From Utricularia gibba (Eukaryota; Plantae; Magnoliophyta), in NCBI GenBank assembly GCA_002189035.1, contig NEEC01000012.1, positions 3,224,001 through 3,288,000 on the forward strand: 64,000 nucleotides of DNA, written 5' to 3'. The position numbers and the translations under genes are program-made. Of the stretch, positions 1 through 64,000 are shown piece by piece. A model generated the notes under the pieces. That model saw nothing but the letters and a program-made list of their open reading frames with translations. It was not told the DNA's origin and did no database searches. The number at the start of each line of letters is the position of its first letter. Position 1 is the stretch's first letter.

Positions 1-64
1 AACAACAGCAGCAACAACTCAACTTTTGTGACTAATGAAGCTTTTTATTTGGTGGGGTGGTTAC

Positions 65-1527
65 CCTCATCCCGAGGATCTTGATCAGCATCTTCACTAT
101 GTGGTACTCGATGATGCACTGGTAGGAAAGCTTCTTCTTGTTCATGACAGCCCTGGCATCCTGAACGTAGGATAAGGGATCTTGATGCAGGCGCAGCCGC
201 AGAGGAAGCAGGATGAACCCACCATGTTTCCCCATGTCTGCAAGTCTAGAGCTTTCCCATTGTGCATCACTTCGTGTGCGTCCTGTCCAGACACGGAAAA
301 CCCCTCTGAGAATGGCAGAGCAAGCATGAACACAGGTCGTCTAAAAGGATACGAACTTGAACTGTGGCAGATGGTCGCATGTTGAGAGCAGCTACGCCGC
401 GAATGCTCATGGATTCTAAAGAAGACCTGGCTGCCTTCTCTGGTAGAAGAAAGACATGTGGTTATTTCTGTCCCTGAAAAAGATGAACCAATTCCGGTGA
501 CTGCGTGCGTACCAGTTGATGGAGCTGCATTGCAGGAGGTGTGTCTCCTATGAACGTAATGACTGAGGGCGGCGTTGGTTATTCCGAACATCACATCGTT
601 AACAGTCTGAGAATGCGACAGAGAAAGAAAGAAATAAAGAAACAAAGACATGGATAACAGTTAAAGGGGAAGACAGTCAGTCAGCGTACTGTGTTCATTG
701 AATTCTTGATTAGCTTTACATCGTCCAAGTTGAGGACTTTGTGGACGAATCTCTTTGGGGAATGCTCGATTCCTTTGTCTCCTTTGATGGGATTCCAGTC
801 TTTCAGAATGAACACAGTAGCGACGAATTCCAGAGTATCCACCAAAGTGTAATGAACCATCAAGAAAAACCTCCAGATGACAGAAAAAAGCAAGTTGAGG
901 AACGCCCTTTTCTTCCCTGACTGAACTGGACGTTTTTTGCTTGCGGGGAGGACGGGGAGAGCTTCAGGGTCGGAGATTCTTCTCCCACAAGCTAAAAGGA
1001 CCGAAATCAGGGAAACCCCATCGCCTATTGAGTGATGGAGCTTCAGCACGGCGGTGGCGGCGGAGTTACTGGTTTTCACATTCAGAAGATAGAGTTCCCA
1101 GAGAGGTTTCGAGAGATCCATTGGAGTCCGCGCCACTTTTGTGATGAATTCGTCTACAAATTTGTCACCCTTTTCGTGTTCAATCTCCGGATCCAAATCC
1201 GGCACCAGCACATGATCGTCGATATTCACCTCCGTCGGCCGCCATGACATCTTATACTTGGCTTCATCCTCGAAAACCTGATAACAAAAACGTTGCAACT
1301 CACTCTGTAAAACAGGGGAAGCACAAAAACAGAGCACCCACTAGGAGACTAGAGAAGCGGGGATGCTTGGCGAGGCTCTGGGAGACGGAATGCTTGACCC
1401 AGTTGACATCCAAGCTGCAACTCAAACCCATGATTGTAATGACGTTGAGATTGAAATTGGGCGTATGCATGAGCCGGGAAAATGGGCTCGCAGGTACACA
1501 TTCCTCTTCTCCTTGAACTGCAACCAT
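65..1527 (-). CDS. WSD1: Wax ester synthase/diacylglycerol O-acyltransferase (WSD1-like), tandem copy 1; 3' end lies beyond window start
   Basis: Exons approx. 1527-1342 (MVAVQGEEECVPASPFSRLMH...HPRFSSLL), 1277-690 (LSKPLWELY, catalytic HHSIGDG), 606-512 (TVNDVMFGI), 439-357 (LNMRPS) and 282-65 (WGN...DPLSY..KKKLS), all GT-AG. One -1 frameshift at 216-217. Confidence 0.88.
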
Positions 1528-1570
1528 CTTATCTGCCTTTGAGTCTGATATGCATATAAGCAACAGCAGG

Positions 1571-1600
1571 AGCAGCAGCAGCAGAAGAAGAAGAAGAAGA
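1571..1600. repeat. Compound (AGC)n(AAG)n microsatellite in the 5' UTR/promoter of WSD copy 1
   Basis: agcagcagcagcagaagaagaagaagaaga read directly. Confidence 0.9.
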
Positions 1601-2123
1601 GGCGACCAGTGGTTATGTGGTTGGTTGGTGGACTTGCAGAAACTTTCAAACCCAGAAGTACAGTCTGATCGGAAAAGTGAAGTTATGGGCTTTCATTATC
1701 CATCACCATCTTCTCCATGCTACATGCACCACCTCAGTCTTTTAAAAAGGAAGGTTAAGATAATGATTCTTATGGATACAAAAAGGAAAGAAAAACGTGA
1801 ATGAATTGGGATTGGAGAAGCAGCCAAATGGATGGAAAATAACAGGCCTGGGATTAGTCTCCTCCTCCTCCTTGTGACTGCCATTAATGATGCCGCATGC
1901 TTTGTAGGAGAAGACGATGGAGTTTCGATTTGGAATTGAATGCTGTGGACATGACGGTAGGTAGCCATTTGGCGTCTACAGAGTTACAGATCAAGAGCAC
2001 GTGCCTACCGGAGAGTGCCAGAAAACTGGAGCATGCGGTGGAGGTTCACATTACAGATGGACGAAAAAGGAAAGAACAGGGGAACTATGCACACAACTAC
2101 TGCAACTGGTGACCTTTATATCA

Positions 2124-4260
2124 TCAACTCCCATCTGGTTTGCTCACCCCGTCGCCGCCGCTCATGCTCTTCACGACGGCCTCCTTTATAATTCGAAGGG
2201 AGTTCTGAAAATCCTCGCAGAGCTGATGAGGGTCAGGTATCACCGCCTCATCAATCGCCAGGAACACTATCAGCTTCTTCGCGTAGCTTTGGAAGTGGAT
2301 CACCAGTGGCTGAAAGCAACAATAAGAAAACAGAGACATGTGCATGGAACTGGTAACTGCCATTATTATGGAGGAGGAGGTACTCACCAGTGGGATTCCG
2401 GTGACCGTCGGTGCGAGGTAGGTGAGAGGATGTCCCAAGAAACTGATCTCATGCATCGGCCCGATCACGCTCGAAATCCCAAAGGTAATGTTTGATACAA
2501 ACATGTTCAGTAAAAGAGCTCCAGCCTGAAAGCACAGCGTAGTACCATGAAACAGTGTTGTAGCAGATTATCGACAGAAAGCAGATGGACACTCACGTTC
2601 ACTCCAAACAGGTAGATGACGAGCTTCATGAAGTAGTACTGGACGTGAGTTTGGAAGGAGAGCTTCTTCCTGTTCATCACAGCCTGCGCATCACGTATGT
2701 ACGACAGGGGGTCTTCTCTGGTGCACAGCTTCATTGGAAGTATGACGAAGCTCACTATGTTTCCCCACATCTTCACGTCGGCCATCTTTTTCTCCTTGCG
2801 TATCACCTCGTACGTATCCTGCCCACAACCAGAAACACAATGTCGAATGAAAAGAATCGTCTGAGATGGTACGGACTCGTCGGCGGTTTCTACTTCAACC
2901 GTAGGGGATGGCCGGAGATTGAACGGCGCAAGAGCCCGTATGCGAAGCTCTCTGAGGGGATGATGCTTCCTCTTCTGCTTCACATTTGCACCATTTTCTT
3001 CTTTCGTCCCACTGTCTCGGGTGCTACAAGAAACAATACAGGTAATAAGCACAATAAGATGTCCATTTTCTTCTTGCTCTAAAACAAAAACAGAAATCAA
3101 ATTTCATACTTAATTATACTATTAAAATTTCTAAAAATATAATCATTTTTATTATAAAAATAGCCCATTAAATAAATGCATGTGAAAAAGGTGATTAGTG
3201 AACGCCCTGGTTTTAGTAGAAGAGGAAGAAGAAGCCACGTCACCACATGTTCTTCTCTGGAGATAACTGGCGAGGGCCGCCTGAGTGATTCCGAGGAACA
3301 CGTCGTTAACTGTCTGAAAACATCAAGAAAGAGTGGGTTCGAGATCAGTTTCAGTATTTTGAGCGGAGGAGTAGAAGAAAGTACCGCTTTCAGGGCATTC
3401 TTAATCAGCTTAACGTCGTCGAAATCGAGGATACGGTGGACGTACGTCCTCGGGGAGTTTAGCTGCCGCATCCTCGCCGACGAGGCGTTGATCGGAGTGG
3501 CGGAGTCTTTTAAAAATACAAGTGTAGCCACGAACTCTACTGTGTCCCTTATCGTATAGTACGCGATCGAAAGCATTCTCCAAATGATGGTGATCATAAA
3601 TGAACATATTCCCTTGTCACGGTTACTCTTCTTGCTTCGCCGTTGAACTGTCGTGGGGAGAACCGGCAGAGCTTCGGGGTCGGAGAGTTTCCTGCCACAC
3701 GCTAAGAGAATCGACATGAGGGATACGCCGTCGCCGACAGAGTGGTGGATCTTGAACACGGCGGTGGCGGTAGAGTTGCTGGTTTTCACGTTCAGAATGT
3801 GGAGTTCCCATAAGGGCTTGGAGTGATCCATCGGGATATGCCCGATGCTCGATATGAACCCCGCCACGAACCCATCCCCTCGATCGGCCTCCGCCTCCAA
3901 ATCCAAATCCGGCACCAAGACATGCTCCTCGATGTTGGGTTTAGTCGGCTTCCACGACATTTTGAACCGCATCTCATCCTCCAAAACCTAACCCCACCAG
4001 GCGCAGAACGCCACCATGCTCGTCGAGGTTAGGTCTAGAACTTGAACTCAATTCAGAATTGCAGCAATATACATACTCACAAGGATGCTTGAGAAGCGAG
4101 GGTGCTTAAGCAAGGTTTGGGCGGCGACATGCTTGACAAACGCGACGTCGAGTGGAGTGCTGAAACCCATAACGACGATGATGCAGAGATTGAAATTGGG
4201 TGTATGCATCAGCCGTGAAAAGGGGCTTGCATTCTGCACTTCCTCATTCCCGTCGGCCAT
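2124..4260 (-). CDS. WSD1: Wax ester synthase/diacylglycerol O-acyltransferase (WSD1-like), tandem copy 2, apparently complete
   Basis: Starts MADGNEEVQNASPFSRLMH; contains HHSVGDG, TVNDVFLGI, LAPFNLRP, WGNIVSF...DPLSY..RKKLS, ISNITFGISSVIGP and LVIHFQSY...IPDPHQLC; stop at 2124-2126. Same exon layout as copy 1. Confidence 0.92.
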
Positions 4261-7200
4261 TCTCAGTCTATGCACCGGAGTTGGTCAGCCCGCCACCGCC
4301 TGATACCGTTATATAGGCGCCCCTTTCACCTAACAACAAGTTGCACCAGTGCCAATATGGTTTATTTGTAGTAATGTCTTCAATGATGTGAACTAGAAAA
4401 CTGTGATTGGTGGTTTCATCCCTGATTTGTGCATGATAATTTTTCGAAATTGCTTCTCTAAAATTGATTTTAGATGTGCATACTAAAGTGATCGACTGGC
4501 TTTCCCTATTCAATATGCTTCTCCTACCCAGAATTTATTGAGAACTCGCTCAGTGTTAAATGTGATGGAAGACCACTCGGGGATGGTCGTACTGTCTTCG
4601 ATGAAGCAGTTGTCTTTTTCACCGAGAAACGAGTTCCGGGGTCACCTTGAAGGCCAATGATCCACTCCCAAATCCACTTTCTCTCCCTTTCACTTGTTAT
4701 AACGGCTTCACGGTTTACTGCGTTGCCGCCAGGTCGTCTTCTCCGGCGGGCCTTGATTTCACGTAAAACCCAGTGCCCAATTCTTGCACAGAATGTCACA
4801 CTACGGACATTCGGAACCACCAGATTCCTTATTATTGCATAATGAAACCGACAAAAATTTCTCCTTTAAAAGACGATTCAGGGTGGAGTTGCTATCTGTC
4901 TTCATATCTTCCTCCATCACTGGAACATGTTCAGCCGAATAGCCCCAATATCAAGTCCTATCCTGTCAAATCCAGACATGGAGTTGTGGTATTGAGTGTT
5001 CACAAGATGGCATCATCAGAATGGTCATCATTTCAAGAGAGGGATACTCGGTGTTTTTCTCATCTCCATAACCAAAAGTCCATTATTTCAACATGCTGCC
5101 TGATAAAATCAGCCCACATTCGTTCCACAGTCGATCTGGGCGACCCATCCGCCCGATGTCTAGTTAAGAAACACAGCAACCATCAGTATTGATTTGATTG
5201 CACAAGGAATCAGAGGCGACGGTGGCGACGGCGTGCTCTGAATCCGATGCCCGCGCCGTCGCCATGGGATACATAGAAGATATCCAGAGATGGAGGCGAA
5301 TGATGCGAGCAGTTTAAAGTCAGGTGCCTAATCCCCATATCAGCAGCAGCAGCATCATGGAGCGAGCACATGGTTAGTTGCCCAAGCTGATGCATCACTC
5401 GCTTTACCCCGCCCCATTCGGAAATGAATCTTTTGATAAACATTTGTGTCCACGAGCAAATGTCCAAACGATTCCGTTTTTGTGTTTTAAATTTCAAACA
5501 GATGACATTGACACTGTCCCTCCCTCCCACCAAATAATTTTCACCCATCCAAAATCTAAAATATTGCAACTACCTACCCCAAAAGATAAGACTGGACACA
5601 AAGAAGAGACAAGTAATTAATATTTGATCATCAAATAATACCATATCTAAAAATTGAAATAATAAATACAAAATATTGTACATTAATAATAACCAATTAA
5701 ACTTTATCTTTTCAAATATGATCTAATGTGTTTTATATATTTCAATGTATTCACTCACTTATCAAATACTGAGTTTCAATAAGTTGCATTCAAACTAAAG
5801 CAATAACATAATAAAAGAAGAACGAACGTATTGTATTTGATATCATTATCAAGGTGAAATGATCATCTAAATAGCTTTTTTTCTAGAGCTTCACGATCAA
5901 TAATTTTAGAATCAATCTAAATTCTTACGATTTTACGTTTAATGTCATTTCCATACGAAAGAGTAAGTATGGTACATTACTTGATTTCTCAGCCGCCCGA
6001 TGGCAGTTCGATTTGGATTCCCTTTTAGACAGGGAGAAAAACACTTGACACTTCTCCTGTCGCCCCCATGCCTCGCTCCCCTCCATTTCTGATGCTTTAT
6101 TTCTCATAAACGGGAATCACTCTTCACCTAATCAAGCATATGCTCCGACATAACCAACCCACCAAATCATATTATGTAACAAGAAAATAAATTGCATCGC
6201 ATATGGATTACATCCTTCGTTATTCGAATCGGATTTGGGTTTGAATTATATGATTCAACTTAGTATTATATCGATTTTGCACTAATAGTTGTAACCACCA
6301 TTTGATCCATTTACTGTTTAATTAAATTACGATGAAATTTTTTATATATTTTTAAATAGTTTTATCAGCTCAATATATTCAATTAATTTCTTATTAAACT
6401 ATTAATAGTAAATTTTTTCCGATAATATCTCTGCTTTTACCTAAATGATATAATTAGTCACGAAAAACGTAATTTAAATCATATTCCGCACATTTACCCT
6501 CGTGGTCGCGGCGATATTGATTTATGTTTTTATTTTTTGGTTTCAAACAAACACCTCCTTTTCATTTCTGTGGTGTGAGACACATTCCACGTGGCACACA
6601 CATGATGGGTGTGGCGTTCGTTCGTACAACCATGAGTTGTAAGATTTGACCAAATATCGGTGCTGGAATTTATCATATAAAATAATAAATTATTTTCGTG
6701 GTGCTCATGTTTTGTTACATGAATATTAACACGTAATTAATTATATTTTCTTTTCTATTTTTTGTTGCTGATCTTGAAAGATGACGTGTCCGTGGATGAA
6801 TGATTGTTGGCTACCAACTGCGTGGTGTCTTAAATCCCAACTTCTCTATTATTATTCAACCATTTTTAAATTCTCTCAACTTAATTCTTGATCCCACAAA
6901 ACTATTCATTTAATTTAAAATATGATTTGGATAAATTTATATTTTACACATATATTTATTGAAAACAAATTAAAAAAATATGGGTTTATGTTAAATCCAT
7001 CTACCAAACGCATTTCAAATTTAAAATTTTCAATTATGTTTTATCTTATAAGTAAATTCCCAAACAATTTACCACCCCATTCTAAAGATTTGTGTTATTT
7101 CTATTTTATAACTGAAATGAATAATGTAGCAATGGGGAGTGGTTGGACATGAATTTAAGTGGTTGGTACAACAACAAATTGCCATGCCATCATCACATGT

Positions 7201-7811
7201 ATGTGCATACCACATCACATCCCCTCACTAAAATAATAAGATCATAATTTAGAAAATTGCTCATCTTTTTCACACATGGGTAAAAAAAATATTAATTTTT
7301 GTTGATTTAGTGGATGTTAGGGAAATTGGAGATAACTACTCTTCCAAATATATCATTGATTGATGTACTTGAATCGATTAATCGACGAATCGAATGGATT
7401 AGTCCGAATTTTAGACTTCTAATCTATCAACGAAAGATAATGTAGCATTTTTCTATAAAGATACACATTAGGAAAGAAAATTTAAAAATAATACACTTGT
7501 TGGATAGTGAAATAGAGACAAATGGATAATCATCCAATAAAAAAAGTATCAAAATTGCTCCTTTTTTAAAAAAAATATTTGCGCAAATAGATTTTTCTTT
7601 CTAAAAGAATCACATGCTTTAAAACTGAAAAAGAAAAAAAAAAACTCGACCACAAGGTGATTCTTACCAGGAATATCTTTGGTGTTAGTAGATATTTACA
7701 GGATGGTGGTATAAATGCGTCCCATCCCATGGCCATGAGATGATTCACAGGTCTCCTCCCGAGCCGGAGCCAGGGAAAATTCAGACTCCTCAGCTGTGTC
7801 GTGACCTACAT

Positions 7812-8215
7812 ATGAGCGGCTGGGGTTCCATGAGGTACGGGCGGCGGTTCACCGGCCATGGCAGGTCGAGTGTCGGTAGGCTCCTGCGTATGGTGATTGT
7901 GATAGCGGTGGTAATGGCGCTGTCCCCGACGGCTGCGGTGGCGGACGGGGTTCTTGAGGGAGTCAGGCGGTTTGTGGCCGTACTCGTTTCCCGGAACTGT
8001 GTCTTGAATCGCTCTCGGAGTCGGCCGCGGCTGTCCCCGGCGGGGATCCGGTACACATGTCCGTGAACTTCACGCTTCAGAGATTTGGGCAGGCGCTGTA
8101 CGCGGCTTCTGATATTAGCAACGACTTTGAGATGGATGAGAAGGTCAGGGCTGCCTACGAGGACTGCCTTGAGCTCCTCGACCACTCCGTGGAACTACTC
8201 TCGCGATCTCTCTCC
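7812..8215 (+). pseudogene. 5' part of exon 1 of a PMEI-PME pectin methylesterase (PME34/PME61-like), cut by the Copia insertion
   Basis: TM segment (MVIVIAVVMALSP) followed by a PMEI start: CGRTRFPELC...HMSVNFTLQRF...VRAAYEDCLELLDHSVELLSRSLS. Needs one extra T at 7971-7973. The frame ends in TGA, the first LTR triplet. Start could be the ATG at 7812 or 7830. Confidence 0.85.
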
Positions 8216-8605
8216 TGATGTCGAGTGAGGACGAATATGAGATAAACCAGCAGCAAACTGTGAGAAATGTGGAGGACCCAGAACAGGAAAATACGAATGT
8301 GTTGAGAGATAACGGGAGGAAGAAGAAGAAGATCTGTCAGCAACTCGGACTGATTATACTGGACAGCAAGATCAGAAGATGGGCCACCAACAAAGATCTT
8401 GCTACTCATCCACTTCAAGAAAATGGCCCAACATGATGATATGGCCCAACGTGCTGAAGTCAATATTGTTGGAAGTCGTAGTGAGCAACGGCTAATCCCT
8501 AGAAGTAGGCGACCGTTGCTAAAGAACTATAAATATGTGTACTCTTGCATAACATTAAAATATATCTGTTCTACAACCCTCACACATCGATATAAACTGC
8601 TATCA
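8216..8605 (+). repeat. 5' LTR (390 bp)
   Basis: Matches 13171-13560 except A8332 vs G13287; TATAAA at 8528-8533. Confidence 0.97.
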
Positions 8606-8623
8606 TGGTGAACCCGACGTGAA
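8606..8623 (+). promoter_or_regulatory. Primer-binding site complementary to the tRNA-Trp(CCA) 3' end
   Basis: TGGTGAACCCGACGTGAA directly abuts the LTR. Its reverse complement TTCACGTCGGGTTCACCA equals the recalled 3'-terminal 18 nt of plant cytosolic tRNA-Trp. Confidence 0.85.
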
Positions 8624-8737
8624 ACAAGCAGCTCAACATTGCTATCCTTCCAAACACGGTTTGCCACTCAAACACTACATCTAAAGGCTTCTTACCTTAC
8701 TCTATATTCTATCGCAGGTTCTCAAAAGAGTGTCATC

Positions 8738-11700
8738 ATGTCTGTAACAAACATATTACCTCCCATTTTTGACGGAAAGGAATACGATATTTGGGCGCCA
8801 AAAATGGAGATATATCTCCAACTTCATGGGCTCTGGAAAATAATAGCCACTGATCCAGTTTTTGAAGGAACACCTGAAGAAAAAACTGCAGCTGAAAAAG
8901 CTTATAGAGACAAAGAAATTCAGGCTGCAGCTGTGCTAGCCACAGCAGTGGTTGGAGATGCTTACAGGTGTATAACTCGAAGGTCTCCAAGAGAGGCGTG
9001 GCTTATGCTCGAGAAAACCTTTGAAGAAACAAAGGAAGACAAGCACAGGGAGATACAGAAACTATGGAATGAAGTTTACAACTTCAAAATTAGAGATGGC
9101 GAGGTAGCCACCAATGCAGAACAACTTCTCAAAAACCTGGAAAAACTAAAGCGCCTTGGAGAAGAAGTTGACTCCCGTGAAGAGCGCAAGCTTAAGGCCA
9201 GGATCATTCATAGTGCTCCGGCAGATTATGATGCTGTCGTTGAATCCTTGGAAGCAACCGGATTTCTAGAAACTCTGAGTCTGCAGCAACTGCTCCAACA
9301 CTTCAAAAATGTGGACAGCAGACGTAAATCTCGCAATGAAGAAAATCTATTAGAAGCTGCCTTCAAAGCATCACTTACTATAGCAGGTCCTAAAGGAGAA
9401 AATGGGACACAACAATATTCTGCACCAAGTTTCCTACCTGTCAAGAAAGAGAAAAAGGGGCCACATCCTCCTTGCCCATATTGCGCACAGAAAAACCACA
9501 TTCCAACGAACTGTTTTTGGCATCCTGAGGCTCATTGCGCAATCTGTTCAACCAAAGGCCATGTGGAGCGTGTGTGTCCCACCAAGAAATCATATGCCTC
9601 TACTTATGTTGTTGCTGCATCTTCTGAACATTCAAAAAACAAATCAATTCATGTATCTCCTGATGATTCAAATATGAAAGTGAAGTCTTCAGTTTATATC
9701 TTGTGCAGCAAGACTACTCTCTCTGATTTCACTGATCTACGACACAACACAATCTGGTTCATTGATTGCGCCTGCAGTAATCACTTGACCAACAACAAGT
9801 CTATATTCACAACATATACCCCAATATCAGGAAAAACTCTCACCATTGCTGATGGAACGCTCATTGCAGTTGAAGGTGTTGGATCAATCTGTCTGGAAAC
9901 TGAACAAAAACTCATCAAGATTACTAATGTATTCTATGTACCAAAGGCTTCTCACAACTTACTGAGTGCAGGACAACTAGCAGAATGTGGATATGAGTTG
10001 AATATAGAGAACAATATGTGCTTGTTGAAGGATTATGCTCACAATATTGTACTAAAAGTGCCCATGGTAAATCGCCTCTTTCCAGTTAACTGCATGACAA
10101 CTAATAGTAATTTCTGTCTTGCAGCTGTAAATACCTCTTTCCTATGGCACAAAAGATTAGGTCACTATCATGCAAGCCAACTCAGAACAGCGCAAACCCA
10201 AGGAGTTATACATGGCGTACCTCAATTAAAGGACTGGAATTTCCCGTGCAGTACCTGTCTATTTGGGAAAATGCACAAGAAGCCATTCAAGAATCGTACT
10301 GAAGTATCCGACTCTAAACTACAGCTAGTAGTCTCTGACGTATGCGGACCTATGCATGTTGAGACACCTGGTGGAAAGAAATTCTATGTCCTATTTATTG
10401 ATGACTACACCAAGCATATGTGGGTATATTTTCTTAAGCAAAAGTCTGAAGTGACTAAATACTTCAAGCAGTTCAAGATGATGGCAGAATTACAAAGCAA
10501 TTGTAGAATACTTACTTTGCATTCAGACAATGGCGGGGAATACAAATCATCCGAACTCCGAGACATCTGCAATGCAAGTGGTATAGTTCATCGGTTTACC
10601 GTTCCATATACCCCTCAACAAAATGGTGTTTGTGAAAGGAAAAATCAAACGATTATGAATATGGCTCGTTGCTTGTTATTGGAACACAACTTACCATTGC
10701 GCTTTTGGGAGAAGCTGTTAACACAGCGGTATTCCTATTAAATCGACTTCCCACCAAAGGAATACCTGAAGGAAAAACTCCACATGAACTGTGGTATGGA
10801 AAAGTCCCAGATCTACAGAATCTGAAAATCTTCGGATCCCTCTGCTATGTCCATATATCTAAAGAAAAACGCAGAAAGTTAGAGAATCATGCTCAAATGG
10901 GGGTCTTTATGGGATATTCGGACTCCTCTCAAATTTACAGAATATTTATTCCATCCAAACAATGTATAGAAGTTCAAAGATGTGCTGATGTTGTGGTTGA
11001 AGAAAGTCTGACCTATGACTGGCATAATATCTCTTCTACTCCTGAAAACGAAGCTGAATATTCCAGAGACATGCAACTCCTATTTCCTATCAATGCATCT
11101 GAAAATCTTACTGAAATGCACGAAGAGAATCTTGTCAATGAACTTCCTGAAACTAATACCACTATTACGAATAATTCCAATCTTGTTGGTGCAGAAACAG
11201 AGGACAACAATTATTTCAGACATCACTCAGAAAGGAATCAAGACATGCAAAGTAATGATCATATGCCATATCCTACTTCGTCGCAACAGCCTCAACATGG
11301 AGAAAGCAGAGAATCAGAATATCAATTCTCTTCATTACAAGAACAGGAGGAAAATACATCTCACTTCCAAAACTCTGAGCAAATTATATCTGAAAGACAT
11401 GATAACACAGAAAATATCTCAGAAGATTCAGCAAACAACTACAATTCCTATACACATCACTTTATGCTGCAGTCAGCCGATCATCTCATAGATGAAGAGC
11501 CTGCTAGAGGTTACTGTCCTCTTACTGAAGTCTATGACAGATCGCTTATGATTTGTGAACCTACCTCTCCCTTCGAAGCTCTCAATGATCCTGCATGGAA
11601 AACCTCAATGGATAATGAGTTACAGGCCATAGCAGAGCATCAAGTGTGGACAGCGGTGGATAAACCTCTCAATATTAAACCGTTGGGATTAAAATGGATT

Positions 11701-13391
11701 TATCGCACAAAGCTAAATCCAGACGGCTCAGTAAATAAGTTAAAGTCTAGGCTGGTTGCAAAAGGATATCTTCAAAAGGAAGGTATAGACTACTGGGAGA
11801 CTTTCGCACCGGTAGCTCGTCTGGATACAATAAAATTGATTATCGCATTAGCCACCAGTCAAGGTTGGATCCTGCACCATTTAGACATAAAGAATGCGTT
11901 TCTGAATGGAGACTTGAAAGAAGACATATATGTTGAAAATCCTCCCGGTTTTACACTAAAGGATGGCTCAAATAAGGTGTTAAAACTCCAAAAGGCTCTC
12001 TACGGGCTTAAACAAGCGCCCAAGGAATGGTATTCAACCATAGATTCATACTTTGGTCAAATGGGTTATATCAGAAGCAAGAACGACCTACTCTATACAC
12101 CCTCAACAATCAAACTGGAAAGGTCATCATATCTTTATACGTTGATGACATCTTACTAACAGGAAATAACGAGACATTGATAGCAGATCAAAAATCAAGG
12201 CTCAAACAACGGTTCGAATTGACTGATCTAGGGCCAGCAAGATATATTCTTGGACTAGAGATAATACAAGATCCCAATTTTATATTTCTCAGCCAGCAAA
12301 AATACACTGAAGACTTACTAAAAAAATTTGGGATGGACAATGCAAAAGAAGCAACTACGCCTTTCACTCCATACCTGAAGAACAAGGCAAACAACTATCT
12401 GAAAGAATTAAATTCTGCCGATTCAGGGCCACAAGATCCTCAAGAAAATTCAGTGAACATACGAGAATATCAGAAGACTGTTGGTGCCCTACTATACCTC
12501 ACCTCAACTCGACCGGACATTACATTCGCTGTAACGTTTCTATCCAGGTTTATGCATCACCCTCTTGCTTTACACCTTAGAATAGCTAAACAAATATTCA
12601 AATATCTGAATGCTACAAAAACTATGGGTTTATACTTCAAAAGGCATACTGACCTATCTCTTCAAGGGTTCGTAGACTCTGATTTCGCAGGTGACGAATC
12701 TGATCTTAAATCCACCACTGGTTATTTGTTTACTCTGGGCTCTGCTGCATTTGCTTGGAACAGCAGAAAACAGACCTTAGTAGCTCAATCCTCAGCCGAA
12801 GCAGAATACATGGCTGGAGCTTGTGCTGCAAATCACGCTCAATGGCTCCTGAAATTATGTGAAGATTTACAGATCAAGATTAACAAGCCACTCATTCTGA
12901 AAATTGACAGCAAATCAGCCATAAGTATAGCTCAAAATCCGGTCATGTTTGGGAAGACGAAGCATATCAAAATCAAATACCATGTTCTTAGGGAATACAT
13001 CAAAGAAGGAAGCATAAAATTGGAGTATTTACCATCAGAAAGACAAGCCGCAGACATTCTCACCAAAGCCCTCTTTCCAAGTCATTTCTCTCAAATCCGT
13101 GAGCTATTAGGGCTGCGCAGAAATCCCTTGATTACTGCTGCCTCATCTCATGTTCTTCCTCAAGGAGGAATGATGTCGAGTGAGGACGAATATGAGATAA
13201 ACCAGCAGCAAACTGTGAGAAATGTGGAGGACCCAGAACAGGAAAATACGAATGTGTTGAGAGATAACGGGAGGAAGAAGAAGAAGGTCTGTCAGCAACT
13301 CGGACTGATTATACTGGACAGCAAGATCAGAAGATGGGCCACCAACAAAGATCTTGCTACTCATCCACTTCAAGAAAATGGCCCAACATGA
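8738..13391 (+). CDS. Copia gag-pol polyprotein, split into three ORFs by two -1 homopolymer frameshifts (10707-10709, 12087-12088)
   Basis: Gag PIFDGKEYDIWAPKM; knuckles CPYCAQKNHIPTNC and CAICSTKGHVERVC; PR WFIDCACSNH; INT LWHKRLGH, SDVCGP, HSDNGGEY, QQNGVCERKN; RT RLVAKGY, DIKNAFLNG, KALYGLKQAP, YVDD; RH DSDFAG, AEAEY, ADILTK. Confidence 0.93.
13162..13170 (+). promoter_or_regulatory. Polypurine tract
   Basis: AAGGAGGAA immediately before the 3' LTR. Confidence 0.8.
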
Positions 13392-13560
13392 TGATATGGC
13401 CCAACGTGCTGAAGTCAATATTGTTGGAAGTCGTAGTGAGCAACGGCTAATCCCTAGAAGTAGGCGACCGTTGCTAAAGAACTATAAATATGTGTACTCT
13501 TGCATAACATTAAAATATATCTGTTCTACAACCCTCACACATCGATATAAACTGCTATCA
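13171..13560 (+). repeat. 3' LTR (390 bp)
   Basis: Direct repeat of 8216-8605, followed by TSD TCTCC. Confidence 0.97.
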
Positions 13561-15191
13561 TCTCCGTCATCAGTCGCGGCGGCGGAAAGGGTTCCTCCGA
13601 TGTGCTGACGTGGCTCAGCGCGGCGATGACGAACCACGATACTTGCACCGACGGATTCGCGGATTTGAGAGGCCAAGTCAAGAGCCAAATGTACCTCCGT
13701 CTCAAGGACCTCTCGGAGCTGGTGAGCAACTGCCTCGCCATCTACACCGCCACGGCCACCGGCCGCAGCAGCGAGGCCTACTTCTCCGGGATCCCCATAG
13801 AGAACCGCCGCCGCCGACGCCTCCTCACTCTCGCCGACGGCCGCGATCCCTCCTCCTACCCCATTGGCTCTCCCGCAGGGACAGGCTCCTGCTAGACACC
13901 CCAGCCGCGGGCATCAAGCCAGACGTCGTCGTTTCCCCAGACGGCAACGCCACGTGCAAGACCATCACCGAGGCCATCAAGCTGGCCCCTTCCAATAGTA
14001 CCCGCCGATTCATCATCTACATCAAGGCTGGCAAGTAAGTTTCTTCACTTTTTTCACCTCTGTCATTACCTCCTTTTTTTTGTTTTTGTTTTTAAATCAA
14101 GAATCGGTGACTGCCCCCGCAGGTACGAAGAGGACTTGTTGAAGATCTCCAGGTCCAAAACCAACATCATGATGATCGGAGACGGGAAGACTAAGACCTT
14201 CATCTCAGGCGGTAAAAGCGTCATGGATAACGTCACCACCTTCCGTACCGCCACTTTCGGTAATTTTGTAGTATATTTTGATTTCATCATTTTTCTATAT
14301 ATTTCTGGGTTAAAAAGTAGTATTTTTTAGAAGGGTGATCAGGCGCCTCATAATTTAGGGTTTTTGGACAAGGGAATTAAGGTGACGGTTGGCGCCGTCG
14401 TGTGATTAGGGAAAATGATCCATGTTCTGGTAGGCCATGTCCGTGTCTGTCTGCTGCCTAAGAATCATTCATTTTCTGTGTACTGTAGCCGCATCGGGGA
14501 ATGGGTTCGTGGCTCGTGATTTGACCTTCGAGAATTGGGCGGGTCCGGGGCGGCACCAAGCGGTGGCGCTTCGCATCAGCGCCGACCACGCGGTGGTCTA
14601 CCGTTGCAACATCATCGGATATCAAGACACGCTCTACGCCCACTCGCAGCGCCAGTTCTACCGCGGCTGCGACATCTACGGCACCGTCGATTTCATCTTC
14701 GGCAACGCCGCCGTGGTCTTCCAGAACTGCACCATTGTCGCCCGGAAGCCGCTCCCGGGGCAGAAGAACACGTTGACCGCACAGAACCGGAAGGACCCGA
14801 ACCAGAACACGGGCATCTCGATCCACGCTTGCCGGGTCGTGGCGCAACCCGACCTGGACGCCGCCAAGTCGGCCTACCCGACGTACCTCGGCCGCCCCTG
14901 GAAGCTCTACTCGCGGACGGTGTACATGCTGTCGTACATCGGAGATCACGTGCACCCGCGGGGTGGCTCGAGTGGAACTCCACCTTCGCACTGGACACGC
15001 TGTACTACGGCGAGTATATGAATTACGGGCCGGGTGCTGCCGGCCCCGGGTCCCAGCGGGTCAACTGGAAGGGCTACCATGCCATCAATTCGTCGGTGGA
15101 GGCGAGCCAGTTCACGGTGGCGCAGTTCATTTATGGGGCGTCGTGGCTGCCGTCCACGGGAGTCTCCTATTTGGCCGGCCTGTCCACGTAG
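13561..15191 (+). pseudogene. 3' part of the PMEI-PME gene: rest of exon 1 (to 14034), exon 2 (14123-14259), exon 3 (14489-15191)
   Basis: Removing the element restores ...SRSLSVISRGGGKGSSDVLTWLSAAMTNHDTCTDGF. Processing motif RRRRRLL; catalytic-domain motifs QAVAL, QDTL, DFIFG and LGRPW are all intact. -1 frameshifts at 13859-13862 and 14960-14963. Confidence 0.9.
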
Positions 15192-15672
15192 ACGCATTCG
15201 AATTCAGTTAATTCGAATACGAAGTGGATCAATGCGTGAATTCCTTTCATCTCCTTATCATGTAAAGAAGTTAATATATCTACAGGTTCAGTTTCTGATC
15301 ATTTTCACTCTCACCCAGAGCAGAAAACTGGGCTTCGTTTACTCTGATCCAGAGTCGAAAAACAAGCTATGTGGTGCAGCCCGTACACTGCATAGCCCAG
15401 ATCTCACATCAAGATCTACAGACATTTTTCTTATTTAGTGTTACAGGCAGAGCGCAGCTGCTGTAACACAGAATCTACAAAAACAGAAGGTGACACGATG
15501 GGTAATGGACATAGGCTGGCTGATGCTCATCAAGGCCTCCGGTTTGTGATGGAATCGAATGGGCTGTCGGTGATGGCTTGGACTGGCTGCCATTCTCGTC
15601 TCCTTGTTCCCAAGAGACGTTCCATGTAGGAGGAACCAGGGGAAGCGAAACCGACGAGCCCCGGTATAGCAT

Positions 15673-17092
15673 TCACAGGTCCACATCCTCTGCATCTCCT
15701 TCAACAAGGAAGCTGGGAAGGCCAATGTGATGTCCCTGAAAAGAAGATGCAGATGGATCAGTCACCCCATCATAATGAACGAGTTTTGAGCTTAGTTATG
15801 GTTACTTCAGATATGGAAGTGTCATGTTCTTGATGAGAGAGGGGTTCTTTGAAACGAACGCCTTCCACTCTTCTAAATCGATCTTCCCGTCTCCTTTGGA
15901 GTCTGCCTCAGAGAATGTCTGCGAAGGGGGAAAAAGGAATAGATTCAGGTACAAGGGGATACCGGCATGCTTGAGAACTTGTCTTTACATACCCTGTCTA
16001 CAATAAACTCTATAAGATCCTCGGAGAGTGATAGCTCTGATTCATATAAGAGAGCAAGAACCATCATCTTCAACTGCAGGATCGAAGAAAGTACTTAGCA
16101 GAAGGGGGATAAATAACAAAGATCAGCAAGGATTGTCTGTCAAATGGGCACTTCCGCCATGAGATTTTGATGGAGAATTCAGCACAGTGAATCAAGAAAA
16201 GCCTTTTTACGGGAACAGCAAATGTGCACATTTTTAAGCATATATGAGGAAAATAAAGTGTAAAGAGCAAAATCAACATCTGTTCGAGGTCCTCTGTCTC
16301 GGACAGATGTTGATTCACGTGTGCCATTCAGAGGAGGGAGGTGCAGAACATACTACCTCTTCTCTCTCGATGAATCCGGTGTGCCGCAGATCATACAATC
16401 GATAAGCAACTGCAGAAGCAGGTAATTGGTCAGAGGCAAGAAAGTGTTTGCCATTTATTTACACAAACCATTGCTGATATTGCAGAACTTGTATTCTTAC
16501 ACAAAACTTTGCTATCATATGATGCATTTGGGTGAAAAACGCCCAATGACCGCACAAATTCCCCGAAATCGATGACCCCATTGCCCTTGTCATCAAACAA
16601 GTGGAATATCTACAGCAAGACAAACGTATCATTGAGTTTGCAAGCAAACATTAGTCCAACGACTCAGTGGATCAAGGAAATAGAACACATACTCTGTCTG
16701 CAAACAGATTTCTCTTGTTCTGATTCCTAAAGAGTGCAAATTGAAACTCCTCCTGAAAAGTAACAAACAACCCATTACTTTAAAGTCCGGAAAACAAAAA
16801 TTAGTCTTGGACACCATGAAGCGAATAGAAGAGGAAGATCTGTACCTTATGAATAAGGCCGTCTTTGATTATGGAACAGCTTATCCTCTTGAACAACTCA
16901 TACAAAGCCTCAACTTCAGTTACCGAAACTGCAAACACACACACACACACGCAAATGAAACAAGGCCTCTTCCGGCTCCTCAACGAAAATCGAAGCTTTC
17001 TTATAGAACTTACAGGGAGTTTCAGCAGCAAGAAGAGTTGGATCCTCGTAACCAGGAGTGCGAACCGGCGATTTGGAAACGAAACAACCCAT
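15673..17092 (-). CDS. CBL4: Calcineurin B-like calcium sensor, CBL4/SOS3 type, 8 exons
   Basis: N-myristoylation/palmitoylation start MGCFVSK...[10 protein letters not shown]; [64 protein letters not shown]-terminal FPSF is restored by one C at 15715-15717. Confidence 0.92.
16935..16950. repeat. (AC)8 microsatellite at the 3' end of CBL4 intron 1
   Basis: Read directly. Confidence 0.9.
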
Positions 17093-17443
17093 TCAATCTA
17101 TCCAATTTCTTTCCCCAATTCCAGTGCCCGGACCGCGCCTAAGAATGGGAATGAACCAGAATCACTCTGAGACCCGAAAAATCAAATATGAGTGGCCAAT
17201 AATCGCAGTCAACGTGAAAACCAGAAATCAGAAAAGCTTCCCCAACCCCCGGTTGTGCATCCCCCAATACCCAACACAACACGGAACCAATCTCAACCAG
17301 CAAAACTAGAAACTTCCAGAATGCCGTTTGTATTCAAAGGCGAACGCCGTTGATTTTCACTATCAATTCCTCACCGTTAAAGGCGCCGCTGAACTTTCTC
17401 CCACGATCGATCACCTCTCATATCTCAATGCATGCCGCCCACG

Positions 17444-17459
17444 TATATATATATATATA
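17444..17459. repeat. (TA)8 microsatellite upstream of CBL4
   Basis: Read directly. Confidence 0.9.
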
Positions 17460-20400
17460 CAAAGACACACAAGAACAATATGTGGATAGATATGCCGGTG
17501 GGCTTACCGATCCGATGCTTCCACCTTTTTCTAATGTTTGTTGCTCTTTCGCCCCAACTCAAAAATAAACTTCTTTTCTACTTTTAATTTTAACAAGAAA
17601 AACATGAAAAAATTGTAATGACAAAATTGATTTAAAAAATTAGTCTCAAACATTTTCATATTCATAAATTTGATATAAATAAACTTCATTATTTAAAATA
17701 ACTGGTCTTATCAATCCTTAAATTATTTAAATATTTGATAAAATTAGTCATCAACTAATCAAGTCTAGTTTTGAATAATTGAAAACTAATTACATCTCAT
17801 ATTTAAAGAGTGAAGGATCAAAAACATAAAAAATATAAAATTTTGGGGGCTAATTATACGGATACGTATTGGAGATTGATTTTGTCAAATAATGACAAAA
17901 ATGATTAATGATACGTGTTATATTAAAAAAAGTAGGATTGAGATTTTTTTACGCAATTTTCTCCTTATAAATCATTTCAAATTTAGAAATGACATTAGCA
18001 TAATTATATATATTATAATCAAATGAAATTTAAATTATTATATGAGGTGATATATGAATACTTAAATTCAAATTATTTTAATTAATTAAAAAATGAAATA
18101 ATGATATAGGAAAATTAGCAATTTTTTGTAACAAAACTATTTTTCTCAGGATGGAAAATATGATAATTAGAATTGGATATTCTTTTAATATGCCTAATGA
18201 AATAAAGAAACCATTTAGAAAATAGGTCAACGACAAACTCTTTGTAAGAAAGACGAAGGCTATATCATTGTTTTTTTGGTAATATATTTTACAAAAAGTC
18301 AACTCAAATATCATGCACATGAAACACGAAATAAGCCTTTTTATTTCCCTAAAAAAAATTACCAAAAATCCAGGCTGTCAAATATGAGACGTGGAAAAAA
18401 TCAATTATAATGCTACAATGAGATTTTTCTATAATTTCAGCCGTGTTTCATATTATATAGAATTTTTAGATTTTATAAATTTCTGCTTTTATTATAAAAC
18501 GGTTAAAAATTAAAAATTCAAAAATTAAATAGAATTACTTCAAAAAATTAATAAAACAGAACAATTCTAATATAACATGAACAATTGATAATGATATAAA
18601 TTATAATTTTGTATAGTTTTAATTTATAAAATTAGATTATACTATTTTATTATTGACGTTTCACATTTTTAAAATTTTAATTTGAAGATCCAAATTATTT
18701 TTCAGTATTATAAACTTAATTTTAGTTTTTCCTTTTTGGGAAAGGAGAGGCCATCATTACCATCCTCCTTAATTGAGGTTACGGCATTAATTACATTCAA
18801 ACCGGTTTTATTGGCGCCTAATTTGTAGGGCTACGTGTTGCCCTAAGAGACTCGCTCATTAATCCCTTGCAATAATGAGCGTCACTTGGCCAGCCACCCT
18901 GTCCGTGTCCAAAAGTAGTAATGTGCAGTCGACTTCAACATACCCATTATAGATTTAACATCCAAAAGGATTCAATCATGATTATTTTATAAATAGTAAG
19001 GAATAGCTGCAATTCATGAGCACCATTTTTAGTAATAACTAATGGATGATTAGTGGGTTAATTAAGAATGGTATGGAGTGAGGGGCCACATCATAATCAC
19101 TAGGAAGAAGGCTCTCAGGGACGTGGGAGACAACAATAAAGGCATGCAAAGTAGGGTGGGTATACGTGCCTCGCTACAATCAATATGGTCGGTCCGTTTA
19201 ATCACAAGCATATATTTTTCATGATAAACAAAAATATTATACAATTTAAATGGGGATTTGTGTTTATTTTTATGCTATTAAAGGTAAAAAAAATAGAATA
19301 GGTGTACGGACGGTCGTGAATATAGGGGATTTTTATAAAAAAAATAAACAAAGGTGAAATTATGACGTGGAGGATGATCGGCCCTTGATTACGGAAGCAG
19401 GTGAAGAGGAGGGTCTAGGGACACGTGGCACCATGTGTAAAAGTCAAACAGTCGGATGGATATACCAAACACCTTTCGCAAAAAATAGCCGCCACATTTC
19501 TTTAAACGGAAAAAGACTCTTTTTTGCACGTGACATCCGTCCATCCGTCCATCCCCCTTAATATTTTTTATTTTAATTTTGAAATAAACCCAATTGCGTA
19601 CTTTTTATAAATGATTTAATAAAATGAAAGGATGCATTTTTAAATTTTAGTATTTTAAAAATATTTTAGAGTCACATTTTATTATTAAACATGAACCGCT
19701 TTGTACTGCAAAAAAAAAATGACATAAATATAATCAAAAGTAACGCAGAAGCTAAGTTTACCTAACCGGGAGCAGCCGTACCTGCTCACATCATCAGCTA
19801 CCGTTGTTTTATTATTACAACCAAGAAAATAAATCCGAGAATAGAGCGTTGACTTTTGGATGAAAATAAAATATACACGTTTTATTTATATTAAACAGTT
19901 TAAAATAATACAGTAATTTTTTTTTTATTAAAAAGGATGGGAAGAATGCGTGGACGCAAGTGCCACGTCCGTGGGAGAGGAGCAATTTGGTACGTCCATT
20001 TTTATTTAAATATTTGTCAACGCAATTGTTTGTTACTTTACAGATCGATAACCGTGTTGATGTTATCTTCCAACTGCAGTTAATATTATTATTATTTTTA
20101 ATATCCCCACGTATTTTGTTTTTTAATTTTATTTTTTGTGTGAAGTTGGGCCAGAATAAATGGGTATCGGCCCAGATACACGTTTGGATGGGCTCGTTAA
20201 TTTCTATTTGGATCCGGATTACGTGGCCCATTTCAATCTTGCATCTTCTAATCATGACGTTGCTAAGTGCGCATGAATAATGCATTGGCAAGATTTTGAA
20301 TCTTCTTTTTTTTTTTTTTTTTTTTAAAAAAAGTTATTCTCAAGTTTAGTCATATATTTAAATTACATTAAATTCAATAATTTTTAATTTTATTTTGTTA

Positions 20401-21101
20401 AAAAATAAAATAAATTAGTCATGAGTTGGATTTAGACGACCTCTTAGTTGAACTTTAAAACAGACAGTCCAGTCCCGAAGTTAGAGATGTGTCGTGATCA
20501 AGTTGGTGCTCCAAACCCTAGACCTTAATTGAATTGTAAAACGGCATGTTACATTTCCGACCTAAAAAATGCTGACTCCTTGTCAAATTGGGCGGCTTCC
20601 CCCTCGGAAAATTCATCCCCAATTCCAAAGGAAATTTCAGTCTTTCTCTGCAATTCCTACTCCAGGGTCCAAGTTCTGTACATGATTACAAAATACTGCA
20701 TCTTTCTAGAAAAAAAAAAAATGATTCTTTGAAGGTACCCATCCAGGTATCCATCATCTTCATGCGGCTAAGGGGGTAAAAAGTGAAGTATTCTTCACAG
20801 AAATGAAATGAAAACTTAACTTATGATGGAGAGGTTTGAAGGGGGGAGGAGAATGTTAAAAGGTTCGGAGATAGCTTCACGGGTGAGAACACTTTGACCA
20901 GATTTTTCTTAGTGTTGAAACTTCCAAAATGCCTTTGTCTTTGCTTTCTTCGCAACTGCTACTATCTATCCACCCATACCCCTGCTGGGCATCCATTTTG
21001 GGGAATTTGGGATTCCCAAAAACAGCAGACAAAAAAAGGAATGTTTTTGCAGGGAAGAAGAGGAGAGAATTGTTGTTTGTTGTAGGTTGGACCCAGATGC
21101 C

Positions 21102-24100
21102 ATGATCATGTCCCAGGACGAGGAGGATGTGCTTCTGCCCCGTCTCTTCATCTTCTTTGTCTTTCTGGTTTCAGGTGTGATTCCCGGGACATAGGGATTT
21201 GTTTCTGTACTGACCCTTGATCAGATTCTGAGATAAGGAAGACCATCCATCACTGATGTTGCTTCTTCTTTCATGTGAACAGGAAAGCTTGTTTGCGGGG
21301 ACTATTCTCTGGTCACGGACAAGCAAGTGTTGCTACAGCTCAAGTCTTTTCTCGTTACCCTGAACCCTGTTGTCTTCAATCAGGGAGATTATTCTCGGTG
21401 GGATGCAACATCTCCTTCTCCATGTACCTGGCCGGGAATATCCTGCGGCGGCGGGGGTAGCGCTGAACGTGTCGTGGGAATCGATCTCTCCAATGGCAGC
21501 ATCATGGGAAACCTCTTTGCCAACTTCTCCGCCCTCACGGAGCTGAAATATCTCGATCTCTCAAGTAACACAATCACCGGAGATTTGCCGGAGGATATAG
21601 GCCGTTGTTGGAATCTCAAGATGTTGAATTTGTCCCACAATCTCATCTCCGGGCAGCTTAACTTGACGGGTCTGAGGAATCTGGAGATTCTGGATTTGTC
21701 CCTCAATAGGTTGGGCGCTGATATTCGTTTAGGCATTCCGATGGACTGCTCCAATTTGTTTGTAGCGAATGTTTCGGGTAACAGATTCACCGGAAACATC
21801 CGTGGAGTTTTCGAATTCTGTACCAATCTCAAGTATATTGATCTCAGCACCAATAACTTGACTGGAGATATATGGCCTGGATTCGACAGAATGGAAGAGT
21901 TTTCGGTGTCGGAGAATCGTTTCACCGGGGAAATCCCAGTGTCGATTTTCACAGAGAATTGCAGCTTACGGGTCCTGGATCTGTCAGCGAATCATTTCTC
22001 CGGGGAATTCCCAGGAGAAATCTCCAAATGCAGGAACCTGGAGATGCTAAGCCTGTCGGGAAACAGGTTCACCGGCCTGATCCCAGAGGAAATAGGTTCA
22101 TTGTCCAAGATCCAAGGTCTGTACTTGGGGAACAACAACTTTTCCAGGACGATTCCAGAGAGTTTCATAAGCCTCGGGACGCTGGAGTTTCTTGATTTGA
22201 GTCGAAACAACTTCGGGGGAAGCATACAGACGATTTTCGGGAGCTTAACGCAGGTTAGATATCTCCTGCTGCACATGAATTCCTACACCGGAGGAATCTA
22301 CTCATCGGGAGTCTTGAGTTTGTCTAATCTGAGGCGTCTCGATCTGAGTTTCAACAACTTTTCTGGGCGTTTGCCAATGAATACATCCCGCATGACAAGC
22401 CTGCAGTTCTTGATGCTCGCCCACAATCAGTTCTCCGGCGCCATACCTGACGAATATGGAGATCTTAGAAGCCTTCAAGCTCTCGATCTCTCCTTCAACA
22501 ACTTATTTGGCTCCATCCCAAGGAGCTTGGGGAATTTGACTTCACTGTTGTGGCTGATGCTGGCCAACAATTCACTGACAGGGGAAATACCAAGAGAACT
22601 TGGGAACTGTAGCAGCCTGTTATGGCTGAATCTTGCGAATAACCAGCTTTCAGGGGGGCTTCCACGTGAACTGACCAACATCGGAGTGAATGCCACACCT
22701 ACTTTTATGCTCAACAGGGCAAGCCGACTGCTTCCTGCCGGCTCCGGCGAATGCCTGGCTATGATGAGATGGATACCGGCGGATTATCCCCGTTCAGTTT
22801 TGTATACAGACTTCTTACAAGAAAGAGCTGCAGGAACCTATGGGACCAGATTCTGAAAGGGTATGGCCTATTTTCTGTGTGCTTACCGGGTTCCAACGTG
22901 CGGAGGATGCAAACCATGGGATACATTCAGCTCAGCGGCAATCAGCTCTCAGGCGAAGTCCCTGATTCCATAGGAAACATGAAAAACTTCAGCATGATTC
23001 ACTTGGGCTACAATCTGTTCCAGGGTAGGCTTCCTTCTGATATAGGGGAGTTGCCATTGACAGTTCTCAACATCTCAAACAACTTCTTCTCGGGGAGCAT
23101 TCCTTCTGAGATAGGCAACATCAGATGCCTGCAAAATCTTGATTTGTCATACAACAACTTCTCTGGCATCTTCCCCTGGAGCCTCATAAACTTGTATGAA
23201 CTTACTAACTTCAACATTTCGTACAATCCCCTTATCTCCGGCAGTGTCCCGGATGCCCACCAGTTTATTACATTCCAGGAATCATCATTCTTTGGTGTCC
23301 CTGGTTTGCATCTACCTGAGTTTATGCGCAACTCCTCCAAAAGGGGGCAAAGCAGCCAGCCTCAGGGGCGCAAGATAACAAGAGCAGCAACTCCATTTTC
23401 ACACGTCTTTGCCGTGGTTCTTCTTGCATTATTCATCATTGGAGTACTGGTCTTCATATGTTGCCGTAGATATCTGCTACGGCGCTCGAAGAATCGAAAC
23501 AGTCTGTCTTCGGGGGATACCTTTAAGGCCATCCATTTGAATGAAATGAAGTTCACACACTCGGATATTGTGAAGGCAACTAGGAGCTTCTCCAGTGAAA
23601 GGATCATCGGCAGGGGAGGGTCTGGGGTAGTTTACAGAGGCGTTCTGTCAGATGGGACACAGATAGCGGTGAAGAAACTGCAGACTGATGGGATTGACGG
23701 CGAGAGAGAATTCTGGGCTGAAATGGAAGCACTGAGAGGAAATGGGGGACACCCAAATCTAGTTCCTCTCTACGGATGGTTTCTCGGTGGATCGGAAAAG
23801 CTTCTTGTGTACGAGTTCATGAAAGGGGGGAGCCTCGAAGACATGATCACCGACGGGATCCGCTTCAATTGGAGAAGAAGACTGCAAGTTGCAGTAGATG
23901 TTGCTCGGGCCTTGATGTTCCTACACCATGAATGCAATCCGAGCATAGTTCACAGAGACGTGAAGGCCAGCAACGTCCTCCTGGACAAGAACGGTACGGC
24001 CAGGGTTACAGACTTCGGGCTGGCGCGCGTAATGGAGGCCGGCGGCACCCATTACAGCACGACCGTAGCAGGGACAGTGGGGTATGTGGCGCCGGAGTAT

Positions 24101-24409
24101 GGGCAGACGTGGCAGGCGACGACGAAGGGGGATGTGTACAGTTACGGGGTGCTGGTTATGGAGCTCGCCGCTGCGAGGAGGGTGTTGGACGGTGGAGAGG
24201 AGTGTTTGCTGGAGTGGGCGAGGAGGGTGATGGGAGATGAAAAGGGAGAAAAGACTCCGGCGAAGGTGTTGATCTCCGGCGTGGCGGAGGGGGCCGGGAA
24301 AATGTGGGATCTGCTGCGGATTGGGATACTCTGCACGACGGAAATTCCCAATCACCGGCCTACTATGAAGGAGGTCTTGAGGATGCTCTTCACACTGTCA
24401 CAAACATAG
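21102..24409 (+). CDS. NILR1: LRR receptor-like kinase, NILR1/At1g74360-like; exon 1 21102-21174, exon 2 21283-24409
   Basis: Signal peptide, about 20 LRRs, island segment GECLAMMRWIPADYPPFSFVY..LTRKSCRNLW (one C missing at 22788-22791), TM, kinase GRGGSGVVY, AVKKL, HRDVKASN, DFGLAR, GTVGYVAPEY. Confidence 0.92.
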
Positions 24410-24449
24410 AAGTGGAACCTAATCATTACTTGATAAGCATTTGTAATTG

Positions 24450-25330
24450 ATTTTCTCTTTGTTTTTTCATTGAATACCAACAAGCCATTTACACAAATCA
24501 ACACATGCTTCATTTCCTTCTATTGTATTCAAAGTCATAATCTAAATACTTCTATGTAACTACATCCATTGATGAAACGCATTTCAAGTTTAAATCTGCA
24601 AACTAGATAAAACCTGTTGGTTCCACATAAGACTTCTGATCTCCGCATCTGAAGTTCCAGAAACATACTACAGAAAACAGCAAAACGCAGTTGATCACCG
24701 GAGGATCTCCTTCTGTTCTTCAATACCTGAAATGATGATGTATACTTGCGGGAAAAGAAAAGCAACATGACAAGATAGTAATATAATGAGGTCGTTCTTT
24801 TGCAAGATATGGAAAATCACACTTAGTCATATTGTGTATCAGTTCCTTGGTGAATGGTAAAAGACATTTTCCCCGGGGAACGCTAACAGCATTGTCTCGT
24901 AACCCACACCCCATAACAGTGTACAAGCATACCATTATCTCTTACAGGGTGAGTTCAAAGATGAAAGGCAAGCAAAATTGTTTTCCAAACAGGGAAGAAC
25001 GTTCTGGTATGCTCATTCTATAAATTGTATGCGCAGACAGTAAACACGCTACCAACTCACCACCACGATTTAAATTCCATTGCACAGAAATAAACAGCAA
25101 CAGACAATTCATCAGTCTGACTCAATAACGGCAATCAACAAGAAGCAGCTCTCAAAAGATTAACCATCTCGCATCGTATTCCAACCCAGAGCAACTTTCA
25201 CATATTTTCGCTATTTTCATGGAATTTTCCATACCGTTAGTTCCTCACCGTTTCTTCTGCTCTCCCACCACCGCAGACTAGCTCTCGATTTTGTTCTTGC
25301 CGTGCACTCCAACGGCGCCGCCCTCCGAAA
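24450..25330 (-). ncRNA. Candidate spliced lncRNA or micropeptide transcript (3 exons predicted from splice signals only)
   Basis: Donor ACG/GTGAGG at 25249/25248; exon 25017-24946 (TAG/ ... /GTAAGA); acceptor TTTCAG/ at 24727/24726; site II TGGGCT at 25332-25337. No recognisable protein. The outer boundaries are guesses. Confidence 0.3.
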
Positions 25331-25715
25331 TTGGGCTCGGCTTTTCTGTATCAGTGGCGGGTGGGACGTTTATTAAAAAAATATTTTAATTAAAAGGAGT
25401 AGTAATTCGAATTTAATATTACATAAAATATCATTTTATAATTGAAAAAAATGCAGAAAATAGAGGAATTTTGCATTGTTTTTTTTTTGTCTGGCCGAGG
25501 TTGTTTCGCCCCTGGTTTGTCGTCGTCGATGGGAGAGAAGCAGAGGATGGTAAGGGAAAAAGAAACACCAAGGAAAACGGATATCATCTCCTTTCTTTTT
25601 TTCTCATTCTTCTGTCATTTCATCAACCTCTCTCCCTCCATTTGATCTGTGTCTGCATGGACGAGTTCGCACCACAATGCAGGAACCCCAGCTCTGATAA
25701 TCTGAGCAACAAGGC

Positions 25716-28661
25716 ATGATGCCCATGAAGGCCTGGGAAGCCACCGTGAGGAAGACGCAGGCGGCGGCGAAGAAGCGCGCCAACACCATCTTCGGGATGT
25801 CTCACGCCGTGGAGGAAGAGAACGAGGATCACGATCACGAGGATGATCACCTCAGCCGGTCGACCGGGGAAGTTTATCAGGCGGAGAAGTTTCTTCCCAA
25901 CGGAGACTACTACACGGGCTATTGGTGCGAGAGTTTCCCCATGGGCATGGCAAGTACTGGTGGACGGATGGATGCATGTATGTGGGAGACTGGGTGAGGG
26001 GGAAGACGATGGGGAAAGGGATATTCAGCTGGCCTTCTGGTGCAACCTATGAAGGGAGTTTCAAGAACGGCTTCATGGATGGAGAAGGGATGTACACCAG
26101 TGCCAATGGGACGACGTATAAGGGATCATGGGTGATGAACTTAAAGCATGGATATGGAGTGAAGGAATATGGGAATGGGGATAGCTATGAGGGGAATGGA
26201 GCAGGGGGATGCAGGAGGGTCAAGGGAAGTATCAATGGAAAAGTGGGAATCATTATGTTGGGGAATGGAAGGGTGGAAAGATATGCGGAAAAGGGAAGAT
26301 GTGTTGGACAAATGGGGATGCATTTGAAGGGAATTGGGATGATGGCTTGCCGAAGGGAAGCGGAACATTCAAATGGAGTGATGGGAGTTTCTATGTTGGG
26401 AATTGGAGCACAGATCCTTCAGAGCAGAATGGGACTTACTATCCATCAGGATCAACAATGGAAGGAAATCTGGAATGGGATCCTCAGGATGTGTTCAATG
26501 AATTGAAGGAATGGAAGGTTTGTCCGTCTGATAAGATTCCCTTATGGCCATCGCAGAAAAAGCTGGCTGTTTGGAGGTCTTCCAAGGGATCAGATGTGAC
26601 TACTGTCAGGCCTAGAAGGTTGTCGGTTGATGGAAGGATAGATGCTCATGTGGACAAAGATTTTGTAGGAATGAGGTTGTCGGATGGTGCAGCGCCATCA
26701 TCTTGGATCACTGGATCTGTGGACAGGATGGGAATCACAAGTGAAGGAGATGATGGACCAGTTGCATTACAAACAGAAATTGGATTCCTCAAGGGCACTG
26801 CAATAAGGATCCCTAGAGTGGTTAAAAGACAAGGGGACACAATATCCAAAGGCCATAGAAATTATGAGCTGATGCTTAATTTGCAACTTGGAATCAGGTG
26901 AAAACTTCCTTCTTTCCCCTTTGAGCAGCTAAAGATGCATGAAATGCATTAGATAGTTGCATGTTGTTTGAAATGAAGTAACATTCTTACCTTGGCTTGC
27001 TCCCCAATTTTTGATTTAACCTTGCAGGCACTCTGTTGGGAGGCCTGGACCGCCTCCTTCTCTCGATATGAAGCCATCAGCATTTGATCCAAAAGAGAAA
27101 TTTTGGACGAAGTTTCCTCCTGAGGGCTCCAAAATCACTCCACCCCATCAGTCCTGTGAGTTTAAATGGAAAGATTACTGCCCCAAAGTATTCAGGTACT
27201 CTTTTGTAATAAAACTTTATAGTCAGACATTCAATCCCTGCATTGCATGCATATTCAGGAATATTCATTTCTTGCAGGTCCTTGAGGATGTTGTTTAAGG
27301 TGGATCCTGCAGATTACATGTTATCCATCTGTGGAAATGATGCACTTCGAGAACTATCTTCTCCAGGGAAAAGTGGAAGTTTCTTTTACTTGACCAATGA
27401 TGACCGATACATGATAAAGACAATGAAGAAGGCCGAAACAAAAGTAAGGTTATCGTTTTTACTTGCCAAAACCATAAACATCAGGCAAAACCAACCTCTG
27501 ACCTGCCTTTCCTTTTTCTTCTAAAAATCAGGTCCTTCTTAGGATGCTGAACGCTTACTACAATCATGTTCGATCGTTCGAGAATACGCTAGTTACCAAG
27601 TATTATGGGCTTCACTGTGTCAAGTTGAATGGACAAAAGGTATGGCATATGGATCATGAAAGCATATGAAGAGAGAGATGTTACCTTGTTTCCAGAGAAG
27701 TTAATATCAGCTGCTCTGCATTAGGTTCGGTTCATCATCATGGGAAATCTGTTCTGTTCCGAGTACATGATTCATAGGAGATATGACTTGAAAGGCTCAA
27801 CCTTTGGTAGACTGACGGATAAACCAGAATCAGAGATTGATGCGACCACAACACTGAAGGACCTTGATCTCAACTTCATTTTTCGACTGCAGAAAACATG
27901 GTTTCAAGAATTCAAGAGGTGATAATTCTACCAAATATGATCAAAATGGATTGCAGAAGTATTCTATTTTCTAACTACACAGTATTTCCTTGCAGACAAG
28001 TTGATAGGGACTGTGAGTTCCTTGAGCAAGAGAGAATCATGGATTACAGCCTTTTAGTAGGCCTCCACTTCACAGAAGGCTCAACTGATCAGGAACATAC
28101 TCCCTCCGGTGCTATCACCCCAAATGGTAACAACCCATTTCACAAAAAACTTTTTTTTTTCTCTGATCAGCATTCCCACAAACAGCTTGAATCCCATATC
28201 TTCCTCCTCTATGCAGACAATGGAGGATCAGAGAATGAACCGGCTACCCGTTTATCCAATGTAGAACAACTACTTCTAGACCCTGCAGGGTAATAATTCT
28301 TTACTTCATGCACTCACGAACTCATAAGAAACATGGGAAGAACAAATCTTTTTGTGTGTGCCTGGAATGCAGGTGGGCTAGTATAAAGTTGGGAATCAAC
28401 ATGCCTGCAAGAGTGGAAAGAACAGAGAGAAAGGCAGATGCAGAGTTCCAATTAGTAGGAGAACCAACCGGAGAATACTATGATGTAGTAGCATTCTTCG
28501 GCATCATAGACATTCTCACCGAATACGACATGACGAAAAAACTTGAGCACGCATACAAGTCCATACAATACGACCCTAACTCCATATCCGCAGTAGATCC
28601 GAAGCAGTATTGTAGACGCTTCCGTGACTACATCTTCAAGGCTTTTGCAGAAGACGTATGA
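25716..28661 (+). CDS. PIP5K4: Phosphatidylinositol 4-phosphate 5-kinase with MORN repeats (PIP5K4/5-like), 8 exons
   Basis: [25 protein letters not shown] repeats ([13 protein letters not shown]), [69 protein letters not shown]. -1 frameshifts at 25937-25940 and 26191-26194. Confidence 0.92.
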
Positions 28662-29149
28662 ACAAATACGGCAGTTTCATCAGAAACAACTGTATAGTGC
28701 ATAGCCATGACAAAGACAAATATACCTTCTCCAAGTTCTCTGGCATTAACAGTGATTTCAATCATGTTTTCCAAAACAAATCAAATGATCTTTTTCTTTC
28801 TTTTTTACGTATATTCGTATTATCAAATATACTATTATTTTAAACACACATTTATAAAATACATGTAACAAAAACAATGTTAGTTACTTGTTTTTCAGTT
28901 TTTCCAGGAATGTGGTGGACATAAGGAAGAATCAAGCATCAAAAGGACAGTCAAAGAAGGGGCAGAGAAGAAAAGGAGCCTGCCCACACAATGAACTTCA
29001 ATGAAAATTTTATGTATCCAAAACCCCGGCATGACATTTTCGAACCACAGACATCAGTTGTGATACATCATATGCATTGTTTGCAAAAACATAGCATGAA
29101 ATTCCAGCATCATATAGAGCAGCATCGAGTCTCCGGGCTAAATATGTAT

Positions 29150-30604
29150 TCAGAAGTAAGGGCTATAATACCGCATTGGAGTTCTGAATCTAGGAAACTT
29201 CCTGCATTAGCAAGGAGGATGGTAAGTGCCTGCAGTGCAGAATGGAAGGCAGTTTGGATGCTCAGGAGGAATGAGCTTACCCATATCCATAAGGGGTGTA
29301 TATGAAAGGGGCAGCCATGTAAGGTGGTAACCTAGACCGGTAAGGATTTGAAGGGCGTGGTCGGAACTGCTTCATCCCAGGGATATTGGTCCTCTTGGCC
29401 GAGACCTGGAAATTGAAAACGCTGAGAACAGAGAATGCATAAAACTTGTTGTTCATCAAGTTTAAGCAGATGGGGATGCCCTTTCAAATTTCAGCAGGGA
29501 AAAGCTGACCTTGAGCTGCCGACCATGAAGTTCAGATTCATTAAGTAACAGAGCCTGCTCCACCGCAATGCTCTCGATGAATTCAACATAAGCATATCCC
29601 TTTGGCTTTCCAAACTTGTTGGTCCGAATGGTTACTCTGTTCACAGTTCCACATGCCTCAAAATGCTGCCGTACTTCTTCAGGAGTACATGAGTAGTCCA
29701 CCTGGTTTATCAAATAACACCACAAGCAAACTCAATATGCAAGATAGAAGATGCCAAAAAACACAACAGGACCTCTAAACAGGAAATGCCCAACAAGCAA
29801 ATCCGAAAGATAAGATGGAATCTCACATTTCCAACAAAAACTGATCGGGAATCCACTTCTTCCTTATTTGCGTGATTAGTGGAAGCCTCTGGATCCGCTG
29901 TAAAAGAGTATATGCACTACAAGGTGAGTAAAATTAAATAAATAAATAAATGGCTCACTGCTGCAACCTATTTCATTTTGAAGATGATAAGACTGTGGAA
30001 CCACATCAGTAAACCTAACATTTTAAAACTACATTTCAAAAGAGGTTCAAAGACATGAAACATAATACGCATCAACGGGAACTCCCACTGAAATAACCGT
30101 GAATATGAAGATGAAAAACTGAAAAAAGGCGACCTTTGATACCTTCTCCATGGATTACATTTCAAGAACCTACTGAATTGCCGACCAAATAAGGGCCTAA
30201 AGATTCCAAATACATATCAATTCGCAATCCAAAAACACATTTCGAAGATCTCGTTCCAAACTAACGCTTTGCAGTAGGCTAATTGACGGGGGAAGGCAGC
30301 ACAAGACGCAACCTTGAACACCACCCATCTCTTCTTCCACCTTCGCTTGCATCTCTCTGAGGGCGGCGACTTCATCCTGAATCTCCTTCAGCCTCTTTCT
30401 CATGTCATCAAGGCCTTGCGCCTAGAAACATGAGCGACTCCTAAATAGGGCTTTCAATTGCGATTCATATGCGACTCAAATTGAACCATTGAATAAAACA
30501 CGCATAGCATTGACATGATGCATTACATCGGCACCTCCGGGCTCCGACGCCATCATATCGACGTCGCCCTCCATCCCCGCGTCTCCTCCACTCGATACCG
30601 TCAT
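29150..30604 (-). CDS. PABN: Nuclear poly(A)-binding protein (PABN/PABPN1 family), 6 exons
   Basis: Coiled coil [23 protein letters not shown]; [30 protein letters not shown]...PKGYAYVEF; KRTNIPG; C-terminus [13 protein letters not shown]. Confidence 0.92.
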
Positions 30605-30955
30605 TTTGCTCAGACGAAAGAGCACCTTTGCTATAACTTGTGACCATTCCGACCCTCGAATTCCTCTCGCAAATTCCAAATTACCCTTCCCAGATTTGCT
30701 TGGGGAATTAATTTTGATAAATTATTCTAAAGGGTTGAAATTGGAAATAACCTAAATTTGGGGGGAGAAAACGGAAGCCACTTCTAAAATCTAAACCACT
30801 TTTAATTTTTTTTTTAAATTACTGCGGGCTCATAGTGGGCCGAGATGAGTCCACAAATCGTTCCAGAAGTGGGCCGATATTTTATTCCGTTTACGTGGGC
30901 CTGTCCAGTTCTGTGATATTCCAATCGGTCACTGTGACCTCCGAAGGATGCATCA
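30605..30955. promoter_or_regulatory. 351-bp divergent promoter (PABN / PPR) with three site II motifs
   Basis: TGGGCC at 30836, 30870 and 30896. Confidence 0.7.
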
Positions 30956-32379
30956 ATGGCTGCTCGGTCTTTCTTCCTCACTTTGACGAGGTTTCGCATC
31001 GTCTGCAGTTCGGTTTTCATTTGGCGTCTATTTGTATTGTCGGCTCATTTCTTATTTTTCTGCAGAAATGGAGGCTGGAGGAAGAATATTGCGGTGCGAT
31101 CCGTTTCTTCGAGAAGTGAGGCTGCTCCATCAGAAGAGCCAGGCACTGGAACAGAGGAATTGGAGCTCGAGGATTCTTTTAAGGACGGAAAAGACGATTT
31201 GAGGAGCAGAATTTTTAGGCTGAGGCTTCCTAAGAGAAGCGCCACCGATGTTTTGCAAAAATGGGTGGGGGAAGGCCGGCATATCGCGACTTCTGATCTG
31301 CGTAGTATTTCCAGAGATCTCCGTCGATCACGCCGGTACAAGCATGCCCTTGAAGTGGGTGGTTTATTCTTCTTAAATTGGTTACTTGTTGTTTCTTTTT
31401 CTGCATTTCGTATTAAATTATTGTTATTCTTCCGTGATGGAAGTTTATGTTCATTCCTCTGTAGATCTCCGAGTGGATGCTTAATCATGAGGAGTACCAG
31501 CTTTCTGACTCTGATTATGCATTTCGCATCGACCTGATGGCCAAAGTCTTTGGCGTTGATGCTGCTGAGCGTTACTTTGAAGCATTGCCTTCCACCGAGA
31601 AGACCAGTGAAACATATACTGCTCTTCTCCACTGTTATGCAGCAGCAAAGCTAGTTGACCAGGCTGAGGAACTCTTCAATAGAATCAACGAAGATGGACT
31701 TTCGTTGCATTGCATAACTTACAATGAATTGATGACCTTATACATGTCAGTAGGGCAGCCGGAGAAGATACCCTCGGTTATTGAAGAAATGAAGGAGAAG
31801 AATGTTTCACTTGATTTATTTACTTACAATCTTTGGATAAGCTCTTGTGCTGCATCGTTCAACGTTGATGAGATCAGAAGAATCCTGGATACAATGAGAG
31901 TGGATCAGGGTTGTGATGAAACTTACCACAGATACATAAATCTGACGAAAATGTATATTTTTGCAGGCGGACTTGTGAATCAAGATTTTGGTTCCCTTAC
32001 AGAAACCGGGAGGGGTTCTACAACCCAGAGAGAACTTATATCTTATGACTTTCTTATGATATTGTATGGAGCTATTGGAAACATTGAGAAACTTGATCAA
32101 GTCTGGAAGTCTCTACGAGCAATGGGTCAGATGCTAACCGGGCGGAGCTATGTCTCTGTTCTTTCTGCCTATCTGATGAACGGGCAAGACACAGAGGTGT
32201 TTGAAGTGGTTGAACAATGGAAGCTATCTACTGGCTCACTGTTCAACATTTCCATGTGCAATAAGCTGATGGAAGCGCTAGAGGATGTCGGTATGGAAAA
32301 TCATGCTTCCAGGTTTCGTGGAATACTCCATGAATGCGGTTGTATACCGTCGAATGTAGATGATGGTCTCACGACTTGA
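30956..32379 (+). CDS. P-class pentatricopeptide repeat protein, mitochondrial-type (At5g09450-like), 3 exons
   Basis: Presequence-like MAARSFF; DDLRSRIFRLRLPKRSAT, RRYKHALE/ISEWM, DYAFRIDLMAKVFGVDAAERYFE; PPR repeats ETYTALLHCY, ITYNELMTLY, FTYNLWISSC. Confidence 0.9.
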
Positions 32380-33175
32380 GAGTTTGTGGTGGCTTGTTTA
32401 AGCTTGAAAGCCTTGTACTACGGGTTCAACCATGGAATCAGCATGAGAAGATGGGAATCGCTGTTGGCTGATAAATGCTCAGGGGTGCGTTCCCTTGATT
32501 TCCCCAGATGCAACTACTCCTGAGAATCAGAAAATTCCATGTTTTCATGCATGTCTCTTGCCCACAAATCTTCGCCACCATCGTGTTTCCTTTCACACTG
32601 GATGGTGCATCTAGACTGTACTAGTGAATACAAAATGGCTGTCCCTGTCTCTTGGTTGAATTTGTGAATGGTTCGAGCCAACAATGGTGCTCTCCCATTG
32701 AACATTTCCTGCTGTACCATGGTTTTTTTTTCTTTGAAATACACTCTGAATCTAACATAATATCAGGCTCCATCATTATATGTTCAAATTTGTAGTATGA
32801 CACTTTCTCTTTGAATATTTAATTTTCATGATTTTCTGTTCTATCTTTCTAAAAAACATATCACACAAAATTAAGATAATTACTCAATTCAATCATATCT
32901 CACCCCATATGTAACCAACCAATGTGGATTTACACATTTAAAGGACAGATAACACATTGCGTGGAAAATACAGCACATGGAATAAATGACAACAAATGCG
33001 AGCTTCTGTACACATTTCTGTACACGTTTGGCCACTGTGGTCAGATGAATATACATGCAAGCTATGACAACATTTTAGTCTACAAAATTGATACACTGGA
33101 TGACAACCCAATAGTGGGGGGAGACATGCTACAACCTACTGAACTGGACAAGGGTTAAAGAGTGTGCTATTTACC

Positions 33176-36100
33176 TTATTCAATCCCAGCTTCGGCTTCC
33201 GCTAGTTCTGCATCATATTCTTCTAACAGATAATCACAAAGCTCCAACAGTTGATCAGCAAGAGGAGGAATACCAGGATTCCTCCCATCGTTGTACTTAT
33301 GGGCGTTGTAGCATATCTGATATACGTCCTCCCGGAAATCATCACGGTTCTTGTATTCCATCCTCCTCACCTTCTCCCTAATGGTGGACAAATCCATTGG
33401 GCAGCTGATGATGCTGTGGTAGTCGGGAGCTTCCTTTCTGGTTACTGGTTTAAGGAATAGGTAAGATATGTCTTTTCTTCCCTTGAGCTTCTCCACAATG
33501 CTTTCTAATATGTTAGACAAGCCAACCTGAAACAAGAACAATATTCGTTAAAGGACTTGTGCAACAAGAACAATTTCTGAAAAGGTACTTATGCACTGAA
33601 GGCAGGTTCTATGATCAAAAGATTGCTATGCCAAGAATGCATCTCAGCTTAACGACACTCATCTCATCCTAGACAAGGATAATTTCATCACAATTGTGAG
33701 TATCGACAGTGAAACCACAGGCCAAATCCTCTCCCTAATTTCCTGGTTGTGTAAATGAAAGTGGAGAAGAATGGCAATCACTAACCTCCCCTCCCCTCCG
33801 TCGTTTTGAGGACTGGGAAGAATCTGGAATAATGGCTCCATACTCAAATTCCGGCACCCTATGCAGTGATCTTTCTCGTTCTAGGATGCGCCTGTCATTT
33901 CTTTTAGGAGGGAAGCTATCTATGTAATCATCATTCTTTTCGTGTTTCCTCTTCTTTTTCTTTTTAGCCTTCACCCTTTGACGTTCTTCTTCTTCTCTTT
34001 CCCTTCGAATGGACTCCCCATATCTTAGCAACTCATAAGCAGGTTCTGGTATTCTCATTTTTCCAGCCCTCCTGTTTTTCTCTTCTGACTGACTTGTCGC
34101 ATCTCTCATTTTCTCATCAAACCACCAAGGACCATCCTCTTGTACTTTCGCCCTTGATGTCTCTGCAAGCAGATTTCTGTTTTCAGGCTTCTGCCTTGTA
34201 TCAAAACTAGACAATTCAGCAATTTTCTTCATTTTTCTGAAATCAAGCCCAAAACTTCCATCCTGACTGTTCTCATCCATGCGAATGATCTCATTCGACT
34301 GTCTGATGACATTTTTCTTGTAAGAGATATCTCTACCAGGCTCCACAAGAGGTTTTATTCCTACTGAGGGCTTCGGTGATTCAACCATGAAGTCATCTGA
34401 TTTCATCTTATTTGAAAAAATGATTTTATTGACTTTTCGTGTTTCAGCATCAGAAGCAACAAGAGGATCAGAGGACTGTGAAGTTGCCGGAGTTTGCTTA
34501 TCTTGAACAGTGTCTGGTCCACATTTGACCTTCAGAAACTTCGCCTTCGGAGTTGTTATTCTATCATCATCCTGAACCTGAAAGGGGGCAGTTTTTGAGC
34601 CATTTATAGCTAAAAGCTTTGCATTCTGCGGTTTTTGTTGGCCCTGCTCAATTTGATCCATGGAACTAGGCCGGCTTAAAAACTTCTCCAAATCTGCACC
34701 CTCGCCTCGTGCTTCTGAATCTTCACCATACTTGGGGCAGTGCTTGTTGGTCCTCATATGACCAAGCTGGGTTCCATAAGAACATGCATAAATGCAACAT
34801 TAAAGAGATATGCGTACATGCTTCAGAGAAAAGGCTTACCTGACCACATGCTCCGCAGATGAAACTTTCTCTGGCTGGCTTTTTTTCTTTCATAACCTGT
34901 AAACCAAGCAGCAGCGTTAAAAAAAAAAAAGAAGAAAGTTTCATAAAAGCGTTGATAATGCACACATAAATTATACAAGCTATACCATCGGGTAAAAGCT
35001 AGCAGATTTTAAATGCAAACCACACATTTCCAAGGATGTTCATGGTCAAAATGCAGGAGCAAGATGCATACGGATGAATTCAGATGTATTAAAAACTCAA
35101 TGGTTCGTTTTTTGGTTGAGAGCCTAGGAGCTTACGTTTATTGCATCTCCCAAAATTTTGACCTTTGTGTTCAGATAACCCATTTGATCACTGCCTTTTG
35201 TCTTTTTGGGTTTTGATTTCCCAGTGAAGTTTTTTTGCATAGACAAGCCGTCTCCCTGCACCAAGAAATTCAATTGAGGTTTACAGGACATTGGCAGCAG
35301 CATCGGCAATGCTGGATTGTGAGGAGAAGTTGAGTTGTCTCCAATTACCTTTTGATCTTGATTAGCTTTCTCTGTTAACATGAATGAATCAAGAGGTTGC
35401 GTGATTCTTTTGGAAATAGAGTTGTTCTTCTTGATTCCATCAACACCTTCACGAAGACGAGATTTCAGGGGCAATCCACCTTGACTGCTCGCTGCTTTTA
35501 TCTTCTTCTTTTTCTTCCAATCAGTTTCATCATCTACAAGAAAAGAGCATATTTAGAAATACAGTTAAGATCCCTATTAAAGTACGCCTACTGCTCTAGA
35601 GCTGAATAGTCCAGACCAATAAAACTGTTATACGCAGTAAGTACTTTTGAAGAACTTATTTTACATATGAAGCAATGGTTTCCGAAAATTTTGAAATTGC
35701 ACATGAAATGCTCAGCAGGCATGAAAGTAAAGGTTATTGAAAAGCAAATTTGAAACCAGAAAACTGAATTCGCTTGTAAACAGAGTACCATCCATCAGCA
35801 TCTTGCACAATTCTGCAGCTTCTGCAGCCTCATCTTCAATCTCTTCTTCAGCCTGTGTTTGAAAAGAGCGTCTCCTCATCTTTAGTCCCCTTGCACCACC
35901 AATGTTCTCAAATTTAGCTTCGTCATTACCCACTTCCTCCTCTTCACATTCTTCTGCATCAAGAAGATTTTCCAAATCGCCAGCAAAGGAATCCAAGTCA
36001 CTATTAGCATCTGACTCAGTTTCATTTTCTTCACCATCGCCAGAGCACAAACTGTGAACTTGTCGCTCCCATATCTCCTGACATTTTTCCCGAGTCTGCT

Positions 36101-39100
36101 GCTGCAGTTGTAAAAATGACATTCGTTGCCCACGTGCAAATTTGCTCACCATTGTTGGATCAACCTTAACTCCAGAGGCTGCTTGCTCACTTGATAGCTT
36201 GCGTATTAAAGCAATACGGTGCCACCTAGTAAGCTTAGCAATCTGCTCCTCTGGTACACCGAATTTAAGGAGAAGCTGCCAGGAAACATTGTACAAAGAA
36301 GATGATAATTACCCAGGTATGGAGATTTTAATGTCTTTAATACCAGAACTCCAGCACACAAAATGGTAAATACAAACCACCTCAGGCCTCCCTAGCAAAA
36401 CCCATAACTGTTCCATTCGTCATGAGTAAACATGATAATAGTGATAAATTTACCATCGTAACTTACAACTCTAGAGTTAATAAAGGTAATGGAAATTCAG
36501 ATTAAAAAACTTTCGAACACATCATATGATAACACGAACCACACACCTCTCTTGCAGCTTCCATGCTCAACCTGCGTAGATCAGCATCGGTTCCAGTGAC
36601 AGTTGAGCCTTTTCCAATAAGAGCCTTCTTTTTTAATGTTGTGTTGGATATTGGAGCCTTCGGTGTTGCTCGGACATAACTGAAACCTAGGCCCCTCCCA
36701 GAAGGATCGCCAACACCAGTTATTTCCAAGCGCTCAATATTTTCTCTATCCTGAGAATAATCCAAGCAAGTTTGTCATCACAGTATTTATTCAAGATGTG
36801 ACAACCACTCATGTAATGCAGCCACTCTTGACACATGATGGGAAAATCACAGACACCCAAAACTCGATTACACAGTTTTGCTTGCCTGGCTCGTGCAAGC
36901 TACAAAATTACAGCTTAAATTCCAGGGAGTGATCTGAAGCTCCCTCTCAATATGTGATGCAGCAGCTAGTGTTATAGCTTCGTCAGGAAGCTGATTCATG
37001 GCAGAGGGAATTCCACTGGGATGGATCAACCTTGTGATCCCCAACCGTTTCAGCCTGTACAGGCCTGCTTGCATGCTCTCATATGCACAGACCTGATGAA
37101 TGTAAAGAAGTAAAAATAAAAAAAAAACCAAATAAAGCGTCCTTGGATTTAAATGCTGCGTGCATGTGAATTCTTACATTTTCAGGCGTCACCATCCTTC
37201 TCAACTCTTCTTCAGAAGGTATGCGAAAATTATGCTTCATAACCCAAAGAAGGTGCCCATTTGGTCCTTTCTAACGTAACATGCAGAAATCAAAATAAAC
37301 AAGGACACGAGTTTAAAACAACCTGAGAGTTCAATTTCCCATCAACACCCTGAAGTGGGTGCTTGGTGGTTACCTGTAAGTCAGCACAGTTTTTCAGCCT
37401 CTTTCGGAGAAGTGCCTCAGACAGGCTGGGAAACTGTGAGAACAGCTCATCAGCACGGACAGCAGGCCGGAAGCCACGTTTCTCAGAAGCCCGAAACTCT
37501 CGAAACATGTACACCAGCAGCCTGTTCATTAGATAAAACTGCACATTCTTGGATCCAGGGGACATTACTTCAATATGAGGTTCCTGCAATACCAATACAT
37601 CAAGAATATCAATGGCATTGAATCCAAAAACACCTGCTATTTCTAAACATAATAATAACAATAAATCAAAACGTGAACTTGAAATGTGAAGCTGCTGTGC
37701 TTAGATGTAAGAGGAATTTCTCATTATTCTCTTAGAAGGCCGAATAAGGGAAAATTGATTTAATTCAGCTTCCCAAGGATTTCTCAATTCAGACCATCAT
37801 AACAAAAAATGGATGATATTTTGATATGATAGGATGATTTTGGCAGTCGAGGCAGGTGAAAGGCCTAATACAAAGTAGCCCGGCTTAAATTCTAATTTTT
37901 AAAAACAGTGCATGAGAGACAATAGGTATGGACTCAAAGCTATCACATCCTTCCAAAAAAAGAAAACAGCTATCCCTCAAACCATGCATCCAACTCAAAT
38001 TTTCAATGAGAACCCATAAATAGTCGAACAAAGAAAAACATGAGAACCAAAGAATAACCTGCTGTCCAACAACATCAAGCCTGTCGATGCGTCTGATGGA
38101 CAGCTTCCCCTTTGAAGACCTCACCAGCAAATAATCAGTAGATGGGACTTTGTGCTGAAATATGGGTGCCCGATACATGTTAGTTTCAAGGCATGTCTGA
38201 CTGGAACCTGACCTTATGTCTCCGATGAAAGGAGATTTATCAGCAGGATCAAGAACAACTACACTGCCCAAGCCATTATTTCCAACACGCAGTAAGCTCC
38301 CCATTTGGTCGGCTGGTGATGATTTTTGATAGTACGTACAAAGTCTAGCACCCATTCCAATATCCCCGAGAAGCAAAGGCCTCTCCTCACAATACCTATC
38401 AATTTTAAAAATAGAGGCAATGTGAGCAGCGACTAATTGAATCCCATTGAGGAAGACTTTTAAGAGGCTATTCTGCAATTAAAAAAAGAAGAAAGTTGAA
38501 ACATTCACATGCACAACTTCATAGAAACACCATCAAGTGACAAAACTTTTACATAACCATAAAGTTGTTGCCTCATCACTTAATATATAAAAAATAGGCA
38601 TAAATGTTCTTCAAATAGGTTACTATAATAATCAGCAAAATTTCCCATTCATCTTGGAAAAATAAATAGAAAAAGCATCTTTAAAAGCAAAAGAAATCGA
38701 TCCAGAGTTAACATATAATGTATGCTTAAAAGTAAGCATACAAATCAATGATAAAATATTGCTTACTCCATTAAATAAACATGGCCATCTTTCACAGAAA
38801 GATCGGACTTTTTCTTGAATGCTCCAGGGGGTCGAAGAGATTTATTCTCCCTGGGAAGCTTTTGAGCCCGTGGTAACAAATGTATTTTTGTTCGAATTAG
38901 ATGCAACACAGAGTTTGGACGGACATTCTGCTCAACAAGAGATTTGTTTTCTTCGAGTTCCCTCCCAGAAAAAAATATCTTGACAGGCTCAGATAATTTG
39001 AAATCTGTAGATATGGTAAGAGAAAGAAAACAAAATTAGTAGATCATCCCTGTGTCAAATAACTAACCTTCAAAATATAGTGTAATAAGATCCATAGCCC

Positions 39101-39221
39101 CAACAACAGAGCTTAAATTTGGTAGTAAGTGGCCATGACAAAGCAAGACCTGGTTTATCACATAAGCTCCTATTAGGAGATTTTCTCTCCCTTGCTTTCA
39201 ATTTTTAACCTAACACAACCT

Positions 39222-39256
<35 letters not shown>

Positions 39257-42200
39257 AGATTTTATTTGTTAGGTTCAATTTCCACAATGGTTTCTACTCC
39301 AAAAACTAAAAATATATGCATGAGAGTTAAAAAAGAGAGAGGTCAATTTCTACCATCAGTGATAAACCCAAATGCCCCTAATGACTAACCATGAAACTCA
39401 TTTAGCCAGTGCATTACTTTACTACTTGAGTACCTAGCTTTTTAGAAGCTTTAACTTTGAAAGAGGAGACAGCCTCTTCGTCATCCACATGAAGCTTGCT
39501 TCCTTTGCCTCCTAAACTCTTCAAAATGACTTTCATCGCTCCTTGAGGAGGTAGTCTCCCTTGCTCCTTAAATGGCACCTCAATATCGTGGGGATACCAT
39601 ACAGCTTTTGGTCGATGGAAATTAGCAATATCTTTGCTGTAAAATCGAGTTCATTAACAACCACAAATGAAGGCAATGACACAAAAAGATTGGATCACAC
39701 AAAATACAGCAAAAATGTACATTAATTAGCATGAAAGACCGGTGAGCCACATTGCAAGAATGGAACAACGTTTTACAAGACTCAACTAATGAAACATAAT
39801 GTGCAAGGCCAAACACGCAAGTCTAATTCCAAGATTTGCTAGAATTCTTAGATAAAAAAAAATTCAAAAACCATTTATAAGGCATCAGAAAGAGGAAAGA
39901 CATCCACTGAAACACTATTCAACTTTTTCATGGTTTTCATATGGTTGAAGCCAAAGGGCAATGGATTAAGAGCATCCATAACAAGATTCAAATTATTCAT
40001 TATTTTCATAGGGTTGAAGCTAGATGATTACTGAATAAAAGCAATCACTGGGCCATACACATAGAAAGAGAGAGCTGCAATGCTTACTTGCTAAGCTTAG
40101 CTTTCATAGTCTGCAGCTTAAGTGCAGGTACTGAATGCAAAACTTTGAGTCCCTGAATGGGGCGCTTTTTTGAATGAGATCTTAGTTGCTGAGAAGATTT
40201 CTTGATGGCATAGAACTTATCATTAGAAATGTTGAATCTCCCAGATGCTAAGGCTCCATGATTATGTTGCTCTCCACCCATAGAATGCACAGGACGTGAA
40301 ACAATCATTGCCACAGAATGAAAGTCTATGTGCTTACCATCCTTCAAGTCCAAAAGTTCAAAAAGCATCCGTTCATCTTGGAGATCGTAAATCCTCTTAG
40401 GTTTCGAAATAGGCTGATTGGGTTCCCAAATTATACTATCAAGCCAAGAGCCATCATTAATATCATTATTTTGTAATGCCAGCTCACTAAATCGTCTTCT
40501 CGCAGCACTACAAAGCTGTGATTCAGATGAAGGATCTTTTCCACTTCCAGCATTAGAAGTGGATGGATCTAACAAAGGCTCTAGTCGAAGGAGTTGCGGA
40601 TGGATTTTGTGATGGTTTGAAACTTGGGTGAGCTTTTGTAAGCTGAAAGGCTCCACCACACAAGAGGAATCGTAAATAAATGGAAGCTGATGCTTATCAT
40701 GAGGCTTAGACTGCAATTCGGATTCATACATAGGTGCTGCAGACTCCATTGTGTCAGCATGAGCATCACAGTCAGGTCCAGAAAGCTCACAGCTCTCAAC
40801 AAAACTATCTGATGGTGATGGAGTGTCATTCCAAACAATCCCTTCCTCCCAATCTTGTTGATCAAGTGGATAAAACTGGGGGATAAAGAATACTCCTGCT
40901 CATGGACAGCTGCAACCAATGTACCATCCTTCATTGGCTCAGCAGAAGCATATGATTCCCTGAATTCATGAACAGTCAATTTCTTCTCAGACCCTCCATT
41001 ACCTCTTAATTCCTCTATATCATTACCATCATCCAAATCAAGGTCACCAAATTTTTTCTGAAATTTTCTTAGCCAGGAAAGATCTCGGCAAGGTTCCTTC
41101 AGAAATACTTCTTCGTCTTCCTCAATGTTGCCAGAGGTATCCAAGAATCTTAATTTCTCTGATAAAAACAAGGAAACGATTATCCGAGTGCAAAAACCAC
41201 AAACCCAACATTTAACAGAAGCCCCATGAAAATTCAGATATTATAATGGGAGCCACGAATTACTACTCCCGTGAATATTTTTGCATTGAAAAAAGGAATG
41301 CAGAAAACATATGTGATTTGACTACCTCTTGGCACAATGTAGCGGTGGTCTCTTTTTCCTACCCTTTTCGAGGGCTCGTGAATACCAAAAATCTCAGAAA
41401 AACGTAAAATTGTCTTCCCATCCTCTGTGTAGAGCACAGGAAGAAGAGAAGACAGATTACCATCGAATGACTCTTCAGACTCACTGAGCACATCCTGATC
41501 ACGGTTAAGCTTTTTTAGTTGAAAAAAAAAGTGAACTGCTTCAATGTTAATAAAGCAAGAGTTTCTTCCATAGATCAGCATAGAAGTTCCAGCCCACCAG
41601 TCATCCAGCACTAGAATTGAAATATGTGGTGAAAATTAAATTCATCAAACCAACGACTTACTTCTTCCATATCCGGGTTTTCTTGGTCATCCACATGGTC
41701 AACATCTGGATGGCCTTGTTCCAGAGAGGACAAGTCATAGCTGTCTCTACGCTCCCCTGTCAAGAAAAATGTAGAAGCTATAACATTGGAAAACTTTAGG
41801 AACCACCTGAATTCTAAAAGCACGATATCAAAACTAATGCAGCAATTTACGCATGGAACATAATGTAAAATAGTTTACGATGTAGGGCACATATTAAGCA
41901 TTAAAAAAAGAAAACAGCTTAGAAATTACACATCATAGTTCCATGAAAATAAAATCAAGACCAACCTGAGGCAGACAATTCAACAGCACCTCCCTCCGCT
42001 GCTTTCTGCTTCTCAAAGTCATCATCTTCAAAATCATAGTTATCATCATCAAGCACAGAGTTCTTACCAAAAGAGCTCAAGGACATTTCTTTTGGAAAAA
42101 AATCCTTCTTTGGCAGTAAGTGTTCCTCCTCAATACCATTCTCAACCTCTGGCCCCTCATATTCCTCATCTATATCCTCATAGTCAATAGCATTTTCTGC

Positions 42201-43684
42201 TTTCGTGTCATAATCTATTTAACAAGGATAGAAAACGTGATACATTGCATACTGACAATATAATGCAACAGATGGCGCCAAATTTGTGTTGGTCTGTTTC
42301 TTAAAAATGGAATTGCGGAAAATTTTGACATCAAGTAAAAAATAGACTAATAAAAAACAAGTGTAGACACAAAAAAAATACATGCCAGAGAAGGACAATA
42401 AAATTGAATTACACAAATTGACTAAATGAGACAAAGCAGGTTCAAAATATACAAAAAGAGCTAACACAAATTCAAAAAATTGGGATTCCTGAAATGCATT
42501 ATCACCTTGATCTGTAGCTTCAGCTTGGACCTGAGTTGACTTTATTGAGAGCTGAAGCTCAAAAGAGAAAAAAATTAACATATTCACAAGAAAACAAAGC
42601 TCAGTCGATACAACAAAATCCAGTATGCAGAATAGAATTTTCACACAGAAGGTGAATTGTGCGTCCATACATCTATATCCTTTAGAGACGAACCAAGTTT
42701 GTCAGCCAGTGCAGCAAGATGTTCTTTTGCATCCTGCAAACAAGATATCTACTGGTATGATGATCAAACATGGATAGTGAAGCATCATTCAATCTGTAAT
42801 GCACAGTAACAGGTTCCAATATATGGCCAGAAAATTTTTAAATTCGTTCCCAGTGCAATTTCCTTTTTTTTTCAAGGGGCTATGTGGGAAGGGGTATAGG
42901 GGAGCATTGAATATGAGTTTCATTGCAAATTAATGGTGATTCAGAAGAAAAAAAAATCAAATCTAAAAAAAGCATGAGATGTGGTTGTAAACGATGCAGC
43001 AGTTATGAAAGAACCAAGTCTGCAAGAAACATTATCAAAATCTAAGCCTTATAGTATAATGTTATCAGGAGAGCGAGTGAAAACTGAACAAGAAAAAAAA
43101 ATAATAGCTCGATCAATGCCCAATCGTTTCTTTGATGTTCCATACACTCTAGCTTCACTAGCACATTCAGAAAAGAAAAAAAGAAAGGAAAAAGGAACGC
43201 ACAAGCAACCTAAGGTGCTTTTCAGCTAACCCTCTAACTTACTACGTAAATCACCTACAACAAATTTGATCGAGGATTGGAGAGAGGGGACCAAAGAAGA
43301 GAACAAAAGAAAGGCAAAATAACCTCATCGAGATAATCAACATCAAGGTCTCCCGAGTCATCAACATTCCCGAACATAAAACCAAGGAGGCGGTTTCCCC
43401 CTTCAGCCTCATCGTATTCGTCATCATCATCTGCCGATTCAAAGAAATTATTTTACCGGCGCCCGAGCAAGAATACCAAACTTCCAAAAACAAGCCTCTG
43501 TTAAAGACCACGACGATTCAATGGCCCTATACACTATAATTCCGCTTCCCCAGCTGCGAATTCCAGTGAAACCCTAAAATACTCTCGCCCTTCGAGAACA
43601 GAACCTACCCGTTGTCACATCCTCATCGGCGTCTGCAGCTTCTTCCACGGCGTCTCCGCCACGTCCTTCGCGCCACAGCGCCAT
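33176..43684 (-). CDS. TAF1: Transcription initiation factor TFIID subunit 1 (HAF1/HAF2), multi-exon
   Basis: N-terminal GGNRLLGFMFGNVD; DUF3591/HAT region; plant ubiquitin-like insert (FSGRELEENKSL..QNVRPNS); zinc knuckle CGACGQLGHMRTNKHCP; single C-terminal bromodomain (PDY...PMDLSTI...YNAHKYN). One -1 frameshift at 40878-40882. Confidence 0.94.
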
Positions 43685-43963
43685 GTCCTTCGACGTCTTC
43701 TTCTTCGTTTGCTAGCTGCCTCTTCGCTTCTTCGCCACTGCCATTTATAAGGATTCGACAACCACCAATTACAAAGTGTAACCCAATTTTCCCAAAATAA
43801 AATAAAAATTTAAAAATATAATTTCAACACGAGTATTTATATACGGGCTTGGTTGTACATAAATGGGCTTGGCTATCGTTGACAGCGGACACACGACGTC
43901 AACTGCACTGTACAATTTCTCACGCCGGCGATCAGGATTGAACCGAATCTTGTGGCGGAGGAG
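43685..43963. promoter_or_regulatory. 279-bp divergent promoter (TAF1 / MDP-1)
   Basis: Head-to-head ATGs; GGGCTTGG twice (43845, 43865; the second is a site II TGGGCT); ACGTCA at 43896; telo-box AAACCCTAA nearby at 43569 in TAF1 intron 1. Confidence 0.6.
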
Positions 43964-45452
43964 ATGGGGGACGAGGATGTGAAGAACGAGGCGATGGAGA
44001 TCATGGGCCTTTTTCAAGTGCTGCCTCGTCTCGTCGTCTTCGATCTCGATTACACTCTTTGGCCTTTCTATTGGTATATATCATTTTCCTTGTGTAGTCG
44101 TTTTCTTTTTATGGCGGGTTTTCGCAGATACTATTTATACTGCTTAAATCTTGCTTTTTTTCTTGAGATGCTTCCTAGCTGCTATCAATTAGATTTAAAG
44201 CGACCTACTTTCTGCTGGTTAATTCTTGTCGACTGCCTAATTTTATGGTGCTTGGTTCTTCTCAACTTTTTTCTTGTCAGCTAAATTTAAGAGGGATGGG
44301 CTTATGTAAGGGATATTGAGTGTTAGTGGAATGGCTTCCGGCTCTTTACTCAATTTGATGTTTTATGTAGGAGAATGAGAGTTGAGTTTTTTTGGGTTAA
44401 GTTGTATTGGAATTCTTGCTCTTTCTCTGCAGAAACACGGATGGTTGTGGTTCTGGTGGTTTAAGAGAATTCATGCGCTGAATCTTTTCTTGTTGATAAT
44501 ATTTCATGCACAGCGAATGCCTGTCGAGAAGGGAAATGCCCTTTCTGTATCCTCATGCAAAAGGCATTGTGCTCGCTCTCAAGGAAAAGGGTGTTGACAT
44601 TGCAATTGCCTCTCGGTCCCCCACTCCTGACATTGCAAACACCTTTCTTGAAAAATTAGGGATAAAACCATTCTTTGTTTCTCAGGTAATCTGGGGTTGG
44701 TATTTTTCCAGTCATTTTTTTAGGATTTTCATTTCATGGATTGTATCTCTTTGTTTGCGGGTATAGAGAAGATATGAGTAGAATGAAAAGACTTCTTCAT
44801 TTACTCCCCAGGCAAATAACACAAAAGATTGGATGGAAGGTGCTATTACTTGAACATAGCTCGCATAGTGAATGATCGTATTTTGATATGGACTTGAACT
44901 TTTTTAGTTACAAAAAACAAAGTACTAGTGTTTCAGTGATGCTGAAGAGTTTCCTTTGACATGTGAGTGATTGTTTTCATTCTCTGTGCATCTTGTGTGG
45001 TAGCTCTTAATTCTTCCTGCTGCAACTGGTGTGTGTCCTTCGTCGAAAGTCCTGACTGTTTTCATCCTCTGTAACTCATGTTGTCCACATCACGCAGGAG
45101 ATTTTCTCCAGCTGGACTCACAAGACTGACCATCTTCGCAAGATAAATCAGAAGACGGGTATCCCTTACAGTGAAATGTTGTTCTTTGATGATGAAGACC
45201 GCAATACAAATGCTGTAAGATCTCTTTCTCAGAGCAGGAGAGAAGCACTTTGTGTGGGCATTAACCTGGAGATATATCTGGTGTCTTCTTCATCTGCAGG
45301 TTTCCAAAATGGGTGTCACGAGCATATTAGTGGACAATGGCTTGACTCTCAGAGATTTCAGAAAGGGGCTGTCCGATTTCTCCAGCAACAAGCAAAGATG
45401 CCAAAACTTTCCCAAGAAATCAAATCCCTCAGCAGATGCAGATGGCAAGTGA
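43964..45452 (+). CDS. MDP1: Magnesium-dependent phosphatase 1-like (HAD IIIC), 4 exons
   Basis: LPRLVVFDLDYTLWPFYCEC (DxDxT), IAIASRS, HKTDHL, MLFFDDEDRN, MGVTSILV. Confidence 0.9.
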
Positions 45453-46100
45453 ACGTTGCAACATATCCTACCACATTTCGACCGTAGGATATGTCATTCC
45501 AATATTCCTTCAACCAATGGAGCTTCAAGCTCCATTGGTTTGTATCATGTGCTGCACTTGATAGAGGGCATTGGTATTAAGCTCTGTTTTAATTCAAGAA
45601 CAGCAAATTCGATATCATAAATATTGGGCGATTATTTTTTTAGTAAAAAAACATGAAATATTATATTATTTTGTTTGTAAATTTTTAAAAATGTTTTTTG
45701 GTATATTCATTTATTAATGAACATTATTCGAATCTTCGAAAAATTAAGGAATTTTTCTATTTCAATATAGACAATAAATTCTTTTATATTAATAAATGTT
45801 TTCTAAATGCTTTTATTTTTGGAAAGAAAAGAAATGTTTAATTTGTAATGCTTTATCCTGTGATGACGGAGGAGTCCAACGGATCTCTTGTGTCGTCCTC
45901 AGAAATGCCGCGGTGGCATGAACGTGTGGCTCCTCCTCATTTTTAACATTTCTGCGGATTTTCCGCCTCAGCTCTGTGTCTGCTTAGACTGCCGGAAAAA
46001 CTTTACGCTTCTTATGGATATTGATTTGTCGCCGCAGTGTATTTACGTTTCTTGACGTTTTACTTGTCGCGGATGGTATCTACCTGATTTGAATGTTACT

Positions 46101-49100
46101 ATGTTGGATGCGGTGGCGGCATACTGCTGCAATCTTAAGGTGACTTGAAAGTCTCGGCTATTCGTGTTGCAGTTTTCGTTTTCTTTCTTGCGGGTTGTGA
46201 GCAATTGAGTTGTCGTAATTTTTGAATGATCAATGAGTATGATGTTTAACCGTGGTTGGGTCCCTTTTAGCGGGAAAGAATATAGCGTATTGTGATGTAC
46301 TACTCAATGATTTCATGTCTCGTTCGTCTTGGTCGTACTTATCCGCTGCCCTCGTAATTTTTTGGTTCCCGAGTTAGTGATTTATTGGATTATACAGATG
46401 TTTGTACTCAACTCGAAAGCAGCTGGGCACTTGAATGAATTTATAATTTCGTTGGATTTCTGTTTGAAGTTTTCTTTTGCATCATGGTCATGTTTTTTTG
46501 AAAGCTGTCTTTGAGTGTTCTTGGTTTGTTGCTTAATGATTAAATGTGAAATGTGATGCAGGGTAACGATGTTTCTTTTCAAAGTAGGCGCTTTGGAGTG
46601 ATCATTAACACTCGTTCGTATGTGCATTACCTTAATAACTCACGTGTCTGTAGACACTATTCTAGACTTAATTGTCACCTTGCTTACCAAATGCAAAATG
46701 GTTTTACGGGAATGCGATTATCGCCTCATTCTCTGTCATGTCAAGGAAGAAATTCTATTCTCAAAAGCAGACTCATCAAAAGTTTCCGATATAGAATACA
46801 TGCATCTGTTGATGTCGCCAGTGCTGTTGATGTTATCAATGACTTGGGCTTGGACACGCTGACTTTCTTAGTTGTAACTGTGCTTGTGGTTCCAGCTTTT
46901 AAAAAGATAAAAGCAAGCCCTGTAAGTTCACTTGTATATGTTAATGAATTTCTATCTCACATATGTTACTGATTCTGTTTCTTTAGATTCTTGGATTCTT
47001 TTGTGCAGGCGTTGTACTCAATCAGCTGGGCCTTATAAGAAATCTTATGGATGTTAAAGTTCTGTCTGAATGGGGAATTCTCTTTTTGGTCAGATGAATG
47101 CCTTTTTTTGGTTGCATTCTACGTTTTTCTATCATCTCCAATTCTTAGGATCCATCCACAAGTTATCTGATTTATCTTCCAGGCTCATTTGTTTCCAGAT
47201 GTTTATGTTCTCTTGGAATTAATTTCGCTAGCATTTTTTTGTGTCAGTTACTTCAATCTTCTTGAGAAAGAGAATTAAATGTTTCCAATGATTACTTGCA
47301 GCTCTTTGAAATGGGTTTAGAGCTCTCGCTTGCTCGCTTGAGGGCTCTTGCTAAATTTGCTTTTGGCTTGGGTTTAAGTCAGGTGCTCCTTTTTCCACCC
47401 TTCATATCAGGACTCCTTTGGACATTTTATTCCAAGATTTCTTTGAGTAATGCTAATCATCGTAGCTTGTAATTTTTTTTTTTAATTTTTCAAGGTTCTG
47501 TTATCCACTCTTGCTTTCACTGCATTTGAGCTTCCACCAAATGGCGCTTTTGGGACAAGATTGCTACAGTTCCTTTTTCATTCAAGACCAGATTTGGTTA
47601 GACAACTATTATGATCATTTTGCAGCTCAAATTATTTCAAAAAGGAAATGAGAACTTACATTGATAGCTTTTAAAAATACTTGCACAACAAATTTCTTCT
47701 TCAAACTGTGGTGAATGAATTTCATTACCATATGTTGCAAATGTCTAATAGCCCGTGACCTGGGCATTCAAAAGAATGAATGAAGGATTTAAATTGAGAT
47801 AGTATTTTGCTATTTTAGTGACATAGGAAAGTTGGTTTAAATGACTTGCATGCAAGGGCCTCTGTGTCTATCAATCGCTTTCAAAATTTCAGGTCAATAT
47901 CCGAAGCATTGATGAAGCCATGGTTATAGGAGCGGCACTTTCCTTGTCTTCTTCAGCTTTTGTTCTTCAGGTTCCTTAGCTAAAAGTACCATCTATCTGA
48001 TGTTTTTTTTTCAAAAGTGGTTGAATTAAGTGTTTCTTTATTTCTATTATGGTTTTTATTGTGGTCGTTAGCTTTATGTGAATCATCTTAGTTGAATCAT
48101 GCAATTTCATTTTCAGTTTGATCTCCTATTCCATTATCTCTATAAGAAATGTTTCCCTATATTCTGGAGTTTATTGGAGTTTATAGATGAATCTTGCATT
48201 TTCTTTTCAGATTCTTGCAGAAAAGGGTGAACTCCCCACCAGATTTGGCTCAGCAACTCTAGGGATCCTTTTATTGCAGGTTGAGTCTTTTTAGTTCATG
48301 TAACTTTTATTTTATATTTTATTCATTTCCTCATTTCTGACTGGCTCCTGTAAATTTACATTTCCAGGATATTGCAGTCGTCCCCCTTATTGTTATACTG
48401 CCAGTGTTGGAAAACCAGGTACTTATAATTTGATTTAGATTTCAATAATGGAGTGCTAAAAGAGAAGATTTGGGATTCTATTTGGCTTTTGTGTACAATG
48501 ACTCATGTTACTCTTTTTGGTTATTTATTGCTTAAGAAGCCTTTTTTTGGGTTTTTCTTTAGGTATTCAATGAAGTCTCGACTGTTGAATAATTTTCATT
48601 TCTGCTTCTGGACCTTACTGCAGATTTGCAATCTTAATTGCAGAGTTTGGTATCACAGAGTGTCTGGCCAATGCTTGTTGCAGAGAGTTTGAGAGCATTG
48701 GGAGGATTAGGTCTTCTATCTCTTGGTGGGAAGTTTTTTCTCAGAAGGGTTTTTGAGGTTTGTTAGTTTTCCACTTCATAGAGGGACAAATCTCTAGCAT
48801 TATTGTTTTCTCCACTTTGTGTTTTCCCCATCACTTTTTCCCAAGCTGTTTCAAATGAATATCATTACGTTTGCCAGGTCGTTGCAGAAACTAGAAGTTC
48901 AGAAGCCTTTGTTGCTTTGTGCTTGTTGACAGTTGCTGGAACGTCCCTTCTGACTCAGATGCTTGGCTTCAGTGATACAGTTCAGTTTGACATCCTTGAC
49001 TTGTGAGATTCTTGTTGATAAAAAGAAAGTTAATCTAATTATCCGGATTCTTAATAGCTTGGAGCATTTCTTGCCGGGGCTCTTCTTGCTGAAACGAACT

Positions 49101-51064
49101 TCCGTACACAAATTGAGGCAGACATTAGGCCTTTCAGGGGACTGCTTTTGGGCTTGTTCTTCGTGACAACAGGGACCTCTATTGATATGGAGGTATTATT
49201 CTGTTTTGATATCATTTAATTTTCCAATTCTAGTAACCCCTTGTAACATGTTGTTATTTATCAGCTTCTCATAAGAGAGTGGCCAAATGTAGTTGCACTC
49301 TTGGGTGGACTGATTGCAATAAAGACAGTGATTATATCCGCAATAGGTCCGAGATTCGGGCTCACTCTCCAAGAAAGCATAAGGATTGGCCTGCTGCTTT
49401 CCCAGGGAGGTGAATTTGGTTTTGTAGTCTTCTCATTGGCAAACAGGTAGCATTCATATTCCCTCAAGTTCGCTGTTACAATTCTTGCTCTAAAAAATGC
49501 ATGCAAGAGAAAAACGTGTAAAGCTGCCCATAATATCATGTTGAAGTTGAACGAATGTAGTCCTCATTTTTGTTGAATTATAAGTGCACAGTCTTGTAAT
49601 CCCTATTATGGACCGCATGCTCAGGCTTGGAGTGCTTCCCTCGAACTGAACAAGCTTCTAATAATTGTGGTGGTTCTCTCCATGGCTTTGACACCTTTGC
49701 TCAACGATATTGGAAGAAAAGCAGCTGATTTGATTGGGGATAAATTTGGGGATGAGGTTGCCCTTAGGATCCTGAAATTGCATCTTCCATAGATACAATC
49801 AGGATATGATAAACTGATTTATCCTCAACTTTGTGTTATTTTAGAAAACTGACAACGTCATAAACCTTGAAGTCAGTGAACCAGTTGTCATTGTTGGATT
49901 CGGTCAGAAGGCTCAGGTCTCAGTTCTTACTATTTTTTCTTGCTAAATCAAAGCCGTCCACTTTTTATTCATGCTCTTCCTTTCGTAGGTCCTTGCCAAC
50001 TTTTTGTCAACTCCATTGGCTTCTGGAATTGATGGTGATGCTGGATGGCCATACATTGCTTTTGATCTCGATCCTTCTGTCGTGAAGGTAAGTGTCAGGT
50101 TCGTGTGTTTTCTTTTATTGCCAACAGATGCATTCGTTATTGACGGATGAGCAGCCATCCTTTTGTTTCGGTTATTGCTAACAGACATCCCGGCAACTTG
50201 GTTTTCCTGTACTTTACGGAGATGGTTCCCGTCCAGCAGTTCTGCAATCTGCTGGTATCAGTTCCCCAAAAGCTGTCATGGTCATGTATACCGGAAAGGT
50301 GAAGACGATCGAAGCAGTCCAGCGAATCCGACTTGCATTTCCTGCGGTGACCATCTACGTGTTCCCTTTTCCTCCCTAAATTCTGATGCCTTTAAGTCAC
50401 TTAATGAGTCTTCCTGCAGATTCCCATATATGCCCGAGCTCAAGACATGAAGCATCTGCTGGACTTGAAAAAAGCTGGGGCAACTGATGCTATACTTGAG
50501 AATGCAGAGGTATCCTTAGTCGACATTTTGAAAACAATCTCTAAATTCGTATATATCAGTGTCATACAGAACTTTAGTATCCAGTGTACTGACGTCATCA
50601 TGCTCAAATTATCTGCAGATGAGTTTGCAGCTTGGTTCAAAGCTTTTGAAAGGGCTTGGGGTCATGTCCGACGATATCAGCTTCCTCAGGCAGCTTCTCC
50701 GCGACTCCATGGAGGTGCAAGCTCAAGAGGCGCTCGAACGAAATGATATCCAAGAGTTAAACGCCATGAAGCCCATGCAGGTAATACAGACAACTGATAT
50801 CGAAATGATGGTGCAGATTCAGTCATTCATCATCATCATCACCATGTTCATATTTTACAGGTCCGAGTTGCAGATCTCTACATTGCTAAGCCGGAGACGA
50901 CGGCGGATGCCGTATCACCAGCAATGATGAATCAAATCCATGACAGCAAGATTCGTCTGGATGATGAAGAAGCCAAAGGAGTTTTGTACTGTGAAATTGC
51001 AGCTTCTGATCAGCCTCAAGGTGACATCAAAACTCATATCAATAGCGCCGGCGAGGAGATTTAG
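46101..51064 (+). CDS. KEA3: Thylakoid K+/H+ antiporter KEA3, multi-exon
   Basis: Transit peptide; VDVINDLGLDTLTFL..VVPAFK, VLSEWGILFL, LAEKGELPTRFG, LLLQDIAVVP, PFRGLLLGLFF, LLSQGGEF; KTN/RCK domain VIVGFGQKAQV. -1 frameshift at 49638-49640. Confidence 0.92.
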
Positions 51065-51333
51065 GTTCAACTCATATGGTGTTGCCAAACTTGAGTCTGT
51101 CACGCGTTCAATTGTGGCAGAAAACCTCAGAGTTCACCCAAAGGATCCAACTGTACATCCATCTACTCGCGATTCACATGCACTTGAGATGCAGAAGAAC
51201 AGCATATCACAAACCAAAAAATCAAGAAGAAATGGATTCCATTGAAAACATGGGACGGAAGGTAACAATTCAGAAGTCAGGATACAGAAACAGAAGCGCT
51301 AGAGTCTCTACAGTCAGAATATCAGTAACTTAT

Positions 51334-51753
<420 letters not shown>

Positions 51754-52000
51754 TCAACGGCGACTCCTCCAAGATCCTTGAAGTTTGAAACCTATGAACG
51801 AAGCCACGGTATCGTTCGGAGGATCTTATATAACCAGGGATTCTGAAATTTTGGCGGGAGAGAGAAATTATCTGGACCGTTAGATTTCCGATCAACACCT
51901 ATGGCCCAGATATGTTTCCTTCTTGATCGACGAGAGGATCCATTCACAGCCGTCCGAAATGGCCTTGATCGAACGCTCCTCCTTATTCTCCAGGAGCAAC

Positions 52001-52018
52001 TACGGATCGGTGACGTGG
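52001..52018 (-). promoter_or_regulatory. Histone type I element (Hex + reverse Oct)
   Basis: Minus strand CCACGTCACCGATCCGTA vs consensus CCACGTCANCGATCCGCG, about 260 bp upstream of the H3.1 ATG; TTATATAA at 51826-51833. Confidence 0.8.
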
Positions 52019-53759
52019 TTAGATCCCTATCTCTCCCTTTTATTTTTAACGCGGTAAATTTTAGAGTGGGCCCCTCCCCATAAAAGAAATTTATTTTCAT
52101 GGCAATCAATTTCTCTAATTGATGAAGATCAAAATCAACTATAGAGACGTTGATGTTTGCAAAAAGAATATTACCCACTGCGGAGTAAATAAAAGTCGAG
52201 TCCCCTTTAACCATGATATCTGACGGGAGAAGATCAAATCAACTCCTTGGAACCCTAAATAATTCGTACATAAAATATAACTTTTTTATTTTTTATTTGT
52301 ACTAAAATTATTTTTAAATTAACACTGCATATAGGTTAAAACTAAAACATGTTAGTTTTTTTTATTTTTTAGATTTACTTTTACTTCGGTAAAATTCATT
52401 CAAAAATAGTTTTCAATTTTATTTTTTTATTTTGATTTTTGTGGTACATTTGCAATTCTATTTCTATTTTGTAAAAAATAATATTTTTTAATTAATTTTG
52501 GTGGCATTTTATTTGGTTATGTTTTTTTGAAAACAATTTATGAAATGCGCATCTAATAAAATAAAAATTGGAATTTTTTGATATTTTGAAAATGAGAAAT
52601 ATTTTTGTAGTGTAAAAACTAAAATGTTTAAAATTATGGAAATTAGATTTTAATTGAGAAAATGTTTTTAATGCAATAATTGATTTTTGTTATTTTAATT
52701 ATTGTATGATCGGAAACTGTACGGCAGAGAAAGGGAGCAGGCGGAAGTTGGCGGATTTGGGTCAAGATCCGAACACCGGGAAATTTACTTCTCTGTTTCC
52801 CACTGACCTATTTCCCTTGTTTTGTTGTCTTTAGTAGACTCTCTTTCCCACTGCCTTAAGGGGGAAATGCATCCACCATTGTTGGTGCATCAGTGAAGTA
52901 AAGGCGCTCTAGAGTTGCCGATTACAGTCCTCTTTGCTGGCTAAAGTGAAGAGCATTAAAGAAATTTGGTTGTTCGTTGTATGATTTTACTCCACGCGGC
53001 TACTGAGGCTCGGATCATAGTGGTTCTTCATCACATTTAAGTACTGGGTGTTTGCGAGTTTGAGTCCTTCGCAGGGGTGAAGTTTCCTTCATCGTTTTTC
53101 TATTTTCAATGTTTTTTGTTCGCATTTTTTGCTTACTCTGCCGTTTTTAGCGACTGTGTTCTCTACATGGTGTTGGATTTTGAGTCTTGGCTGAAGGTGA
53201 AGAAGAATCTGAAAGTTGTGCATTGCATAAATTGTGTGATTTTGCGTATTTGCTGTGAAGTCTGGTGTTTCTTTACAGGGTTTTCTGCCTGGTTACTTTA
53301 ACCATCAGAATACCCTATTCGTTGGTATCTCCAGCGTGCAATATTTTTTTTACGGATCTACTAGGGTTTTTTCTTCCTTATTGTTGACGGATCATTAAAG
53401 CAGTTCTAAGGGTTCATATATTTCATGGGTGAAGATGATGAAGTGCTTAGGATTTCAGAGATGTGTGTTCTTTAGGAATACCATTTTTCTCTTTGATAAT
53501 TTATCTCATCATCCACTTGGAAAACGTTCCCTGTTCATGATTCCATTTCTAAAGATGCATGGATTCGGTTGGTCTCTATTTTTTCTGGTGCCTTTTGCAA
53601 TTGGTATTTGTAATAAAGTTTTTGTATGCCATGAAATTATGTTGTTGCTTGTGTTTCTCAGTTATTCGATCAGTATAATTTATTGACCGCCTGTGGTTTT
53701 TGGCAGGTTGTAGTTCAGATATTATAGTTGGAAAGGAGAATCTCCAGAGAAACATTGTG

Positions 53760-54962
53760 ATGTATAGACAGTCTCCCAGTCGAAGCAGTCAAAGATCCAA
53801 GCGGATCAAAGTGAAGCATGTTCTCCAATTTGCATTGTTGCTTGGTGTTGGCTGTTGGTTGTTGTACCAACTGAAGCATTCTCATGATAAGAACATAGAA
53901 CTTGAAAAGAATGAAGCGAAAGGTATACCCGAAAGTTTACATGGCATTGAACTTCCAAAACTTGGAAGGAAGGGGATACAGGATATACCTGAGGAAACAT
54001 TGTCCAGGAATGCAAAGTATCAGGGATTAGTGAATGAAGAGGAAGATGAACAAGAAAATAAAATTGAAGAAAGCGAATCAAAATCAGAGACTCTGTCAAA
54101 AGCAGAGTATGGCGGGGAAGGAGATGGAGTTGATGAACTTGAGGAGAATGACCAAGAGGGAACTGATGCAGACTATGAGGAATTGCCTGGTGATGAGAAG
54201 GATAAAGAAGTGGATGATGAGAATGAAGCAGATGCTGATGAGTCAGCACGTGATAAAACAGGGGCGGGAAGCTCAGCGGAAGAGACAGATCAGGAAGGAG
54301 ATAACGTGAGCATCCCAGAAGCACGGGAGACACAATACAATGCGGATGATGCCTCTAGTGCTGTGGCTCATGATTCTCAAATAAGAAATTTCGAAAATGC
54401 AGAGGGCCAATTTGATCAGTTTAAAACTCACAATAACTCCTTGGAAGCCACCAAAAATGACACCAGAAAAGACTTGGAGGTGGTAGTTGATGAAGTGGCT
54501 GGAGAACACCTACTAAATGTGGTGAATGAGTCAGGTGGAGGTATTACAGAGAGTTCTGCAAATGGGTCGTCTGGCAATAGCACAACTGAGATAGCAACTG
54601 AGAGCAAAAGCCTATCATTAAACAGTACTGTGCATGAAGACAATGCTGAGGCAGTTCCTCCCGGGATTAAATCTGAAAACGGCTCCATTTTATCTGCTGT
54701 TACCTCAGACCAGTTAGATACCTCAAATCCACCAAATTCTGCTAATAAAACCACAGATGCCGAACTTCCAAATGAACCAGCGTCAGAAGAAAACATGGTG
54801 AGGTCTGGGGCATCCGGTGATGCAGAAGTTGATTCTATTGATGGCTCAAGCATTAAACTGGAATCAACATCAAATTATGAACTTCAAGAAATTCTACGTG
54901 AAGCCGTCGATACCCTTCCAGACATACAAAATAATGGAGCCGAAGGTGCTGCTGCAGAATGA
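53760..54962 (+). CDS. Uncharacterised plant type II membrane protein with a long acidic disordered tail
   Basis: MYRQSPSRSSQRSKRIKVKHVLQFALLLGVGCWLLYQLKHSHDK (recalled plant family N-terminus with a single TM), internal YNADDASSAV motif, intronless CDS, spliced 5' UTR (acceptors at about 53279 and 53707). Confidence 0.8.
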   Translation: MYRQSPSRSSQRSKRIKVKHVLQFALLLGVGCWLLYQLKHSHDKNIELEKNEAKGIPESLHGIELPKLGRKGIQDIPEETLSRNAKYQGLVNEEEDEQENKIEESESKSETLSKAEYGGEGDGVDELEENDQEGTDADYEELPGDEKDKEVDDENEADADESARDKTGAGSSAEETDQEGDNVSIPEARETQYNADDASSAVAHDSQIRNFENAEGQFDQFKTHNNSLEATKNDTRKDLEVVVDEVAGEHLLNVVNESGGGITESSANGSSGNSTTEIATESKSLSLNSTVHEDNAEAVPPGIKSENGSILSAVTSDQLDTSNPPNSANKTTDAELPNEPASEENMVRSGASGDAEVDSIDGSSIKLESTSNYELQEILREAVDTLPDIQNNGAEGAAAE

Positions 54963-55665
54963 AGCGAGTCTTTGGTATGTGATATTTCTTATATACATTC
55001 TAGAACTCTGTGCTGCTAAAATTCTGGTAAGCTAAGCATTAGTGAAATATGTGATTTCGCTATATGTGTTACTTACATGTAACTTCTGGTTAGAAACAAC
55101 ATTTTCTTCCCTGTTGACTTAGATATAATTCAGACCAAGAATTTAGCCCTGCCTTCATATCTCGTGATTCCAAAGATTGTAGGAAACCGAGTGGCTACAA
55201 GAATTTGTCCTTGCAGCTCATCCACTACACATTGAAATATTTGTAAGAATGATGAATTTACACAAACTGTGTGTACATTGAAACACATGTTAGTTGAAGT
55301 TACTGACTGACTTTATGCTACTTTAGTTAGGCATATGAATTTTGAACCTAAAATCAACAAATCCATCATGGAAATCCCTAACTGGGAACATGGATTGGGG
55401 ATACTTGGAATTAGATTGGGGACGTCGTCGTTTTGTGCTTTCAGATCATTTTCGCAGCCTACGTGGATGACAGAAGAACCTGCTCTGCTAACGAAAGCCG
55501 AGGTGCTTTCTAACATAACACAACTCGGAAGCGTTGGCAGATCTTCGGGTGACGTCAGTTGTTAACTTTTCCGGGAATCAATACATTCTTCCTCGTTCAA
55601 TTGCTGAACTCAGCGTCTTGTTCCGCTTAGCTTTTGAGCATTTTGTTTTTCTGGGCGTTGGGGAA

Positions 55666-55680
55666 TTAGGGTTAGGGTTT
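55666..55680. promoter_or_regulatory. Telo-box / short telomere-like repeat upstream of the TRB CDS
   Basis: TTAGGGTTAGGGTTT (telo-box TTAGGGTTT at 55672-55680). Confidence 0.7.
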
Positions 55681-55921
55681 CGGATTTCGCTGGTGCTGCA
55701 TTCTCAGTTAATTCGGAAGATTTGGTATGATTCATGATCTGTTTTCATTAATCATATGATCTTTTTTGTCCGCTCGCTGTTTTGGAATCTGCATCTTGTT
55801 TTCTCCTGTTGGTTTCTACGGGAGTTCATCTCTGTAATTAGGTGCCGTGCCAATTGTTGGTTTCTTGGATCTTTATGGTCCAGGTGGTCTGTTGCTGGTT
55901 TATGTCTGTGGGTGATTGGTA

Positions 55922-57851
55922 ATGGGGGCACCCAAACAGAAGTGGACTCCAGAGGAAGAAGCAGCACTTAAAGCTGGAGTCCTTAAGCATGGACCTGGGA
56001 AATGGCGCACGATTCTGAAAGATCCGCAATTTAGTGGAGTTCTGTATCTGCGATCTAATGTTGATCTGAAGGTAGAATCTTTTTGAATTTGGTGATGTGC
56101 TCGCTTTGATTACCATTGTTTCAATAGTGCACTGGTCTTAGGACAAGTGGAGGAACATGAGTGTAATGGCAAATGGCTGGGGCTCACGCGAGAGGGCCAG
56201 GTTAGCATTGAAAAGGATGCATCCAGCCCCTAAGCAGGGTGAAAGCTCTGCTGCTCTATCAGCCATAAGCCAAAGTGATGATGACATGGTTGATACGAGG
56301 ACCCATGGTTCTTCAGGGGGCTCTCCACCCACTGATGTTCCAAAGAGGTCCATTATGAGGTTAGATACTTTATGCGGGTTGTGTTTAAGTCAGTGCCCTT
56401 GTTCTGTTATGTTACTATTAATGAAAAAAATGATGAAATCGTGTGAAATTTTGCTTTTTTAAAATCTAAAACTACCCCCGACGTTTGGTTAGCCTTTTGA
56501 AAATTTTTTTTTTTGTACTTTTGGTTTGAGTATAGACATGAAAAAAGCTGTAATGCTTTTGTAGCAAATTCTTAAACTTCGAACTCCCTGAATTCAGTTT
56601 TCTTAATTGCGTGACTGTCAATGTTTTTTTTTTGTAGACTTGATAATCTCGTTATGGAGGCTATTAACAACTTAAGGGAGCCTGGTGGTTCTAACAAGAC
56701 ATCCATAGCTGCGTATATTGAGGTTATTTTATTTCATGTTTGTTCAAGAATATGGAAATGTTAGTAGATGATGCTTTCCCGTGTAGATTTGGAAGGCGTG
56801 TGCTTTCTTTTATTTATCCATTCAGTAAGTAAAATCCAGAACACAGCACTTCGCACGTACCTTCAAGTGTATGAATCAGCGAAAAACTGGTATCCAGATG
56901 CCATTTTCTATTGTGTTGGATATCTCCATATTGCACACATGGCACTCACGTGACTAAAAATTTTAGCTAGTGCTCTTCCTTTCAAACCAATATGATTTTA
57001 GTATCTTCCTTTGGCTTCACAGCTCTCCCTGTTGTACAGGATCAATACTTGGCTCCTCCAAATTTTAAGAGAATATTGTCTGCAAAACTGAGACACCTAT
57101 CTCTGACCGGGAAACTTATTAAGGTTTTCTTATCATCATATCTCATTGTTATGATGTAGCTGAATTTGGACCTGGTAGAATAAATTTTTTTTTTTTTTCA
57201 GATGAAACGCAAGTATAAAATTGCTACAGTCTCCACATCATCTGACAGAAAAAGAAATCCGTCAATTCCTGTGGAAGGGAAACAAAGGACCTCTCCGAGA
57301 ATTGCTGCCCTTGATGAAGATAGCTGTATCACAAAATCACTGATTGATCTAGATTTGGCCAAAATGAGAACCATGACTCCGGAAGAAGCTGCAGCCGCTG
57401 CAGCACAGGCTGTTGCTGAAGCAGAAGCTGCCATTGCTGAAGCTGAAGAGGCTGCTCGAGAGGCTGAAGCAGCAGAAGCGGAAGCTGAAGCAGCACAGGC
57501 TTTTGCAGAGGCAGCACTGAAGACCCTGAAAACCAAGACCAGCCCTAAGATGGTAAGATACTGGTGGCTTGCTTCATTCCTTTGCCATTCACCAACATAT
57601 TAGTCTTCTCCTCCATTATTTTTCGGAAAGTGGAATAAACATCTCCCTCACCTGTAATTTACTGCTCATCAACTATAACAACGCAGATGTAGTGGTCATT
57701 TATCATCATAACATGATCTTGGATCCCCTTAGCCCTGGATTCCGATTGCACATGCATATCACACTAGGAAGTATTTGCCTGTATGCATTCATGCACTTCA
57801 CTTCCTTCATCTGTCTCATCTCCACAGGCTTCTCCAGTGATCCAGGCATAG
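55922..57851 (+). CDS. TRB1: Telomere repeat-binding factor (single Myb histone family), 6 exons
   Basis: Myb [34 protein letters not shown]...SNVDLKDKWRNM; H1/H5 [22 protein letters not shown]; coiled coil [18 protein letters not shown]. The last exon (57828-57851) is tentative. Confidence 0.92.
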
Positions 57852-58474
57852 CAGCCGGCACACGCGCTATGGATGTAAATAGAGTAGATGTGGATCTTAA
57901 AGCGAAGCCTTGAGCAGGGTCTGTATGTTGCTTCAAGCGATGTTTTGCAGTGTGAAATGAAGCAAATAAACCGCAGCCCTCTTGAAGAATGACTCGTTTT
58001 AGCAGTTGGAATGCGAGTCTCCTCCATTGCAGTACCTGGTTTCTGTGTAATAGCTGCTGTCAATGTCCCTAGATTTTCTTCTTGGTCTGTAAAATTTGTG
58101 TTCAAGAAGAGCAGGTCATGGTACAGCATGACAGCTTACTGTGCAGTATGGTGTAAAATGCAGGGATACAAGTATGATAGTGGACTGATACCATGACTAT
58201 TTTTGTACATTCAAAGCTTATAGACCAACTGATCAAGATAGTTACTATATGGTTATGCTTCTTGAAAAGTATATTGATAATTGTTCCAAATAATCAAAAA
58301 AATTATGAATTGTTTGTATAAATAATTTGTAACTTGAACGATTTGATTGCGATTTAAGTCAGTATTGAATTATTCATTTTTTGAAAAGAAATCTTTTTAT
58401 ATTTTATTTATAAAAAATATCAAATTTTTACAATTTAAAAAATTGATTTAAAACGGATGTTTATCTGTAACCGC

Positions 58475-58549
58475 TGGGCCCATAGTCTCATAAAAGGCCG
58501 TTTCGGGCTTAAAGATCGTTGCCGACCCGAAGAGCGAAAGGCCGGCCCA
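58475..58549. promoter_or_regulatory. Site II motifs in the MEE13-like promoter
   Basis: TGGGCCCA at 58475-58482; GGCCCA at 58544-58549. Confidence 0.55.
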
Positions 58550-58878
58550 ACTTCTGGCGTTGAAACTGAAAGAAGTTCCGTTGGTTATCCGTCTGCAACT
58601 GGAAATTGAACAATCCACCGACAGAGGCAGGTATGCTGATGTTGATGAAAATTCAAGTATTTGTCATAGAAATTCGCGGCTTCCATTGAGCTGGGAGCTT
58701 GACAAGCTTTTCCTGGGATATGCGAAAATCACAGGTGCAATTGGTTATTGGTGTGTTTTTTGCTTATTTGTGTTTCATGCAAGTTATGAAAACCTTATTT
58801 ATTTTCTCTTACTGATTCCTTTTCTGAAATCCGGAACAGAAACGGCTTAAATTTCGTTTTTTTTCTTGTTTTTCAGCT

Positions 58879-61800
58879 ATGGATGAAGAGCTGGGGGATA
58901 AAGAGTCGCTGGTTGCTCGCATACGGCAGCTGGAGCGTGGTATGGATTAGCATGAAGTTTAGTTGTTGAATCGCAGAAATCGCACCATGGCTGCATTGGT
59001 TTTATGGGTGGAAATATATTGAACTTTAACTAATGTTATGGTATGTAAGCTTTTAACTATTTTTTTTTGTAGAGCGTAATGAGTTACAGAAAGATATTGA
59101 ACAGCTGTGTATGCAACATGCTGGACCTTCCTACAAGGGGGCGGAATCTAGAATGCACTTCCAAAGGTCAATGGATTCTTCTACATTGATGGCTTATCTT
59201 TGGTAGTGTGTGCAAATTTTTTGGATATACGGATTTGGTAATTGATATACATATATATTTTTGTCTCAGGACGGCTATATTGGAACAGGAGATTGAAGAC
59301 TTGAAAAAGGAGTTCACAATTTGTAAAAGAGAGAACCAAAATCTTCAGGAGGAACTTTCTGAGGCTTATCGCATAAAAGTGAGCTTTTTCACATTCAGTT
59401 TATGTGCTCTGCTGTATTTTTTTATAAAAAACCCATCTTATCTTATTTTTTGCTGTTTTCAGAGCCAACTGGCAGATCTGCATAGTGCAGAAGTACTGAA
59501 GGTGCGCTTTAGCGTTTTGTGTTTTTTTTTTTCCCTTGCTTGCATTGCTGGAATCATTATTCATATCTCATGGTGTGGACCATTTAGGGAGTAAAAATCT
59601 CTAGTTTTTTCGTATGGTCATCCATTTTATCCTGATTTTTACGTATGCACCTGTTTCCAGAATACTGAAGCTGAAAAACAACTTCGATTTTTCCAAGGTT
59701 GTGTTGCTGCTGCATTTTCTGAACGAGATAATGCAATCATGGAGGTCTCTTTCTTTCTCCCCATGATCTTTATTGTCCCATTCTACTTTCAGCTTTGAAA
59801 ACTAAGAATGGGTGGATAGTTTTTCCTAAACTTTTTTTTTTCCTATGCATGTTGATGCAGGCTGAAAAAGCCAAGGAAAAATTGGAGCTCATTCCACAAG
59901 AGTTGATAAAATTTCAAAAAAGGTTTTGATATGTGTAGTGCAGGGAGCGTTTGGGATTGCTTATTGATTGTATTCTGAGAGGAAGATTTTTCATGCTTAT
60001 AGTGTTTGGGATCAGTTGCAAACACTGGCTGCACATATTTGTGTATTATGGGAGCATTGCGAGATATGATTTTGCATAGTAGTTTTCAAGCTATATATAA
60101 ACAGTCTGCTGAGCAATGTGGTGGTACACATTCTGTGCATTTATGCGTGTACACTTGGTACTTTTTTCATGTTAGGCACTTTATGATATTGAAGCGATAT
60201 GTCCTGAACCTCTGATTTTGTTAGTATACTCCTTCTCTAGCAATACATGTTGTTTGATATGATTCTTGTCTGTATTTTTTGTATGCTTTTTTTGCTACAT
60301 AGTTAGCACGCCAGACTAAAATGCGAATATGCTTTCTTTTCACACCTCAGGGTTGAAGAACTTCAAGATGAGCTTCTTGTAGAGAAGAGCCAGACAGAGA
60401 CTCTCCGCACTGATTTAGGAATGCACGAAAGACAAAACAAGATCTTCAAAGAGGTCATGTGGTTTATTTAGTGTTTGATTACTCATGTCTGAACACTTGA
60501 AGAGATGGGCGTTTTTCAGTTTTTATTAAATTGTCAGCAAGCCACCTTGAATATTAATTTTTTATGCAATACTTACTGTCCGCCAACTCTCCTTCTTCAA
60601 TGAATCTGATTGAAATTGATGATGCAAAGTTTACTTGTCTGTGTTTTTTCCTGATTTTTTCACGTGCAACAGGTGGTTGATAAATTCTACCATATAAGGC
60701 AGTGCGCATTGGACTACTTTTCTAACGTAAACATGGATGAAAAATGTGAATGTCTTTTAAATGATTCAAGTGAAATGTGGAGGTTTCAGGATGATCAAGA
60801 TACTGCATCTGCAAACTATATCGTAAGTTATAATTGTGTAGATTCTGGGTTTATTGTAGTTTTTACGTGGCTCTAATGACCCTGGGGATGCTTTACTGAT
60901 TAACTTCTCTTCAGACAGAATTCTCTTGAGGTGGAGATTGAGACCATGAGAAACAATGTTGATAATTTGCAAAGGAGGCTTCATGTGGTCAGCTATTTCT
61001 TTTATTGCTGCTTTCGTTTTCTGTTTAACCATTCCTTTTGAATATTGTTGCCGTGGTAAGTAGGGAATGGAGATTGAAACTCATTTGAAGAAGAAAGTTC
61101 GTGATTTAGAGAGAATGAATGTAAGATGCTTTTCAAACATATTTTTTTTGTCATATTTTGAGAGTAATCGTTTTAAAACCATTTACTTGCAGATTGCTGC
61201 AAACCAGGAAATAAAGAAGCACATTTCATCTTTACAGTGGCAGCATTCTGAGCACAGGGTTGATATCAAGAATTTGCTTGATCAGTGGAACTTGGAGCTT
61301 GCGTCAATCAATGAATTGATAACTGTGAAAATTGCTCAATTTGTGTCAGCAAGAGAAATCAATATGCATTCTTTACCATTACAAGAAAAAGAATTGCATG
61401 AAACTGAGTGCAGAGAGGTTCATGTCAGTGCTGACTCAGCCCTCTATTTGAGCTCAAAGGCATGTAGTAGCTCGTCTCTTTCAAATTGTAGTCAAGGAAG
61501 TATGCTGTCAATATGCTTTTGATGTTGTTGGGTCATTATTTCCATTGTTATATGTTTTTCTGCCCAGGGTGATGATCCCAGTCTGCAAGATTGTACTTCG
61601 TCCGAAGCTAGTAATCTTTCCAAGGCACTTGCTCTTGCATTGCAAGAGAAGGTGATCTCACGATCTAGCATGTTGATGAGTCTACAAAGCTTGATCGCTG
61701 TTTTTCTCCTTGTGTTCAGGTACAGGCGCTGTTACTTCTTTCACAGCAAGAAGAGCGGCACCTACTGGAAAGGAATGTAAATGCTGCCTTGCAAGAAAAG

Positions 61801-62704
61801 GTTCAGGAATTGCAACGAAATTTGCTTCAGGTAGTTTTTTTTTTTCTTGCATCCTTCTCGCATTTTGAATCTTGGAAATGATCGAAGCATATATCTTGTG
61901 TATAGGTTACGAATGAAAAGGTCAGAGCTCTCATGGAGTTAGCGCAGCTGAAGCAGGAAAAAACTGCTCCGCATGAGTATATATATACCTATGATGCATC
62001 CGTCACTCATATTATGTTTGCCAGCCATTTCCTACATCATGCATATAATAAAATAAAGCTCAAATCTTAACAGAAAGATGGGCGAACAAAGAAGCGCACA
62101 GGAAAAGGAAGGAAGGATCAGAAATCTCCTGAAGGGAGCACATATAGCAGCAAGATGGATAGGAGGTTCAGATCACGAGGAAGGTGATACACATACAGCT
62201 CATCAGAAGTTGATCCGTGGGGCGGACTATGCAAGGTATGTATTATTGCTTTTTACCAAATCCCATCTTCAACTTTGAAACGAGTTTGTTTTTGACTTAC
62301 GAGTAGGATGAAGCTTGAAAATGCCACACTCAAGGAGAGCGTGGAGAGCATGGAGCACCTTGTCTCTTCTGTCCAAAGACTCCGGCTTTCACTCGAAAAG
62401 GTTATCCCACCTTTCATTTGAACTCAAACGAATAACCCATGACTGGTTGTCTCAGTTGCAGATCAAGGATTCAGGTAGTGGGATCATTAGTTCCCAATGC
62501 ATGTCGTTGGGTCAGATCATCGCAGAAGCAAAACTGATCAAGACCGCACTGAGTAGTTCGTGGCAAGGAAGCAACGAGAGGATGGACTGCGTCTCTGCTG
62601 CAGGACTCGAAATGGTGGAGCTCCTCATCATTGCAGCCCAGTTTCTTAGACAGGAGAGTCAGTCTTCTTCGTCTTCAGCTCCCATGGGGCTAGCTACTGG
62701 CTAG
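58879..62704 (+). CDS. MEE13: Myosin heavy chain-related coiled-coil protein (MEE13/At2g14680-like), multi-exon
   Basis: ERNELQKDIEQLCMQ..G, RMHFQRTA.LEQEIE, LQEELSEAYRIKSQLADLH, EAEKQLRFFQGCVAAAFSERD, ALQEKV.ALLLLSQQEERHLLE; stop at 62702-62704. Confidence 0.85.
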
Positions 62705-63201
62705 GGCTCATTAAGAGTAAGTTCAACGGCGTGTTCAGTTTCAGCCTTTTTAATAGAATTACCTATCTGTATCATCATTATATGTCAATAGTCAAGTTCA
62801 ATAGCGTTATTAGCAAAAAAACACATGCTGAAACTGAAGCCTTGTTCTACATATCAGATTCACACATGATGAAGATGTTCAGTAGCATGCATATAACTGG
62901 AGACCTAGAGCTTAACTCACCGATCGAAATTCAAACACTTTGCTTGCAAACATGAGTCCAGGTTCATATTTTCTTGAGTTCTAGTCTTGTGACTTGTGAA
63001 ACACAACTTGATTCAGCCCCTTCAAGTACACCAGCCGAGCATGTACATGCCTTTTACTGTTCTATTCACTCGAGCCCTTCATCCATCTCAACTCTTTCAT
63101 AAACCATGCATACTTCCATGAAATCATTCACTAACGGCAAAACTCGTTAGCTCTGTTCAGAACTCGCATCAAGGCTAAGAAACTACACTTCTGCTCAGAG
63201 G

Positions 63202-64000
63202 CTAAAACTCATCTGGTTTCAAATGGTATGTGACGAGTTGAGCCAAGATGTCAACCCAAGTATCAGGGACGCCAGGAAGGCACCAATGCATGCAATCTTG
63301 GCCCCATACCGCCACAGCATCCTTCTTCCCTAGCCAAATGGCAGGGTGCGCATCGGCTCTGAACTCACTTAGATGAGTCAGGTCCATTGGCATGATGCTG
63401 GTGCCCTGTAATGCCTCGTCGATGATACGATTGAGCTTTCTTGCTTCTTTGTTCACTCCATTGTTAACAGGATCAAACCATGAATCGAGCTGGGGAACAA
63501 TGAGTAGAAGCAGTGAGTGTCGTGGGAATGGCTGGTTCTGAGTATGTGTTATGTACCTGCGATTCCTGAAGAGGATCATGAAACAAGCAGCTTCCGTTCT
63601 GATTCCACTCACCCCCATAGAAGTGTCTTGGGACTGCATTCTCCAGAGCTTTATTGTGGTGCTGGGAACAACATTTTCAATGTAAGCTACCATTTTCTCA
63701 AGGACCACGTTGAACCCATCCATCATTTGCAATGGCGGATGGATTGGTCGACCGTGCTCGAAAAATACAAGAGGTGTCTCATTTGGGAACTTATCATATC
63801 CCCACCTGGAACACGAAAGAACATACATAAAATTTAATGAGAAAGACAAGTTACATCCATTTGGGATTAAGGAGGGAAGAGAAGAGGGAATCACCAGTGG
63901 CCAGTGTTGAAGATCAAAACATGGTAAAAGTCAGCAATATTAGACCAATCGTCTGCAGGAATATCCACATCAACTCGGTACACTCCCTTGGTAGCTTTCT
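63202..64000 (-). CDS. TBL13: Trichome birefringence-like O-acetyltransferase (TBL13-like); last three exons, 5' part outside the window
   Basis: YRVDVDIPADDW, VLIFNTGHWW, SPRHFYGGEWNQNGSC (one C missing at 63630-63632), LSEFRADAHP, QDCMHWCLPGVPDTWVDIL (DxxH motif). Confidence 0.88.

Follow-up and report, generated by a model that had tools for sequence, protein, structure and literature searches.

A Ty1/copia element of Utricularia gibba with a primer binding site complementary to tRNA-Trp

The primer tRNA is treated as lineage-defining for plant LTR retrotransposons, and the published rule that Copia elements use tRNA-Met has exceptions. Outside plants, tRNA-Trp is the primer of the avian sarcoma/leukosis retroviruses, which have an 18-nt site. 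The point of reference for our purpose is the REXdb survey by Neumann et al. (2019; PMC6317226), with 5,410 plant Copia elements. There, tRNA-Met is given for every Copia lineage in which a complete tRNA serves as primer, and Gymco-III (tRNA-Leu, in two of three elements) is the sole whole-tRNA, non-Met Copia entry among the dominant types. In the same survey, tRNA-Trp is the dominant primer binding site (PBS) type of two gypsy groups only, Phygy (81%) and TatI (75%). We found no catalogued Trp-primed plant Copia element in the literature, where the survey table gives dominant PBS types only.

The 3' end of tRNA-Trp is also familiar as a small RNA. Few plant small RNAs have been reported as widely as its 18-nt fragment, which has been annotated as 'miR894' and was recognised as a tRNA fragment (tRF); 85 papers name miR894 and tRNA together. 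In Cryptomeria, where it reaches 13,000 cpm, Trp fragments were mapped to gypsy primer sites and Met fragments to Copia.

Here, we describe a Ty1/copia element in a 64-kb stretch of U. gibba DNA, in the following referred to as the window. The last replication cycle of this element was probably primed by cytosolic tRNA-Trp(CCA) at positions 8606-8623, a reading to which we assign a probability of roughly 80%. It is helped by the fact that plant gypsy groups are already known to have a Trp-type PBS. Counting against it are the single known copy, whose best matches among 1.84 billion protein representatives do not exceed about 46% identity, the lack of extra primer contacts in the leader, and the lack of a tRNA gene in the window.

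The element and its insertion site

The element spans 5,345 bp (8216-13560) and has the following features, listed together with the parts of the host gene on either side:

7970-8215, plus strand: host gene of a type-I pectin methylesterase, left part, with profile positions 6-92 of the PMEI pro-region (Pfam, translation)
8211-8215, plus strand: left target-site duplication (TSD), TCTCC, the same five bases as at 13561-13565
8216-8605, plus strand: 5' LTR, 390 bp, TG..CA ends, direct repeat of 13171-13560
8528-8535, plus strand: TATA-like box in the 5' LTR
8606-8623, plus strand: PBS of 18 nt, perfectly complementary to the 3' end of mature cytosolic tRNA-Trp(CCA), CCA included
8738-13391, plus strand: polyprotein gene GAG-PR-INT-RT-RH, broken (two frame changes, noncanonical protease motif)
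8804-9337, plus strand: GAG (Retrotran_gag_2; Pfam)
about 9473-9577, plus strand: two CCHC knuckles after the GAG domain (motif scan)
9755-9994, plus strand: protease (Pol_BBD; Pfam), its motif compared with 127 relatives
10076-11013, plus strand: integrase (gag_pre-integrs, rve core, SH3_retrovirus; Pfam)
11641-12365, plus strand: reverse transcriptase (RVT_2) with YVDD (Pfam, motif scan)
12468-13136, plus strand: RNase H region, from blastp alignment to relatives, without a separate Pfam match
13162-13170, plus strand: polypurine tract (PPT) AAGGAGGAA, flush with the 3' LTR
13171-13560, plus strand: 3' LTR, 390 bp, direct repeat
13561-13565, plus strand: right TSD, TCTCC, matching 8211-8215
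13566-15191, plus strand: right part of the host gene, with the rest of PMEI (profile positions 105-156) followed by the pectinesterase catalytic domain (Pfam, translation)

The Pfam domains follow each other in the order Retrotran_gag_2, Pol_BBD, gag_pre-integrs, rve, SH3_retrovirus and RVT_2, which corresponds to GAG-PR-INT-RT-RH. The LTRs have TG..CA ends and are flanked by a 5-bp TSD, the integrase lies upstream of an RVT_2-type reverse transcriptase, and PBS and PPT adjoin the LTRs, as is characteristic of Ty1/copia. A preliminary description of this DNA had called the element a plant Copia, and both the domain order and the location inside a pectin methylesterase gene support this assignment. 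The GAG contains a tandem pair of CCHC zinc knuckles (9473-9577); plant Copia GAG proteins usually have one.

The two LTRs are identical at 389 of 390 positions, which speaks for a recent, full replication cycle. The single mismatch in 390 bp translates into an insertion age of about 0.10 My at a rate of 1.3e-8 substitutions per site and year, or 0.18 My at 7e-9, with a very wide error. Judged from this divergence, the insertion would be recent, roughly 0.1-0.2 My old with wide error, and the earlier claim of a young insertion is thus upheld by the LTR identity and the intact TSD.

The preliminary description had further considered the element 'probably active', a claim that fails for the window copy. 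The polyprotein is distributed over three in-frame pieces, none of which has an internal stop, and which were searched separately. The frame changes between them lie in zones without a homopolymer longer than four, as an assembly-error check revealed. Moreover, the catalytic motif of the protease is noncanonical at two of three positions, in a form found in none of the 127 relatives, of which 101 have the canonical one; the YVDD motif and both CCHC knuckles are retained. From its reading frames, the window copy is thus non-autonomous as read, and, given the two frame changes and the odd protease motif, it cannot demonstrate a working, Trp-adapted machinery. A copy of this kind would have moved in trans, or would have decayed after its recent landing in the exon for the pectin methylesterase pro-region. 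At its 3' end, the polyprotein frame passes the PPT and continues into the 3' LTR for 221 nt (13171-13391), so that about 75 residues at the C-terminus come from U3.

The insertion splits the exon for the PMEI pro-region in this type-I pectin methylesterase gene. Independently of it, the reading frame of the host gene changes at least once more between PMEI and the catalytic domain, and probably once near the N-terminus. Either the gene was already decaying and is a pseudogene, or indel errors are present in the assembly.

The element is the single LTR retrotransposon in an otherwise gene-bearing window. Two tandem pieces of WSD1-like genes (wax ester synthase/DGAT; 681-1337 and 3097-3984, minus strand) are about 71% identical to each other over 300 nt. 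The stronger protein matches of the WSD1-like exon are 38-52% identical, and all named ones are from eudicots, with Genlisea and Sesamum at the top; these low identities suggest a fast-evolving or poorly sampled host lineage. A gene for an LRR receptor-like kinase (21327-24409) is read in two overlapping frames, one with the LRR part and the other with the LRR plus kinase part, which may be due to a short intron or else to a further frame change. Two further long open reading frames, 33735-34757 (minus strand, 340 aa) and 53700-54962 (420 aa), have no Pfam match, and the former is also without an exact match in the protein collection. The AT skew of the window is strongly negative at 44-50 kb.

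The primer binding site and its tRNA

The sequence at 8606-8623, TGGTGAACCCGACGTGAA, is the one quoted in the preliminary description. Its first base directly adjoins the end of the 5' LTR (..CTATCA, 8605), leaving a spacer of 0 nt, so that the 18-mer is indeed flush with the LTR, as had been claimed. The reported lack of a Met-type motif could be confirmed as well, and for the whole 64 kb: no TGGTATCAGAGC-like sequence is present there with up to one mismatch.

To identify the corresponding tRNA, metagenome contigs were scanned for the 15-mer that remains of the PBS without the CCA complement, yielding 120 loci on which tRNA genes were called with ARAGORN. All 20 tRNA genes that overlap the 15-mer are tRNA-Trp(CCA) genes, and in each of them it forms the 3' end of the gene; the loci include a 21st tRNA-Trp gene, which deviates at its 3' end. 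The gene sequences stop before CCA. With CCA added, tRNA-Trp pairs with the element over exactly 18 nt, corresponding to tRNA positions 59-76. Published small RNAs from soybean, mulberry, Eragrostis and Cryptomeria also include an 18-nt RNA that ends in CCA and is exactly complementary to the site. The complementarity stated in the preliminary description thus agrees both with the tRNA genes and with the plant small RNAs, and fragments of the tRF-3 Trp type, to which it had pointed, do exist at the exact length of 18 nt in these four data sets.

Could such a match be fortuitous, or stem from a stray piece of some tRNA-Trp gene or pseudogene, with no role in priming? We regard this as practically negligible. 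The exact 18-mer occupies the sole position that is possible for a PBS, and it is the sole match in the 64-kb window even if three mismatches are allowed, for which 0.03 matches would be expected by chance. Furthermore, 8606-8623 includes the complement of the CCA, which is added post-transcriptionally and not encoded by eukaryotic tRNA genes; the source must accordingly be a mature tRNA, not a tRNA gene fragment. Lastly, neither ARAGORN nor Rfam detects a tRNA in the window, and Rfam detects no other family either. By its complementarity, the PBS is thus of the tRNA-Trp type, which differs from the initiator tRNA-Met type.

From the sequence of this site, we infer that the window element was actually primed by tRNA-Trp. 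In the proposed mechanism, the 18 nt at the 3' end of the mature tRNA (positions 59-76, including CCA) would anneal to 8606-8623, beside U5, and the reverse transcriptase would extend this primer into R-U5 before jumping to the 3' R. The PPT at 13162-13170 would prime the plus strand, and plus-strand strong-stop synthesis would copy the first 18 nt of the tRNA, so that a perfect site would be regenerated in the new copy. The preliminary description had assumed co-adapted primer selection in addition. This is without support in the leader (8500-8760), where no stretch of 7 nt or more outside the PBS is complementary to tRNA-Trp; the tRNA-Trp sequence for this comparison was taken from a gene found in the metagenome contigs.

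The two bases that follow the site deserve separate consideration. Positions 8624-8625 (+19/+20) are A and C, which extends the match to 20 nt against a read variant of tRNA-Trp with U at position 58. At this position, the 21 tRNA-Trp genes from the metagenome contigs all have A, which would call for T at +19. The modification m1A58 makes reverse transcriptases misincorporate. In small-RNA reads, U is often seen at position 58 of tRNA-Trp; the U and A forms coexist in Cryptomeria, and U/A has also been seen in jute. Among 24 element-like full sites in the metagenome contigs, the base after the 18-mer is A in 15 and T in two, although many of these are related copies and not independent; the count omits L118, where the downstream genes look bacterial. 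A and C follow the Trp site in several independent elements (L002, L039, L032, L060, L081 and L113). That the bases at +19/+20 originate from read-through of A58 may be entertained as an idea, but it is not a finding. If it were true, primer sites would record not just the identity of the primer, but also the modification of the tRNA.

Relatives and other elements with the Trp site

The claim that the element represents a family is unproven, as no second copy is present in the window, where it is the sole LTR element, or among 1.84 billion protein representatives. An exact-sequence protein look-up with the first polyprotein piece gave no match, and a word-index search with the GAG-PR-INT piece gave three distant matches only. 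An exhaustive search with the latter piece against the 1.84 billion representatives returned 71,899 matches, none of which is close: the best ones are 33-39% identical, or 46% in the case of integrase-only fragments. The nearest relatives are angiosperm Copia elements of Tanacetum, Artemisia, Rubroshorea, Prunus, Rhynchospora and Platanthera, with a protein identity of 28-34% over GAG-PR-INT and about 50% in the reverse transcriptase; they carry no lineage name.

The PBS of these relatives was read where the locus had an LTR pair or an LTR-end-plus-PBS motif; L125 is interrupted by an assembly gap, the contig of L126 is too short, and L128 lacks an LTR pair. All five readable relatives (L121, L122, L123, L124 and L127) have a Met-type PBS, which makes the Trp site of the window element a derived state. 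In L121 and L122, the match to initiator tRNA-Met comprises 12 nt, compared with 18 nt for the Trp match of the window element. The Copia norm assumed in the preliminary description, i.e. initiator tRNA-Met with a shorter match, is thereby corroborated, in agreement with the survey (Neumann et al., 2019).

A derived Trp site in a single known copy may have arisen in different ways. It could be the product of a one-off conversion, in which tRNA-Trp mis-primed an element of a Met-type family once, and the 18-nt copy became fixed at the heteroduplex stage in the window insertion only. That a PBS is replaced after another tRNA has served as primer is well established for retroviruses, and the length of the site is exactly that expected from plus-strand strong-stop copying of the tRNA. 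Likewise, the A and C at +19/+20 are what reverse transcriptases write past position 58 in small-RNA libraries. One copy is known, this copy is defective, and the five relatives that could be checked are uniformly Met-type. Yet the Met and Trp sites share just their first four bases (TGGT), such that tRNA-Trp would anneal very weakly to a Met-type site, and a second plant Copia family, described below, has the Trp site as a heritable, conserved trait, so stable use is possible. On balance, we consider a one-off conversion unlikely.

The metagenome contigs contain the 15-mer 125 times, and in 25 cases it extends to the full 18-mer. Most of the elements with the 18-mer have a gypsy domain order, for example L049, L064, L081 and L112, in which the identical 18-mer occurs together with the order RVT_1-RNase H-integrase. 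L064 comprises two tandem gypsy-order elements with identical Trp sites at 978-995 and 7496-7513; they share an LTR-like repeat (1-1011 and 6478-7527, 82% identical), and an open reading frame on the GAG side of this locus matches DUF4100.

The prevalence of gypsy elements at these sites bears on another possible origin, in which the LTR-PBS end was acquired by a template switch from the co-packaged RNA of a Trp-primed gypsy element (Tat/Phygy-like). In addition to the metagenome elements, the Cryptomeria fragments that map to gypsy sites are compatible with such a recombination, as is the role of tRNA-Trp as dominant primer in gypsy Phygy and TatI (PMC6317226). However, the TSD of the window element measures 5 bp, as in Copia, rather than the 4 bp of Phygy and TatI, and both LTRs form one unit with a Copia interior. 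Moreover, none of the 120 Trp-motif loci resembles the element at the DNA level, and the 64-kb window contains no gypsy element. A recombinant origin therefore appears improbable.

The second plant Copia family comprises the metagenome loci L002, L039 and L084. L002 and L039 share 99.9% identity and match all three polyprotein pieces of the window element in Copia order, with 30-40% identity. L084 is more distant, with 74.7% identity to L039 over the LTR end, PBS and leader, but has kept the Trp site at 18 of 18 positions; L002 and L039 also have A and C at +19/+20. More diverged relatives of this family are found in JGI, ENA and Logan data, and in three additional copies (L129-L131), degradation or nesting leaves no PBS visible. 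A contig of sample 3300013873 that bears a relative of the L039 family also contains a gene for DUF761 ('cotton fibre expressed protein'), a domain that, to our knowledge, is confined to plants. We therefore take the family as plant-derived. L002/L039 and L084 (sample 3300013873, also Ga0115851) come from an AT-rich genome with a GC content of 0.31-0.35, in which they constitute a degraded multi-copy family.

In this second family, the Trp site is thus a conserved trait, and its retention in both L002/L039 and L084 shows that Copia machinery can use a tRNA-Trp primer stably. A Trp site in plant Copia thus appears to be rare, but is not unique to the window element. For the window element itself, we infer that the trait belongs to its family and not to this copy alone, and we lean slightly towards a stable family trait.

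We also considered whether the two Copia lineages belong to a common Trp-primed clade. In a neighbor-joining (NJ) tree of 44 sequences, based on 302 columns of the C-terminal integrase and N-terminal reverse transcriptase regions, the window element and L039 were sisters in none of 100 bootstraps, a weak test given fragments of about 40% identity, and both were located near the Met-primed P0066. Since the window element and L039/L084 are not sisters and both stand among Met-primed relatives, plant Copia elements may have switched from Met to Trp independently more than once, with A and C at +19/+20 as a trace of reverse transcriptase reading through the modified A58. This combined scenario is a tentative one that we deem rather doubtful, and the NJ placement would be weak evidence for independent switches.

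Primer choice in comparison with known systems

The preliminary description had expected a switch to tRNA-Trp to change the exposure of the element to silencing by 3' tRFs aimed at the Met site. The available evidence points in the opposite direction: exactly complementary Trp 3' fragments are abundant in many plants, and the Trp site of the window element is a perfect complement of the fragment annotated as 'miR894'. With such abundant fragments, the switch would swap one tRF target for another, and an escape from tRF silencing through the Trp site is unlikely.

While a single broken copy limits the conclusions, the window element and the second plant Copia family together indicate that primer choice can change within Copia. 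This is of practical relevance for annotation, as PBS-based classifiers may label Copia elements with a Trp site as gypsy or 'unknown'. Furthermore, such elements bear on the question of how primer selection is determined, and on which 3' tRFs target which elements, for instance in the case of the abundant fragment misannotated as 'miR894'.

In its primer, the window element resembles the avian sarcoma/leukosis retroviruses, which share the Trp type and a full 18-nt site ending opposite tRNA position 59; the host and the element class are unrelated. In its anatomy, its counterparts are the Met-primed Copia lineages Ale, Alesia, Ivana, Tork, Angela, Ikeros and SIRE, which have the same LTR, TSD and PPT anatomy, a 5-bp TSD and the order GAG-PR-INT-RT-RH (PMC6317226). 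With about 5.3 kb, its size is also like that given there for Ale, Alesia and Ivana (PMC6317226). It differs from the Met-primed lineages in having an 18-nt tRNA-Trp site in place of an initiator tRNA-Met site.

Phygy and TatI present the reverse combination: these gypsy groups share the tRNA-Trp primer type, but have the order RT-RH-INT and a 4-bp TSD, as opposed to the Copia order and 5-bp TSD of the window element (PMC6317226). The same applies to the gypsy elements L049, L064, L081 and L112, whose 18-mer is identical and whose domain order differs. Gymco-III, in turn, is a plant Copia group that likewise uses a whole tRNA other than Met; it uses tRNA-Leu, however, and is listed in the survey with a gymnosperm host and only three known elements (PMC6317226). 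Another parallel is the L002/L039/L084 family, which combines Copia order with the identical 18-nt Trp site. It is distinguished from the window element by a 2-nt spacer (TT) between LTR and site, where the window element has none, by the heavy degradation of all copies seen, and by a protein identity to the window element of just 30-40%.
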